From the UHGV virus genome UHGV-0171999: a stretch of 64,000 bases of DNA; one strand, 5' to 3'. Below the pieces are notes generated by a model. It was not told the DNA's origin, made no database searches, and saw nothing but the letters and a program-made list of their open reading frames with translations. The stretch comes from a virus. Position numbers and translations under genes: made by a program. Below, one piece after another: positions 1-64,000 of the stretch (its first letter is position 1; every line of letters starts with the position of its first letter).

Positions 1-221
1 GTAACGGAGCCTCCAATTCCAGACATTGCTGCAGAAGTTATAGGTTGAATAACTGACATCCATGGTAATTTATCAGTTGGAATACCCATTACGTCGCCTT
101 GTGCTCTTTGAGGTGGATGCAGACCAACTACACGAACACGAACACGACCTAATTTTAATGGGTCCATTCTATCTTCAACAACACCAACAAACCAATTAAG
201 GTTATTACTTATCATTTCCAT
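1..221 (-). CDS. 5: baseplate hub/tail lysozyme gp5, N-terminal part; gene continues past window start
   Basis: Reverse complement of 1-221 translates MEMISNNLNWFVG...SVIQPITSAAMSGIGGSV, matching remembered T4 gp5 N-terminus; start codon at 219-221; overlaps gene 53 stop. Confidence 0.85.
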   Translation of the reverse strand, partial: MEMISNNLNWFVGVVEDRMDPLKLGRVRVRVVGLHPPQRAQGDVMGIPTDKLPWMSVIQPITSAAMSGIGGSV

Positions 222-795
222 AAGATTTCTCCATTATACGTATAAGGTCGTTCATAAATGAATTGATGTCTGATTTTGCTATTATTTTTATTTGACGAAG
301 TTTTTCATTTTCAAGAACAGCAGCTTCATACGTATCGACTGCAGCAAGTGCTCCTTCATATTGAGGATATTTTCTAGCTTTATCGCCTTTGTCATACCAA
401 ACATATGGATTATCATCATATGATACTAAATTATAAAATTTTTCACCGTTCTCGTTCACATGATATACTATTTGGTCTCCACCTACGTTTTTGTATTTTT
501 GTATAGATGCTTGATAAGCAGCTTCTTGCGAAGTAATCCATCCATAATACGGATCATAATTATCATTACACATCAATAAAACCCAATACAACTGCGGATT
601 TCCATATATAGCATTTGCTAATTCTTCCGGGCGTGGTGAACCTTTAATATAATAAGTACGTAAACGGTATCCCGCAAGAGCACGTTTGAAATAGTCTTTA
701 TAGTTTCTAAAAATATCTGTCATAGGAATAGTCGGCGCGTTTTTATTCACCGTTTTGGCCGCATATTCAATCGGATCAAAAAATGTAAAGAGCAT
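205..795 (-). CDS. 53: baseplate wedge protein gp53
   Basis: 196-aa ORF, size and position upstream of gene 5 as in T4; late promoter upstream. Confidence 0.85.
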   Translation of the reverse strand: MLFTFFDPIEYAAKTVNKNAPTIPMTDIFRNYKDYFKRALAGYRLRTYYIKGSPRPEELANAIYGNPQLYWVLLMCNDNYDPYYGWITSQEAAYQASIQKYKNVGGDQIVYHVNENGEKFYNLVSYDDNPYVWYDKGDKARKYPQYEGALAAVDTYEAAVLENEKLRQIKIIAKSDINSFMNDLIRIMEKSYGNDK

Positions 796-808
796 GGGCC
801 CTCCTGTT

Positions 809-816
809 TATAAATA
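809..816 (+). promoter_or_regulatory. T4 late promoter TATAAATA, upstream of gene 4
   Basis: Exact TATAAATA about 27 nt before the ATG at 843. Confidence 0.6.
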
Positions 817-823
817 TATTATC

Positions 824-831
824 TATTTATA
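824..831 (-). promoter_or_regulatory. T4 late promoter TATAAATA on minus strand, upstream of gene 53
   Basis: + strand TATTTATA is the reverse complement of TATAAATA; divergent arrangement with gene 4. Confidence 0.6.
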
Positions 832-842
832 AGGAGAATCCA

Positions 843-1295
843 ATGGCATATTCTGGAAAATGGGTTCCTAAAAATATATCAAAATATAGAGGTGACCCTA
901 AAAAAATTACGTATAGATCAAATTGGGAAAAATTCTTTTTTGAATGGTTAGATAAAAATCCAGAAATTATTGCATGGGGTAGTGAAACAGCAGTAATTCC
1001 TTATTTTTGTAATGCAGAAGGGAAAAAACGTAGATACTTCATGGATATTTGGATGAAAGATTCTTCTGGGCAAGAATTTTTTATTGAAATAAAACCTAAA
1101 AAAGAAACACAACCACCAGTTAAACCAGCACATCTAACAACTGCAGCGAAGAAAAGATTTATGAATGAAATTTATACATATTCCGTTAATACTGACAAAT
1201 GGAAAGCAGCGCAAGCTTTAGCTGAAAAGCGCGGAATAAAATTTAGAATTCTAACAGAAGATGGATTACGAGCTCTTGGCTTTAAGGGGGCATAA
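843..1295 (+). CDS. 4: head completion protein gp4
   Basis: 150-aa ORF, size and synteny as T4 gp4. Confidence 0.8.
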
Positions 1296-2119
1296 TGGCT
1301 ATTTTTCAAATAATTAATGAAAGCACTCCCCAAGTTCCAAAGGTTAAGCAATCATTAAACGAAAAGAAATGGATTCAGATAGGTCTTGAATACAAAAAGG
1401 CCAAAGCAAAAGGAATGACAGGAAAGCAATTTGCCGAAGAAAGAGGAATCAAATACTCTACGTTTACTTCAGCAATGTCAAAATATGCTTCAGGAATTAA
1501 AACGGCTGAAAAGATTCAAAAGCTTGAATCAAAACCAATGAATAAACTCAATAAGCAAGAAAGACAACTGCTTATGATAAATTCATTCAGGCAAACATTG
1601 CGTGATAAAATTCGTAATGAAGGCGCAGCAATTAATAATAAAACCAGAAAGTGGTTTGCTGAAACTATTAAGCAAGTAAAAGGACATAAAGTTGTTCGCC
1701 CGCAGCCGGGACGAATATATGCTTTTGCTTATGATGCTAAACACAAAGAAACTCTTCCTTACTGGGATAAATTTCCTTTGATAATTTATCTTGGTTTAGG
1801 TAAACATAATTTAATGTACGGATTGAACTTGCACTATATTCCACCTAAAGCTCGTCAGCAATTTTTAGAAGAGCTTTTAAAGCAATATTCAAATACACCT
1901 ACTATTACTAATAAAACGAAATTAAAAATTGATTGGAGTCAAGTGAAAGGATTTAGGGGTGCAGACCAAATGATTAAGGCATATATACCAGGTAATATTA
2001 TGGGTAGCCTTGTTGAAATCGCCCCGAAAGACTGGGCGAACGTTGTGTTAATGCCACTTCAGCAGTTCGTTTCAAAAGGAAAACGTTTCTCTGCAAACAA
2101 AGTCTGGTCAAATATCTAA
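1295..2119 (+). CDS. 2: DNA end protector protein gp2
   Basis: 274-aa ORF, size and synteny as T4 gp2; start overlaps gene 4 stop. Confidence 0.8.
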
Positions 2120-2225
2120 TTCTATTATCTTCCATTCTTTTCTATTGTTTGTTCTAATTGGAATTGAATGGAAGGGACTTAGATCCATTATACCACCAAC
2201 ATTTATAAAGCATTATGAGGAATAT

Positions 2226-2756
2226 ATGTCGCAAGCACTACAACAAATTTTTAACCAAGCAAATACAACTAACTTTGTAGTATCAATACCACATAGTAAT
2301 ACTACATCTGCTTTTACTTTAAATGCTCAGTCAGTTCCTATTCCAGGAATTAGGATACCTGTTACTGATACCGTGACTGGGCCATTTGGACTGGGTCGAG
2401 CACAGCGTCCAGGAGTTACATTTGAGTACGATCCACTCATCGTGAGATTTATAGTTGATGAAGAGCTTAAGTCGTGGATAGGAATGTATGAATGGATGCT
2501 AGGAACTAGTAACTATCTTACAGGCGAAAATACTGCCCCAAAAACAGGTCCTGAATACATTACGCTTTACATTTTAGATAATAGTAAAACTGAAATCGTG
2601 ATGTCAATAAATTTTTATAAGCCTTGGGTTTCTGACCTGTCTGAAGTAGAATTTAGCTACACGGAAGATTCAGACCCGGCTTTAGTATGTACAGCAACGA
2701 TTCCTTATACGTATTTTCAAGTAGAAAAAGATGGTAAAATTATAGCAGAAGTTTAA
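2226..2756 (+). CDS. 3: tail completion/sheath stabilizer gp3
   Basis: Internal ATG of ORF 2145..2756 with GAGGA Shine-Dalgarno gives 176 aa (T4 gp3 size). Confidence 0.75.
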   Translation: MSQALQQIFNQANTTNFVVSIPHSNTTSAFTLNAQSVPIPGIRIPVTDTVTGPFGLGRAQRPGVTFEYDPLIVRFIVDEELKSWIGMYEWMLGTSNYLTGENTAPKTGPEYITLYILDNSKTEIVMSINFYKPWVSDLSEVEFSYTEDSDPALVCTATIPYTYFQVEKDGKIIAEV

Positions 2757-2805
2757 TGCTTCAGTTTCATGTGTTATAATCTTAACTAAATTTGAGGAGA
2801 AACAT

Positions 2806-3518
2806 ATGAAACTAATCTTTTTAAGCGGTGTAAAGCGTAGTGGAAAAGATACCACTGCTGATTTTATTATGAATAATTATTTTGCAGTTAAATATCAACT
2901 TGCTGGTCCGATTAAAGATGCACTAGCCTATGCGTGGGGTGTATTTGCATCAAACACCGTTCATCCTTGCTTAACTCGTAAAGAGTTTGAAGGAATTGAC
3001 TATGATCGTGAAACTAATTTAAATCTGACTAAATTAGAAGTAATTACGATTATGGAACAAGCATTTTGCTATCTTAATAATAAAAGCCCAATTAAAGGTG
3101 TGTTTGTTTTTGATGACGCAGTTAATTTCGTAGCATTTAACAAGATTGCTGACGTTATAAATAATATTGAAGATCAATGGTCAGTCCGTCGTCTGATGCA
3201 AGCCCTAGGTACGGATTTGATTGTTAATAACTTCGACCGCATGTATTGGGTAAAATTATTTGCTTTAGATTATCTTGATAAATTTAACTCAGGTTATGAT
3301 TATTATATCGTTCCTGATACTCGTCAAGATCATGAAATGGATGCGGCTAGGGCGATGGGTGCTACAGTAATTCATGTAGTTCGTCCTGGTCAAAAATCCA
3401 ATGATACTCATATTACAGAAGCTGGATTGCCAATTCGTGATGGCGATTTAGTAATTACAAACGATGGTTCTCTTGAAGAACTTTTTTCTAAAATTAAAAA
3501 TACACTAAAGGTACTATA

Positions 3519-3519
<1 letters not shown>
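2806..3519 (+). CDS. 1: deoxynucleoside monophosphate kinase gp1
   Basis: N-terminus MKLIFLSGVKRSGKDTTADF (P-loop) and length match remembered T4 gp1. Confidence 0.9.
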
Positions 3520-4216
<697 letters not shown>

Positions 4217-4228
4217 TTTCACAAAGTT

Positions 4229-4258
4229 GTTTACACGTTGATGAGGTAGTGATACTAT
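4229..4258 (+). promoter_or_regulatory. T4 early promoter
   Basis: GTTTAC, 18-nt spacer, TACTAT; upstream of ORF 4289. Confidence 0.6.
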
Positions 4259-4288
4259 TATCTCATCAAAATTAATTAGGAAAATAAA

Positions 4289-4603
4289 ATGAAAACTTTC
4301 AAAGAATTTACTTCTACAACTACCCCGGTTTCTACTATTACTGAAGCTACTCTTACTTCTGAAGTTATTAAAGCAAATAAAGGACGAGAAGGTAAACCAA
4401 TGATTAGTTTGGTTGATGGTGAAGAAATCAAAGGTACTGTTTACCTAGGCGATGGATGGTCTGCTAAAAGGATGGTGCTACAATCGTTATCTCTCCTGCT
4501 GAAGAAACTGCGTTGTTTAAAGCTAAACACATTTCTGCGGCACATCTCAAGATTATTGCTAAAAATCTTTTGTAATAAATATTTCACAAAGTTGTTTACA
4601 TAG
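4289..4603 (+). CDS. ipI-locus internal-protein-like gene with capsid-targeting-like leader; apparent frameshift near 4466
   Basis: N-terminus MKTFKEFT...ITEA resembles IP capsid-targeting leader; after about residue 60 the frame runs into junk through the next promoter, while another frame reads DGATIVISPAEETALFKAKHISAAHLKIIAKNLL to a stop near 4575. Confidence 0.5.
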   Translation: MKTFKEFTSTTTPVSTITEATLTSEVIKANKGREGKPMISLVDGEEIKGTVYLGDGWSAKRMVLQSLSLLLKKLRCLKLNTFLRHISRLLLKIFCNKYFTKLFT

Positions 4604-4623
4604 GGTTTTAGTTGTGATACTAT
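4594..4623 (+). promoter_or_regulatory. T4 early promoter
   Basis: TTTCACAAAGTTGTTTACA...TACTAT consensus. Confidence 0.6.
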
Positions 4624-4651
4624 TACCCTATCAACTACCGAGGAGAATAAA

Positions 4652-4837
4652 ATGAAACGTTGTGAATTAATTCGAAATGTTGCTATTGCAATTTCTGCTT
4701 CTGCTTTTAGTTTTTCAATGTTTGTTGGATTTATATGCGGATTATTAACTACAGCAGAAAACGTTTTTTCACTTGTAGTAGCATTTTTAATTGGTTTAAT
4801 TGCTATCGTTATGGATAAAATTTCTAAAGGTGAATAG
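4652..4837 (+). CDS. small hydrophobic membrane protein
   Basis: 61-aa ORF with GAGGAG Shine-Dalgarno; predicted transmembrane segments. Confidence 0.55.
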   Translation: MKRCELIRNVAIAISASAFSFSMFVGFICGLLTTAENVFSLVVAFLIGLIAIVMDKISKGE

Positions 4838-4838
4838 A

Positions 4839-5219
4839 ATGTACAAAGTGTATGCGGATTATCAGGCTAATCCATCTGAAAAGCCAGGTTGTCAAATTGG
4901 ATGGGCTCATGATACTTTGCTTGAAGCAGTAGATGCTGCTCAAAAATTGGGATATAAATATGTAGAGATTGTTCAACCGTCAGGAAAAGTTATTACTCTT
5001 GAAGAGTTCAATAACATTAAACCAAACTTTTTACTTTTTGCAGGTGATAATTATTATCCTCGTGGTGGATATGCTGATTTAATAGCGAAAGCCGCTACCG
5101 AAGATGAACTCCGTGACATTATCAAAGAAAATGAAAACAAACCAGATTATGGTTCTAATCGCTTTGATTGGTGGCAAATTGTAAATGCCAATACGCACAC
5201 TATTGTTGATGAAGGTTGA
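4839..5219 (+). CDS. hypothetical protein
   Basis: ATG MYKVYADYQ... with AAAGGTGA Shine-Dalgarno; 126 aa. Confidence 0.55.
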   Translation: MYKVYADYQANPSEKPGCQIGWAHDTLLEAVDAAQKLGYKYVEIVQPSGKVITLEEFNNIKPNFLLFAGDNYYPRGGYADLIAKAATEDELRDIIKENENKPDYGSNRFDWWQIVNANTHTIVDEG

Positions 5220-5221
5220 TA

Positions 5222-5509
5222 ATGATTCTTTATGCGAAAGTATCGTCCGTTGAAAATGGATATAAATATGATCAAGAAGCAGCTAAAGCCTTGATTGATG
5301 ATTATGGCATTTTAACATATTTTGAAGTTGAAAAGGTTTACATTGACCGTTCATCTTCTCAAGTTAAATTAGTGAAGGAAGACCGTAAATTTAACACAGT
5401 AAATTTTGATTTCTTTATTGAAACAGAAAAAGGTCCTCTTGAATATGATATTTTCAAGAATCCTTTGGGTCTTGAATGCATCGTAAATATGTATTATCAT
5501 AAATGGTAA
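5222..5509 (+). CDS. hypothetical protein
   Basis: ATG MILYAKVSS... after GAAGG; 95 aa. Confidence 0.5.
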   Translation: MILYAKVSSVENGYKYDQEAAKALIDDYGILTYFEVEKVYIDRSSSQVKLVKEDRKFNTVNFDFFIETEKGPLEYDIFKNPLGLECIVNMYYHKW

Positions 5510-5606
5510 ATATGCTTTAAGAATTATTTGTTATTATTAACTCATATCGCACTGATTAATACCCTCTATCATCAAGGGTTCTTGCTTGAGAGCCTTTGTT
5601 AATAAT

Positions 5607-5679
5607 TGGGAATTAGCCAAGTTGGTAAGGCACTGGATTTTGATTCCAGGATGCAAAGGTTCGAGTCCTTTATTCCCAG
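5607..5679 (+). tRNA. tRNA-Gln (anticodon UUG)
   Basis: Manual cloverleaf: acceptor TGGGAAT/ATTCCCA, anticodon loop TTTTGAT, T-loop TTCGAGT. Confidence 0.8.
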
Positions 5680-5680
5680 C

Positions 5681-5767
5681 GCGAGAATGGTCAAATTGGT
5701 AAAGGCACAGCACTTAAAATGCTGCGGAATGATTTCCTTGTGGGTTCGAGTCCCACTTCTCGCACCA
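5681..5767 (+). tRNA. tRNA-Leu (anticodon UAA), long variable arm, encoded CCA
   Basis: Acceptor GCGAGAA/TTCTCGC, anticodon loop CTTAAAA, long extra arm. Confidence 0.8.
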
Positions 5768-5772
5768 AATTT

Positions 5773-5846
<74 letters not shown>

Positions 5847-5856
5847 ATTTAATTTA

Positions 5857-5931
5857 CTCCGTGTAGCTCAATGGCAGAGCGATCGCCTGTTAAGCGATTG
5901 GTTATAGGTTCGAATCCTATCACGTCCGCCA
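5857..5931 (+). tRNA. tRNA-like gene, anticodon GUU (Asn-type), acceptor stem mismatched as read; possible pseudo or chimeric tRNA
   Basis: Clean D-arm, anticodon arm (loop CTGTTAA) and T-arm (GGTTCGAATCC), but 5' CTCCGTG vs 3' CACGTCC leaves top three acceptor pairs unpaired. Confidence 0.45.
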
Positions 5932-5935
5932 AATC

Positions 5936-6011
5936 CGAGGCATAGCTCAGAAGGAAGAGCAAGGACCTTCTAAGTCCTAGGTCGTAGGTTCGATCCCTAC
6001 TGCCTCGACCA
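5936..6011 (+). tRNA. tRNA-Arg (anticodon UCU), encoded CCA
   Basis: Acceptor CGAGGCA/TGCCTCG, anticodon loop CTTCTAA, T-loop TTCGATC. Confidence 0.8.
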
Positions 6012-6027
6012 ATTAAGTGAGGAAAAT

Positions 6028-6378
6028 ATGAAAGGTAATGTTTATTTAGTAGTTCATGATTTAACGTTCTATTTTAATCACAATGACACTGTTATTTCTG
6101 AACGTGTAATTAATTTGCTTTATCAGCATGCAGATTATGTTTATGTCGAAAACGAATATGGTCATTGGCAATTTCTCAAAAATCGTTCATTTGGTTTAGA
6201 TGGTTACGAATACTTTGAACGTAAAGACCTTTTAGATAAAATTCCGTTATCTACACAATATCAAAATCATAAGTCTTTATATAAATGCCGTCCAATTCGA
6301 AATGCTGAATCCGCGTATGAAGCAATTGATTTATGGCGTAAACGCCGTGAACAGATTGATTCTTTAAAAGAATATTAA
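6028..6378 (+). CDS. hypothetical protein
   Basis: 116-aa ORF with GTGAGGAAAA Shine-Dalgarno immediately after tRNA-Arg. Confidence 0.6.
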   Translation: MKGNVYLVVHDLTFYFNHNDTVISERVINLLYQHADYVYVENEYGHWQFLKNRSFGLDGYEYFERKDLLDKIPLSTQYQNHKSLYKCRPIRNAESAYEAIDLWRKRREQIDSLKEY

Positions 6379-6382
6379 GAAA

Positions 6383-6716
6383 CCGGGTCGCTACCGGTAA
6401 GTCGTCGGACTGATGTTCCCTGCGTAAGGACTGGCATTAACAAATCTTTACGATCTGTTAATGTCCCCTTACATCACAGCAGAAACGGCGCACAGAATTA
6501 TCGATTCGAGGAAATATCTTTGCCGTAAGCCGAGTAGCGTTTTTGACGGAACGTTCGGATATGGTCGAGATATGGCCTTTTAAAAATATTGAGTAGCGTC
6601 AACTGCTTAATAACCGGGTTCGAATCCCGGCGTTTCGTACAAACACTTGCCTTAGCAGGTGGAACCCCGACAAGGTTGCCGCAAGGCTTAGCCCCGACCA
6701 AAAGGTTGGGGCTTTT
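6383..6716 (+). ncRNA. candidate structured stable RNA(s), possibly like T4 species 1/2 RNAs (rnaC/rnaD)
   Basis: About 330 nt with no supported ORF, higher GC, long hairpin around 6420-6470, tRNA-like T-arm CCGGGTTCGAATCCCGG, ends in an intrinsic terminator. Confidence 0.4.
6690..6716 (+). terminator. intrinsic terminator hairpin with T-run
   Basis: GCCCCGACC-AAAA-GGTTGGGGC followed by TTTTT. Confidence 0.6.
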
Positions 6717-6850
6717 TGGTATCTAGGCCTTTCTGGACCTCTCTAGGCATCATTTAGTTTCTACCCTTTATAATATATTATCCTATCCTTTAATTGCCCC
6801 TTTCATCCCTAGAATTCCCTAAAACTTTTTAAAAAATTTTTCACAAAACT

Positions 6851-6880
6851 GTTTACACCCCTGTTCTTCCATGGTACTAT
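6851..6880 (+). promoter_or_regulatory. T4 early promoter, member of a repeated promoter-leader cassette
   Basis: GTTTAC...TGGTACTAT; near-identical to cassettes near 22594, 24033 and 48545. Confidence 0.65.
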
Positions 6881-6911
6881 ACAACTATCAACTACTGATA
6901 CAGAAAACAAC

Positions 6912-7187
6912 TTGGAGAATGAAATGGATAATTACGGCGAACTGTTCAACTTCTTTATGAAATGCGTTTCAGAAGATTTCGGTCGTACAGTGAATGATAT
7001 TAAAGTTATCGGTCCTGACCATCCGATGTTTGAAACTTACGCAGTAATGGGTAATGAAGATGGTCAGTGGTATACTGTAAAGGTTGTGATTAACATGTTC
7101 ACTGCTGAAGGTTATGTTAAACTGTCTTCTAAAGTTTACCATGATAACGACGAAATCGCAGAAGAATATTTCAATAATATGAAATAA
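6912..7187 (+). CDS. hypothetical protein
   Basis: 91-aa ORF after early promoter and GGAGAA Shine-Dalgarno. Confidence 0.6.
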   Translation: MENEMDNYGELFNFFMKCVSEDFGRTVNDIKVIGPDHPMFETYAVMGNEDGQWYTVKVVINMFTAEGYVKLSSKVYHDNDEIAEEYFNNMK

Positions 7188-7291
7188 GTTTACATAGGCT
7201 CATGATTGAGATATTATGAGCCTATAACTTGATGATAGAGTATAATACTACTTTTACGGATTTTAAATCTTAATCAACCTAAGGAAATACT

Positions 7292-7885
7292 ATGAACACA
7301 CTGAAGAAAATTGTTGAGTTTATTCGCACTAAACTTGGTTCTGCTATGGCTAAAAATTTATCTGTTGAAGAACAGTATACTGCTGCAGCAGCAAAACTAC
7401 TTGATAAAATTAAAGACCTAAAAACTGCTTCTGTTAAATCTATTAATGAAGAAAAACGTATTCGTGAACTTATTGTCGAAAAGAATCGACAGGCCGAATC
7501 AAAAGAGCGTGAAATTCGCAAGCTTCTTTCCGAAGGTCAAGATGTAACAATGCATGCTAAACTCGGCTTGCTATATCGTCGAACAGCTGAGCAGTTGACT
7601 ACTAAAGCTGATGGTTATGCTGAAATGCGAATTGAAATCGCCAAGAAAGTAGTTGAATTGGATGATGCTCGCCAAGAACTTGCAGTTAAATTGGAATATA
7701 TCCGTGAAACTCGTGCAGCAAATGCCCTTGGAATTAGTACTGCTGATGATGTAGTTGAAATTGCAGCGCTGACTAAGGTTGATATTGAAGATACTCTTGC
7801 TCGAGTTGAAACCTTTAATGGCAATATTTCTGGGGTTGAAACTACCTCTGCCGATGTTCAGGAATATATTAATTCTTTGAAATAA
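7292..7885 (+). CDS. hypothetical coiled-coil protein
   Basis: 197-aa ORF rich in heptad-like charged repeats; AAGGAAA Shine-Dalgarno. Confidence 0.6.
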
Positions 7886-7890
7886 TGATA

Positions 7891-7906
7891 AGGGGCTTCG
7901 GCCCCT
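7891..7906 (+). terminator. UUCG-tetraloop hairpin
   Basis: AGGGGCTTCGGCCCCT. Confidence 0.55.
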
Positions 7907-7926
7907 ATTACTTGGAGTAAATAGGA

Positions 7927-8532
7927 ATGAAAATGCAAAGTGATTTTAATTCAATGTTTGAAGAGTTCCAAAGACAGGTTGATGTTCCAGACCAATTACT
8001 AAATGCTCTTAAACGCATGGCAGAAGGACGTAATTACTATTGGGGTTCTTCATATGAAACTGATGAAAGTCTTTCTGGAAGATTTTCTAGAGGTAAAAAG
8101 TCTTTAATACGTCCTGGAATACTTATTAACAGTATTGAATCAATTCATTTATTAACATGCGATTTTGATGTTGAATTTACTGATTTCATTTCTCCTGAAT
8201 GGACGGTCTGTTATTTAAATGACGATTATGATTATCTTGGCGTTTATAGTTTAAGTGACGCATGGTTTAAACGTAATTTACAAAAGTCAAATTTATTTTA
8301 TATTGATACTACAGTAAAATTTCAGGGAAAGAAATATTTCTTTACTCTTATAGTTGACTCTGAAACAAAATATGAAAATAAGCGTATTCTTAGTAAAAAG
8401 AATATCTTGACTATTGTTGATGATCTTTTTGATAAATTCGTAGAAAATCCTAATTTTGAAAGCGATTTATTAGAAAAATTTGTTAAGGAATGCAGAGAAT
8501 ATGTCAAAGCCATCACTATACCTTCCAAGTAA
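7927..8532 (+). CDS. hypothetical protein, first of four consecutive genes sharing a conserved 3' junction motif
   Basis: 201-aa ORF; C-terminal LEKFVKECREY motif shared with the next three ORFs. Confidence 0.55.
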   Translation: MKMQSDFNSMFEEFQRQVDVPDQLLNALKRMAEGRNYYWGSSYETDESLSGRFSRGKKSLIRPGILINSIESIHLLTCDFDVEFTDFISPEWTVCYLNDDYDYLGVYSLSDAWFKRNLQKSNLFYIDTTVKFQGKKYFFTLIVDSETKYENKRILSKKNILTIVDDLFDKFVENPNFESDLLEKFVKECREYVKAITIPSK

Positions 8533-8893
8533 ACCTTTGAAGTATGAATTAAAGCGCCAGATAATTTCTACCGATGTATTAATGGGTCCTGTGGTAGCTG
8601 TATCATTTGTGATTCTGCTGATTGCTGGAATGGTTATAGACGTTATGACTGATATTGAATCTGGTGTAATATTTGGAGCAACGCTAATTCTTCCATTAAT
8701 AATTCCGCTTTTATTAGTACCTGTAAATTTGGTAGGATACTGGTATCAAGGAAGACATTATCGTAAACGCGTACGTGATTGGAAAGCACAGTGTAAAAAG
8801 ATTAAAAAGGAACACCAGCTTAAACTAGATATGTATGAATTTAATGAAATTATGAAATTTGTTAAGGAATCACGATGCAAAAGCCAAAACTAA
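8501..8893 (+). CDS. small membrane protein, paralog family
   Basis: Start chosen by analogy with paralog junctions (AAGGA...ATG); hydrophobic segments; C-terminal MKFVKESRCK. Confidence 0.5.
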   Translation: MSKPSLYLPSKPLKYELKRQIISTDVLMGPVVAVSFVILLIAGMVIDVMTDIESGVIFGATLILPLIIPLLLVPVNLVGYWYQGRHYRKRVRDWKAQCKKIKKEHQLKLDMYEFNEIMKFVKESRCKSQN

Positions 8894-9237
8894 ATAAAGT
8901 CAAATATTCGTTTCCTGAGGCACTATTAATTCTTGCTGTGTCAGTATTTGCAGCTCTTGCAGGTAGTTTTATTGGATTAATGATTGACTGTATTATTTTA
9001 AACATCGATGGTTCAGCGATTATAACAGAGGTTTGGAGTGAACTTCGTTTTACTATAGCGATTACATTATTTTCATTCTTTGGCACCATGTTATATTTTC
9101 ATTATGATAATTTTAAAATAAATTGGCAAAGAAAAAAGGATTACAAAATACAATTAAAAGAATATAATAGCTATATGTCTTATATTGAAAATGAATCAAT
9201 GAAAGAGTTTGTGAGTGATTGTAGGAAAATCGGATGA
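8875..9237 (+). CDS. small membrane protein, paralog family
   Basis: 120 aa; two hydrophobic segments; C-terminal KEFVSDCRKIG; AAGGA Shine-Dalgarno inside preceding gene's 3' end. Confidence 0.55.
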   Translation: MQKPKLNKVKYSFPEALLILAVSVFAALAGSFIGLMIDCIILNIDGSAIITEVWSELRFTIAITLFSFFGTMLYFHYDNFKINWQRKKDYKIQLKEYNSYMSYIENESMKEFVSDCRKIG

Positions 9238-9722
9238 TTTTAAAAACTCGCTGGTATGATTTAGATGATGGGGATGATGGCATTCCAGTTGATAGAGTTG
9301 ACTGGAATGGCTGTTCCGAAGATATGAAAAATTTGTTGATTAGGGAGTTTAGAATGGGATATCAACCAGTTAAGCCATCTACTATAACAGATGATAAATT
9401 CGTGTGTATTCAAAATGGCCGCGCTAAGTTAACGAATGCTGATTGGTTTACAAATAAGATTATGATTCTGTGGTATATCATTAGTCTTCCTGTGACATCA
9501 TTTGTATTTTGCTTCTTTGGAGAAAGTCCAGTAGGCAGAATGGGAGATTGGATTCTTTTAATCATACTTGTTAATATTTTGACAGCAGCAATACTATCAG
9601 GAATATGGTGTGTGTTCATCGAAATGCCATGGCGGTTACGTAAGCAGCAAAAGATTTTTGATGAAAAGAAATATACTCAAAATTTAAATAACTTTATCAC
9701 TGAATGCAGGAAATTAAAATGA
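9234..9722 (+). CDS. small membrane protein, paralog family
   Basis: 162 aa; hydrophobic segments; C-terminal NNFITECRKLK. Confidence 0.55.
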   Translation: MILKTRWYDLDDGDDGIPVDRVDWNGCSEDMKNLLIREFRMGYQPVKPSTITDDKFVCIQNGRAKLTNADWFTNKIMILWYIISLPVTSFVFCFFGESPVGRMGDWILLIILVNILTAAILSGIWCVFIEMPWRLRKQQKIFDEKKYTQNLNNFITECRKLK

Positions 9723-10159
9723 AAACACTATCAGCTGGTATTATCTTTATGACAGAAGATAAAGATTTATTTATGGGACGAGTTACTGGTTCTCGTAAAC
9801 ATGGAATGATGGCACATCGCTGGGATATTCCAAAGGGCCGCGTAGAAAATTCTGATTTAAACGCGCTAGATGCAGCACGAAGAGAATGCTTAGAAGAGAC
9901 CGGTTTTAGCAATTATAATCCAGACCTTCTAGAAGACCTAGGTGTATTTAAATATTCTAGTAATAAAGACTTACAGTTATTTTATTATACGATTCCAGTA
10001 GAGCATGAGATGTTTAGAAATTGCCATTGCGAGTCTTATTTTGAAAATAAAGATGGAGTTATGATTCCAGAGATGGATGCTTTTGCTCTTATTCCTCGTA
10101 CTCAGTGGCAATATGTGATGGGTCCTTCACTTTACCGAATAATGAACAGCCTCTTTTAA
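9719..10159 (+). CDS. nudE: Nudix hydrolase NudE (e.1)
   Basis: MKTLSAGIIFMTEDKDLFMGRVTG... and Nudix box RRECLEETG match remembered T4 NudE. Confidence 0.85.
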   Translation: MKTLSAGIIFMTEDKDLFMGRVTGSRKHGMMAHRWDIPKGRVENSDLNALDAARRECLEETGFSNYNPDLLEDLGVFKYSSNKDLQLFYYTIPVEHEMFRNCHCESYFENKDGVMIPEMDAFALIPRTQWQYVMGPSLYRIMNSLF

Positions 10160-10962
<803 letters not shown>

Positions 10963-10963
10963 T

Positions 10964-10993
10964 GTTTACTTCCTCCAAGGACTTTGATACTAT
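10964..10993 (+). promoter_or_regulatory. T4 early promoter upstream of denV
   Basis: GTTTAC, 18-nt spacer, TACTAT. Confidence 0.6.
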
Positions 10994-11020
10994 ACATTCA
11001 TCAACTACTTGGAGGAAATT

Positions 11021-11434
11021 ATGACTCGTATCAATTTAACACTTGTTTCTGAATTGACCGACCAACATCTTATGGCTGAGTATCGTGAATTACCACGCGT
11101 ATTTGGTGTAGTTCGTAAACATGTTCAAAACGGTAAACGTGTAAAGGATTTTAAAATCTCTCCAACATTTATCTTAGGCACAGGTCACGTAACATTCTTT
11201 TACGACAAACTCGAATTTTTACGTTTACGTCAAATCGAGCTAATCACTGAATGCTTGAAACGTGGTTTCAAAATCAAGGACACGACTGTCCAGGATATTT
11301 CCGACATCCCTGCCGAATTTCGTAATAATTATGTCCCGTCCGAAGCGTCCATTGCGATAAGTCAAGCACGCTTAGATGAAAAAATTGCTCAACGTCCTAC
11401 TTGGTACAAATACTATGGTAAATCAATCTACTAA
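11021..11434 (+). CDS. denV: endonuclease V (pyrimidine dimer DNA glycosylase)
   Basis: [29 protein letters not shown]... matches remembered T4 endo V; 137 aa. Confidence 0.95.
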
Positions 11435-11440
11435 GGAAAA

Positions 11441-11701
11441 ATGAAAATGTATCAAGAATTTATCATTGAAGCAGATGCCAAAGGTCCTAAATTTAAAGTT
11501 AAAGCTTTCATTGGTGATGCGGAAGACTTTGGCTCATTAAAACGTAATGGGTATTTTTTCTTAGGTGGCGATGGTAAAGAAATCAACACCTATGCAAAAC
11601 GTAGTGAAATTGCTTATGTTGTAGCAAGCCCTAAAGTAGATGTTGACGATATTGGATATGATTTTAACAACTTCGGAATTATTTCTGGCGGTAAAGCTTA
11701 A
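11441..11701 (+). CDS. ipII: internal protein II-like
   Basis: MKMYQEFIIEADAKG leader; size and position after denV. Confidence 0.6.
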   Translation: MKMYQEFIIEADAKGPKFKVKAFIGDAEDFGSLKRNGYFFLGGDGKEINTYAKRSEIAYVVASPKVDVDDIGYDFNNFGIISGGKA

Positions 11702-11704
11702 ATT

Positions 11705-11734
11705 GTTTACGCTTAAGTATTAATATGGTATAAT
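11705..11734 (+). promoter_or_regulatory. T4 early promoter
   Basis: GTTTAC, 18-nt spacer, TGGTATAAT. Confidence 0.65.
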
Positions 11735-11764
11735 TACTCTATCAAAACAAACAAGGAAACAAAA

Positions 11765-12343
11765 ATGAAAACGTATAAAGAATTTATCGCCGAGGCCTTT
11801 GCAGGAAAAGCTCAAGGTATTAATAAGGACGAGTGGACTTATCGTGGTGGAAACGGCTTTGACCCTAAAACTGCTCCACTTGAACGATATCTAGCCACAA
11901 AAGCTTCTGATTTTAAAGCCTTCGCTTGGGAAGGACTTCGCTGGCGTAACGATCTAAATATTGAAGTTGACGGACTTAAATTTGCTCATATTGAAGATGT
12001 TGTTGCTAGTAACTTAGACGCAGCTTTTGTTAAAGCCGACAGTGACCTTCGTCGCTGGAATTTAAAACTGTTCTCTAAACAAAAAGGCCCGAAGTTTGTG
12101 CCTAAAGCAGGTAAATGGGTTATTGATAATAAATTAGCTAAGGCTGTCAACTACGCCGGTCTTGAATTTGCCAAGCATAAATCATCATGGAAAGGTCTTG
12201 ATGCAATGGCTTTCCGTAAAGAATTTGCCGATGTTATGGCTAAAGGCGGCTTTAAGGCAGAAATAGATACCTCTAAAGGTACGTTTAAAGACGCTAATGT
12301 TCAGTACGCTTACGCCGTTGCTAATGCGGCCCGTGGTAATTAA
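11765..12343 (+). CDS. ipIII: internal protein III-like
   Basis: MKTYKEFIAEAFAGK leader; 192 aa close to T4 IPIII size. Confidence 0.65.
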   Translation: MKTYKEFIAEAFAGKAQGINKDEWTYRGGNGFDPKTAPLERYLATKASDFKAFAWEGLRWRNDLNIEVDGLKFAHIEDVVASNLDAAFVKADSDLRRWNLKLFSKQKGPKFVPKAGKWVIDNKLAKAVNYAGLEFAKHKSSWKGLDAMAFRKEFADVMAKGGFKAEIDTSKGTFKDANVQYAYAVANAARGN

Positions 12344-12523
12344 TAAGGCCTATACTTAGGCCTATTTACATTCAAATAACATGGGAACAAGCTGGACTTC
12401 ATGATTCTGTGAGGGATTCCCGCCAACCTATAATAAGGTCGAGCCCAAGTGCGGTAATGGGTAAATACAGAAATGGACAATTCATGCGCCATGGAATGGC
12501 CCAAATTTAGAGAGAATAAAATG

Positions 12524-13060
12524 AGAACATTTTTAACTGGTCCTTATCTATCCCTGATGAATGCTTTTACACACCATTCTGATGCTAGAGTAGAAGAAAT
12601 TTGTAAAAACGATTATATCCCACCATTTGAAGACTTACTTAAGCAGTATTGCACACTTCGACTAGATGGTGGACGTCAATCTGGTAAATCAACTGCAGTA
12701 ACTAATTTTGCCGCTAATTGGTTGTATGACGGTGGAACAGTTATTGTTCTTTCTAATACTTCAGCTTACGCTAAAATTTCTGCGGGCCACATTAAAAAAG
12801 AATTTTCTCGTTATTCTAGCGATGATATTCGATTCCGTTTATTTACTGATTCTGTCCGTAGTTTTGTTGGTAATAGAGGTAGCAAGTTCAGAGGTTTATC
12901 GCTTTCTCGAATTTTGTATATAATCGATGAGCCTGTTAAAGCTCCTGATATGGATAAAATTTACGATATTCATATTGAAACTGTGCAACACTGTTGCAAT
13001 AGTAAATGCTGCATTGGTGGTATTACTCGTCCACAGTTTTTCGTAATTGGGATGCAATGA
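12524..13060 (+). CDS. hypothetical P-loop NTPase-like protein
   Basis: Walker A-like GGRQSGKST and hhhhDE (LYIIDEP); start uncertain (ORF opens at 12473). Confidence 0.5.
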   Translation, partial: RTFLTGPYLSLMNAFTHHSDARVEEICKNDYIPPFEDLLKQYCTLRLDGGRQSGKSTAVTNFAANWLYDGGTVIVLSNTSAYAKISAGHIKKEFSRYSSDDIRFRLFTDSVRSFVGNRGSKFRGLSLSRILYIIDEPVKAPDMDKIYDIHIETVQHCCNSKCCIGGITRPQFFVIGMQ

Positions 13061-13386
13061 TGACAGATACGCAACTTTTCGAATATCTTTATTTTTCGCC
13101 AAAAACTATTAAAAATAAATTGGTGAATCATTTTGAAATTTTGGCAAATAACAACGTCTTGAGCGAATTTTATCCTAAGCAATACAAATTACAAAAAGGT
13201 GTATTCAAAGGATGCAGAGTGTTGTGCACCGCTCCTAATGCAAAGTTAATGAATAAAATTCCATATTTTACCATGGAATTTATTGATGGGCCTTTTAAAG
13301 GACTAATTACCCAAAGTTTAATGGCATATGATTCTGAGCCATTTTTAATTAAAGAACAATCTTGGATAAATTTATTTTCTAATTGA
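13057..13386 (+). CDS. hypothetical protein
   Basis: ATGATG overlapping preceding stop; 109 aa. Confidence 0.5.
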
Positions 13387-13394
13387 GAGGTTAT

Positions 13395-13757
13395 ATGAAA
13401 GCATATCAAATTCTTGAAGGCACGCATAAAGGTACTATTTATTTTGAAGACGGTATTCAAGCACGAATTATTGTATCTAAAACCTTTAAAGAGGACTCTT
13501 TTGTAGACCCAGAAATTTTCTACGGTTTGCATGCCCGTGAAATTGAAATTGAAACACAACCTACAGTTAAAATTGAGGGTGGTCAACACCTGAACGTTAA
13601 CGTTCTGCGTCGCGAAACTCTGGAAGATGCAGTTAAGCATCCGGAAAAATATCCGCAGCTGACCATCCGTGTATCCGGTTATGCAGTTCGCTTTAACTCT
13701 CTGACTCCGGAACAGCAGCGCGACGTTATTGCTCGTACCTTTACCGAGAGTTTGTAA
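13395..13757 (+). CDS. autonomous glycyl-radical cofactor protein (GrcA/YfiD-like)
   Basis: C-terminal glycyl-radical motif [15 protein letters not shown]; GAGAGG Shine-Dalgarno. Confidence 0.7.
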
Positions 13758-13978
13758 TGGCAAAGATAATTATTGAAGGTTCTGAAGATGTGTTAAATGC
13801 TTTCGCCGAATGGTTTAGTAATTCAGGCGAACAACAATTTAACGAAGCGTGGAACATGGGTGATATTAATGGAATTTATCCTACGACAGAAATTTCTGTT
13901 CAAGGATATGGCATTCATGAGCCTATTCGTTTAGTTGAATATGATTTGGGAACAGGTGAGGAAGTAAAATATGATTGA
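13757..13978 (+). CDS. hypothetical protein
   Basis: 73-aa ORF translationally coupled to neighbours. Confidence 0.5.
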   Translation: MAKIIIEGSEDVLNAFAEWFSNSGEQQFNEAWNMGDINGIYPTTEISVQGYGIHEPIRLVEYDLGTGEEVKYD

Positions 13979-14237
13979 AGATATTAAAGGCTATAAGCCA
14001 CATACTGACGATAAAATCAGTAAAGTGAATGCAATCAAAGACGCTGAAGTTCGTTTAGGACTTATCTTTGATGCTTTATATGATGAATTCTGGGAAGCGC
14101 TAGATAATTGTGAAGACTGTGAATTTGCGAAGAATTATGCTGAAAGTCTTGATCAGTTAACTATTGCTAAAACGAAACTCAAAGAAGCTAGTATGTGGGC
14201 TTGTCGCGCAGTGTTCCAACCAGAGGAAAAATATTAA
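13971..14237 (+). CDS. hypothetical protein, vs-region; candidate Acb2-like by position only
   Basis: 88-aa ORF, second ORF upstream of regB (position of T4 vs.4 by recall). Confidence 0.4.
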
Positions 14238-14515
14238 TGGCTCAATTAAGCGCAGGGTTTGGTTATGAGTATTATACCGCCCCTCGTCGTGTATCTGTTG
14301 CTCCTAAGAAAATTCAAAGTCTTGATGACTTCCAGGAAGTAGTCCGTAAAGCTTTCCAGGACTATGCACGTTATCTTAAAGAAGATTCACAGGACTGTCT
14401 CGAAGAAGATGAAATTGCTTACTATGAGCAACGTCTTGAACAGCTCAAAAACCTACATGAGGTTCGTGCAGAAGTTACAAAGTCTATGAATAAATTGATT
14501 AGATTTAAAGAATAA
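14237..14515 (+). CDS. hypothetical protein, vs-region
   Basis: ATG overlapping preceding stop; 92 aa. Confidence 0.5.
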
Positions 14516-14519
14516 CTGT

Positions 14520-14549
14520 TTACTTTTCCTCTTGACTGTGGTATAATTT
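14520..14549 (+). promoter_or_regulatory. T4 early promoter upstream of regB
   Basis: GTTTAC, 18-nt spacer, TGGTATAAT. Confidence 0.65.
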
Positions 14550-14574
14550 TTCTATCAGTTAAGAGGAGAATAAC

Positions 14575-15036
14575 ATGACTATCAACACAGAAGTTTTTAT
14601 CCGTCGAAATAAGCTCCGTCGTCACTTTGAGTCGGAGTTTCGTCAAATTAACAATGAGATTCGTGAGGCATCAAAAGCAGCAGGGGTCTCATCGTTTCAT
14701 CTAAAATATTCTCAACATCTTCTTGATCGTGCAATTCAACGGGAGATTGATGAGACATATGTTTTTGAATTATTCCATAAAATAAAAGACCATGTTTTAG
14801 AAGTTAATGAATTCCTGAGTATGCCTCCGCGTCCTGACATTGACGAGGATTTTATCGATGGGGTTGAATATCGTCCTGGGCGTTTAGAAATCACAGATGG
14901 AAATCTTTGGCTTGGATTTACAGTTTGTAAACCTAACGCGAAGTTCAAAGACCCGTCACTTCAATGTAGGATGGCCATTATCAACAGCCGTCGTTTACCA
15001 GGAAAGGCTTCTAAAGCAGTAATTAAAACTCAATGA
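14575..15036 (+). CDS. regB: endoribonuclease RegB
   Basis: MTINTEVFIRRNKLRRHFESEFRQ...; 153 aa as T4 RegB. Confidence 0.85.
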   Translation: MTINTEVFIRRNKLRRHFESEFRQINNEIREASKAAGVSSFHLKYSQHLLDRAIQREIDETYVFELFHKIKDHVLEVNEFLSMPPRPDIDEDFIDGVEYRPGRLEITDGNLWLGFTVCKPNAKFKDPSLQCRMAIINSRRLPGKASKAVIKTQ

Positions 15037-15043
15037 GGTAAGC

Positions 15044-15589
15044 ATGAGAAAAGCACTACTCGCTGGTCTATTGGCCATTTCAATGATGGCACATAGCTCC
15101 GAGCATACTTTCAGTAATGTCCAACTCGATAACATGCGTTACGCGTATCAATTCGGGGAACAATTTTCTAAGGATGGAAAATATAAAACACACAAAAATA
15201 TCCATAAAAGCGGATTAGGTCATATAATGGCTGCTATTTTATGGCAAGAAAGCTCTGCCGGAGTTAATTTAAAATCTAAACCGAAGCATCATGCCTACGG
15301 AATGTTCCAAAACTATTTGCCGACCATGCGTGCAAGAGTTAAGGAACTTGGTTATAATATGACCGATGCCGAAATAAAAAGAATGTTGAATAAACGGTCC
15401 AATTCAGCTTCCTGGGCGTACATTGAACTTTCTTATTGGTTAAATATACATAAGGGTGATATAAGAAAGGCAATATCCTCTTATAATTCGGGATGGAATG
15501 TTAAAGCAGGTTCTAAATATGCTTCTGAAGTCCTAGAAAAGGCTAACTACTTTAAAAATAATAAACTACTGGAAATAGTAAATGACTAA
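15044..15589 (+). CDS. secreted hypothetical protein (vs.1-like)
   Basis: 181 aa with N-terminal signal peptide MRKALLAGLLAISMMAHS. Confidence 0.6.
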   Translation: MRKALLAGLLAISMMAHSSEHTFSNVQLDNMRYAYQFGEQFSKDGKYKTHKNIHKSGLGHIMAAILWQESSAGVNLKSKPKHHAYGMFQNYLPTMRARVKELGYNMTDAEIKRMLNKRSNSASWAYIELSYWLNIHKGDIRKAISSYNSGWNVKAGSKYASEVLEKANYFKNNKLLEIVND

Positions 15590-15929
15590 AATTTTGGTTT
15601 TATGTATAGGATTAATTTCATTTTCTGCTTATGCGTCAGCAGATATATCATATTCTGAAGTTAGAGAGTATGTAAACCGTACTGCCGCGGATTATTGTGG
15701 GAAAAATAAAGCATGCCAAGCTGAATTTGCACAGAAATTAATATATGCATATAAAGACGGAGAAAGAGATAAATCAAGCAGATACAAAAACGATACATTA
15801 TTAAAACGATATGCTAAAAAGTGGAATACCTTAGAATGTTCAGTTGCGGAGGAGAAAGATAAAGCCGCTTGTCATTCAATGGTTGACCGTTTGGTAGATT
15901 CTTATAATCGAGGATTGAGTACTAGATGA
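15582..15929 (+). CDS. vs: valyl-tRNA synthetase modifier-like protein
   Basis: 115 aa with signal-like N-terminus; size and position between regB and tk as T4 vs. Confidence 0.55.
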   Translation: MTKILVLCIGLISFSAYASADISYSEVREYVNRTAADYCGKNKACQAEFAQKLIYAYKDGERDKSSRYKNDTLLKRYAKKWNTLECSVAEEKDKAACHSMVDRLVDSYNRGLSTR

Positions 15930-16405
15930 TTGTAAAATATATCAAGGGCGATATTGTCGCCCTATTTCTTCAAGGTAATATTATTGCGCACGGGTGCAAT
16001 TGCTTCCACACAATGGGCTCTGGTGTAGCTGGTCAATTAGCAAGAGCCTATCCCAAAATTTTAGAAATAGATAAGACCACAACTGAATATGGTTCGCGTG
16101 AAAAACTCGGTGATATGTCTATTGTTTTTAGACATAAACCTAATGGTTTTGGTATATGCTATAACCTGTATACACAATACGAACCAGGTCCTAATCTTGA
16201 TTATGGTGCTTTAGTAAACTGCATGATAGAATTAAATCTACAGGCAGAAACCCTTTTGTTTAAACCAGTAATTTACATTCCACGCATAGGTTGTGGTATT
16301 GCTGGCGGTGATTGGGATAAGGTTTCTAAATTAATCGACATGTTTACTCCTGATATTGATTTAATAGTGGTGGATTATGAAAGTACATTACCCACATCCG
16401 TTTGA
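15926..16405 (+). CDS. macro domain protein (ADP-ribose binding/hydrolase fold)
   Basis: Motifs IIAHGCNCFHTMGSGVAGQL and IYIPRIGCGIAGGD resemble macro-domain signatures. Confidence 0.55.
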   Translation: MIVKYIKGDIVALFLQGNIIAHGCNCFHTMGSGVAGQLARAYPKILEIDKTTTEYGSREKLGDMSIVFRHKPNGFGICYNLYTQYEPGPNLDYGALVNCMIELNLQAETLLFKPVIYIPRIGCGIAGGDWDKVSKLIDMFTPDIDLIVVDYESTLPTSV

Positions 16406-16589
16406 TCCTAAAAACAAAGCAGAAATTATTCGTCAATGGGAACGCATTTGCCGTACTAAATGCCCAATTAATAGTCCTCATGATGTAGATAAAGACTATA
16501 TTGGAACATTCGTTGAATATACCTTCATTGATAGGAAAGGTCGTAAACAACATGTAGAAGAATATTGCTTAAAGGTTACATGGTTATGA
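16377..16589 (+). CDS. hypothetical protein
   Basis: 70-aa ORF overlapping the 3' end of the macro-domain gene; GGTGG Shine-Dalgarno. Confidence 0.4.
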   Translation: MKVHYPHPFDPKNKAEIIRQWERICRTKCPINSPHDVDKDYIGTFVEYTFIDRKGRKQHVEEYCLKVTWL

Positions 16590-16792
16590 GCCAAACTAGT
16601 ATTCTTAAAAATGCCCATTGTGAAAAGTGTAAATGGCCTGTTGTTTTTGCTTTATGTAATGATGAAATGGCCTGTGATTTCGACTATTGGTGCTATTGTT
16701 CTAATAAAGGATGCATCAATCATAAAGGTGAAGGATTTTATTCAGGATTTTATCCTTATCCTGATTTCGTTAAAGAAGGTAAACCAAAATGA
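16586..16792 (+). CDS. small Cys-rich protein
   Basis: ATGA overlap start; CEKCKW...CNDEMACDFDYWCYCSNKGC. Confidence 0.5.
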   Translation: MSQTSILKNAHCEKCKWPVVFALCNDEMACDFDYWCYCSNKGCINHKGEGFYSGFYPYPDFVKEGKPK

Positions 16793-16962
16793 ATAATTTT
16801 GAGTTACAATATGAAGTGTTACGTGAGCTTGATAATTTAATTGAACTCGCTGTTAATAAAGGTTTTGCCATTGGAATCGGTCAAAAAGATACTGACCATT
16901 TAACTACGGAAATATTTAAGCAAAAGCGAATTATTTTAAAACTCCTGGAAATTAATATATGA
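16789..16962 (+). CDS. small hypothetical protein
   Basis: 57-aa ORF (below the 60-aa track threshold) coupled by ATGA overlaps on both sides. Confidence 0.4.
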   Translation: MNNFELQYEVLRELDNLIELAVNKGFAIGIGQKDTDHLTTEIFKQKRIILKLLEINI

Positions 16963-17144
16963 GTCTAAGTAAAGAACAAAAAGATAAATTGTTTGAGCTT
17001 ATCCATGAACTTCTAGATGAGCATGCAGAAGCAAACACCTTTTATGATGAATACGGCCCGCTATCTCCCGAACAACAAGAAGAATTTGCTGACCGGTTTG
17101 ATAAGAAAGAAAACGAATTAATAGCTTATGTGAATACGCTTTAA
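16959..17144 (+). CDS. small acidic hypothetical protein
   Basis: 61-aa ORF just upstream of tk. Confidence 0.5.
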   Translation: MSLSKEQKDKLFELIHELLDEHAEANTFYDEYGPLSPEQQEEFADRFDKKENELIAYVNTL

Positions 17145-17153
17145 GAAGGTGAT

Positions 17154-17735
17154 ATGGCGAGTTTAATTTTTACTTATGCAGCAATGAATGCTGGAAAATC
17201 TGCTTCTCTTTTGACTGCCGCACATAATTATAAAGAACGTGGGATGAGTGTATTAGTTCTTAAGCCTGCTATTGATACTCGCGATTCTGTCTGTGAAGTC
17301 GTTTCTCGCATTGGAATTAAGCAGGAAGCGAATATTATTACGGATGATATGGATATTTTTGAGTTCTATAAATGGGCTGAAGCACAAAAAGATATTCATT
17401 GCGTATTTGTAGATGAAGCTCAATTTTTAAAAACTGAACAGGTGCATCAATTAAGCCGAATTGTTGATACATATAATGTTCCTGTTATGGCTTATGGTCT
17501 AAGGACTGATTTCGCTGGAAAATTATTTGAAGGTTCTAAAGAACTTTTGGCGATTGCAGATAAACTTATTGAACTGAAGGCAGTTTGTCATTGCGGCAAA
17601 AAAGCGATTATGACAGCTCGATTAATGGAAGATGGAACACCAGTTAAAGAAGGTAATCAAATCTGTATTGGTGATGAAATTTATGTTTCTTTGTGTAGAA
17701 AACATTGGAACGAATTAACTAAAAAGCTCGGTTAG
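17154..17735 (+). CDS. tk: thymidine kinase
   Basis: P-loop YAAMNAGKS, C-terminal Cys motifs; 193 aa as T4 Tk. Confidence 0.9.
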   Translation: MASLIFTYAAMNAGKSASLLTAAHNYKERGMSVLVLKPAIDTRDSVCEVVSRIGIKQEANIITDDMDIFEFYKWAEAQKDIHCVFVDEAQFLKTEQVHQLSRIVDTYNVPVMAYGLRTDFAGKLFEGSKELLAIADKLIELKAVCHCGKKAIMTARLMEDGTPVKEGNQICIGDEIYVSLCRKHWNELTKKLG

Positions 17736-17744
17736 TGCAAAAGT

Positions 17745-17752
17745 TATAAATA
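17745..17752 (+). promoter_or_regulatory. T4 late promoter TATAAATA
   Basis: Exact TATAAATA about 25 nt before ORF 17778. Confidence 0.5.
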
Positions 17753-17777
17753 GGTTTATCTAACTAAAGGGGTATAT

Positions 17778-17990
17778 ATGCTACAATTAACTGAAAAGCA
17801 ACTTCGCAATCTTACTGTTCTTCAATTAGATGAAATTCGTAGGGAAGTTGGAAATATCATTTCAGCTTTGCGTCGAGAAGTATCACTCAACCAATCTCCA
17901 GCAGACTATACTAGATTGCGAAATTTTGAAAAATACCTTGATAAAGTTAAGGCCGTGCACCGGCACAAAGTAAATACAGGACAAAAATGA
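17778..17990 (+). CDS. hypothetical protein
   Basis: 70-aa ORF with AAAGGGG Shine-Dalgarno. Confidence 0.55.
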
Positions 17991-18002
17991 TAGGAGGCCT
18001 TT

Positions 18003-18296
18003 ATGGCCTTAAAAGCAGCGGCACTATTCGCCATGCTAGGATTAGCGTTTGTTTTATCTCCACCGATTGAAGCGAACGTCGATCCTCATTTTGATAAATT
18101 TATGGAATCTGGTATTAGACATGTTTATATGCTTTTTGAAAATAAAAGCGTAGAATCATCTGAACAGTTCTATAGTTTTATGCGAACGACTTATAAAAAT
18201 GACCCGTGCTCTTCCGATTTTGAATGTATAGAGCGAGGCGCGGAGATGGCACAATCATACGCTAGAATTATGAACATTAAATTGGAGACTGAATGA
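18003..18296 (+). CDS. rI: lysis inhibition regulator rI
   Basis: MALKAAALFAMLGLAFVLSPPIEANVDPHFDKFMESGIRHVYMLFENKS... near-identical to remembered T4 RI. Confidence 0.9.
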   Translation: MALKAAALFAMLGLAFVLSPPIEANVDPHFDKFMESGIRHVYMLFENKSVESSEQFYSFMRTTYKNDPCSSDFECIERGAEMAQSYARIMNIKLETE

Positions 18297-18679
18297 AATT
18301 CAGCGACTTTTCACAAAGTGGAAAACCTTCAAAGGCAGATGAATACTTAGGTTTATTAATGGCTGCACAAGCTTATTTTCATTCTGCGCATTTTGAAACT
18401 AAAAGTTATGCTAGACACAAAGCATACGATTTTATTTTCTCTGAGTTGCCAGATTTGATTGATAAATTTGGTGAGCAATATTTGGGGTATTCTGGTAGAA
18501 AATACACACCTTCAATTCCAGATGCCAGTAAACTTCCTACCGACACAATTAAAATGATTGATCGTATACTAGACCAATCTAACAGCATTTATAAAGAAAT
18601 GCCTCCAGCCATTCAAAGCACGATAGATGATATTACTGGAATGTTTTACCAGAGTAAGTATCTTCTTTCCCTCGAATAA
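18293..18679 (+). CDS. hypothetical protein (rI.1-like)
   Basis: 128-aa ORF coupled to rI. Confidence 0.6.
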
Positions 18680-18683
18680 CATT

Positions 18684-18706
18684 AGTCTCCTTCGGGAGAC
18701 TTTTTT
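18684..18706 (+). terminator. intrinsic terminator, UUCG-tetraloop hairpin plus T-run
   Basis: AGTCTCCTTCGGGAGACTTTTTT. Confidence 0.7.
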
Positions 18707-18716
18707 CATTTTACCG

Positions 18717-18746
18717 GTTTACTTTCCATTTGAGCTGTGATACTAT
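18717..18746 (+). promoter_or_regulatory. T4 early promoter
   Basis: GTTTAC, 18-nt spacer, TACTAT. Confidence 0.6.
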
Positions 18747-18774
18747 ACAACCATCGGATAAAGAGGAGAACATC

Positions 18775-18963
18775 ATGAAAATTGAAGCACTTAATCAAGA
18801 AGGAAATATCTACGTCATCATTAATGGTGATTTTTTCGTCGACATGGATGAAGTTACTAGTGAAGAACTTGTAGAACTTCTTAAGAAACGTTATGATATG
18901 TGTGATGAAGCTGCAACTCACATGGCGTGTGCAATATTCTCTCTTTCATATGTGGTGGAATAA
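18775..18963 (+). CDS. hypothetical protein
   Basis: ATG after AAGAGGAG Shine-Dalgarno; 62 aa. Confidence 0.55.
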
Positions 18964-19166
18964 TGATTAGTATCGAACAAGCAGATAAAATTAAAGAATT
19001 GGTAGCTTTAATTCGCAAAGCAGATGAGGAACTTAGTGACTTTGCTTGGTTTTCGGCAGGCATTGCAAATAAAGGCGCTGAAGAACTTGAAGCTAAAGTT
19101 GATAATGCTGTAGAAGCTTTAGATATGTTTCTTGATGAAATTATCGATCATAATACGAGAGTTTAA
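18963..19166 (+). CDS. hypothetical protein
   Basis: ATGA-coupled; 67 aa. Confidence 0.5.
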   Translation: MISIEQADKIKELVALIRKADEELSDFAWFSAGIANKGAEELEAKVDNAVEALDMFLDEIIDHNTRV

Positions 19167-19168
19167 GT

Positions 19169-19516
19169 ATGCTGACACGCGAACAGTTTGAAAAAATCAT
19201 TAAATTAGTACGTGATGTTGAAATAGATTCATATCAATTAGCAGTTGAGCATTGTGAAGGATACTCATACGATGGTATAGAAGCAGCTAAAAAGGATTTG
19301 GATAAATCCAAAGCTAAGTTAGTTCAATATCTTGAAATGATTAGGTGGACTGAAAAGCAGATGTTTTTAATGAAGCTAATTGAAGAATATGCTAATGCAG
19401 TTTCTGACTATGAGTATTCTGCTCGAGAAAGAGGTACAGCTTTCGCAAAGGAAGAAATGAAAATCATGGTTGATGCTCACACAAAGCTTCAGAATTTTAT
19501 TGAAAACGTCATTTAA
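19169..19516 (+). CDS. hypothetical protein
   Basis: 115-aa ORF. Confidence 0.55.
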   Translation: MLTREQFEKIIKLVRDVEIDSYQLAVEHCEGYSYDGIEAAKKDLDKSKAKLVQYLEMIRWTEKQMFLMKLIEEYANAVSDYEYSARERGTAFAKEEMKIMVDAHTKLQNFIENVI

Positions 19517-19518
19517 TG

Positions 19519-19548
19519 GTTTACAAGTTGGCAAGGTTATGGTATAGT
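19519..19548 (+). promoter_or_regulatory. T4 early promoter
   Basis: GTTTAC, 18-nt spacer, TATAGT. Confidence 0.55.
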
Positions 19549-19741
19549 AATCTTGTCAACTGCCAAGGAGAAGAGAATGAAAGTTTTGTTTGTTGTGTAT
19601 GTGATGATTCAATATTATCACCCGATGTTTACTTATAATCTGGTGAACAACATTATTGATATTATTCAAAGGAGTATGTAATGACAAATGAACAAGCTTT
19701 TAAGTTAAGAGAATTAATTGAAACTTTAATTGGTGAATAAT

Positions 19742-20008
19742 GTGAGCTTTCCGAAATTAGAAGTAGGTGATTTAGTCTTAACAAAATTGTGGAATGATAC
19801 TCAATCAGTAGAAATCTGCCAATATCGTGGAGCAACAGGTAATTTGATGTACACGATTTATAATCCAGAAATTTTGTTAGAGTGTCATTTGGAACGCTTT
19901 ATAAAAGATACTGATAGTATGCCTTATAGTGTATCGATTGTACGTAAATCTAATACGAAGGAATACTCTAAAATTTTAGAACAAATTCATGCCAATAAAA
20001 AGGATTAA
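19742..20008 (+). CDS. hypothetical protein (start uncertain, possibly GTG)
   Basis: Track ORF 19730..20008; in-frame GTG after GGTGA. Confidence 0.4.
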   Translation: MSFPKLEVGDLVLTKLWNDTQSVEICQYRGATGNLMYTIYNPEILLECHLERFIKDTDSMPYSVSIVRKSNTKEYSKILEQIHANKKD

Positions 20009-20009
20009 T

Positions 20010-20540
20010 ATGAAACGATTAGTATTAGAAGTTAGTCCGCTTTTTGGTGAATTGGCTATAGAAAAAGTAAATAACATGTATCGTTTGACGCAAGAAGACG
20101 ATATGCTATATTTTACGCCTAGTGAAATCATTCATTTAACCCAAATTGAATATCCTTATACCGATAAAATAGTAAGCATTAATGATGAGCATAAAATTCA
20201 TTTTTATTCTTCATGTCCAGGATTTAATATTAAAAGTGAGTCGATGTGTTTATCAGTTATCCATTGGGATAGTTTTATAGATAAGATTAAATATTTTTAT
20301 TATTCTAATGAAAGAAAACATAATTTAAAATGGTTTAAAAATTGCAATGCTATTATTACTAACGCTTGTAATCAAAATTATGAAACTGTTTTAGATGTAT
20401 CAAAATGCTATGAAGAGGGAGATGTCATAACTATTCGTCAATCGGTAAATGATGTTAATGTTGTTGTATTAAACAAAGAAGAAGCTGTTTTATTAAAGAC
20501 TTATCTTGATTCTGTCATTCCAACTATGGTTTCAAAGTGA
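20010..20540 (+). CDS. hypothetical protein, tandem paralog A
   Basis: AAGGA Shine-Dalgarno; C-terminus LKTYLDSVIPTMVSK similar to the next ORF. Confidence 0.55.
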   Translation: MKRLVLEVSPLFGELAIEKVNNMYRLTQEDDMLYFTPSEIIHLTQIEYPYTDKIVSINDEHKIHFYSSCPGFNIKSESMCLSVIHWDSFIDKIKYFYYSNERKHNLKWFKNCNAIITNACNQNYETVLDVSKCYEEGDVITIRQSVNDVNVVVLNKEEAVLLKTYLDSVIPTMVSK

Positions 20541-20546
20541 GGAAAT

Positions 20547-21068
20547 ATGTTTATTTCAAGTGGAAGCGGTTTAATTCGTGTTGAATTTAAAAATGACATC
20601 TTCCTTATTCAAGGAGATGATATTATTAAAATGAGCTATGATGAAATCAAGAAAATTTGTCATGCTCTTGAAAGTCATGGAAAGGAAAATGCTACTATCG
20701 ATATAGGTGATTTATGGGTGACACTCTATGAAGTATCCGAAGGATTTAACATTGAAGATGAAAACAACATCTTAGCTATTGATAAAAGAAGCGATTTGTT
20801 TGACGTGTTAAAAGTTTATGAACAGTCAAACGATGGAAGAAAAGCTGCATTGATTTATCAAAAACCACATTCATGTGGAACTGCTTCAATCATTTCAGAT
20901 ATTGAAGATGAAACTGATACTTATATGTGTGTTTTAAAAGCTGGTGGTGACCGTCATCCGGATTTTATTTCTATTCGTCAAAACAATGGAGAAATTTCAT
21001 TATCAAAATCAGAAGCTGAAGCTATGATTAAGTATTTAACAACTGTTACACCTTCAATGAAAGGATAA
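20547..21068 (+). CDS. hypothetical protein, tandem paralog B
   Basis: 173 aa; C-terminus MIKYLTTVTPSMKG. Confidence 0.55.
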   Translation: MFISSGSGLIRVEFKNDIFLIQGDDIIKMSYDEIKKICHALESHGKENATIDIGDLWVTLYEVSEGFNIEDENNILAIDKRSDLFDVLKVYEQSNDGRKAALIYQKPHSCGTASIISDIEDETDTYMCVLKAGGDRHPDFISIRQNNGEISLSKSEAEAMIKYLTTVTPSMKG

Positions 21069-21070
21069 TT

Positions 21071-21532
21071 ATGATTATTAATGAAAGCTCTTGGCACTAT
21101 AAATTATTCAAAATGTTTAACGACGAATGGAAACGACCTAAGACACTGTGCGCGTATTTTTGGTCTATTGTTATCCCTACATTTTTCGTTTCTTTTTTCG
21201 GATGTACTATACTCGCAGGTCTAACTATCATCTGTGCAGAAATCATGCAGAAATGGCTTATTTTTGGTAGTTTATGGACTCTTATTCCAGCAGCATTTAT
21301 ACTTGCCATTTTGCTTGTTTTACTTATTATTGGTTCATTTGTTATTCCTGCACAACTACATGAAAAATATAAAGATTATAAATGGAAAAAGGATTATGCT
21401 TTACATGTAGAAAATATTGATAGGGCGTATAAAGGTTTACCTCCTATTCAACCCAAGAAATCTATTATCATCGAATTTTTAAAAGCGTGTAAAGCTAAAG
21501 TATGTCCTGTTATTGAATATAAGGCTGAATAA
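21071..21532 (+). CDS. membrane protein
   Basis: 153 aa with several hydrophobic segments. Confidence 0.55.
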   Translation: MIINESSWHYKLFKMFNDEWKRPKTLCAYFWSIVIPTFFVSFFGCTILAGLTIICAEIMQKWLIFGSLWTLIPAAFILAILLVLLIIGSFVIPAQLHEKYKDYKWKKDYALHVENIDRAYKGLPPIQPKKSIIIEFLKACKAKVCPVIEYKAE

Positions 21533-22542
21533 TGAAAACAGTAATGAAAAGTTATTTTGGTAGTCATCTTTATGGAACTTCTACCCCAGAATCTGATGTA
21601 GATTTTAAAGAAATTTTTGTTCCTCCTGCTCGTGATATTCTTATCGGAAATGTTAAAGAGCATATGAGTAAAAACACTAACAACACATCATCTAAAAACA
21701 CTAAAGATGATATTGACCATGAACTATATAGTCTTAAGTATTTCTTTAAATTAGCAGCAGATGGTGAAACTGTAGCATTAGATATGCTCCACACTCCACC
21801 TGCACTAGTGGTTAAATCTGATTTGCCTGATGTGTGGAAGTTTATTCAAGACAACCGTTCTCGTTTTTATACAACTAACATGAAATCCTATTTAGGATAT
21901 GTCCGTAAGCAAGCTTCTAAATATGGCGTTAAGGGTTCTCGTTTGGCTGCATTACGTGATGTATTGAAAGTAGTTAATCAAATCCCTGAGCAATGGGTTG
22001 ATTACCAAGAAGATGGTTCTATTAAACAGCGTCGCACTAAAGTTGAAGATATTAAGCATCGTCTTCCAGAGAACGAGTTCTGCGAATGGGTGTTCCATAA
22101 TCATGAGAAAACAGGTCCGCAAACGTTCTATACAGTGTTGGGTCGTAAATATCAGACAACGCTTTCTCTTATTGAGCTTAAGCAGTCACTGAACAAATTA
22201 GATGCTGAATACGGCGAACGTGCTCGTAAGGCCGAAGCTAATGAAGGTATTGACTGGAAAGCTCTGAGCCATGCTTGCCGTGGTGGACTCCAACTATTGG
22301 AAATTTACAAAACTGGTGACTTGGTTTATCCACTCCAAGATGCTCCATTTATTCTCGATGTGAAGTTGGGTAAACACCCATTTAAAACGGTCCAAGAGTT
22401 TTTGGAAGATGTGGTCGATCAAGTAGAAGCAGCATCTACTGAAGCTTCTAAGAACGGTATGCAGCAAAAAGTGGACATGGGTTTCTGGGATGACTTCCTT
22501 GAGAGGGTGTATCTCGAAAACCATCGAAGTTATTATAAATGA
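21532..22542 (+). CDS. nucleotidyltransferase-fold protein (Pol-beta superfamily motif)
   Basis: N-terminal GS-x10-DVD motif (FGSHLYGTSTPESDVDF); 336 aa. Confidence 0.55.
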   Translation: MKTVMKSYFGSHLYGTSTPESDVDFKEIFVPPARDILIGNVKEHMSKNTNNTSSKNTKDDIDHELYSLKYFFKLAADGETVALDMLHTPPALVVKSDLPDVWKFIQDNRSRFYTTNMKSYLGYVRKQASKYGVKGSRLAALRDVLKVVNQIPEQWVDYQEDGSIKQRRTKVEDIKHRLPENEFCEWVFHNHEKTGPQTFYTVLGRKYQTTLSLIELKQSLNKLDAEYGERARKAEANEGIDWKALSHACRGGLQLLEIYKTGDLVYPLQDAPFILDVKLGKHPFKTVQEFLEDVVDQVEAASTEASKNGMQQKVDMGFWDDFLERVYLENHRSYYK

Positions 22543-22544
22543 TA

Positions 22545-22568
22545 GGGAGCCTTCGGGCTCCCTTTTTT
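22545..22568 (+). terminator. intrinsic terminator, UUCG-tetraloop hairpin plus T-run
   Basis: GGGAGCCTTCGGGCTCCCTTTTTT. Confidence 0.7.
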
Positions 22569-22593
22569 ATTTCAAAATTTTTTTCACAAAACA

Positions 22594-22623
22594 GTTTACA
22601 AGCATAAAGCTTTATGGTACTAT
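22594..22623 (+). promoter_or_regulatory. T4 early promoter, repeated cassette
   Basis: TTTTTTTCACAAAACAGTTTACA...TGGTACTATACAACTATCAAC. Confidence 0.65.
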
Positions 22624-22657
22624 ACAACTATCAACTGATACGGATTTGGAGAATAAA

Positions 22658-23626
22658 ATGAAAACTGTAACTATCAATAAGGGTATCTACTTCGGTAAAG
22701 AAATCTCTGGAACTTTTGAGCTCTTAGGCGAATGGTTCCCAGATAATGCTCCGGTAGATGCACAAGGAGATGGTAAAGTTTTTGTTGAAATTGACGGTAA
22801 ACGTCGCGGTGTTTGGGTTTACAAATCAGATATTTCATATGATGGTGTAAAAGTTGAAGAAGTTAAAGAATCATATGAAGATATGAAAACCCGCATTAAT
22901 AAAAGATTTAATGTTATGGGAATGATGACGAATGGTATTATTAACGGAAACATTCGTTCATTAATTATCTCTGGCGCAGCAGGTATTGGTAAAACGTATT
23001 CTTTAGATAAAGCTTTAAATAAAGCAAATGATATTGGATACATTGAATATAAAAGCATTAATGGTAAAATCTCTGGTATTGGTCTTTATGAGCAGCTTTG
23101 GAATAATCGTGAAGAGAATTCTGTCCTTTTGATTGATGATGTGGATGTTTTTTCTGATATGGACATTCTTAATCTTCTAAAAGCCGCTCTGGACACCGGA
23201 GAGACCCGTAAAGTATGCTGGAGCACTGCATCTTCCTACTTAGAAGAAAAAGGTATTGACCGTGAGTTTGAATTTAAAGGAACGATTGTTTTTATCACAA
23301 ACGTTGACATTGACCGCGAATTAGACCGTGGTACTAAACTTGCTCCACACTTACAAGCATTAGTGTCCCGCTCAGTTTATTTGGATTTGGGTGTTCATAC
23401 TAATGAAGAAATTATGGTCAGGGTTGAAGATGTTATTCTTTCAACTGACATGATGCAAAAGCGCGGTCTTTCTGATGAAGAAACTTATAAAGCATTATCA
23501 TGGATGAAAGTTAATGTAAACCGTTTACGCAATGTTTCACTGCGTACTGCTCTTTATCTTGCTGACTTTATTATGACCGACAAAAACGGTTGGGAAGAAA
23601 TTGCTGAGGTTACTCTTCTGAAATAA
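22658..23626 (+). CDS. P-loop ATPase (AAA-like)
   Basis: Walker A SGAAGIGKT and Walker B LLIDDVD; ATG after GGAGAA; the track's upstream extension runs through the promoter and is not coding. Confidence 0.6.
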   Translation: MKTVTINKGIYFGKEISGTFELLGEWFPDNAPVDAQGDGKVFVEIDGKRRGVWVYKSDISYDGVKVEEVKESYEDMKTRINKRFNVMGMMTNGIINGNIRSLIISGAAGIGKTYSLDKALNKANDIGYIEYKSINGKISGIGLYEQLWNNREENSVLLIDDVDVFSDMDILNLLKAALDTGETRKVCWSTASSYLEEKGIDREFEFKGTIVFITNVDIDRELDRGTKLAPHLQALVSRSVYLDLGVHTNEEIMVRVEDVILSTDMMQKRGLSDEETYKALSWMKVNVNRLRNVSLRTALYLADFIMTDKNGWEEIAEVTLLK

Positions 23627-23727
23627 TTCATAAGAGGACTTCTATGACAAAAAGGCAGTTCAGAAATAGATTATATGGACTGCCATTAAAAAGATGACTA
23701 GAATTAAACTGGTGAATGGAGGTAGTG

Positions 23728-24030
23728 ATGTTATACTCAAAGGCTCGTGAAATTTACGAAACTAAAATTAAAGAAGCAGTATTTCAGTTCGCAACGACAA
23801 TGCGATGGACAAATGATTGGGAGTATTCAAAAAATCATAAGAAGCCCATGGTGACAAGAAAGGCTCATATGTTAGTGTTAATAGACCGTGAGCAGATTAA
23901 AGCCCGAGAAGCCCTCCAGAATCATAAAAAGGCTGCCTTTGAATGGTTTATGGACCACACTGCTCCTGAGACTAAGAAAGCAGTGAGCGCCTGGTTCAGT
24001 GGAAAAAATTGTGAAAGAAGTTTCTTTTAG
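23728..24030 (+). CDS. hypothetical protein
   Basis: ATG after GGAGG; 100 aa. Confidence 0.5.
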   Translation: MLYSKAREIYETKIKEAVFQFATTMRWTNDWEYSKNHKKPMVTRKAHMLVLIDREQIKAREALQNHKKAAFEWFMDHTAPETKKAVSAWFSGKNCERSFF

Positions 24031-24032
24031 TG

Positions 24033-24062
24033 GTTTACAAGACTGTTCCTCTGTGGTACTAT
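24033..24062 (+). promoter_or_regulatory. T4 early promoter, repeated cassette
   Basis: GTTTAC...TGGTACTATACAACTATCAACTACGGAGGAACA. Confidence 0.65.
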
Positions 24063-24090
24063 ACAACTATCAACTACGGAGGAACAGAAA

Positions 24091-24618
24091 ATGAACGCTA
24101 AAGATATTTTCAACTTGGTAAATTACAACGATGGTAAATTTAAATCTGAAGCACAAAGCAAGTTCTTTAATGACATCTCAATCGGAGGTGAAATCACTGT
24201 TGATGGAGGACAAATTTACAAATCACGTTGGAATTGGATCGTTATTATCGATGAGATTGGTATTGTAGAAATTTACAAGAATACGAATAAAAATCGTACA
24301 TTACACTGGTCTCGTGATACTAACGAACAGTATAAAAAGGATAAAGCATCTAAATTATCTCGTGTAACTCAAGAAGATATTGAGTTCATCAAGAAAGATA
24401 TTTTAATGTATGATAACTTAATTGCTGAAGAGCAAGCTGTTATTGATAAATTTGATGAGATTAAAGCTTCTCGTGAAATTCCTGATTTTATGAAAGAATC
24501 AGTAAATGAACGATACACTCTCATTTCAGAGCGTATTGAAACTTACAAAAAGCAAAGAGCTGAACGCCAAAATACTCTTCGGAAGTTTGAAGAACGGTTA
24601 AAGACGGTACTCGCATAA
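24091..24618 (+). CDS. hypothetical protein
   Basis: 175-aa ORF after promoter cassette and GGAGGAACA Shine-Dalgarno. Confidence 0.6.
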   Translation: MNAKDIFNLVNYNDGKFKSEAQSKFFNDISIGGEITVDGGQIYKSRWNWIVIIDEIGIVEIYKNTNKNRTLHWSRDTNEQYKKDKASKLSRVTQEDIEFIKKDILMYDNLIAEEQAVIDKFDEIKASREIPDFMKESVNERYTLISERIETYKKQRAERQNTLRKFEERLKTVLA

Positions 24619-24673
24619 CCGCTTTATACCAAGGATGGTATAATGGTTCTAAGCCCTTTTAATTGAGATTATT

Positions 24674-25081
24674 ATGAAACAGTTGATAATTAAAAGATTG
24701 AATTTATTGATATGTTGTTTATGTGTAGTAGTTGCATATGGTTATTACGCAATTAATGATTATATGCACTATAAAGATTATGATGTTACTGTAGTTAATA
24801 CTATTACAGGAACACAAGGAAAGGGGTCTAGTTTATCGTTTATTGCCGTATATGAACTTAAAGACGATTATAGATTTAGTGAATATATTTCCCCAGAGAT
24901 GTATTCTTCAATAGAAAAAGGTGATAATATTACTGTAAGTTTACGTCCTTTCGACGTAAAACAGACACTGTTTGATAATATTGTTTGGTTCTTTGGAATG
25001 GTATTAGTTCAATCCGTATGTGGCGCTTATGTAGTCTGTTCCATCTTGTTCTGTATATTTAGTAAAATTGAAATTGAGTGA
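24674..25081 (+). CDS. membrane protein
   Basis: 135 aa with hydrophobic N- and C-terminal segments. Confidence 0.55.
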   Translation: MKQLIIKRLNLLICCLCVVVAYGYYAINDYMHYKDYDVTVVNTITGTQGKGSSLSFIAVYELKDDYRFSEYISPEMYSSIEKGDNITVSLRPFDVKQTLFDNIVWFFGMVLVQSVCGAYVVCSILFCIFSKIEIE

Positions 25082-25144
25082 GGAAAATATGTCAGTAGTA
25101 ATTAATAATGTCAATGCAGTAATTAAATCTTTAGTTAATAAAAA

Positions 25145-25978
25145 ATGATGAATGAATGGACTGTATTTCGTCGTGGAGAGCCAGATAAATTTTTTCATAG
25201 ATTTAACTCAACTTTGGATTTGAATGTTATCGACAGAGATGTTCATGCAGAAATTTTAGATAAGTTTAAAGTTGATATTGGATTTGGATTAGAAAAACAT
25301 TTGCAGCGAACAAATGGGTCTGGAATGAGTTTATCTAATCGCATTATGAAAGCCCTTAATAAAATTGGAGCGTTGTCTCGTATTAACGCGAGTGAAATCC
25401 TTCGTAATTATAATAAAGGATATGACCTTTATGGTCGACTAATGCCGAAGTTATCATTTGACCAAATGATTGCAGATTTGTGGGAAAATCAACGACGATT
25501 ATTAGCATTAGGTGCTCGATTAGCTAAAGGTCTAGATAAACAAATGATTTTTAAGACCAATAATACAGAAGACCTTAAATGCTTTAAATTTAGTATTCGT
25601 GGCGATGATTATTACATCAGAGCTCGCTCTACAGATTATGTTAATATGGGTCATCATCTCTGTTTAGCCTTTGAAGTTTTAAAAGAAGCTGGAACACTAG
25701 AATATTCATCTGGTGCAAAATGCCCTATTGGCTCAAGTTGTATTTTAATTTATCGCCCGAATGAATCCAGTTCAACTACATTGCCTACGAAACCTGTACC
25801 AGTTCGTAGTAACGAAAAACATTCTGAACAAATTGATTATTTTAATAAGCAAATTGAAGAGCTGAATATTTCTATTCAACAATATGATGATGAAATTTTC
25901 AGACTATCTGGACTGAGTAGTAAAGCTAAATCTGAGCGTGAAAAGTTAATTAAAATTGTTGATTTACTTAAATCTTAA
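25145..25978 (+). CDS. hypothetical protein with C-terminal coiled coil
   Basis: 277-aa ORF. Confidence 0.55.
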   Translation: MMNEWTVFRRGEPDKFFHRFNSTLDLNVIDRDVHAEILDKFKVDIGFGLEKHLQRTNGSGMSLSNRIMKALNKIGALSRINASEILRNYNKGYDLYGRLMPKLSFDQMIADLWENQRRLLALGARLAKGLDKQMIFKTNNTEDLKCFKFSIRGDDYYIRARSTDYVNMGHHLCLAFEVLKEAGTLEYSSGAKCPIGSSCILIYRPNESSSTTLPTKPVPVRSNEKHSEQIDYFNKQIEELNISIQQYDDEIFRLSGLSSKAKSEREKLIKIVDLLKS

Positions 25979-25986
25979 GGAACACC

Positions 25987-26334
25987 ATGAAAACTCGTTC
26001 TCAAATTGAAGATATGGTTCGTAATGCCAGCTATACTCGTGATGTTATGACATTTTTGTGTCAAAATAATTTAGACCCTGATAAAGTTAATCGTGATATT
26101 CACTTTAAATATATGAATAGCAGTGAATGGTTACGTCATTTTAGTAAAGCGGGGTATATTACACAAATGACTGCTCGTGAGCAGCTCACCGATTTCTGTA
26201 AAACTATTGATTATAAAAATCCTCTATTTGTTCAGGCGTTGGTCAGAGTAAGGTTGATTTATCATCTGGATTTTTTAATCCAAATCATTATCGTATTGAA
26301 TGGAGATTTATTGCTCTATTCCGTAAACAATTAA
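25987..26334 (+). CDS. 5' portion of an apparently frameshifted gene
   Basis: Protein-like to about residue 95, then junk (LDFLIQIIIVLNGDLLLYSVNN); shift near a T-run around 26271. Confidence 0.45.
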   Translation: MKTRSQIEDMVRNASYTRDVMTFLCQNNLDPDKVNRDIHFKYMNSSEWLRHFSKAGYITQMTAREQLTDFCKTIDYKNPLFVQALVRVRLIYHLDFLIQIIIVLNGDLLLYSVNN

Positions 26335-26417
26335 AGCAAATTTTATCAACTGCGAGTCGATTAAAAGGTTCTGATATTAACTTAAAGAACCTGAAATTTG
26401 ATGGTTATACTCTTCAG

Positions 26418-27317
26418 ATGGAAGTAAGACCATTAAAAGAAAATAATAGAACTGCACGAATTAGCTTTAAACCTAATACAAAAAATTCTCTTTCAATTTG
26501 CGAATGCCTTAAATCGCAGTTGACAGAAGCATTTAAGTATATGGATGTTGTTGCCGCTGTTCAGTCTAAGATTTTACCTCGTTTTGAGCGATTTAAATTA
26601 GACACAACAACATATGAACTTGATATGATCGTTTCATTTAAATACGATTTTTTGAGAAAGGATGAAGTCCCGCAAGAGAAAAAGCAGGAAGTGCAAGATA
26701 ACTTAAATTTAAATTTATCTAATTACTCATCAAACGATCCTAAATTTTGGATGTATAGTTCAGGTAATGAGGATGCATGGAAATTCAATAAAGTGAATAT
26801 GCTTTTTAAGCATGCTCGCAAATTATTTACCGCGGGTGATGACCGTACAAATACAGTTCATGTTAAGGACTGGGTTATTGCTGATGAAGTAACACATAAG
26901 CCAGGTGGTTCATCAGTGTTAATTAATATCCAGGTTCCTTATTATTACTCACGTAATCTCGGCACCATGAACTCTAGAGAAATTAATAAGCACAACAAAA
27001 CTATTCGTTCGTTGTCTTATAAACTCCGCATGATGTTAAAAATCATGGACGTAGTGGAAATGTATGACGAAACCGAAGATAATGGTTCAATGTTATACAG
27101 CTCACGCATTCTAATTAAACTGAAGAACCCTAATACATACAAGCCAGTTGTAAAAGAACCTAAAGTAGAAAAGGTTGATAACCTGAGCGAAGAACGCGAA
27201 TATCTTAATGCTCGCTTAATTGAAGTTGAAAAACAGATTGAAGAGCATACTAAAGTTCTTAAAGATTTAACTGCCAAAGCAAATGGTTTACGTAATGCTA
27301 TTGAGGTATTAAAATGA
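26418..27317 (+). CDS. 3' portion of an apparently frameshifted gene, C-terminal coiled coil
   Basis: Frame is open and protein-like from about 26217 with no start codon or Shine-Dalgarno until the ATG at 26418. Confidence 0.45.
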   Translation: MEVRPLKENNRTARISFKPNTKNSLSICECLKSQLTEAFKYMDVVAAVQSKILPRFERFKLDTTTYELDMIVSFKYDFLRKDEVPQEKKQEVQDNLNLNLSNYSSNDPKFWMYSSGNEDAWKFNKVNMLFKHARKLFTAGDDRTNTVHVKDWVIADEVTHKPGGSSVLINIQVPYYYSRNLGTMNSREINKHNKTIRSLSYKLRMMLKIMDVVEMYDETEDNGSMLYSSRILIKLKNPNTYKPVVKEPKVEKVDNLSEEREYLNARLIEVEKQIEEHTKVLKDLTAKANGLRNAIEVLK

Positions 27318-27631
27318 AAAAGCGTCTATTAGAAGATATTGCAGCTTCAAGTAATTCCAGTCTAATTAAAATTATTATGGCTGGTGAAGAAGACGATCTA
27401 GAAATGCGTGGAAAGATTCATGGTTGTGACGATCTAGACTTTAAACCTCCTGCTTGGGATGCCATTATGGTTATGGTTGAACGCCGCGAAAGGGCTTCTA
27501 AGAATGTTCCAAACTGTCCAAAGTGTGGTACTGAACAGGTACAATTAGTTCATTGGCAGACTAGTAATCTTCGTTATAAATGTCGTTATTGCAAACACCG
27601 ATTTAACCGAGAAGAAAATGACCAAGCGTAA
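27314..27631 (+). CDS. Zn-ribbon protein
   Basis: CPKCGTEQ...CRYCKHRF; 105 aa. Confidence 0.55.
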
Positions 27632-27869
27632 AGAATATATGAAGACTGCTGAAATGGCAGTCCGCGAATTAGCAATAGCTTATTATTATGAACATGGTAA
27701 ATTTCCTGATAGATACAGCGTGCTTAAATCTGCTTTAACTCGTTCATATAAAAATATGCTATCAGAAGTAAGTGATATTATATACAAACATAAAGAACAA
27801 ACGGGCCAAAGTCTTGATTATGACGAGACTTTTAAACAAGTACTAGGAATTAAGGAATATTATGTTTAA
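27618..27869 (+). CDS. hypothetical protein
   Basis: 83-aa ORF. Confidence 0.5.
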
Positions 27870-28125
27870 GGTATATGGTTATGATAGCAGCATCCATAAA
27901 TGTGTGTATTGCGATAATGCAAAACGTCTTTTGACTGTAAAGAAACAGCCGTTTGAATTTATCAACATTATGCCGGAAAAAGGTGTTTTTGATGATGAGA
28001 AAATCGCTGAGCTTCTGACGAAACTAGGTCGTGATACTCAAATTGGTTTGACGATGCCACAAGTATTTGCTCCTGATGGAAGTCATATTGGTGGATTTGA
28101 CCAATTGCGGGAATACTTTAAATGA
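27862..28125 (+). CDS. nrdC: glutaredoxin/thioredoxin NrdC
   Basis: [24 protein letters not shown]... CxxC; 87 aa as T4 NrdC. Confidence 0.9.
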
Positions 28126-28337
28126 TGCTCGAAGGAACTGATTATATCCATGACTACCGCGGAAGCGCGGTATATGTAGGTGATGAGGTTGCAGTTTATT
28201 ATGGATATGGAACTTTGATGACAGCAAAGGTTATTCAAATTAAAAATAATCGTGCTAAACTCGAAGTTTATTATTCTAACGGTGAAAAGTCTATTTCTAA
28301 ATGGAAATATGGCGATTGCATGGTCAAACTGGGGTAA
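28122..28337 (+). CDS. hypothetical protein
   Basis: 71-aa ORF coupled to nrdC. Confidence 0.5.
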   Translation: MMLEGTDYIHDYRGSAVYVGDEVAVYYGYGTLMTAKVIQIKNNRAKLEVYYSNGEKSISKWKYGDCMVKLG

Positions 28338-28339
28338 AT

Positions 28340-28510
28340 ATGATTTACGATATTAGTGCATCAAGAACTCCGTCAATGGTTACTATTCCTGCTGAAGAAT
28401 TAGATCGTCTTCAGAAAATTGAAGAACTTCTTTGGGAAATTGAATCTGATTTGCCATCAGGATTAGAATCCTGGATTGATTATGAAGAACTTAATAAATT
28501 GCGAAATTAA
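28340..28510 (+). CDS. small hypothetical protein
   Basis: ATG after preceding stop; 56 aa. Confidence 0.4.
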   Translation: MIYDISASRTPSMVTIPAEELDRLQKIEELLWEIESDLPSGLESWIDYEELNKLRN

Positions 28511-28520
28511 TTGGTGAAAA

Positions 28521-28841
28521 ATGAATATTGAAAATAAATTAGATATTGATGCAGTTCTGAGTGAAATCATCGAAGACCATGATGCATTTTCAGAAAATTA
28601 TGATTTCGATTTTTCGGATTATCTTAAACCTATCGAAATAGAAGACTGGGTACAAGATGGCAAATGCCAATATCGCCAGTGTGTTTATTTTAGTCCAAAA
28701 CACAATGTACATGTTTCCGTAAATGAATGCCGTTCAGGTTCTTACCATTCTGACTGGTATTATGCAGTTCCGACTGTTGAACTAGTCGAGCCCCGTGAAC
28801 GTGTAGTAACTCAGACAGTACGAGAATGGATTACGCTATAA
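28521..28841 (+). CDS. hypothetical protein
   Basis: 106-aa ORF from the track. Confidence 0.5.
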   Translation: MNIENKLDIDAVLSEIIEDHDAFSENYDFDFSDYLKPIEIEDWVQDGKCQYRQCVYFSPKHNVHVSVNECRSGSYHSDWYYAVPTVELVEPRERVVTQTVREWITL

Positions 28842-28964
28842 AACCTTGGTGGGCGGCTAGATGGGAAACAGTAGAGCCAGAGCCGGAAGAACCGGTTTAC
28901 ACTGATGAAGAAACAGTATATAATGAACCAACGATAAATGACTTAATTGATATGGAGATGGGAC

Positions 28965-29411
28965 ATGATTACAGTAGATAAGTGGTTTAGAATTAATCGT
29001 GCTGATACAGGGCTGTGTAATTACTGGCCGGAACTTAGTGCAGGTACTGTCTTTAAAGTTCGTGAACTTGTAAAAGAATGTGAAGATGATATAGAACCTG
29101 ATACTGGAATTATTGAAATTGAACTTTCTGATGGAAAGATTATTAACATCTACGATAAGCCAATTACGTATTGGTGCTTATGGAATACTGAATCAGTAGA
29201 AAATGGCGAAATTGAAGAAGTTGTAGAACGAACTAGTCAAGATGTTCAAATACCTAAAGCCGCTTTTCAAGGTGAACGTATTTCATATGCATTAGCTAAA
29301 GTGTCATTAAAAAAGGATATTGATGATTATGAAGGAAATTTAATGCAAGCCGCGGCAGAATATATTGAATGGCTTGAAACTCAAATTTCTTTTTCTGACC
29401 GAGCGTTTTAA
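28965..29411 (+). CDS. hypothetical protein, possibly protease inhibitor Pin by position
   Basis: ATG after GGAGA; located immediately upstream of gene 49. Confidence 0.4.
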   Translation: MITVDKWFRINRADTGLCNYWPELSAGTVFKVRELVKECEDDIEPDTGIIEIELSDGKIINIYDKPITYWCLWNTESVENGEIEEVVERTSQDVQIPKAAFQGERISYALAKVSLKKDIDDYEGNLMQAAAEYIEWLETQISFSDRAF

Positions 29412-29459
29412 TACTTGAAATAATAAATACCCTTATCTATTCAAGGTAAGGGTTTTATT

Positions 29460-29933
29460 ATGTTATTGACTGGCAAATTATACAAAGAAGAAAAACAAAA
29501 ATTTTATGATGCACAAAACGGTAAATGCTTAATTTGCCAACGGGAACTAAATCCTGATGTTCAAGCTAATCACCTTGACCATGACCATGAATTAAATGGA
29601 CCGAAAGCTGGAAAGGTGCGTGGATTGCTTTGTAATCTGTGTAATGCTGCGGAAGGTCAAATGAAGCATAAATTTAATCGTTCTGGCTTAAAGGGACAAG
29701 GTGTTGATTATCTTGAATGGCTAGAAAATTTACTTGCTTATTTAAAATCCGATTACACCCAAAATAATATTCACCCTAACTTTGTTGGAGATAAATCAAA
29801 GGAATTTTCTCGTTTAGGAAAAGAGGAAATGATGGCTGAGATGCTTCAAAGAGGATTTGAATATAATGAATCTGACACTAAAACACAATTAATAGCTTCA
29901 TTTAAGAAGCAGCTTAGAAAGAGTTTAAAATGA
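29460..29933 (+). CDS. 49: endonuclease VII (Holliday junction resolvase)
   Basis: MLLTGKLYKEEKQKFYDAQNGKCLICQRELNPD... matches remembered T4 gp49; 157 aa. Confidence 0.9.
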   Translation: MLLTGKLYKEEKQKFYDAQNGKCLICQRELNPDVQANHLDHDHELNGPKAGKVRGLLCNLCNAAEGQMKHKFNRSGLKGQGVDYLEWLENLLAYLKSDYTQNNIHPNFVGDKSKEFSRLGKEEMMAEMLQRGFEYNESDTKTQLIASFKKQLRKSLK

Positions 29934-31747
29934 CAATTGAAAAAGAAATTGAAGGATTGATTCATAAAACTAATAAAGACCTTTTAAACGAGAATGCTAA
30001 TAAAGATTCTCGTGTTTTTCCAACTCAACGGGACCTTATGGCTGGTATTGTGTCTAAACACATTGCCAAAAATATGGTCCCGTCTTTTATTATGAAAGCG
30101 CATGAAAGCGGAATTATCCATTTCCATGATATTGATTATTCCCCTGCTCTTCCATTTACTAATTGCTGTTTAGTAGATTTAAAAGGAATGCTTGAGAACG
30201 GGTTTAAGCTCGGTAATGCACAGATTGAAACTCCTAAATCAATCGGCGTTGCTACTGCAATTATGGCACAAATTACTGCACAGGTTGCTTCCCATCAATA
30301 CGGTGGAACGACTTTTGCGAATGTAGATAAAGTACTTTCTCCTTATGTTAAACGCACCTATGCAAAACATATTGAGGATGCAGAAAAATGGCAAATCGCT
30401 GATGCGTTGAATTATGCCCAATCTAAAACAGAAAAAGACGTATACGATGCATTCCAAGCTTATGAATATGAAGTAAATACTCTCTTTAGTTCAAACGGAC
30501 AGACTCCTTTTGTAACAATTACATTTGGTACGGGAACTGACTGGACTGAACGAATGATTCAGAAAGCAATTCTGAAAAATCGCATTAAAGGTCTCGGTCG
30601 TGATGGGATAACTCCTATTTTTCCTAAGCTCGTTATGTTCGTTGAAGAAGGTGTTAATCTTTATAAAGACGATCCGAACTATGATATTAAGCAGCTTGCT
30701 CTAGAGTGTGCAAGCAAAAGAATGTATCCTGATATTATTTCAGCTAAGAACAATAAAGCTATCACCGGCTCATCTATTCCTGTTTCTCCAATGGGTTGTC
30801 GTAGTTTCTTGAGCGTATGGAAAGATTCGACTGGTAATGAAATTCTTGATGGACGTAATAATCTTGGTGTTGTAACACTGAATCTTCCTCGTATTGCGTT
30901 AGATTCTTATATTGGAACACAATTCAATGAACAGAAATTTGTTGAGCTATTTAATGAACGAATGGATCTGTGTTTTGAAGCATTGATGTGCAGAATTAGT
31001 TCCTTAAAAGGAGTTAAAGCGACTGTTGCTCCTATTCTTTACCAAGAAGGTGCATTCGGGGTTCGTCTTAAACCTGATGACGACATAATTGAGTTATTTA
31101 AAAACGGTAGAAGTTCAGTGTCCCTAGGATACATTGGTATTCACGAATTGAATATTCTTGTCGGTCGTGATATTGGACAGGAAATTTTAACTAAAATGAA
31201 TGCTCGTCTTAAGCAGTGGACTGAAAGAACCGGTTTTGCTTTTAGCTTGTATTCTACTCCTGCTGAAAACCTTTGTTATCGCTTCTGTAAACTTGATACT
31301 GAAAAATATGGAAGCGTAAAAGATGTTACTGATAAAGGTTGGTACACTAATAGTTTCCATGTTTCAGTAGAAGAAAATATTACTCCGTTTGAAAAGATTT
31401 CTCGCGAAGCCCCATATCATTTCATTGCAACAGGTGGTCACATTTCTTATGTTGAACTTCCTGATATGAAAAATAACTTAAAAGGTCTTGAGGCTGTATG
31501 GGATTATGCTGCACAACATTTAGATTATTTTGGCGTTAACATGCCAGTAGATAAATGTTTTACATGCGGAAGCACCCATGAAATGACTCCAACCGAGAAC
31601 GGATTTGTTTGTTCTATTTGTGGAGAAACTGATCCTAAAAAGATGAATACCATAAGAAGAACATGCGGATATCTTGGAACTCCTAGCGTTGTTCCATGGA
31701 ATTTAGGTAAAATGAAAGAAATGGTAAAACGAGTAAAACATGCATAG
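29930..31747 (+). CDS. nrdD: anaerobic ribonucleoside-triphosphate reductase NrdD, uninterrupted
   Basis: 605-aa continuous ORF; C-terminal glycyl-radical motif RRTCGYLG and Cys cluster. Confidence 0.9.
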   Translation: MTIEKEIEGLIHKTNKDLLNENANKDSRVFPTQRDLMAGIVSKHIAKNMVPSFIMKAHESGIIHFHDIDYSPALPFTNCCLVDLKGMLENGFKLGNAQIETPKSIGVATAIMAQITAQVASHQYGGTTFANVDKVLSPYVKRTYAKHIEDAEKWQIADALNYAQSKTEKDVYDAFQAYEYEVNTLFSSNGQTPFVTITFGTGTDWTERMIQKAILKNRIKGLGRDGITPIFPKLVMFVEEGVNLYKDDPNYDIKQLALECASKRMYPDIISAKNNKAITGSSIPVSPMGCRSFLSVWKDSTGNEILDGRNNLGVVTLNLPRIALDSYIGTQFNEQKFVELFNERMDLCFEALMCRISSLKGVKATVAPILYQEGAFGVRLKPDDDIIELFKNGRSSVSLGYIGIHELNILVGRDIGQEILTKMNARLKQWTERTGFAFSLYSTPAENLCYRFCKLDTEKYGSVKDVTDKGWYTNSFHVSVEENITPFEKISREAPYHFIATGGHISYVELPDMKNNLKGLEAVWDYAAQHLDYFGVNMPVDKCFTCGSTHEMTPTENGFVCSICGETDPKKMNTIRRTCGYLGTPSVVPWNLGKMKEMVKRVKHA

Positions 31748-32570
31748 GTATTATATAATTTATAAAATAACAAATATAATTAATTCAAAGGAATATATCG
31801 GTGCGCATAGCACCGATAACATAAATGATGGTTATATGGGGTCAGGAACATTGATTCGTGCCGCTTTATTAAAATATGGTAGAAAAAATTTTAATAAAGA
31901 AATTTTACATGTTTTTGATAATGAAAAACAAATGTATGATAAAGAAGCTGAACTTGTAACCGAAGAGTATTGTCTAAAAGAAAATACATATAATATTAAA
32001 CCCGGTGGAAAAGGTGGAACTGCGTATGAACAGACACTTGAACATCGCCGCAAAAATAGTTTAGCAAATAAAGGTAAAAAGAGAACAGAAGAAACTAAAA
32101 TAGCTATTTCACGTGCTTTAAAGAAATATAAACGTACGCCAGAGCATCAAGCAAATTTAAATAAAGCCGTAAGCATAGCTATGAAGCGAAAAGATGTTAG
32201 AAGTAAATTAGCTGGAGAGCGGTCTGAGAAAGATAAATTATCTATATCAAACGGTGTTAAAAAATATTACAATTCTTTGAGTGAAGAAGAACGCGAACTT
32301 CATCGCAAGCGAATTATTGAAGGTAAAAAGAATTCTCCCATGTCATTGGAATCTAGACAAAAGCTTTCAAAAGCTTTAAAAGGACTTCAAGTTGGTTCAA
32401 AAAATCCAATGTATGGAAAAATTTCTCCAACTAGCAAAACCGTTTCAGTTGACGGTATTAAATATGATTCAATTAAAAAGTGCTCAAATGCAATAAAAGT
32501 TTCTAGACATCTTATACTAAAACGCTGTAATTCTACTGATGAAGCTTGGAAAAATTGGATATTATTATGA
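31740..32570 (+). mobile_element. free-standing GIY-YIG homing endonuclease gene (Seg-like)
   Basis: 276-aa ORF with GIY-YIG motifs (YIIYKITN...KEYIG...GSG) and basic repeat C-terminal DNA-binding region; overlaps nrdD stop and nrdG start. Confidence 0.75.
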
Positions 32571-33037
32571 ATTATGATAGATTTTATCCCTGCGATTTTG
32601 TGAATGGCCCTGGATGCAGGGTTGTTCTTTTCGTTACGGGGTGTTTGCATAAATGCGAAGGGTGTTATAATAAATCAACGTGGAATGCTAGAAATGGCGT
32701 TCCATTCACTGGTGAAACACTAGAACAATTAATTGAATGTTTGAATAATGATTATATAGAAGGATTAACTATAACCGGAGGTGACCCTCTTTATCCTGAT
32801 AACAGAGACGTGATTCACTCTGTGGTTCAAACTATTAAAAATCTTTATCCAAATAAAAGCATTTGGTTGTGGACAGGATATAAGTTTGAAGATATTAAAC
32901 AACTAGAAATGCTTAAATATGTTGATGTTATTATTGATGGGAAGTATGAGAAAAATCTTCCGACCAAAAAGCTGTGGCGAGGATCAGATAATCAGCGACT
33001 TTGGTCAAATACCGATGGGGTGTGGAAACATGATTAA
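32567..33037 (+). CDS. nrdG: anaerobic RNR activating protein NrdG
   Basis: MNYDRFYPCDFVNGPGCRVVLFVTGCLHKCEGC radical-SAM motif; 156 aa from internal ATG. Confidence 0.9.
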   Translation: MNYDRFYPCDFVNGPGCRVVLFVTGCLHKCEGCYNKSTWNARNGVPFTGETLEQLIECLNNDYIEGLTITGGDPLYPDNRDVIHSVVQTIKNLYPNKSIWLWTGYKFEDIKQLEMLKYVDVIIDGKYEKNLPTKKLWRGSDNQRLWSNTDGVWKHD

Positions 33038-33151
33038 ATTGAATTATATTATGGACACTATAAATGATATGATTTTTCATTTTGGTCCAGAATTTTATTC
33101 GCAATATAGTTTAGTGCTTATCAATGCTTGGTTAATCAATTAAGGGTAAAT

Positions 33152-33364
33152 ATGTATAAATTTCGTAAAGGTTTAGCTGATTTTCTTACAACCGTAACAT
33201 TCTTTTTGTTTATGGCAGTTGGAGCTATTTTCCTTATTCCTTTTATTGCTATATTTTTCGTGATTAGTTTGATTTCTCCAGAAAAAGGACTATCTTCTAG
33301 TGAGTTCAATGAGCGTCTGGATAAAATTACTAACAAGCTGAATGCTGCTCTTAGTAAGGAATAG
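33152..33364 (+). CDS. small membrane protein
   Basis: 70 aa, hydrophobic core. Confidence 0.5.
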   Translation: MYKFRKGLADFLTTVTFFLFMAVGAIFLIPFIAIFFVISLISPEKGLSSSEFNERLDKITNKLNAALSKE

Positions 33365-33366
33365 TT

Positions 33367-33675
33367 GTGAAACAAAACAAGATTGAAGTCTATGGAATTC
33401 CAGATGAAGTAGGTCGTTGTCCTGGATGTCAATCAGTTACAAAACTTCTAAAGGAGCTCAATGCTCCTTTTACTTTCTATAAAGTTCTTACAAATAATGG
33501 TAAGATTGAGTATGATCGTCCACTGATTGTATCTCTTGCTAAACGAGCTGGATTCACATCTCTTAACATTCGTTATCCAGTCATTTTCATTAATGATTCT
33601 AGACAAAAGAACATTAAACACTTCAAAGAAACTCTCATTTCACTTGGATATGATAGAGATATCATAGAAGACTAA
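33367..33675 (+). CDS. nrdH: glutaredoxin-like protein NrdH
   Basis: CPGC motif; 102 aa; apparent GTG start. Confidence 0.75.
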   Translation: MKQNKIEVYGIPDEVGRCPGCQSVTKLLKELNAPFTFYKVLTNNGKIEYDRPLIVSLAKRAGFTSLNIRYPVIFINDSRQKNIKHFKETLISLGYDRDIIED

Positions 33676-33677
33676 GA

Positions 33678-33700
33678 CGGGCCCTCTGGGCCTTTCTTTC
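33678..33700 (+). terminator. hairpin followed by T-rich tract
   Basis: GGGCCCTCTGGGCC then TTTCTTTC. Confidence 0.4.
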
Positions 33701-33771
33701 TAACATTCTGTATATTACCATTCTAACTATCGTTCCCTTCTTATCATTCCCTAAAATAATTTCACAAAGTT

Positions 33772-33801
33772 GTTTACAAGAAGTTCAAACTGTGGTATTA
33801 T
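33772..33801 (+). promoter_or_regulatory. T4 early promoter
   Basis: GTTTAC, 18-nt spacer, TGGTATTAT. Confidence 0.6.
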
Positions 33802-33831
33802 TAACATATGAATTGCCTTTGAGGATTTGAT

Positions 33832-34008
33832 ATGGTTGATAAAGAGATTAAAAAGGATCAGTATTATCGTGTTAACGGACATATTGTTATTGTTACAACA
33901 GTAGATGATTTAGATGTTCATTATACTGTACTTAAATGGAATAAACATATGATTTGTGATCGTGCTGTATTTAGTTCAGTTGCTAAGGAAATTAAACTTC
34001 ATGGGTAA
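33832..34008 (+). CDS. small hypothetical protein
   Basis: 58-aa ORF after GAGGA (below track threshold). Confidence 0.45.
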   Translation: MVDKEIKKDQYYRVNGHIVIVTTVDDLDVHYTVLKWNKHMICDRAVFSSVAKEIKLHG

Positions 34009-34294
34009 AACGTATCGTCGTAAAGACTTAAAAGTGCGTGATTATGACTATTTCGGAAAGCGTAAAGCTCCTGATGGTGTAAGTCATAAAGATATGGTTG
34101 AAAACATTTTTCGCTCTGATAAATGGCGTAGAATGAAAGGCATTGATTCAGAAGTTAAAGATGAGTTAAATCGTCAATTACGTGGTGAAGTAAGAAAGTT
34201 GAAAAAATCAGTTTACATTGACGATGATTTTGATTACAATACTTCTCAACGAGTTGCTAAGCGTAAATCAAACGAGTGCTATCGTTACAGCTGA
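34001..34294 (+). CDS. basic hypothetical protein
   Basis: Internal ATG (MGKTYRRK...) of track ORF 33956..34294. Confidence 0.5.
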   Translation: MGKTYRRKDLKVRDYDYFGKRKAPDGVSHKDMVENIFRSDKWRRMKGIDSEVKDELNRQLRGEVRKLKKSVYIDDDFDYNTSQRVAKRKSNECYRYS

Positions 34295-34301
34295 GGAAAA
34301 T

Positions 34302-34433
34302 ATGAATATCAAACGCATGCTTTTTAAACAAGGATTATACACTTTAAATGTTGCTCCAAAGGGCGATACGACCAAGTGGTCAGTAAATGACTGGATTAAA
34401 TTTATTGATGAAAACGGTAACTGGAAAATTTAA
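34302..34433 (+). CDS. small hypothetical protein
   Basis: 43-aa ORF after GAGGAAAA. Confidence 0.35.
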   Translation: MNIKRMLFKQGLYTLNVAPKGDTTKWSVNDWIKFIDENGNWKI

Positions 34434-34634
34434 ATGAATCCTGAATCTAAATTATCGCAACGAATTGCTGAAGCTCGTCGTCAGTTCTTTGAAAATATGA
34501 TAGCCCAAGGTATTGATGACGAAGTTTTTCTAAACTGGTTTTGGAATCACAAATATTCAAGTTGCTCAGGAGCAATATTAATATCAGCCGCAATGATGTA
34601 CGAAGGCTGGAAGGGTGCCAAACAGTTTAGCTAA
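34434..34634 (+). CDS. hypothetical protein
   Basis: 66-aa ORF followed by terminator. Confidence 0.5.
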   Translation: MNPESKLSQRIAEARRQFFENMIAQGIDDEVFLNWFWNHKYSSCSGAILISAAMMYEGWKGAKQFS

Positions 34635-34652
34635 GGGCTTCGGCCCTTTTTT
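34634..34652 (+). terminator. intrinsic terminator, UUCG-tetraloop hairpin plus T-run
   Basis: AGGGCTTCGGCCCTTTTTT. Confidence 0.7.
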
Positions 34653-34687
34653 GGATAATAAAATTTTAATGCAATTGAGGATAATGT

Positions 34688-35014
34688 ATGACTATTCAAA
34701 TTAAAAACGCCATCAATTCTTACGCATATGATAAAGTAGTTTCTTTGCTAGAAAAAGGCGATATTGTAACTCCTCAAATTTTGGATAAATGGGAAAAAGA
34801 GCTTCATCAGACGATGAAACAGAATGATCAGAAAATTGGACGCAATACTGTCCGCGAATTGTTGGTTCAATATATCTTGTCAGAATTTGATGTTAAAGCT
34901 TTTGGTGTAGAATCTAAAGCTTATCAAAAGCATGAAATTTCCGATAAGACTATTCGTCGCATGAAAAATCAACGTAAGAAAAAATTTGCAGACCTGAAAA
35001 TTACTAAGGTATGA
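34688..35014 (+). CDS. hypothetical protein
   Basis: 108-aa ORF. Confidence 0.55.
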   Translation: MTIQIKNAINSYAYDKVVSLLEKGDIVTPQILDKWEKELHQTMKQNDQKIGRNTVRELLVQYILSEFDVKAFGVESKAYQKHEISDKTIRRMKNQRKKKFADLKITKV

Positions 35015-35232
35015 ATATGAACGAAGCTCTTATTAACGATTTGCGTCTTGCTGGATATGAAGTAAATACAAATGACATTGGTTTAACTCAAATTGAAGGA
35101 AACGGATTCATCCTTGAGTATGAATTTAGCCAATGGTGGTTATATGCCAATTACGGCGAATTGATTGAATACGTTGACCAATTTGATTCACTAGATGCAG
35201 CTCTTGGAGCGGCTAAGTTGATGAATGTATGA
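35011..35232 (+). CDS. hypothetical protein
   Basis: 73-aa ORF. Confidence 0.5.
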   Translation: MNMNEALINDLRLAGYEVNTNDIGLTQIEGNGFILEYEFSQWWLYANYGELIEYVDQFDSLDAALGAAKLMNV

Positions 35233-35498
35233 AATTTATTAATATTTCTATTACTATTGAAAATTATGGAATTTTCTATGTTGACCAATATATGAAAATT
35301 TCATTTTTCCCAAATAAGACTGGTGTTGGATATTGGGAAAGCCATGTTTCTGAATTAAATGAAAGTGAATATGTTAGTACACATGAAAAGTTTTTAGACT
35401 TTTTATATCATGCTGATTTAACTAGTCATTACATAGATATTCATGAATTTAAAAAGATGATGGAGAAAGTGTTCCAAGCATACTGCTTACTTAGATAA
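35229..35498 (+). CDS. hypothetical protein
   Basis: 89-aa ORF. Confidence 0.5.
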   Translation: MKFINISITIENYGIFYVDQYMKISFFPNKTGVGYWESHVSELNESEYVSTHEKFLDFLYHADLTSHYIDIHEFKKMMEKVFQAYCLLR

Positions 35499-35576
35499 CT
35501 GATATCCTCTATGCTTTAAGATAGATCTTCAAATATTATGATATAATAGATCTATGAATTGAGCTAAGAGGTGAAA

Positions 35577-36134
35577 ATGTCAGAAACTAAGCCTAAATAT
35601 AATTACGTAAACAATAAAGAGCTTTTACAAGCTATTATTGATTGGAAAACAGAATTAGCAAATAATAAAGACCCAAATAAAGTAGTTCGTCAGAATGATA
35701 CTATCGGATTAGCCATTATGCTTATTGCAGAAGGCTTATCTAAACGTTTCAACTTTTCAGGATACACCCAATCCTGGAAACAAGAAATGATTGCAGATGG
35801 CATAGAAGCTTCTATTAAGGGGCTTCATAATTTTGATGAAACGAAATATAAAAACCCACATGCATATATAACTCAAGCTTGTTTTAATGCATTCGTCCAA
35901 CGTATTAAAAAAGAACGTAAGGAAGTTGCAAAGAAATATAGTTACTTCGTTCACAATGTCTATGACAGTCGTGACGACGATATGGTTGCGTTAGTAGATG
36001 AAACTTTTATTCAAGACATTTACGATAAAATGACGCATTACGAAGAATCAACCTATAGAACACCAGGGGCTGAAAAGAAAAGTGTTGTAGACGATTCTCC
36101 TAGTTTGGATTTTTTATATGAGGCTAACGATTAA
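35577..36134 (+). CDS. 55: late transcription sigma factor gp55
   Basis: [33 protein letters not shown]... matches remembered T4 gp55; 185 aa. Confidence 0.9.
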
Positions 36135-36336
36135 CCTCTCCGGATTCTTGGAAGAAATACCTGAAGTTGAAGCTATTCCCTATTTACTTAAAATGTATCT
36201 CAGGGAAGTTTTAGCTCTTGACATTGATATTGATCCAGAAAATCCGTATGATACCGCTTTTAAATCTAATGGTGTAGAATTAAACTATCGGTATCATTTA
36301 ACAGATGATGATTTTTATTTTATATTAGAGAAATAA
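36118..36336 (+). CDS. hypothetical protein
   Basis: 72-aa ORF overlapping gene 55 3' end. Confidence 0.45.
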
Positions 36337-36337
36337 T

Positions 36338-36655
36338 ATGACTGATAAACCCGAAATTAATGATGAAGTGGAAAAGCTTATTTCTTCTATTGAAGAAAAG
36401 AACCGTCTTGAAGCAGAAAGAAAAGCAAATAAGTTATTGTCTAAAAATAAACGTGAACTGAACCGTCTTTATAAGCACGCTCAGATTGCAGCTGAAAACA
36501 ATAATTTTGCTCAATACGAATATGCTATCAAGAAAAGTCGGGATATTCTAAAACAGCCATATAACGATGAACTTATTAGTATTCTTTGGAAGACTACTAG
36601 ATCGCAGATTGAGGATATGATTGATGCTTACACACGTAAAATTCAAGCGTCTTAA
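36338..36655 (+). CDS. hypothetical protein
   Basis: 105-aa ORF. Confidence 0.5.
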   Translation: MTDKPEINDEVEKLISSIEEKNRLEAERKANKLLSKNKRELNRLYKHAQIAAENNNFAQYEYAIKKSRDILKQPYNDELISILWKTTRSQIEDMIDAYTRKIQAS

Positions 36656-36827
36656 AATTAATGCAGGATTTACTGAATCTTTGAATGGTCATCTTTGCGT
36701 GAAAATTTCTGAAAAAGAATACCATGATAGTTCAATCAAAGAAGTTAATCCTCCTATTGTAAGAGCAGACCCTAATATGAAAGTGTGGGTTGATTCTTAT
36801 CAAGTCAAAAAATGGTGGCAGTTATGA
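36621..36827 (+). CDS. hypothetical protein
   Basis: 68-aa ORF. Confidence 0.45.
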   Translation: MMLTHVKFKRLKINAGFTESLNGHLCVKISEKEYHDSSIKEVNPPIVRADPNMKVWVDSYQVKKWWQL

Positions 36828-36830
36828 AAG

Positions 36831-37004
36831 ATGAACACCCAGACTTCTGAAATAGATTATAACAAAATTCGTTCCTCTAAAGTAGAAATGATGAGACGCT
36901 TTAAAGAGGCTCACGATAAAGCTAAAGCAGAAGGAACTATAACATATAAGCGTATAAAATTTAGAAGCTCTAATGAGCCTCTGTATGGTGTATTATGTGG
37001 ATAG
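36831..37004 (+). CDS. small hypothetical protein
   Basis: 57-aa ORF (below track threshold) ending at terminator hairpin. Confidence 0.4.
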   Translation: MNTQTSEIDYNKIRSSKVEMMRRFKEAHDKAKAEGTITYKRIKFRSSNEPLYGVLCG

Positions 37005-37019
37005 GAGCTTCGGCTCCTA
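37002..37019 (+). terminator. UUCG-tetraloop hairpin
   Basis: TAGGAGCTTCGGCTCCTA. Confidence 0.55.
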
Positions 37020-37020
37020 T

Positions 37021-37046
37021 ATTGCTTTATAAATTTTTGGTAAAAT
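37021..37046 (+). promoter_or_regulatory. candidate T4 middle promoter (MotA box) for a-gt
   Basis: TTGCTTTAT, about 11 nt, TAAAAT. Confidence 0.4.
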
Positions 37047-37070
37047 AAACCAAAACAATGAGGATATTAA

Positions 37071-38285
37071 ATGAAAGTATGTATTTTTATGGCTCGAGGT
37101 CTTGAAGGTTGCGGTGTAACTAAATTTTCTCTTGAGCAGCGTGATTGGTTTATTAAAAATGGTCATGAAGTAACTTTGGTTTATGCTAAAGATAAATCAT
37201 TTACCCGTAATTGCGCGCATGATTATAAATCATTTTCAATTCCGGTTTTATTGGCAAAAGAATACGATAAAACGCTTAAGTTGGTAAATGATTGTGATAT
37301 TCTAATTATCAATTCAGTTCCTGCTACTTCAGTCGAAGAAGACACAATTAATAACTATAAAAAAATTATTGATAACATTAAACCTTCGGTTCGTGTTGTA
37401 GTTTATCAACATGACCATTCTTCTCTTTCTTTGCGCCGAAATTTGGGATTAGAAGAAACTGTTCGTCGAGCTGATGTTATTTTTAGTCATTCTGACAATG
37501 GTGACTTTAATAAAGTTTTAATGAAAGAATGGTATCCGGAAACTGTTTCTCTGTTTGATGATATTGAAGAAGCACCGACTGTATATAACTTCCAGCCTCC
37601 TATGGATATTGCGAAGGTTCGATCAACCTACTGGAAAGATGTTTCTGAAATTAACATGAATATCAACCGTTGGATTGGTCGTACGACTACATGGAAAGGT
37701 TTTTATCAGATGTTTGATTTTCACGAAAAACATCTTAAACCTGCAGGACTAAGTACTATTATGGAAGGTTTGGAACGTTCTCCAGCGTTCATTCCTATTA
37801 AAGAAAAAGGAATTCCAAAAGGAATTCCATACGAGTATTATCGTCTTCATCAAGTAGACCAAATTAAAATTGCTCCTAATTTGCCGACGCAAATTCTCGA
37901 CCGTTATGTAAATAGCGAAATGCTTGAACGCATGAGTAAATCCGGATTTGGTTATCAGCTGAGTAAGTTGGACAAAAAATATCTACAGCGTTCTTTAGAA
38001 TACACTCATCTCGAGCTTGGTGCATGCGGAACAATTCCAGTATTTTGGAAATCTACTGGTGAAAATTTAAAATTCCGTGTTGATAATACTCCATTAATTT
38101 CTCATGATAGCGGTATCGTTTGGTTTGATGAAAATGACATGGAATCAACATTTGAGCGTATTAAAGAACTGTCATCTGACCGAGCTCTTTATGACCGTGA
38201 ACGTGAAAAAGCTTATGAATTTTTGTATCAGCATCAAGATTCAAGCTTCTGTTTTAAAGAACAGTTTGACATTATTACAAAATAA
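37071..38285 (+). CDS. agt: DNA alpha-glucosyltransferase
   Basis: MKVCIFMARGLEGCGVTKFSLEQRDWFIKNGHEVTLVYAKD... matches remembered T4 alpha-gt; 404 aa. Confidence 0.9.
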   Translation: MKVCIFMARGLEGCGVTKFSLEQRDWFIKNGHEVTLVYAKDKSFTRNCAHDYKSFSIPVLLAKEYDKTLKLVNDCDILIINSVPATSVEEDTINNYKKIIDNIKPSVRVVVYQHDHSSLSLRRNLGLEETVRRADVIFSHSDNGDFNKVLMKEWYPETVSLFDDIEEAPTVYNFQPPMDIAKVRSTYWKDVSEINMNINRWIGRTTTWKGFYQMFDFHEKHLKPAGLSTIMEGLERSPAFIPIKEKGIPKGIPYEYYRLHQVDQIKIAPNLPTQILDRYVNSEMLERMSKSGFGYQLSKLDKKYLQRSLEYTHLELGACGTIPVFWKSTGENLKFRVDNTPLISHDSGIVWFDENDMESTFERIKELSSDRALYDREREKAYEFLYQHQDSSFCFKEQFDIITK

Positions 38286-38301
38286 AGGGCTTCGGCCCTT
38301 T
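38284..38301 (+). terminator. UUCG-tetraloop hairpin
   Basis: AAAGGGCTTCGGCCCTTT. Confidence 0.6.
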
Positions 38302-38324
38302 AGCTTTATACGGAGTTTGATATA

Positions 38325-38465
38325 ATGATATTTCTTGGATATGTGATACTTTTTCTGGCGTTTTATTTGTTCACCAGAGCATGTTGGATTGGGTTCTTTA
38401 GTACTCCAGATGGATTTATTTCAATAATTTTATTTTGCATTTCAATGACGGTTCTTGATATATGA
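38325..38465 (+). CDS. small hydrophobic membrane protein (47.1-like)
   Basis: 46-aa ORF, stop overlaps gene 47 ATG. Confidence 0.4.
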   Translation: MIFLGYVILFLAFYLFTRACWIGFFSTPDGFISIILFCISMTVLDI

Positions 38466-39481
38466 AAATTTTAAATTTAGGTGATTGGCATTTAGGCGTT
38501 AAAGCCGATGATGAGTGGATTCGCGGTATTCAAATTGATGGAATTAAACAAGCAATAGAATATTCTAAGAAAAATGGAATTACTACCTGGATTCAATACG
38601 GTGATATTTTTGATGTGCGAAAAGCGATCACACATAAAACTATGGAGTTTGCCCGTGAAATAGTTCAAATGCTTGATGATGCTGGAATTACATTACACAC
38701 TATTGTAGGAAATCACGATCTCCACTATAAAAATGTAATGCATCCAAATGCCTCTACCGAGCTTTTGGCTAAATATCCTAATGTTAAAGTATATGATAAG
38801 CCTACTACAGTAGATTTTGACGGATGTTTGATTGATTTAATTCCTTGGATGTGTGAAGAAAATACTGGTGAAATTCTTGAACACATCAAAACTTCATCTG
38901 CTTCTTTTTGTGTTGGTCACTGGGAACTGAATGGATTTTATTTTTATAAAGGAATGAAATCTCACGGTCTTGAACCTGATTTCCTTAAGACTTATAAAGA
39001 GGTATGGTCTGGTCACTTCCATACTATCTCTGAGGCTGCTAACGTCAGATATATTGGGACACCATGGACACTAACTGCAGGTGACGAGAATGACCCTCGT
39101 GGGTTCTGGATGTTTGATACAGAAACAGAACGAATGGAATTTATTCCAAACAACACTACCTGGCATCGTCGAATTCAATATCCATTTAAGGGAAAAATTG
39201 ACTATAAAGATTTTACAAATCTATCAGTACGTGTTATAGTAACTGAGGTAGACAAAAATCTGACGAAGTTCGAATCTGAACTAGAAAAAGTTGTGCATTC
39301 ATTACGAGTTGTGTCAAAGATTGATAACTCTGTCGAGTCAGATGATAGTGAAGAAGTTGAAGTTCAATCTCTTCAGACGTTGATGGAAGAATACATTAAT
39401 GCAATTCCAGACATCACTGATTCTGACCGCGAAGCACTTATTCAATATGCAAATCAGTTATATGTAGAGGCAACACAATGA
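38462..39481 (+). CDS. 47: recombination endonuclease subunit gp47 (Mre11-like)
   Basis: Phosphoesterase motifs (LGDWHLG, GNHD, GHWE); 339 aa. Confidence 0.9.
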   Translation: MKILNLGDWHLGVKADDEWIRGIQIDGIKQAIEYSKKNGITTWIQYGDIFDVRKAITHKTMEFAREIVQMLDDAGITLHTIVGNHDLHYKNVMHPNASTELLAKYPNVKVYDKPTTVDFDGCLIDLIPWMCEENTGEILEHIKTSSASFCVGHWELNGFYFYKGMKSHGLEPDFLKTYKEVWSGHFHTISEAANVRYIGTPWTLTAGDENDPRGFWMFDTETERMEFIPNNTTWHRRIQYPFKGKIDYKDFTNLSVRVIVTEVDKNLTKFESELEKVVHSLRVVSKIDNSVESDDSEEVEVQSLQTLMEEYINAIPDITDSDREALIQYANQLYVEATQ

Positions 39482-39741
39482 CTTTTGATGAATTTAAAAA
39501 TGTTATGATGAGTCAGCATTTTGAATGCGAAGTAAAAGATGATATTGGGCATAAAGAAATTATTGAATATTGGTTTGAACCACTAGAGGTTGAAGATAAT
39601 TGTATTAAAAAGGTCACGGTCTGCACTGACTGGGCTGTATCTTTTAACTTCAACATTTTAGATAATGACACACCTAAATCATTACAAGATATGGCTGTAT
39701 CTTGTATTAAGGATGCATACTGTGAAGTTTTCGACATTTGA
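39478..39741 (+). CDS. hypothetical protein (46.1-like)
   Basis: 87-aa ORF coupled to gene 47. Confidence 0.5.
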   Translation: MTFDEFKNVMMSQHFECEVKDDIGHKEIIEYWFEPLEVEDNCIKKVTVCTDWAVSFNFNILDNDTPKSLQDMAVSCIKDAYCEVFDI

Positions 39742-39928
39742 CATTAATGATGAATTCATAGCAAACATTGATTATACCGAAGAAGATTCTAGATATGTTG
39801 GAATAATTTATATCACATCAAAAGCAGCGCAAGGTGTTGTTTGCATGGCTGAATTTGATGAATACTTTTTAGATTATGATGATATGATAGAATGGTCTAA
39901 AAGATACATTAAAAGGAATCTTTTGTGA
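39713..39928 (+). CDS. hypothetical protein (start uncertain)
   Basis: Track ORF 39665..39928; N-terminal part overlaps the preceding gene. Confidence 0.35.
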   Translation: MHTVKFSTFDINDEFIANIDYTEEDSRYVGIIYITSKAAQGVVCMAEFDEYFLDYDDMIEWSKRYIKRNLL

Positions 39929-41613
39929 AGAATTTTAAACTTAATAGAGTAAAATATAAAAATATAATGTCAGTTGGTCAAAATGGGATTGACATTCAAT
40001 TAGATAAGGTTCAAAAAACTCTTATTACTGGACGAAATGGCGGTGGTAAGTCTACTATGTTAGAAGCCATCACATTCGGGCTTTTTGGCAAGCCATTCCG
40101 TGATGTAAAGAAAGGTCAATTAATAAACAGCACAAATAAGAAAGAACTTTTAGTTGAACTGTGGATGGAATATGATGAGAAAAAGTACTATATCAAAAGA
40201 GGACAAAAACCAAATGTTTTCGAAATCACCGTTAACGGTACACGTCTTAATGAATCTGCCAGCAGTAAAGATTTCCAAGCAGAATTTGAACAGCTTATCG
40301 GAATGTCATATGCCAGTTTCAAACAGATCGTCGTACTCGGCACGGCTGGATATACCCCTTTTATGGGCCTATCCACTCCTGCAAGAAGAAAGCTTGTCGA
40401 AGACCTGCTCGAGGTAGGAACATTAGCTGAAATGGATAAGCTTAATAAAGCACTAATACGTGAATTAAATTCACAGAACCAAGTGCTTGATGTTAAAAAA
40501 GATAGTATTATCCAACAAATTAAAATATATAATGATAACGTTGAACGCCAGAAAAAATTAACTGGTGATAACCTTACTCGTCTACAGAATATGTATGATG
40601 ATTTGGCAAAAGAAGCCAGAACGTTAAAATCGGAAATAGAAGAAGCTAATGAAAGATTAGTTAATATTGTTTTGGATGAAGACCCGACTGATGCATTTAA
40701 TAAAATCGGTCAAGAAGCATTTTTAATTAAATCAAAAATTGACTCGTATAATAAAGTCATTAATATGTATCACGAAGGTGGATTATGTCCAACCTGTTTG
40801 TCACAATTAAGTTCCGGCGATAAAGTTGTTTCTAAAATTAAAGATAAAGTTTCTGAATGCACGCATTCGTTTGAACAGCTTTCAACACATCGTGATAATT
40901 TAAAAGTTCTTGTTGATGAATACCGAGATAATATTAAAACCCAGCAGACGTTGGCGAATGATATTCGCAATAAAAAGCAATCTCTAATCACGACGGTAGA
41001 TAAAGCTAAAAAAGTTAAAGCAGCTATAGAAAAGGCATCATCTGAGTTTATTGACCATGCTGATGAAATAGCACTGCTTCAAGAAGAACTTGATAAAATT
41101 GTTAAGACAAAAACTAATTTAGTAATGGAAAAATACCACAGAGGAATTTTGACTGACATGCTCAAAGATTCTGGTATTAAAGGTGCTATTATTAAAAAGT
41201 ACATTCCATTATTTAATAAGCAGATTAACCATTATCTTAAAATAATGGAAGCGGATTATGTGTTTACATTAGATGAAGAATTTAATGAGACAATTAAATC
41301 CCGTGGTCGTGAAGATTTTAGTTATGCTTCATTTAGTCAAGGTGAAAAAGCACGAATTGATATTGCTCTTTTATTTACTTGGCGTGATATTGCTGAAAAA
41401 GTTTCAGGTGTTAAAATAAGTTGTTTATTTCTTGATGAAGTGTATGACGGTGCATTTGATGCTGAAGGTATTAAAAATGTGGCTAAAATTTTAGATGGTT
41501 TGAAGAATACCAACTTCTTCATAATTTCGCATAAAGACCATGACCCACAGGAATATGGTCAGCACATTCAAATGGAAAAAGTTGGTAGATTTAGTTTAGC
41601 TAAGATTAGTTAG
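39925..41613 (+). CDS. 46: recombination endonuclease subunit gp46 (Rad50/SbcC-like ATPase)
   Basis: Walker A GRNGGGKST, coiled coil with CPTC hook, C-terminal FLDEVYDG; apparent GTG start; 562 aa. Confidence 0.9.
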   Translation: MKNFKLNRVKYKNIMSVGQNGIDIQLDKVQKTLITGRNGGGKSTMLEAITFGLFGKPFRDVKKGQLINSTNKKELLVELWMEYDEKKYYIKRGQKPNVFEITVNGTRLNESASSKDFQAEFEQLIGMSYASFKQIVVLGTAGYTPFMGLSTPARRKLVEDLLEVGTLAEMDKLNKALIRELNSQNQVLDVKKDSIIQQIKIYNDNVERQKKLTGDNLTRLQNMYDDLAKEARTLKSEIEEANERLVNIVLDEDPTDAFNKIGQEAFLIKSKIDSYNKVINMYHEGGLCPTCLSQLSSGDKVVSKIKDKVSECTHSFEQLSTHRDNLKVLVDEYRDNIKTQQTLANDIRNKKQSLITTVDKAKKVKAAIEKASSEFIDHADEIALLQEELDKIVKTKTNLVMEKYHRGILTDMLKDSGIKGAIIKKYIPLFNKQINHYLKIMEADYVFTLDEEFNETIKSRGREDFSYASFSQGEKARIDIALLFTWRDIAEKVSGVKISCLFLDEVYDGAFDAEGIKNVAKILDGLKNTNFFIISHKDHDPQEYGQHIQMEKVGRFSLAKIS

Positions 41614-42322
41614 GTTTATATTTACAATTATCATTATGCCATCTTGATAAATTTCCGAAAGTGGTAACTTTACCACAATGGACGCAAGTACCAGTCTTTT
41701 CAGTTTTCTTGCGTCCATTTGGATTTTTCTTGCAGAAATTTCTATGCGCTGCGATAACGCATTTCTTGCCTATCATTCCGCAGAATTCGCAGGATGTTTC
41801 TTCAAGAACGATTGCTTTAAGCCCGTTTGAGATATTATTTCTGTGTTCTTTAGACATTGGCGGTCTAACTTTAGGATTGGGGTGATTTGGGCAGTTATCA
41901 AAATGCCATCGATTCATATTCCCGCTTAATCCAGACTTACCGCAATGTGGACAAGTTAGTCTTGCTTTATTAGCTACTGCATCGGACATTTTCTTTCGTG
42001 TCTCTTGGGAGAACTCTTTATTCTTTTCTATTTCCCAGAGTTTACGACGAATCCAGCCGAAAGTTTTATTGTTGCGTTTAGCGTATTTCGTAGAAACTGT
42101 CATCATGTTAGCAGCATAGACTAATTTTGGTTCAGAAGGATAAATTTTTACTAAAAGTTGATGAGCTACATAGTGCTCTTCTGGTGTTAAATCTACTAAG
42201 TTTGAAGCATCATCGCTACCATTTAAACAGCGTGGTATAATGTGATGAGATTCAGTATAGCAATCAAGTTTTCGAGATTTAGCATTAGAGATTAACTTTT
42301 CGTAAATTAGTTTATAATTCAT
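41606..42322 (-). mobile_element. free-standing HNH homing endonuclease gene (mob-like), antisense to early genes
   Basis: HNH motif ESHHIIPRCLNGSDDASNLVDLTPEEH plus repeated CPHCG/CEFCG/CVHCG zinc-finger-like modules; convergent 8-nt overlap with gene 46. Confidence 0.75.
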
Positions 42323-42355
42323 AACATATCCTTTTGATACAGCGAGTGATAAACA

Positions 42356-42363
42356 TATTTATA
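42356..42363 (-). promoter_or_regulatory. T4 late promoter TATAAATA on minus strand, upstream of the HNH gene
   Basis: + strand TATTTATA about 34 nt upstream of the HNH start codon. Confidence 0.55.
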
Positions 42364-42373
42364 CGGAGGAACT

Positions 42374-42565
42374 GTGGCAGAATATTCAACTGGACAGCAT
42401 CTATTAACTATTCCTGAAATAAAACGATATATTCTGAGAAATAATTTTTCTAATGAAGAGCATATAGTTACTGAATCTATGCTTAAGAATGCATTTAAAG
42501 CAGAATATACGAAAATAATGTCCAACAGAAATGAAGCTTGGACTGTTACTGATTATTATGACTAA
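42374..42565 (+). CDS. hypothetical protein (45.2-like)
   Basis: 63-aa ORF, GTG start after GGAGGA. Confidence 0.55.
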   Translation: MAEYSTGQHLLTIPEIKRYILRNNFSNEEHIVTESMLKNAFKAEYTKIMSNRNEAWTVTDYYD

Positions 42566-42574
42566 AGGTGTATT

Positions 42575-42964
42575 ATGACTAAAATTACCGTGAATTATAC
42601 TGTTGATGTAAAAGATATTCAGCCAAAACACGTGCGTTCTGAATCAAATCCGCAAAACCAAAATAAAATTCGTCGAGCATGGGTTTTGTCTCTTTCTGAT
42701 AACGCAATGGAAGTTATTCAGAATAAAATTAAATCTGCACCTGCTCGTCATGCGTATTATGAAGCTATCGATCGTGAAGTGAGTGATAAATGGATTGAAC
42801 TGATGCGCAAACATACGGCAGAATCTCTAAACGCTGGTGCCAAATTTATTATGACTTCATGTGGTGAACGCCTTGAAGATGATTATTGCGGTAATGCAGA
42901 TGAACGTCTAATTGTTGCTGCTCAAATTGTTGCTGAAACAATTGCTGCTGATTTTAATCGTTAA
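42575..42964 (+). CDS. rpbA: RNA polymerase binding protein RpbA
   Basis: [23 protein letters not shown]...; 129 aa as T4 RpbA. Confidence 0.85.
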
Positions 42965-42988
42965 TTGCTTTATTAAATTAGTTATAAA
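42964..42988 (+). promoter_or_regulatory. candidate T4 middle promoter (MotA box) for gene 45
   Basis: TTGCTTTAT, about 10 nt, TATAAA. Confidence 0.45.
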
Positions 42989-43019
42989 ATTAAATCTCAT
43001 TTGAATTGAAGGAAATTAC

Positions 43020-43706
43020 ATGAAACTGTCTAAAGATACTACTGCTCTGCTTAAAAATTTCGCTACTATTAACTCCGGTATTATGCTTAAATCTGGTCAA
43101 TTTATTATGACTCGCGCGGTTAATGGTACAACTTATGCGGAAGCAAATATTTCTGACACTATTGATTTTGATGTAGCGATTTACGATTTGAACGGTTTTC
43201 TCGGTATTCTGTCCCTAGTTAATGACGATGCAGAAATTTCCCAGTCAGAAGATGGAAATATTAAAATTGCTGATGCTCGTTCAACAATTTTTTGGCCAGC
43301 AGCCGATCCGAGTACAGTAGTTGCTCCTAATAAACCAATTCCATTCCCAGTAGCATCTGTTGTTACCGAAATTAAAGCTGAAGACCTTCAACAGCTGTTG
43401 CGTGTATCTCGTGGTCTGCAGATTGATACAATTGCTATCACAGTAAAAGAAGGTAAAATCGTAATTAACGGTTTTAATAAAGTAGAAGATTCTGCTTTGA
43501 CCCGTGTTAAATATTCTTTGACTCTTGGTGATTATGATGGTGAAAATACATTTAATTTCATTATCAATATGGCAAATATGAAAATGCAACCAGGAAATTA
43601 TAAACTTCTGCTCTGGGCAAAAGGTAAACAAGGCGCTGCTAAATTTGAAGGTGAACACGCGAATTATGTAGTAGCTCTTGAAGCTGATTCTACTCACGAT
43701 TTTTAA
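43020..43706 (+). CDS. 45: sliding clamp gp45
   Basis: MKLSKDTTALLKNFATINSGIMLKSGQFIMTRAVNGTTYAEANISD... matches remembered T4 gp45; 228 aa. Confidence 0.95.
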   Translation: MKLSKDTTALLKNFATINSGIMLKSGQFIMTRAVNGTTYAEANISDTIDFDVAIYDLNGFLGILSLVNDDAEISQSEDGNIKIADARSTIFWPAADPSTVVAPNKPIPFPVASVVTEIKAEDLQQLLRVSRGLQIDTIAITVKEGKIVINGFNKVEDSALTRVKYSLTLGDYDGENTFNFIINMANMKMQPGNYKLLLWAKGKQGAAKFEGEHANYVVALEADSTHDF

Positions 43707-43708
43707 TA

Positions 43709-43725
43709 GAGGGCTTCGGCCCTTT
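43709..43725 (+). terminator. UUCG-tetraloop hairpin
   Basis: GAGGGCTTCGGCCCTTT. Confidence 0.55.
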
Positions 43726-43757
43726 ATAATTTACACTAAAACTTGAATGAGGAAATT

Positions 43758-44717
43758 ATGATTACTGTAAATGAAAAAGAACACATTCTTGAACAGAAAT
43801 ATCGTCCATCTACTATCGATGAATGTATTCTTCCCGCCTTTGATAAAGAAACCTTTAAATCTATTACAAGTAAAGGTAAGATTCCGCATATTATTCTTCA
43901 TTCTCCTTCTCCAGGAACAGGTAAAACAACTGTAGCAAAAGCATTGTGTCATGATGTAAATGCTGATATGATGTTTGTGAATGGGTCAGATTGTAAAATT
44001 GATTTCGTTCGTGGTCCTTTGACTAATTTTGCTAGTGCAGCTTCATTTGATGGTCGTCAAAAAGTAATCGTTATTGATGAATTTGACCGCTCAGGGTTAG
44101 CAGAGTCTCAGCGACATCTTCGTTCCTTTATGGAAGCTTATAGTTCAAACTGTAGTATTATTATTACTGCTAACAATATTGATGGTATTATTAAACCACT
44201 TCAGTCACGCTGTCGCGTTATTACATTCGGTCAACCGACCGATGAAGATAAAATTGAAATGATGAAGCAGATGATTCGTCGATTGACTGAAATCTGTAAG
44301 CATGAAGGAATTGCTATAGCTGATATGAAAGTTGTAGCAGCTTTGGTTAAAAAGAATTTTCCTGATTTTCGTAAAACTATTGGTGAGCTCGATAGTTATT
44401 CATCTAAAGGTGTTTTGGATGCTGGTATTTTATCACTGGTTACTAACGATCGTGGTGCTATTGATGATGTTCTTGAATCTCTCAAAAATAAAGATGTTAA
44501 ACAGCTCAGAGCTTTAGCACCAAAATATGCGGCTGATTATTCGTGGTTCGTTGGTAAACTTGCCGAAGAAATCTATACACGCGTAACTCCGCAAAGTATT
44601 ATTCGTATGTATGAAATTGTTGGTGAAAATAACCAGTATCATGGAATTGCGGCTAATACGGAATTACATTTAGCATATCTTTTCATTCAATTAGCATGCG
44701 AAATGCAGTGGAAGTGA
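43758..44717 (+). CDS. 44: clamp loader ATPase subunit gp44
   Basis: Walker [11 protein letters not shown]; 319 aa from internal ATG after GAGGAAA. Confidence 0.9.
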
Positions 44718-44718
44718 T

Positions 44719-45282
44719 ATGAGCTTATTTGAAGATGATATTCAATTAAACGAGCATCAAGTTGCTTGGTATTCAAAAGATTGGACAGCTGTCCAATCTG
44801 CTGCTGATTCTTTTAAGGAAAAAGCTGAAAATGAATTTTTTGAAATAATTGGAGCTATTAATAATAAAACTAAATGCTCTATTGCTCAAAAAGATTATTC
44901 AAAATACATGGTTGAGAATGCATTATCACAATTTCCTGAATGCATGCCAGCTGTATATGCAATGAATTTAATCGGTTCTGGATTAAGTGATGAAGCCCAT
45001 TTTAATTATCTGATGGCTGCTGTTCCTCGTGGTAAAAGATATGGTAAATGGGCAAAATTGGTCGAAGATTCTACTGAAGTATTGATTATTAAGTTACTTG
45101 CTAAGCGGTATCAAGTTAATACAAATGATGCAATTAACTATAAATCAATTCTTACTAAAAATGGAAAACTTCCTTTAGTATTAAAAGAACTAAAAGGTTT
45201 AGTCACGGATGATTTTTTGAAAGAAGTGACTAAGAATGTAAAAGAACAGAAACAACTCAAAAAACTAGCATTGGAATGGTAA
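44719..45282 (+). CDS. 62: clamp loader subunit gp62
   Basis: 187 aa, coupled to gene 44. Confidence 0.85.
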
Positions 45283-45283
45283 A

Positions 45284-45652
45284 ATGATTGAAATTACTCT
45301 TAAAAAACCTGAAGATTTTCTGAAAGTAAAAGAAACTTTGACTCGTATGGGAATTGCTAATAATAAAGATAAAGTTCTGTATCAATCCTGTCATATTCTC
45401 CAGAAAAAAGGACTATACTATATCGTTCATTTTAAAGAAATGCTTCGTATGGATGGCCGTCAGGTTGAAATGACAGAAGAAGATGAAGTTCGTCGTGATT
45501 CGATTGCATGGCTGTTAGAAGATTGGGGACTGATTGAAATCGTTCCTGGTCAAAGAACTTTTATGAAAGATTTAACCAATAACTTCCGAGTTATTTCTTT
45601 TAAACAAAAACATGAATGGAAACTCGTTCCTAAATATACGATTGGTAATTAA
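45284..45652 (+). CDS. regA: translational repressor RegA
   Basis: 122 aa, position between 62 and 43. Confidence 0.85.
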   Translation: MIEITLKKPEDFLKVKETLTRMGIANNKDKVLYQSCHILQKKGLYYIVHFKEMLRMDGRQVEMTEEDEVRRDSIAWLLEDWGLIEIVPGQRTFMKDLTNNFRVISFKQKHEWKLVPKYTIGN

Positions 45653-45654
45653 GC

Positions 45655-45672
45655 AAGGGGCTTCGGCCCCTT
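45655..45672 (+). terminator. UUCG-tetraloop hairpin
   Basis: AAGGGGCTTCGGCCCCTT. Confidence 0.6.
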
Positions 45673-45730
45673 ATTTGGAGTATAATATATCAAGAGCCTA
45701 ATAACTCGGGCTATAAACTAAGGAATATCT

Positions 45731-48427
45731 ATGAAAGAATTTTATATCTCTATCGAAACAGTCGGAAATAATATTGTTGAGCGTTATATTGATGAAAACG
45801 GAAAGGAACGTACTCGTGAAGTAGAATATCTTCCGACTATGTTTAGGCACTGTAAGGAAGAGTCAAAATACAAAGACATTTATGGTAAAAATTGCGCTCC
45901 TCAAAAATTTCCATCTATGAAAGATGCACGAGACTGGATGAAACGAATGGAAGACATCGGTCTCGAAGCTCTCGGTATGAACGATTTTAAACTCGCTTAC
46001 ATCAGTGATACATATGGTTCAGAAATTGTTTATGACCGAAAATTTGTTCGTGTAGCTAACTGTGACATTGAGGTTACTGGTGATAAATTTCCTGACCCAA
46101 TGAAAGCAGAATATGAAATTGATGCTATCACTCATTATGATTCAATTGACGACCGTTTTTACGTCTTTGATTTGTTGAATTCAATGTACGGTTCAGTATC
46201 AAAATGGGATGCAAAGTTAGCTGCTAAGCTTGACTGTGAAGGTGGTGATGAAGTTCCTCAAGAAATTCTTGACCGAGTAATTTATATGCCATTCGATAAT
46301 GAGCGTGATATGCTCATGGAATATATTAATCTCTGGGAACAGAAACGACCTGCTATTTTTACCGGTTGGAATATTGAGGGATTTGACGTTCCGTATATCA
46401 TGAACCGTGTTAAAATGGTTCTCGGTGAACGCAGTATGAAACGCTTCTCTCCAATCGGTCGAGTAAAATCTAAACTAATTCAAAATATGTACGGTAGCAA
46501 AGAAATTTATTCTATTGATGGCGTATCTATTCTTGATTATTTAGATTTGTACAAGAAATTCGCATTTACTAATTTGCCGTCATTCTCTTTGGAATCAGTT
46601 GCTCAGCACGAAACCAAAAAAGGTAAATTACCATATGATGGTCCTATTAATAAACTTCGCGAGACTAATCATCAACGATACATTAGTTATAACATCATTG
46701 ACGTAGAATCAGTTCAAGCAATTGATAAAATTCGTGGGTTTATCGATCTAGTTTTAAGTATGTCTTATTACGCTAAAATGCCTTTTTCTGGTGTAATGAG
46801 TCCTATTAAAACTTGGGATGCTATTATTTTTAACTCACTGAAAGGTGAACATAAGGTTATTCCTCAACAAGGTTCGCACGTTAAACAGAGTTTTCCAGGT
46901 GCATTTGTGTTTGAACCTAAACCGATTGCTCGTCGATACATTATGAGTTTTGACTTGACGTCTCTGTATCCTAGCATTATTCGTCAGGTTAACATTAGTC
47001 CTGAGACTATTCGCGGGCAGTTTAAAGTTCATCCAATTCATGAATATATCGCAGGAACAGCTCCTAAGCCAAGTGATGAATATTCTTGCTCTCCGAATGG
47101 ATGGATGTATGATAAGCACCAAGAAGGTATCATTCCAAAGGAAATCGCTAAAGTATTTTTCCAGCGTAAAGACTGGAAAAAGAAAATGTTCGCTGAAGAA
47201 ATGAATGCCGAAGCTATTAAAAAGATTATTATGAAAGGTGCAGGGTCTTGTTCAACTAAACCAGAAGTTGAACGATATGTTAAGTTCAATGATGATTTCT
47301 TAAATGAACTATCGAATTACACCGAATCTATTCTCAATAGTCTGATTGAAGAATGTGAAAAAGCAGCTACACTTGCTAATACAAATCAGCTGAACCGTAA
47401 AATTCTTATTAACAGTCTTTATGGTGCTCTTGGTAATATTCATTTCCGCTACTATGATTTGCGAAATGCTACTGCTATCACAATTTTCGGTCAAGTTGGT
47501 ATTCAGTGGATTGCTCGCAAAATTAATGAATATCTGAATAAAGTATGTGGAACTAATGGTGAAGATTTCATCGCAGCAGGTGATACTGATTCTGTATATG
47601 TTTGTGTAGATAAAGTAATTGAAAAAGTAGGTCTTGACCGCTTTAAAGAACAAAATGATTTAGTTGAATTCATGAATCAGTTTGGTAAGAAAAAGATGGA
47701 ACCTATGATTGATGTTGCATATCGTGAGTTATGTGATTATATGAATAACCGCGAGCATCTGATGCATATGGACCGTGAAGCTATTTCTTGCCCTCCACTT
47801 GGTTCAAAGGGTGTTGGTGGATTTTGGAAAGCGAAAAAACGTTATGCTCTGAACGTTTATGATATGGAAGATAAGCGATTTGCTGAACCGCATCTAAAAA
47901 TCATGGGTATGGAAACTCAGCAGAGTTCAACACCAAAAGCAGTACAAGAAGCTCTCGAAGAAAGTATTCGTCGTATTCTTCAGGAAGGTGAAGAGTCTGT
48001 CCAAGAATACTACAAGAACTTTGAGAAAGAATATCGTCAACTTGACTATAAAGTTATTGCTGAAGTAAAAACTGCGAACGATATAGCGAAATATGATGAT
48101 AAAGGTTGGCCAGGATTTAAATGTCCGTTCCATATTCGTGGTGTGCTAACTTATCGTCGAGCTGTTAGTGGTTTAGGTGTAGCTCCAATTTTGGATGGAA
48201 ATAAGGTAATGGTTCTTCCATTACGTGAAGGAAATCCATTTGGTGACAAGTGCATTGCTTGGCCGTCGGGTACGGAACTTCCAAAAGAAATTCGTTCTGA
48301 CGTACTGTCTTGGATTGACTACTCAACTTTGTTCCAAAAATCGTTTGTTAAACCGCTTGCGGGCATGTGTGAATCGGCGGGTATGGACTATGAAGAAAAA
48401 GCTTCGTTAGACTTCCTGTTTGGCTGA
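45731..48427 (+). CDS. 43: DNA polymerase gp43 (family B)
   Basis: 898 aa; exonuclease and polymerase motifs (DIE, SLYPSII, YGDTDS). Confidence 0.95.
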   Translation: MKEFYISIETVGNNIVERYIDENGKERTREVEYLPTMFRHCKEESKYKDIYGKNCAPQKFPSMKDARDWMKRMEDIGLEALGMNDFKLAYISDTYGSEIVYDRKFVRVANCDIEVTGDKFPDPMKAEYEIDAITHYDSIDDRFYVFDLLNSMYGSVSKWDAKLAAKLDCEGGDEVPQEILDRVIYMPFDNERDMLMEYINLWEQKRPAIFTGWNIEGFDVPYIMNRVKMVLGERSMKRFSPIGRVKSKLIQNMYGSKEIYSIDGVSILDYLDLYKKFAFTNLPSFSLESVAQHETKKGKLPYDGPINKLRETNHQRYISYNIIDVESVQAIDKIRGFIDLVLSMSYYAKMPFSGVMSPIKTWDAIIFNSLKGEHKVIPQQGSHVKQSFPGAFVFEPKPIARRYIMSFDLTSLYPSIIRQVNISPETIRGQFKVHPIHEYIAGTAPKPSDEYSCSPNGWMYDKHQEGIIPKEIAKVFFQRKDWKKKMFAEEMNAEAIKKIIMKGAGSCSTKPEVERYVKFNDDFLNELSNYTESILNSLIEECEKAATLANTNQLNRKILINSLYGALGNIHFRYYDLRNATAITIFGQVGIQWIARKINEYLNKVCGTNGEDFIAAGDTDSVYVCVDKVIEKVGLDRFKEQNDLVEFMNQFGKKKMEPMIDVAYRELCDYMNNREHLMHMDREAISCPPLGSKGVGGFWKAKKRYALNVYDMEDKRFAEPHLKIMGMETQQSSTPKAVQEALEESIRRILQEGEESVQEYYKNFEKEYRQLDYKVIAEVKTANDIAKYDDKGWPGFKCPFHIRGVLTYRRAVSGLGVAPILDGNKVMVLPLREGNPFGDKCIAWPSGTELPKEIRSDVLSWIDYSTLFQKSFVKPLAGMCESAGMDYEEKASLDFLFG

Positions 48428-48439
48428 TAGAATAAATCT

Positions 48440-48461
48440 AGGGACCTCCGGGTCCCTTTTT
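48440..48461 (+). terminator. intrinsic terminator, tetraloop-type hairpin plus T-run
   Basis: AGGGACCTCCGGGTCCCTTTTT. Confidence 0.7.
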
Positions 48462-48544
48462 CATACAAGTAATATAAATCTATACTTAGGAAAAATAGAT
48501 GATTCTAGGTCCTGTAAATTCATTAAAATTTTTTTCACAAAACT

Positions 48545-48574
48545 GTTTACATCCCTGTTCTTCCATGGTACTAT
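48545..48574 (+). promoter_or_regulatory. T4 early promoter, repeated cassette
   Basis: Near-identical to the 6851 cassette: TTCACAAAACTGTTTACA...TGGTACTATACAACTATCAACTACGGAGGAACA. Confidence 0.65.
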
Positions 48575-48602
48575 ACAACTATCAACTACGGAGGAACACA
48601 AA

Positions 48603-48854
48603 ATGAAAAATATTCAAACTAATTTTATTCAAAATTTAAAAGTTGTTAATGCAGAAAAAGCTAATAAACTCTTTAAAGTTAAAGAATTCGAAAATGAAGG
48701 TAATACTTATGGTATTATAGAACAAAATGGAATGGTGACTGGATTAGAAATTTATATTGGCAAAGGAAAATTTCAGTCACAGCCAATTTCTGTTATGGGT
48801 GTAAGAAAAGGAATTAAAATTGAAGATGCTTTAAAATTATTTGCTAAGTTTTAA
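48603..48854 (+). CDS. hypothetical protein
   Basis: ATG after GGAGGAACA; the track's upstream extension runs through promoter and terminator; 83 aa. Confidence 0.55.
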   Translation: MKNIQTNFIQNLKVVNAEKANKLFKVKEFENEGNTYGIIEQNGMVTGLEIYIGKGKFQSQPISVMGVRKGIKIEDALKLFAKF

Positions 48855-48866
48855 GAGGAAATTGTT

Positions 48867-49247
48867 ATGAAAATCGCTATTTTGGTTATTGCATTAGGTC
48901 TTACTGGTTGTGTAGCTCAAGGACCGGTAGTGAATCAGTCTGATGTAGGAAAAATTGTAAACTGTTCAAGCAAATTTTATAATCCTAATGTCAAGTGTTA
49001 TAAAGAAGCTCCAAAGCAGACAGTAGAACAAATGCAGGCGAATTTTGACGAAGCTATTCGTCCAGATGAATCTGCTCAAGCATATCGTAATTCAGATGTG
49101 ATTACACGTGAAGAAAAAATTGAAAACTACTGCGCCGAACTTTGGGTTAATTGGGCTAATAATTACCAATGGCGTACTGGTAAAAATGCTCCAATGGAGT
49201 ATGTAGTGAATTCTTATAATTCATGCGTAAAAAATTTGACTAAGTGA
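48867..49247 (+). CDS. lipoprotein
   Basis: Lipobox MKIAILVIALGLTGC; 126 aa. Confidence 0.6.
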   Translation: MKIAILVIALGLTGCVAQGPVVNQSDVGKIVNCSSKFYNPNVKCYKEAPKQTVEQMQANFDEAIRPDESAQAYRNSDVITREEKIENYCAELWVNWANNYQWRTGKNAPMEYVVNSYNSCVKNLTK

Positions 49248-49254
49248 GGAAAAA

Positions 49255-49506
49255 ATGGAAACTTTAGTAGCAGGTTCAATTTTTATGGTTTTAGTTTCAG
49301 GCGTGTTGGCTATTATTATATACATGCTTCCGTGGTTCATCGCCTTGATGCGTGGGTCAAAATCGACAGTAGGAATCTTTTTCACATCTTTACTGTTTAA
49401 CTGGTCAATTATTGGTTGGTTTATTACATTTATTTGGTCAATTGCGGGTGAAACTAAAAAATCTGTGCAGCAAAATCAAGTAATTATCATCAGAGAGAAG
49501 GAATGA
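49255..49506 (+). CDS. imm: superinfection immunity membrane protein Imm
   Basis: 83-aa two-helix membrane protein immediately upstream of gene 42. Confidence 0.75.
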   Translation: METLVAGSIFMVLVSGVLAIIIYMLPWFIALMRGSKSTVGIFFTSLLFNWSIIGWFITFIWSIAGETKKSVQQNQVIIIREKE

Positions 49507-49652
49507 AAAGCAAATTTTTAGCAGTATTGCTTTTAATCTTGATGATTATAATAAGTATATACTATAGCGTAACGGTTCCTTGTATGATTCCGACACTTAT
49601 TATAGGTTGGGGTTTATTACTGTTACAAGTTAAATATGAATGTATCAATTGA
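49503..49652 (+). CDS. small membrane protein
   Basis: 49-aa hydrophobic ORF, ATGA-coupled to imm. Confidence 0.4.
   Translation: MKSKFLAVLLLILMIIISIYYSVTVPCMIPTLIIGWGLLLLQVKYECIN
49526..49552 (+). promoter_or_regulatory. candidate T4 middle promoter (MotA box) for gene 42
   Basis: TTGCTTTTA, about 11 nt, TATAAT. Confidence 0.35.
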
Positions 49653-49659
49653 GGTTTAA

Positions 49660-50400
49660 ATGATTAATGACTCTTTGACAGTTGAAGAAATCCGTCTTCA
49701 TTTGGGAATTGCGTTAAAGGAAAAAGATTTCGTAATTGATAAAACTGGCGTTAAAACTATTGAAATTATTGGTGCATCATTTGTAGCAGATGAACCTTTT
49801 ATTTTTGGCGCTCTTAATGATGAATACATTCAACGTGAACTTGAATGGTACAAGTCTCAAAGTCTGTTTGTTAAAGATATTCCAGGTGAAACACCAAAGA
49901 TTTGGCAACAGGTAGCATCTTCTAAAGGCGAAATTAACTCGAATTATGGTTGGGCCATCTGGTCAGAAGATAACTATGCCCAGTATGATATGTGTTTAGC
50001 TGAACTTGGTCAAAATCCTGATTCTCGACGTGGTATCATGATTTATACTCGTCCATCCATGCAGTTTGACTACAACAAAGATGGTATGTCAGATTTCATG
50101 TGTACTAATACAGTACAGTACCTGATTCGTGATAAGAAAGTCAATGCAGTAGTAAGCATGCGCTCAAATGACGTGGTCTTCGGATTCCGTAATGATTATG
50201 CATGGCAAAAATACGTATTAGATAAATTAGTATCTGATTTGAATGCAGGCGATTCAACTCGTCAGTATAAAGCAGGTTCTATTATATGGAATGTTGGAAG
50301 TCTTCATGTATATTCTCGTCATTTTTACTTGGTTGATCATTGGTGGAATACTGGCGAAACTCATATTGTGAAAAAAGACTATAAAGGTGAGTGGAAATGA
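49660..50400 (+). CDS. 42: dCMP hydroxymethylase gp42
   Basis: MINDSLTVEEIRLHLGIALKEKDFVIDKTGVKTIEIIGASFVADEPFIFG... matches remembered T4 gp42; 246 aa. Confidence 0.95.
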   Translation: MINDSLTVEEIRLHLGIALKEKDFVIDKTGVKTIEIIGASFVADEPFIFGALNDEYIQRELEWYKSQSLFVKDIPGETPKIWQQVASSKGEINSNYGWAIWSEDNYAQYDMCLAELGQNPDSRRGIMIYTRPSMQFDYNKDGMSDFMCTNTVQYLIRDKKVNAVVSMRSNDVVFGFRNDYAWQKYVLDKLVSDLNAGDSTRQYKAGSIIWNVGSLHVYSRHFYLVDHWWNTGETHIVKKDYKGEWK

Positions 50401-51239
50401 TTCAATTCGTAATTCCAAGTTATCAGCGTGTCGGGGCAGTTTCTGCCCTTGATATGTTTCCGACTGATTATGAACCCCATATTGTAGTGCGTGAACATGA
50501 AGAAAAAGCTTATTATGACGCTTACGGGTCTAGAGCTAAAATTGTAGTTATTCCCGATGATGTAAATGGAATTGCTGGAACTCGTAAAGCAATTACTGAT
50601 ATGTATGCAGGCCAACGAATTTGGATGATTGATGATGATACTACTATTCGTATGAGTTCAATGCGAAAGAAAGATGATCGTCGCTGCGTAGATAAAATTA
50701 ATCAATTAACTCGTGAACAGTTCTATGAATTGATTCAATACGTGGAAGATGCAATGGATTGCGGGTATTATCATGGTCATGCTCGTCTACCTATTTTTAA
50801 AATTACTTCATCTTGGGGTAATTATCGTGAAAATTCATATGGATTCACGAATACCTGGTATGACCTCGGAAAACTTACAACAGAACAAATTGGGTATGGA
50901 AAAATTGATTTATGCGAAGATATGTATGCATTTCTCAATTTAATTAATCAAGGTTATCCGCATTTGGCCTTGTTCAAATATCTGGTTGTATCTGGAAAAG
51001 CACAGGCTCCTGGCGGATGTAGTTCAATTCGTAGTAATTCAAAACATAATAGAGCGCTCGAGCAAATCAATAGAGAATTTCCAGAGCAAGCTCGTTGGAA
51101 AACATCGAATATTGAAAATAGAAAATCGTTGGGTGAAGAAGACGAGCCATTAAAAGTTCTTCGCATGTGTGTTTCACGTAAAGAAAAATCAGAAGCATTT
51201 CATAAGTTTAATGCTATTCATCCAATAGCAGTTGATTAA
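50397..51239 (+). CDS. putative DNA-modifying glycosyltransferase with DxD motif (GT-A-like), at the position of T4 beta-gt
   Basis: 280 aa; RIWMIDDDTTIR DxD motif; sits between 42 and uvsX and is unlike remembered T4 beta-gt. Confidence 0.55.
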   Translation: MIQFVIPSYQRVGAVSALDMFPTDYEPHIVVREHEEKAYYDAYGSRAKIVVIPDDVNGIAGTRKAITDMYAGQRIWMIDDDTTIRMSSMRKKDDRRCVDKINQLTREQFYELIQYVEDAMDCGYYHGHARLPIFKITSSWGNYRENSYGFTNTWYDLGKLTTEQIGYGKIDLCEDMYAFLNLINQGYPHLALFKYLVVSGKAQAPGGCSSIRSNSKHNRALEQINREFPEQARWKTSNIENRKSLGEEDEPLKVLRMCVSRKEKSEAFHKFNAIHPIAVD

Positions 51240-51316
51240 TGCCTAAATTTATTGTGTTATAATTACTCTATCTTTAACCAGTGAGGAAAATATAATGATG
51301 CCTATGGAAAAAATGA

Positions 51317-52498
51317 ATGTCTATTGCAGATTTAAAATCCCGTTTGATTAAAGCTTCCACTTCTAAAATGACTGCTGAACTGACTACATCTAAATTCTTT
51401 AATGAAAAGGATGTAATCCGTACAAAAATTCCAATGCTTAATATCGCTATTTCTGGTGCGATTGATGGCGGCATGCAGTCTGGTTTAACTATTTTCGCAG
51501 GGCCTTCTAAACACTTTAAATCAAATATGTCTTTGACTATGGTTGCGGCATATTTGAACAAATATCCTGACGCGGTTTGTCTATTCTATGATAGCGAATT
51601 TGGTATTACTCCAGCTTATTTGCGATCCATGGGAGTTGACCCGGAACGAGTAATTCATACGCCGATTCAGTCAGTTGAACAGCTGAAAATTGATATGGTG
51701 AATCAGCTTGAAGCTATTGAGCGCGGTGAAAAGGTTATTGTATTCATCGACTCAATCGGTAATATGGCTTCTAAGAAAGAAACGGAAGATGCCTTGAATG
51801 AAAAATCTGTGGCAGATATGACTCGTGCTAAATCACTGAAGTCATTATTCCGTATTGTTACTCCTTATTTTAGTATTAAAAACATTCCATGTGTTGCGGT
51901 TAACCATACAATTGAAACAATTGAAATGTTTAGTAAAACCGTGATGACAGGTGGTACAGGCGTAATGTATTCGGCTGATACTGTATTCATTATCGGTAAG
52001 CGCCAGATTAAAGATGGATCTGATCTTCAGGGGTATCAATTTGTTCTAAATGTAGAAAAATCTCGTACCGTCAAAGAAAAAAGTAAATTCTTTATTGATG
52101 TTAAATTTGACGGTGGTATCGATCCTTATTCTGGATTGTTAGATATGGCTCTTGAATTAGGATTTGTGGTAAAACCTAAAAATGGCTGGTATGCTCGTGA
52201 ATTTCTTGACGAAGAAACCGGCGAGATGATTCGCGAAGAAAAATCTTGGCGTGCAAAAGATACCAATTGCACTACATTCTGGGGTCCTTTATTTAAGCAT
52301 CAACCATTCCGAGATGCTATTAAACGTGCTTATCAGTTAGGTGCTATTGATAGTAATGAAATTGTTGAAGCTGAAGTTGATGAATTGATTAACTCAAAGG
52401 TTGAAAAATTTAAATCTCCAGAAAGTAAAAGTAAATCAGCAGCTGATTTAGAAACTGACCTAGATCAGTTAAGTGATATGGAAGAATTTAATGAATAA
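51317..52498 (+). CDS. uvsX: recombinase UvsX (RecA-like)
   Basis: 393 aa; sequence matches remembered T4 UvsX along its length. Confidence 0.95.
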   Translation: MSIADLKSRLIKASTSKMTAELTTSKFFNEKDVIRTKIPMLNIAISGAIDGGMQSGLTIFAGPSKHFKSNMSLTMVAAYLNKYPDAVCLFYDSEFGITPAYLRSMGVDPERVIHTPIQSVEQLKIDMVNQLEAIERGEKVIVFIDSIGNMASKKETEDALNEKSVADMTRAKSLKSLFRIVTPYFSIKNIPCVAVNHTIETIEMFSKTVMTGGTGVMYSADTVFIIGKRQIKDGSDLQGYQFVLNVEKSRTVKEKSKFFIDVKFDGGIDPYSGLLDMALELGFVVKPKNGWYAREFLDEETGEMIREEKSWRAKDTNCTTFWGPLFKHQPFRDAIKRAYQLGAIDSNEIVEAEVDELINSKVEKFKSPESKSKSAADLETDLDQLSDMEEFNE

Positions 52499-52841
52499 AG
52501 ATGATTTAGATTTAGATTTAGATCTAGAAATTATCGACGAATCCCCCTCTTCGGAGGGGGAAGAAGAAAGAAAAGAACGTCTTTTTAATGAATCTCTTAA
52601 GATAATTAAATCTGCCATGGAAAATGTTATCCAGGAGATTGTCATTAAACTAGAAGATGGTTCTACACACATTGTGTATGTGACAAAATTAGATTGGGTT
52701 GATGGAAAAGTCGTAATGGACTTTGCTGTTCTTGACCAAGAAAGAAAAGCTGAGTTAGCTCCTCATGTAGAAAAATGTATTACAATGCAACTACAAGATG
52801 CATTTAATAAAAGGTCAAAGAAAAAATTTAAATTCTTTTAA
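52491..52841 (+). CDS. 40: head vertex assembly chaperone gp40
   Basis: Acidic DLDLDLDLE N-terminus; position between uvsX and 41. Confidence 0.7.
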   Translation: MNKDDLDLDLDLEIIDESPSSEGEEERKERLFNESLKIIKSAMENVIQEIVIKLEDGSTHIVYVTKLDWVDGKVVMDFAVLDQERKAELAPHVEKCITMQLQDAFNKRSKKKFKFF

Positions 52842-52850
52842 GGAGTAAGT

Positions 52851-54278
52851 GTGGTAGAAATTATTCTTTCTCATCTCATATTTGATCAAGCTTATTTTTC
52901 AAAAGTTTGGCCATATATGGATTCAGAATATTTTGAAAGTGGTCCAGCTAAAAATACATTCAAATTAATTAAATCTCATGTTAATGAGTACCATAGCGTT
53001 CCATCTATTAATGCGTTAAATGTTGCATTAGAAAATAGTTCATTTACTGAAACAGAATATTCTGGTGTAAAAACACTTATTTCGAAACTAACCGATTCTC
53101 CAGAAGACCACAGCTGGTTAGTAAAAGAAACAGAAAAATATGTTCAGCAAAGGGCGATGTTTAATGCTACGTCTAAAATAATTGAAATTCAAACTAATGC
53201 TGAGCTTCCTCCAGAAAAACGAAATAAGAAAATGCCAGATGTAGGTGCTATTCCTGACATCATGCGCCAAGCATTATCAATTTCATTTGATAGTTACGTT
53301 GGTCATGATTGGATGGATGACTACGAAGCACGTTGGCTATCTTATATGAATAAAGCTCGTAAGGTTCCATTTAAACTCAAAATTCTAAATAAAATTACTA
53401 AAGGCGGAGCTGAAACTGGAACACTGAACGTTTTAATGGCCGGTGTTAACGTTGGTAAGTCATTAGGTCTGTGTTCATTGGCAGCAGATTATTTACAGCT
53501 CGGTCATAATGTTCTTTACATTTCAATGGAAATGGCAGAAGAAGTCTGTGCTAAGCGTATTGACGCTAACATGCTCGATGTTTCTCTTGATGACATTGAT
53601 GATGGGCATATTTCTTACGCTGAATATAAAGGAAAAATGGAAAAATGGCGTGAGAAATCTACTCTCGGTCGTTTAATTGTTAAACAATATCCTACTGGTG
53701 GAGCAGACGCTAATACATTTAGATCGCTTTTAAACGAATTAAAACTCAAGAAGAATTTTGTTCCAACAATCATTATTGTTGACTATCTAGGTATTTGTAA
53801 ATCTTGTCGCATCAGAGTTTACTCAGAAAATAGTTACACAACTGTTAAAGCTATCGCAGAGGAATTGCGTGCTCTGGCTGTTGAAACCGAAACCGTTCTT
53901 TGGACTGCAGCACAGGTTGGTAAGCAAGCTTGGGATTCTTCTGATGTTAACATGAGCGATATTGCAGAATCTGCCGGTCTTCCAGCAACAGCCGATTTTA
54001 TGCTTGCGGTCATTGAAACCGAGGAGTTAGCAGCTGCTGAACAACAACTCATTAAGCAAATCAAATCACGATATGGTGATAAGAATAAATGGAATAAGTT
54101 TTTGATGGGTGTTCAAAAAGGAAATCAGAAATGGGTAGAAATTGAACAAGATTCTACTCCAACCGAAGTGAACGAAGTAGCAGGTTCGCAGCAGATTCAG
54201 GCTGAGCAGAATCGCTATCAAAGAAACGAATCCGCTCGAGCTCAGTTAGATGCTTTGGCAAATGAATTAAAATTTTAG
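52851..54278 (+). CDS. 41: replicative DNA helicase gp41
   Basis: MVEIILSHLIFDQAYFSKVWPYMDSEYFESGPAKNTFKLIKSHVNEYH... matches remembered T4 gp41; 475 aa; GTG start. Confidence 0.95.
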   Translation: MVEIILSHLIFDQAYFSKVWPYMDSEYFESGPAKNTFKLIKSHVNEYHSVPSINALNVALENSSFTETEYSGVKTLISKLTDSPEDHSWLVKETEKYVQQRAMFNATSKIIEIQTNAELPPEKRNKKMPDVGAIPDIMRQALSISFDSYVGHDWMDDYEARWLSYMNKARKVPFKLKILNKITKGGAETGTLNVLMAGVNVGKSLGLCSLAADYLQLGHNVLYISMEMAEEVCAKRIDANMLDVSLDDIDDGHISYAEYKGKMEKWREKSTLGRLIVKQYPTGGADANTFRSLLNELKLKKNFVPTIIIVDYLGICKSCRIRVYSENSYTTVKAIAEELRALAVETETVLWTAAQVGKQAWDSSDVNMSDIAESAGLPATADFMLAVIETEELAAAEQQLIKQIKSRYGDKNKWNKFLMGVQKGNQKWVEIEQDSTPTEVNEVAGSQQIQAEQNRYQRNESARAQLDALANELKF

Positions 54279-54334
54279 TTTACAAGCCGACAAGACTATG
54301 GTAAGTAGTCTTGTTGGTTAAATGAGGAGATGTT

Positions 54335-54517
54335 ATGGAATTAGTAAAGGTAGTTTTTATGGGGTGGTTTAAGAATGAAAGCATGTTTACTAAAGAAATC
54401 ACAATGATGAAAGATGACGTTCAATGGGCTACTACTCAATATGCTGAAGTTAATAAAGCGCTAGTTAAAGCTTTCATTGATGACAAGAAAGTATGCGAAG
54501 TTGATTGCCGAGGATAA
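54335..54517 (+). CDS. dmd: Dmd, inhibitor of host RnlA/LsoA toxins
   Basis: MELVKVVFMGWFKNESMFTKEITMMKDDVQWATTQYAEVNKALVKAFIDDKKVCEVDCRG matches remembered T4 Dmd; 60 aa. Confidence 0.9.
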   Translation: MELVKVVFMGWFKNESMFTKEITMMKDDVQWATTQYAEVNKALVKAFIDDKKVCEVDCRG

Positions 54518-54518
54518 T

Positions 54519-54761
54519 ATGCATATTGTTTTATTTAAACCTACTCCGTATAACGTCAGGAAAAATACGCAATTCAAAGCACTTGTTGCAGATACGTGGG
54601 AATTGGTGTTAGATATTCCAGCAGAAGAAAGTCCTCCATTTGGTCGAGTGGAATTTATTAAGTTTGCTGTTCGCCCTACGAAGCGACAGATTCGTCAATG
54701 CAAAAGATACTTTCGTAAAATCGTCAAGTTAGAGAAACGGTTATTGATGCTAGTAAAATAG
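54519..54761 (+). CDS. hypothetical protein (61.4-like)
   Basis: ATG after GAGGA; 80 aa. Confidence 0.5.
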   Translation: MHIVLFKPTPYNVRKNTQFKALVADTWELVLDIPAEESPPFGRVEFIKFAVRPTKRQIRQCKRYFRKIVKLEKRLLMLVK

Positions 54762-54763
54762 TA

Positions 54764-54793
54764 GTTTACAAGCTGATAGAGTTGTGTTATAGT
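54764..54793 (+). promoter_or_regulatory. T4 early promoter
   Basis: GTTTAC, 18-nt spacer, TATAGT. Confidence 0.55.
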
Positions 54794-54824
54794 AATTCTA
54801 TCAGCTAATCGCGGAGAAAAGAAA

Positions 54825-55079
54825 ATGATGCTAGTTAATAGAGAATATCAGTTTAAATCAGAAGAAGATTTGGAAAAATTCGCAAGTGGTTGTGAACTGA
54901 ATAGACGCACAGCTAAAGTCATAGGATTAAAACCCTTTACAGTTCTAGATTGTGAAGTTTCTAAATTCCGCAGAGGGTGTTCTATTAGCGGTCATGCTCT
55001 GGTTGATGGGAATACATTTTTCTTTGTTTTTAGCGTCAGAGAACTTTTATTGATTAACGAACTTGAGGAAATAAAATAG
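54825..55079 (+). CDS. hypothetical protein
   Basis: 84-aa ORF after GGAGAAAAG. Confidence 0.55.
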   Translation: MMLVNREYQFKSEEDLEKFASGCELNRRTAKVIGLKPFTVLDCEVSKFRRGCSISGHALVDGNTFFFVFSVRELLLINELEEIK

Positions 55080-55108
55080 TTTACTTTTGTTTTAAACATG
55101 TTATTATA
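55079..55108 (+). promoter_or_regulatory. T4 early promoter
   Basis: GTTTAC, 18-nt spacer, TATTAT. Confidence 0.5.
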
Positions 55109-55131
55109 GACCTATCAAAACAAACGAGTAA

Positions 55132-55326
55132 ATGGAGAACAAAATGTCTAAAGTATCAGGTTATCAATTATTAACACAAGAACAACGTTCAGAGATGGAT
55201 TCTTTACAAGAACGGTGTCAGCATAGAAATAACGCACTTGATTCATTTTTATTAGTTGAATATGAAAACTTGTGCTCTAGACTTGAAAAAGAATATGTTC
55301 ATCAACATGAAGGAGGAGAAGAATGA
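55132..55326 (+). CDS. small acidic hypothetical protein
   Basis: 64-aa ORF. Confidence 0.5.
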   Translation: MENKMSKVSGYQLLTQEQRSEMDSLQERCQHRNNALDSFLLVEYENLCSRLEKEYVHQHEGGEE

Positions 55327-55429
55327 AACTGAAATCACCAATTATTGCAATTTGTCTGTTTGCTTCTACTGGTGTTTACTTTTGTTGAAAATTGAGATAT
55401 TATAAACATAAACTACTGAGGAGATTATC

Positions 55430-55723
55430 ATGAAAAAATTTATCTTTGCTGCAATTTTTGCTTTATCTTCTTGCGCTGCCCAGCCTGCCATGGCAGGTTA
55501 TGACAAAGATTTATGTGAATGGTCTATGACTGCAGATCAGACTGAGGTTGAAACTCAAATTGAAGCAGATATTATGAATATCGTTGAGCGTGATCGCCCT
55601 GAAATGAAAGCTGAAGTGCAAAAACAGCTTAAATCTGGCGGGGTAATGCAGTATAATTACGTTCTGTATTGCGATAAAAACTTCAATAATAAAAATATCA
55701 TCGCTGAAGTGGTAGGTGAATAA
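55430..55723 (+). CDS. sp: periplasmic spackle protein Sp
   Basis: 97 aa with signal peptide MKKFIFAAIFALSSCAAQPAMA; size and position as T4 Sp. Confidence 0.75.
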   Translation: MKKFIFAAIFALSSCAAQPAMAGYDKDLCEWSMTADQTEVETQIEADIMNIVERDRPEMKAEVQKQLKSGGVMQYNYVLYCDKNFNNKNIIAEVVGE

Positions 55724-56349
55724 TGCTTTATCAAATGCACAAGTGCAAAGATACATACAAATATAAAGGTGCCCAGTGTTATATCATTAATCGTGAAAAC
55801 GCGGGTCCAGGTCATTCGCATCAATCACGGTTTGTATTCGTTAAAAACAATGAAATTATAGCAGTTGCTAATTACATGCTTGTGACTAATGATGTTAATC
55901 CGGTGCCTTTTACATATTATAATCTAATGGATTTGGCGTACGATTATAATTGGTTTAATCATGACACTTTGGCTCATATTGAAGGCGTAGGATTTGACAT
56001 CTCTTATTCTAGTTACTCGTTGTGTCCTATGAGCCGAGCTCATAGAGAGCCTGAATATTTTTCATTTCGTCGGCGTGTAGACTTTAAACGCAGTACAGAG
56101 TATGTCGGTGGAATCTTTGTTAAAGATAATCGAATTACTCGCATTATTTATCCTTTGGGTTGTGGTCAAAAAGATATTGATGTTGATTTAGACTTTACTG
56201 AAAACGTCATTAATCATATTGCTTCTGTGTATTTTGATATTGATCACAAAATTGTAATATGTGGATATGAATTACCATCAGAAAAACAGTCTAAAATAGA
56301 TGTTTCTATTGATGACCAAATTTTTAATGCTTTTATGAATAGAGGTTAA
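55723..56349 (+). CDS. hypothetical protein
   Basis: 208-aa ORF coupled to sp. Confidence 0.55.
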   Translation: MLYQMHKCKDTYKYKGAQCYIINRENAGPGHSHQSRFVFVKNNEIIAVANYMLVTNDVNPVPFTYYNLMDLAYDYNWFNHDTLAHIEGVGFDISYSSYSLCPMSRAHREPEYFSFRRRVDFKRSTEYVGGIFVKDNRITRIIYPLGCGQKDIDVDLDFTENVINHIASVYFDIDHKIVICGYELPSEKQSKIDVSIDDQIFNAFMNRG

Positions 56350-56350
56350 T

Positions 56351-56515
56351 ATGAAAACATATAAAGAATTTATTAAAGAAGATATGGTTGCTGGAGATTC
56401 AGGTGGTAATCCTGAAAATATCTCTACTGGAACAACATCAGGTGCTGTAGTAAATAAAGGTCCTGAACAGATTCCTAAAAAGAAAAAAGAGGAATCTAAA
56501 GAAAAAGAAGAGTAA
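56351..56515 (+). CDS. small protein with internal-protein-like N-terminal leader
   Basis: 54 aa; N-terminus MKTYKEFIKED; Gly/Ser-rich then Lys/Glu-rich tail. Confidence 0.45.
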   Translation: MKTYKEFIKEDMVAGDSGGNPENISTGTTSGAVVNKGPEQIPKKKKEESKEKEE

Positions 56516-56517
56516 AA

Positions 56518-57546
56518 ATGTCATCAATACCTTGGATTGATAATGAGTTTGCATACCGTGCATTAGCTCATTTACCTAAATTCGCACAAGTAAATAATAG
56601 TTCAACTTTTAAATTACGGTTTAGATGCCCTGTTTGTGGAGATTCAAAAACCGACCAAAATAAAGCCCGTGGATGGTATTATGGTGATAATAATGAAGGA
56701 AATATTCATTGTTATAACTGTAACTATCATGCACCAATCGAAATATATTTAAAGGAGTTTGAACCTGATTTATATCGTGAGTATATCTTTGAAATAAGAA
56801 AAGAAAAAGGTAAAAGTCGTCCAGTAGAAAAACCTAAAGAACTTCCTAAACAGCCTGAGAAGAAAATAATTAAATCTCTTCCGTCATGCGTTAGATTAGA
56901 TAAATTGGCGGAAGACCACCCAATTATAAAATATGTAAAAGCTCGTTGTATTCCAAAGGATAAATGGAAATATCTTTGGTTTACAACTGAATGGCCTAAA
57001 TTAGTTAATAGTATAGCGCCAGGAACATATAAAAAGGAAATACCTGAGCCTCGTCTTGTTATTCCAATTTATAATGCTAACGGAAAAGCTGAGTCTTTTC
57101 AAGGACGTGCATTAAAGAAAGATGCTCCTCAAAAATATATCACTATCAAAGCTTATCCTGAGGCAACAAAAATCTATGGAGTCGAGCGAGTTAAAGATGG
57201 TGATGTATATGTTCTAGAAGGACCTATCGATTCACTTTTTATTGAAAACGGTATAGCTATTACGGGTGGTCAATTAGACCTAGAAATTGTTCCATTTAAA
57301 GATAGACGTGTATGGGTTTTAGATAATGAACCTCGTCACCCTGACACTATTAAACGAATGACTAAATTGGTTGATGCAGGAGAAAGGGTTATGTTTTGGG
57401 ACAAATCTCCCTGGAAATCAAAAGATGTTAATGATATGATTAGAAAGGAAGGTGCAACCCCTAAACAAATTATGGAATATATGAAAAATAATATTGCCCA
57501 GGGGTTGATGGCTAAAATGCGGCTATCTAAATATGCTAAGATTTAA
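56518..57546 (+). CDS. 61: DNA primase gp61
   Basis: Zn-binding CPVCGDSK...CYNCNYH and TOPRIM-like region; 342 aa. Confidence 0.9.
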   Translation: MSSIPWIDNEFAYRALAHLPKFAQVNNSSTFKLRFRCPVCGDSKTDQNKARGWYYGDNNEGNIHCYNCNYHAPIEIYLKEFEPDLYREYIFEIRKEKGKSRPVEKPKELPKQPEKKIIKSLPSCVRLDKLAEDHPIIKYVKARCIPKDKWKYLWFTTEWPKLVNSIAPGTYKKEIPEPRLVIPIYNANGKAESFQGRALKKDAPQKYITIKAYPEATKIYGVERVKDGDVYVLEGPIDSLFIENGIAITGGQLDLEIVPFKDRRVWVLDNEPRHPDTIKRMTKLVDAGERVMFWDKSPWKSKDVNDMIRKEGATPKQIMEYMKNNIAQGLMAKMRLSKYAKI

Positions 57547-57743
57547 ATTAACCCAACTAAAGCAAATGCTAAATCTACGAATGTATCAAGAGTAATTACT
57601 GGAATATTAACGCCATGAGCAATAGCAACTGGCGATAAAACAAAATTCCAAAGTAAAATTCCTACCATAGCAGAAATAGTAAAAGCTATACGTTTTTTAT
57701 TACCTTTGATGGCATTAACAAGTGCCATTAATTTTTGTACCAT
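57543..57743 (-). CDS. small hydrophobic membrane protein on minus strand
   Basis: 66-aa ORF with strong minus-strand Shine-Dalgarno AAGGAGGA; near-consensus late promoter upstream. Confidence 0.5.
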   Translation of the reverse strand: MVQKLMALVNAIKGNKKRIAFTISAMVGILLWNFVLSPVAIAHGVNIPVITLDTFVDLAFALVGLI

Positions 57744-57791
57744 GTGTCGTCCTCCTTTAAATTAATATTTATTGCAAATTTTACAAAATTT

Positions 57792-57821
57792 GTTTACTTT
57801 CTCAGCTTGTTATGGTATTAT
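57792..57821 (+). promoter_or_regulatory. T4 early promoter
   Basis: GTTTAC, 18-nt spacer, TGGTATTAT. Confidence 0.55.
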
Positions 57822-57846
57822 AAAATAAACTGCTGAGGATAATATA

Positions 57847-59185
<1,339 letters not shown>

Positions 59186-59186
<1 letters not shown>

Positions 59187-59212
59187 TTGCTTATATACTT
59201 AAATGATATAAT
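59186..59212 (+). promoter_or_regulatory. candidate T4 middle promoter (MotA box) for gene 56
   Basis: TTGCTTAT, about 12 nt, TATAAT. Confidence 0.4.
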
Positions 59213-59246
59213 TATTTAACTTATTAATGAATTGAAAGGAAAAATA

Positions 59247-59765
59247 ATGGCATATTTCAACGAATGTAGTCAACTGATCGAAGGCGCTGATAAAGCTCAA
59301 AATGAATACTGGGATATTCTCGGTGATGAAAAAGACCCGCTGCAGGTCATGCTTGATATGCAGAAATCTCTGCAGGTTCGTTTAGCTAAAGATAAACCCG
59401 AATATAACCGTCATCCTGATGATTTGGCTACTGCAGGTGAAGTTGTTGATTGGCTGCGTAATCAGAAAGATTATATTGATGATGAATTCCGCGAACTTCT
59501 GACTTCTCTTGGTGGTATGAGCAATGGCGAAAAAGATGCATCTGCTGTATGGAAGCCATGGAAAGCTCAACATGGTGAACGTCGTGAAACTCTGATTACT
59601 GATTTGTCTCCACAAGACCAGTTGGAAATTAAATTCGAAATGATTGATATTCTTCATTTCGTTTTGAACATGTTCCAAGGTCTCGGTCTTACGGCTGAAG
59701 AAATCTTTAAACTTTATTATCTGAAGAATGCAGAAAATTTCGCTCGTCAAGACCGAGGTTATTAA
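59247..59765 (+). CDS. 56: dCTPase/dUTPase gp56
   Basis: Internal ATG MAYFNEC... after AAAGGA; 172 aa as T4 gp56. Confidence 0.8.
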   Translation: MAYFNECSQLIEGADKAQNEYWDILGDEKDPLQVMLDMQKSLQVRLAKDKPEYNRHPDDLATAGEVVDWLRNQKDYIDDEFRELLTSLGGMSNGEKDASAVWKPWKAQHGERRETLITDLSPQDQLEIKFEMIDILHFVLNMFQGLGLTAEEIFKLYYLKNAENFARQDRGY

Positions 59766-59965
59766 TGGCTCGTTTAAATAAACGCCAGCTTAAGAAAGCC
59801 CACAAGAAACGTATTGACCAGCTATTTAAAAATTATGACAAGGAGCTCACATACGAGCTCTTATCTAATCAGCTCCGCAAAGCTCACACAATTAAAACTG
59901 GACATATACCAGGTAAGTGGTTGCATGAAGAATCCTTAAAATTAATTATAGAGCATTCAAAATGA
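59765..59965 (+). CDS. small basic hypothetical protein
   Basis: 66-aa ORF in the 56-soc interval. Confidence 0.5.
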   Translation: MARLNKRQLKKAHKKRIDQLFKNYDKELTYELLSNQLRKAHTIKTGHIPGKWLHEESLKLIIEHSK

Positions 59966-60171
59966 AATTTGATTTTTATGCATGGCAAAAAGCCGGTAGA
60001 CCTGCTAGTCGAGCATTTGGTTCTGATGGATATAATATTAGAGCCCATTGGAAGTTTAATGCTCCAGACGATTATTCTCCGGTAGTTATTAACGGTGATG
60101 TTGTTATATTAACTAAAATTGGGTATTTTAACGTTCCGCAAGAATTTATTATAAATAGTCATGTAATTTAA
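59962..60171 (+). CDS. small hypothetical protein
   Basis: 69-aa ORF in the 56-soc interval. Confidence 0.5.
   Translation: MKFDFYAWQKAGRPASRAFGSDGYNIRAHWKFNAPDDYSPVVINGDVVILTKIGYFNVPQEFIINSHVI
60150..60157 (+). promoter_or_regulatory. T4 late promoter TATAAATA upstream of soc
   Basis: Exact TATAAATA about 30 nt before the soc ATG. Confidence 0.6.
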
Positions 60172-60187
60172 ATAAAAGGAGAATTAC

Positions 60188-60433
60188 ATGGCTAGTACTC
60201 GCGGTTATGTTAATATCAAAACGTTTGAGCAGAAATTAGATGGAAATAAGAAAATTGAAGGAAAGGAAATTTCTGTAGCTTTCCCTCTTTATTCTGACGT
60301 TCACAAAATTTCTGGCGCTCATTACCAGACATTCCCTTCAGAAAAAGCAGCATATTCTACAGTATATGAAGAAAATCAACGTACTGAATGGATTACTGCA
60401 AACGAAGATTTGTGGAAAGTAACTGGTGAATAA
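60188..60433 (+). CDS. soc: small outer capsid protein Soc
   Basis: MASTRGYVNIKTFEQKLDGNKKIEGKEISVAFPLYSDVHKISGAHYQTFPSEKAAYSTVYEENQRTEWI... matches remembered T4 Soc. Confidence 0.95.
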   Translation: MASTRGYVNIKTFEQKLDGNKKIEGKEISVAFPLYSDVHKISGAHYQTFPSEKAAYSTVYEENQRTEWITANEDLWKVTGE

Positions 60434-60437
60434 ATTC

Positions 60438-60465
60438 AAGGACTCCTCCGGGAGTCCTTTTTCAT
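60438..60465 (+). terminator. intrinsic terminator, hairpin plus T-run
   Basis: AAGGACTCCTCCGGGAGTCCTTTTT. Confidence 0.7.
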
Positions 60466-60472
60466 TTTACCG

Positions 60473-60502
60473 GTTTACTTTCCAAAATGAGTATGGTATA
60501 AT
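60473..60502 (+). promoter_or_regulatory. T4 early promoter
   Basis: GTTTAC, 18-nt spacer, TGGTATAAT. Confidence 0.65.
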
Positions 60503-60528
60503 AGAATTATCTTATAGAGGAGAGTACT

Positions 60529-60735
60529 ATGTTAAATCGCTGGATTAAACCAAATGAAGATTTAGATATTATCATTTCACGGCATGTAATGAAGAAATAT
60601 GAACTACAGCCATGGTCTACAGAAGTTGTTGTGCATTCATTTATGATGTATGCAGATGGTTCTGTCGAATTTAATGCAGAGATTCGATATGATTATGGCG
60701 AAAAGCAAGTCGAATTCAAAAGAGGCTTTTTGTAA
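60529..60735 (+). CDS. hypothetical protein
   Basis: 68-aa ORF after GGAGAG. Confidence 0.5.
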   Translation: MLNRWIKPNEDLDIIISRHVMKKYELQPWSTEVVVHSFMMYADGSVEFNAEIRYDYGEKQVEFKRGFL

Positions 60736-61076
60736 TGTTTATCTTTAATTGGTTTAAAAGTTTCTTTACGGATTTTTTCTCTACAACTCCCGGAGAAGGT
60801 GTAGTTCCTATTTCAAATGACTACCTTCCTTTAACTGTAGTTGAATATGTTTATATGGGAGATGGAACAGTAGAAGCAGTCACTATGACTTATGAAGAAG
60901 CCCAGGAATACTATAAAAATCCTTGGCGCTGGTCAACACCTACTACATCATCTAATACGCAGAATACACAGTCTAGTTCTGATTCATATGATACTAATGT
61001 TCCTGTTCATGTGTGGACGGGCGATTCATGTGGAAGTTCTTGTGATTCTAGTTGTTCATCTACATCTTGTGATTGA
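60735..61076 (+). CDS. hypothetical protein with Ser/Thr-rich linker and Cys-rich C-terminal tail
   Basis: 113 aa ending [17 protein letters not shown]. Confidence 0.5.
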
Positions 61077-61084
61077 GGAAAATT

Positions 61085-61570
61085 ATGGAAGCGATTTTGT
61101 TTGAAATGTATATTAGCAGTAATAGCATGTCATTTGCTAAAGATGTTCCAATTACCGTAGCAGTAATGATTGATAAGGGTTATTGCGACCCAATGTATCT
61201 CGTAGAAAATTTCGTTTCAATGCCAGTTCCAGAAGATGCTGAAATAAAACTTAAAAAGATTGGTATTATTGAAACTGTGCCAAATATTCCATTTAGAGCA
61301 ATTGAAGCATTTACTAAATCAGAATACATTAATGTTAACACAGAAAAATATAATGATGAACCTTTATCTTTTTATTCATATGATTCAGCATATAGTTGGG
61401 AAATAGATAAAGGAAATAAGTTTATAATTGTGGACGAAGATGCTTTATCATATTTTATTGCTTCTTTATGGAATAATTTAAATCCAAATTTGCTAAAAAT
61501 TCATGAATTTGATGATTCTCCTACTATTGTTTTAGGTAAAACAAATGAAAGTTCTGAAGAAAATGTTTGA
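61085..61570 (+). CDS. hypothetical protein
   Basis: ATG after GAGGAAAA; 161 aa. Confidence 0.5.
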
Positions 61571-61748
61571 ATGGTTCAGTAGACCAAACTCAATGTACAT
61601 TGACGATGGTTGGGTTGAACAGGCAAATAAAGAAATGCAGAACGAATCAGAAGAATGGATGAAATCAATGATTAGCGTTGAGAAAGAAAAGAAATTAGAA
61701 CGCTCAGCGCTTAAATTGATGAGAGACATCTATGGGGATAAATCATGA
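61545..61748 (+). CDS. hypothetical protein
   Basis: 67-aa ORF overlapping the preceding gene. Confidence 0.4.
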
Positions 61749-61909
61749 ACAGGAATATGACGTTAGAAGAAGCTAAGGCTAAAGCAAATGAAGCATTGGA
61801 TTTGCTTCTTAAAATTGGCAGTAAAATGATGGAAGAAAATGAGAAATATATCCAGGAAAACAAAATTCCTGACGGCCCATTAGTAGGCAAGAGGAAATCA
61901 CATGATTGA
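61745..61909 (+). CDS. small hypothetical protein
   Basis: 54-aa ORF, ATGA-coupled; below track threshold. Confidence 0.35.
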
Positions 61910-62372
61910 AGTAGCAAAACATTATTCAATAGAATTTATGTCTAAAGAAGGTAAATCGGTAAATACACTTGATAAAAAGTGCTCATTAATTATTCCTTTA
62001 GCAGAAAATCCGGATATTTTAATTAAAGATATAAAAGAAAGAAAATATCCAGAAAATGTTATTCTAATTATAAAGCATACTGAAGATATTTTGCAGAATA
62101 CTGATTCACCATTTTCTTCTTCTGAAGCTTTAACTATTAAAGGCTATAAAAGAGCTCATGAATATGGTCTTTTTGACTTGTTTGAAGATGATAAAGTTAA
62201 ATTAGTGAGTCAGCCTTCTAAAAGTAAAACATTCATTATTGAAGATATTAAAGATATAAATGCATTTGTTAAGATGGTCTGGGCTCATTTTGATGTTGGA
62301 CTACGCTGGAGAATGTCCGAAGAAGAAAGAAAGATTATTGAAGCTAATCGTCAATTTGGTTTTTATCGCTAG
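61902..62372 (+). CDS. hypothetical protein
   Basis: 156-aa ORF. Confidence 0.55.
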
Positions 62373-62380
62373 GAATTAAT

Positions 62381-62563
62381 ATGGATTTATTTGAGATGTT
62401 AGAAGATAATCATTCTACGAATATCCAGAATGATTCTAGTGATTATAAGAAAGAGTACCGTATAGTATTACAGAATTATGGAATTGAAGCCCCAGATGCT
62501 CTTCTAGAAGAACTAGCTTCATACCATCTTGACCCTCCGCCCTGGGCTCCCTGGGCAAAATAA
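62381..62563 (+). CDS. small acidic hypothetical protein
   Basis: 60-aa ORF. Confidence 0.45.
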   Translation: MDLFEMLEDNHSTNIQNDSSDYKKEYRIVLQNYGIEAPDALLEELASYHLDPPPWAPWAK

Positions 62564-62574
62564 TTCAAAAAGTT

Positions 62575-62604
62575 GTTTACTTTCCTTCCTAACAATGATA
62601 TGAT
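62575..62604 (+). promoter_or_regulatory. T4 early promoter
   Basis: GTTTAC, 18-nt spacer, TATGAT. Confidence 0.55.
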
Positions 62605-62630
62605 AGCTTCTGAAGTATATGGAGGCTATC

Positions 62631-63254
62631 ATGATTATTAATCTTGCAGATGTTGAACAGTTATCTATAAAAGCTGAAAGTGTCGATTTTCAATATGATA
62701 TGTATAAAAAGGTCTGTGAAAAATTTACTGACTTTGAGCAGTCAGTTCTTTGGCAATGTATGGAAGCCAAAAAGAATGAAGCTCTTCATCGGCAGTTGAA
62801 TAAAATCGTTAAAAAGCATTTAACTAAATCACCTTATCAGCTATATCGTGGTATATCAAAATCGACAAAAGAACTCATTAAAGATTTACAAGTCGGAGAA
62901 GTGTTTTCAACGAACAGAGTAGATTCATTTACTACTAGTTTGCACACAGCGTGCGGTTTTTCTTATGTTGAATATTCCACTGAAATAATATTTCGCTTAA
63001 AAACTGATAAAGCTTTTAATTACTCTGACCATATCAGCGATATTATACTTTCTTCTCCTAATACTGAGTTTAAGTATACATATGAAGATACCGATGGATT
63101 AGATTCAGAACGTACTGATAACTTAATGATGATTGTACGTGAACAAGAATGGATGATTCCAATTGGAAAGTATAAAATAACTTCTATTTCAAAAGAAAAA
63201 TTACACGATTCATTTGGAACATTTAAAGTGTATGATATTGAGGTAGTTGAATGA
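62631..63254 (+). CDS. modB: ADP-ribosyltransferase ModB
   Basis: R (LYRG), S-T-S (FTTS) and ExE (EQEWMIP) motifs; 207 aa from internal ATG. Confidence 0.8.
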   Translation: MIINLADVEQLSIKAESVDFQYDMYKKVCEKFTDFEQSVLWQCMEAKKNEALHRQLNKIVKKHLTKSPYQLYRGISKSTKELIKDLQVGEVFSTNRVDSFTTSLHTACGFSYVEYSTEIIFRLKTDKAFNYSDHISDIILSSPNTEFKYTYEDTDGLDSERTDNLMMIVREQEWMIPIGKYKITSISKEKLHDSFGTFKVYDIEVVE

Positions 63255-63853
63255 AATATTCAGCAATGCAATTAAAAGATTTTAAAATCAAATCAATGGA
63301 TGCATCGGTGCGTGCTTCTATTCGTGAAGAATTACTTTCTGAAGGATTTAATTTATCCGAAATTGAACTTTTAATTCATTGTATTACTAATAAGCCAGAC
63401 GATCATTCTTGGTTAAATGAAATAATCAAATCTCGTTTGGTTCCAAACGATAAACCTCTTTGGAGAGGTGTTCCAGTTGAGACTAAGCAGGTGTTAAATC
63501 AAGGAATTGATATTATTACATTTGATAAAGTAGTATCAGCTTCATATGATAAAAATATAGCTCTACATTTTGCTTCTGGATTAGAATACAACACGCAAGT
63601 TATTTTTGAATTCAAAGCTCCTATGGTGTTTAATTTCCAGGAGTATGCTATAAAAGCTCTACGTTGTAAAGAATATAGTCCGAGTTTTAAATTTCCGGAT
63701 AGCCATCGTTATCGTAATATGGAATTAGTTTCAGATGAACAAGAAGTAATGATACCAGCTGGAAGTGTATTTAGAATTGCGGATAGATATGAGTATAAAA
63801 AGTATTCAACATACACTATCTATACTCTTGATTTTGAAGGATTTAATCTATAA
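63251..63853 (+). CDS. modA: ADP-ribosyltransferase ModA
   Basis: LWRG, SAS, EQEVMIP motifs; 200 aa as T4 ModA. Confidence 0.8.
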   Translation: MKYSAMQLKDFKIKSMDASVRASIREELLSEGFNLSEIELLIHCITNKPDDHSWLNEIIKSRLVPNDKPLWRGVPVETKQVLNQGIDIITFDKVVSASYDKNIALHFASGLEYNTQVIFEFKAPMVFNFQEYAIKALRCKEYSPSFKFPDSHRYRNMELVSDEQEVMIPAGSVFRIADRYEYKKYSTYTIYTLDFEGFNL

Positions 63854-63855
63854 TG
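63792..63855 (+). repeat. direct repeat copy 1 (3' end of modA)
   Basis: 55 nt identical to 63946-64000, about 64 nt with two mismatches. Confidence 0.7.
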
Positions 63856-63909
63856 GAAGGACTTAGATTCATTATACCATGAAAGTTTTAAAGCATTTTT
63901 CATAAAGTT

Positions 63910-63939
63910 GTTTACAAGCTGAAGTAAAAATGTTATAGT
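63910..63939 (+). promoter_or_regulatory. T4 early promoter between the two repeat copies
   Basis: CATAAAGTTGTTTACA, about 18-nt spacer, TATAGT. Confidence 0.55.
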
Positions 63940-64000
63940 ATAAGTAGTATTCAACATACACTATCTATACTCTTGATTTTGAAGGATTTAATCTATAATG
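63937..64000 (+). repeat. direct repeat copy 2 (duplicate of modA 3' end; window ends here)
   Basis: Identical to 63801-63855. Confidence 0.7.

Follow-up and report, generated by a model that had tools for sequence, protein, structure and literature searches.

The last nucleotides of the window, a 64,000-nt stretch of a Tequatrovirus (T4-like) genome whose + strand is the direction of early transcription, probably hold the first joint of a 145-bp tandem duplication at the modA-srd junction, created by a homology-guided slip. A gene tail standing on both sides of a promoter mimics the insertion of a cassette, but relatives show that the promoter is native and that the second tail is the extra DNA. 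Judged against those relatives, the ~90-bp segment between the tails, which an initial annotation had taken for a promoter-containing insert, is the ordinary native modA-srd intergenic region, found at the same site in T4, T2, ECP2301, and six IMG/VR contigs. By the same comparison, nothing lacks a counterpart except the second modA tail itself, 52 nt at 63949-64000. The feature is a structural variant and not a functional element in its own right; its joint is unique among about 500 sequenced relatives, while the type of event is already well known. The features concerned are the following.

62619 or 62631 to 63254, + strand: ORF of modB, a tandem paralog of modA
63251-63853, + strand: modA (RNA polymerase ADP-ribosyltransferase), a complete and intact ORF of 200 aa
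63792-63803, + strand: microhomology arm A (AGTATAAAAAGT), within the modA coding sequence, at the upstream boundary of the proposed duplicated unit
63804-63948, + strand: copy 1 of the proposed duplicated unit, 145 nt, made of the final 50 nt of modA, stop included, and the intergenic region with the promoter, ending in arm B
63910-63939, + strand: predicted early (sigma-70 type) promoter of srd, with -35 GTTTAC(A), a 17-nt spacer, TG, and -10 TATAGT
63937-63948, + strand: microhomology arm B (AGTATAAGTAGT), which overlaps the last bases of the -10 box as well as the predicted start; the single arm at the joint
63948/63949, + strand: new joint between ...GTATAAGTAGT and ATTCAACATAC..., at about +3/+4 of the predicted promoter transcript
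63949-64000, + strand: start of copy 2 of the proposed duplicated unit (modA tail, 52 nt), an exact match to 63804-63855, cut by the window edge

Over its last 1.4 kb, the window matched 502 phage records by megablast at 90-99% identity, and its nearest relatives over 20 kb are about 95-97% identical. The window ModA agrees with T4 ModA at 195 of 200 residues over the full length, the matching records annotate the same ORF as modA or RNA polymerase ADP-ribosylase, and gene content at modA-srd is unchanged with respect to relatives. A repeat search reproduced the coordinates of the repeat described in the initial annotation (55 nt exact, about 64 nt with two mismatches): positions 63792-63855 recur at 63937-64000 as a direct repeat of 64 nt with 2 mismatches, 97% identical, at a start-to-start spacing of 145. 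The mismatches fall at 63799-63800 (AA) versus 63944-63945 (GT), and the exact part covers 55 nt (63801-63855 and 63946-64000) with a 90-nt spacer between the exact copies. The first copy consists of the last 62 nt of modA, including the stop, plus 2 nt past it; the second was correctly described as running to the window edge, where it stops at 64000. With up to 3 mismatches allowed, the 52-nt core (63804-63855, repeated at 63949-64000) occurs exactly twice in the window, and the core repeat arose in 0 of 100 shuffles. Such a repeat, 64 nt long and spaced at 145 nt, greatly exceeds what chance would give. When the window was scanned with TRF for signs of an amplification-prone or lab-evolved genome, no further tandem duplications were found, the sole hit being a 12-nt, 2-copy repeat at 37805.

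Which part of this arrangement is extra was decided by comparison with T4 (two records), ECP2301, and six IMG/VR contigs, eight distinct comparators when T4 is counted once, with T2 besides. The modA genes of T4 and ECP2301 end in ...GAGTATAAAAAGT(A/G)TTCAACATAC...CTATAA and lead into the same ~93 nt, whose promoter is also the same and ends in ...GTTATAGTATAAGTAGT, and then into TAACC(C)GTCC...GAGAAAAATATG, which is the start of srd. The window is identical to ECP2301 over 63770-63948. All nine comparators and 502 of 502 records contain the 93-nt modA-srd segment, and the 52-nt segment is single copy in T4, T2, ECP2301, and the six IMG/VR contigs, where the promoter leads directly into TAACC...srd. 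A native query of 211 nt (modA end, promoter, and srd start) matched 502 records at one place each and aligned as one piece in each of 30 rows sampled across the ranking of those records; the window's own end aligned in two pieces in every record among the matches listed. Likewise, the 1401-nt query spans only 1349 nt in the listed records because 63949-64000 has no counterpart there.

These comparisons bear directly on the suggestion that a mobile promoter cassette, either PeSL-like or transposon-like, was inserted in the 3' end of modA with duplication of its target, a reading that we find barely credible. The spacer does contain an early promoter of the TTTACW-N17-TAYWAT type, as in PeSLs of the PST/T4 group (PMC4122927), and the gene 56-dda region is plastic in T4 (cited in PMC2839356). 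However, every relative examined (502 of 502 records) has the segment at the same site without duplication; as it is native in all of them, there is no empty site, and no insertion took place. Nor does a duplicated stretch of at least 52 nt resemble the target duplications of transposition. The repeat search found no inverted repeats involving 63856-63948, and the only ORFs there are 8-aa mini-ORFs. The initial annotation's mobile cassette with target duplication is thus left with neither an empty site in relatives nor terminal inverted repeats, and a transposon target-site duplication was ruled out on the same two grounds.

The promoter itself was correctly recognized in the initial annotation. 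Its elements are GTTTAC(A) at 63910-63916 and TATAGT at 63934-63939, separated by a 17-nt spacer, with TG upstream of the -10 box; a consensus scan scored TTTACA-17-TATAGT at 63911-63939 as 10/12 with TG and placed the predicted start near 63946. A short motif of the spacer had been reported to recur elsewhere, and it does: AAGTTGTTTAC has five exact copies in the window (4224, 4589, 33767, 62570, and 63905), all on the + (early) strand, the copy at 62570 preceding modB. Its meaning is another matter, as AAGTTGTTTAC is the extended -35 box of T4 early promoters and not the mark of a mobile element, GTTTAC being the T4 early promoter consensus (PMC1524935). The literature names the T4 early promoters Pe11.5 and Pe12.8 in this neighborhood, neither of them tied to window coordinates, and the T4 GenBank records carry no promoter features at modA-srd.

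PeSLs are defined as an early promoter plus a stable stem-loop, and exchange takes place between two PeSLs that flank ORFs (PMC2839356; PMC4122927). The srd promoter segment shares several of their traits: it is a strong sigma-70-like early promoter with an AT-rich upstream region, it is intergenic and lies in a plastic early region as PeSLs do (Arbiol et al. 2010, PMC2839356; Comeau et al. 2014, PMC4122927), and the joint, like PeSL recombination, falls near the -10/start region of a promoter. The stem-loop is lacking, however. The best local hairpin in the modA-srd spacer reaches only -2.7 kcal/mol, the fold of 63840-63950 (-14.8 kcal/mol) has a z of -0.32 and that of 63856-63912 a z of +0.69, and no terminator-like site was found in the spacer. 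In contrast to PeSL exchange, one partner here is coding sequence rather than a second PeSL, there is no ORF cargo, and the product is a duplication rather than the excision or integration of a cassette. A PeSL cassette was accordingly rejected as a candidate, with no stable stem-loop terminator or attenuator and no ORF gained, lost, or swapped.

The spacer also holds two mini-ORFs on the + strand. One, at 63853-63882 (ATGGAAGGACTTAGATTCATTATACCATGA, MEGLRFIIP*, 8 codons), overlaps the stop codon of modA in the sequence TAATG; T4, ECP2301, and four IMG/VR contigs all conserve it. The other, at 63879-63905 (ATGAAAGTTTTAAAGCATTTTTCATAA, MKVLKHFS*, 8 codons), has lost its start codon in two contigs (ACG in L006 and L007). 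Both may reflect chance, or a context for translational coupling or termination.

At the joint, native sequence is left after ...AGTATAAGTAGT and resumes at ATTCAAC..., position 63804. The result is a head-to-tail junction at 63948/63949, ...AGTATAAGTAGT followed by ATTCAACATAC..., with the native promoter end on its left and 63804 onward on its right. Arms A and B match at 10 of 12 positions (consensus AGTATAA[AA/GT]AGT), and AGTATAANNAGT occurs on either strand of the 64-kb window only at 63792 and 63937. For pairs of 12-mers at a distance of 145 nt, the background of matches at 10/12 or better is 2.4e-4 in the window, or 1.5e-4 over many offsets. To the left of the arms, similarity is gone (12/40 matches). 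T4, ECP2301, and four of the six IMG/VR contigs natively carry both AGTATAAAAAGT and AGTATAAGTAGT at a distance of 145 nt, and TAACC...srd comes next after arm B in relatives. Because arms matching at 10/12 are native at both boundaries, the breakpoint lies in a pre-existing microhomology, a finding that favors the illegitimate recombination offered as one reading in the initial annotation. Between the repeats there is only one microhomology, the B-type arm at 63937-63948. The same 52 nt carry 1-2 substitutions in four of the eight distinct comparators, whereas the two copies in the window are identical, which indicates a recent event within this genome.

In two of the IMG/VR contigs, L006 and L007, arm B has a 1-nt deletion (agtatagtagtc versus agtataagtagtt), and L006 has a substitution in arm A as well (agtacaaaaagt). 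The microhomology is therefore not universal in the genus.

The sequence to the left of the joint also speaks to a different origin for the second tail, namely, another modA-like gene of which it would be the 3' end. Since modA and modB already form a tandem pair of paralogs, one could in principle imagine a third, and the initial annotation had allowed that the second copy might turn out to be the end of a modA paralog. Yet copy 2 is immediately preceded by the intergenic promoter, which does not differ from that of relatives, and identity to modA ends abruptly at the microhomology. Read in the modA frame, this upstream DNA gives ML*YK*, two stops within 20 nt and no start codon. With promoter and stops in that position, we give a paralog essentially no credence.

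It is very unlikely that no duplication exists and that the second tail arises by wrap-around, as a terminal overlap left untrimmed in a circular or permuted assembly. T4-type genomes are circularly permuted, their records often have terminal overlaps, and the repeat touches the window edge. On the other hand, the breakpoint of such an overlap would be arbitrary, yet the 12 nt to its left match at 10/12 against the background of 2.4e-4, and both ends of the record would have to fall within the modA-srd junction, 145 nt from each other.

The reading that we prefer, a tandem duplication mediated by microhomology, would require few steps. A 3' end synthesized through arm B would re-pair with arm A, 145 nt upstream in modA, and then be re-extended, either by replication slippage or by UvsX-type minihomology strand invasion. 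Such a slip, with synthesis on B and re-priming on A, would leave a single B-type arm, and a single B-type arm is what the joint shows. Beyond the 52 visible nt of copy 2, the second unit would presumably be complete and have srd after it. If so, copy 2 would read GAAGGACTTAG...promoter...TAACCCGTCC...srd past 64000, that is, GAAGGACTTAGATTC...GTTATAGTATAAGTAGT and then TAACCCGTCCGTGAGAAAAATATG, the start of srd, at about 64094.

Events of this kind have precedents in T4. In tandem segmental amplifications, microhomologies of 6-10 bp flank the unit and one is left between the repeats (PMC9391042). The amplifications of dmd-tifA (Srikant et al. 2022, PMC9391042) occurred in the same phage group and are likewise head to tail with an early promoter in the unit; there, as in the window with its 10/12 arms, the microhomology is native at both boundaries and one remains at the joint. 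Amplifications of Hp17 gene 16-18 and rearrangements of rII are further T4 cases cited in the same work. The differences are of scale and circumstance. The unit in the window is 145 bp and contains no complete gene, whereas the published T4 amplifications range from 0.7 kb to several kb (PMC9391042) and were selected for gene dosage; the window variant comes from a natural or unspecified isolate that is not known to have been under selection, and here the first joint alone is visible. For UvsX-dependent joining in T4, minihomologies as short as 3-4 nt suffice (PMC8262927). This repair pathway (Wu et al. 2021, PMC8262927) likewise uses very short homologies and offers a plausible enzymology for the slip, although its products were deletions at CRISPR-cut sites, in contrast to a duplication with no known break.

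One further possibility is that the joint reflects how the contig ends, arising from rare chimeras or from an unresolved de Bruijn loop, so that the packaged genome is single copy or the duplication is confined to a minor subpopulation. We consider this account unlikely but worth keeping in mind. The exact repeat of 55 nt stops exactly at the window edge, and de Bruijn assemblers commonly use 55 as their final k; by our reasoning, a k=55 contig re-entering an already visited 148-nt repeat would end in the same way. The joint is also found in no other public sequence searched. Megablast with 111-, 301-, and 1401-nt queries failed to find it in the 502 phage records, E. coli genomes, or plasmids, and exact scans with a 31-mer and a looser 21-mer failed to find it in IMG/VR, JGI metagenomes, or GTDB genomes. 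The sole 21-mer hit, in a Flavobacteriales MAG, had unrelated flanks and was dismissed as chance.

Several observations nevertheless count against an origin in assembly. Assemblers do not join sequences on an imperfect 12-mer, a microhomology this far above background fits in vivo T4 recombination better than random chimeras, and the agreement with k=55 may be a coincidence that depends on how the window was cut. Even a loop in the graph could not form unless some reads crossed the joint. As joint-spanning reads must exist, a real recombination product, present in at least part of the DNA population, ranks well above a pure artifact. Either way, this spot in the assembly deserves a check, since copy number and circular closure could both be affected by a 148-nt repeat where a contig may end.

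If the tandem duplication is real, its consequences for the surrounding genes are predicted to be small. As the stops of ML*YK* lie upstream, copy 2 is untranslatable as a ModA tail and is therefore noncoding, and the joint creates no new ORF or fusion. By its sequence, promoter copy 1 keeps all of its recognition elements. With a complete second unit, two identical predicted early promoters, spaced by 145 nt, would serve srd and dda.1/dda. Of these, the upstream one would yield an srd transcript with a 145-nt longer leader beginning with the untranslated modA tail, and promoter copy 2 would give the native srd transcript. Srd reportedly stimulates RNase E (Qi et al. 2015). The effect on transcription of srd, dda.1, and dda is likely to lie between neutral and a modest rise. 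Headful packaging, with its terminal redundancy of about 3.3 kb (PMC9391042), should hardly be affected by 145 bp more.

It is improbable that the duplication is fixed in a natural Tequatrovirus and adaptive, raising expression of srd and dda.1/dda through promoter doubling or higher-order amplification of the 145-bp unit. Were this the case, it would represent a wild "accordion" amplification of a promoter or gene, a behavior seen in T4 so far mainly under laboratory selection. A real duplication would in any event provide a further natural example of T4-type DNA reshuffling at very short homologies, with tandem early promoters placed before srd, and would be of little importance beyond its source genome.

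A separate observation concerns the other early-type promoter in this neighborhood, just before modB. The mechanical modB ORF begins at ATG 62619 and encodes 211 aa, whereas the annotation of T4 and ECP2301 gives a 207-aa ModB corresponding to ATG 62631 (MIINL...). The + strand at 62560-62640 folds with -19.3 kcal/mol (z -2.98), and 0 of 200 shuffles did as well. A strong predicted hairpin at 62570-62645 on this strand has a 5' arm that overlaps the -10 box TATGAT (62599-62604) of the promoter and a 3' arm that covers GGAGG and the modB start codon or codons, with both ATG 62619 and ATG 62631 inside it. Its sequence is nearly invariant in 9 relatives. The hairpin looks like a classic T4 arrangement, in which read-through transcripts would sequester the ribosome-binding site, while modB transcripts from the local promoter look as though they would lack the 5' arm and thus be translatable.
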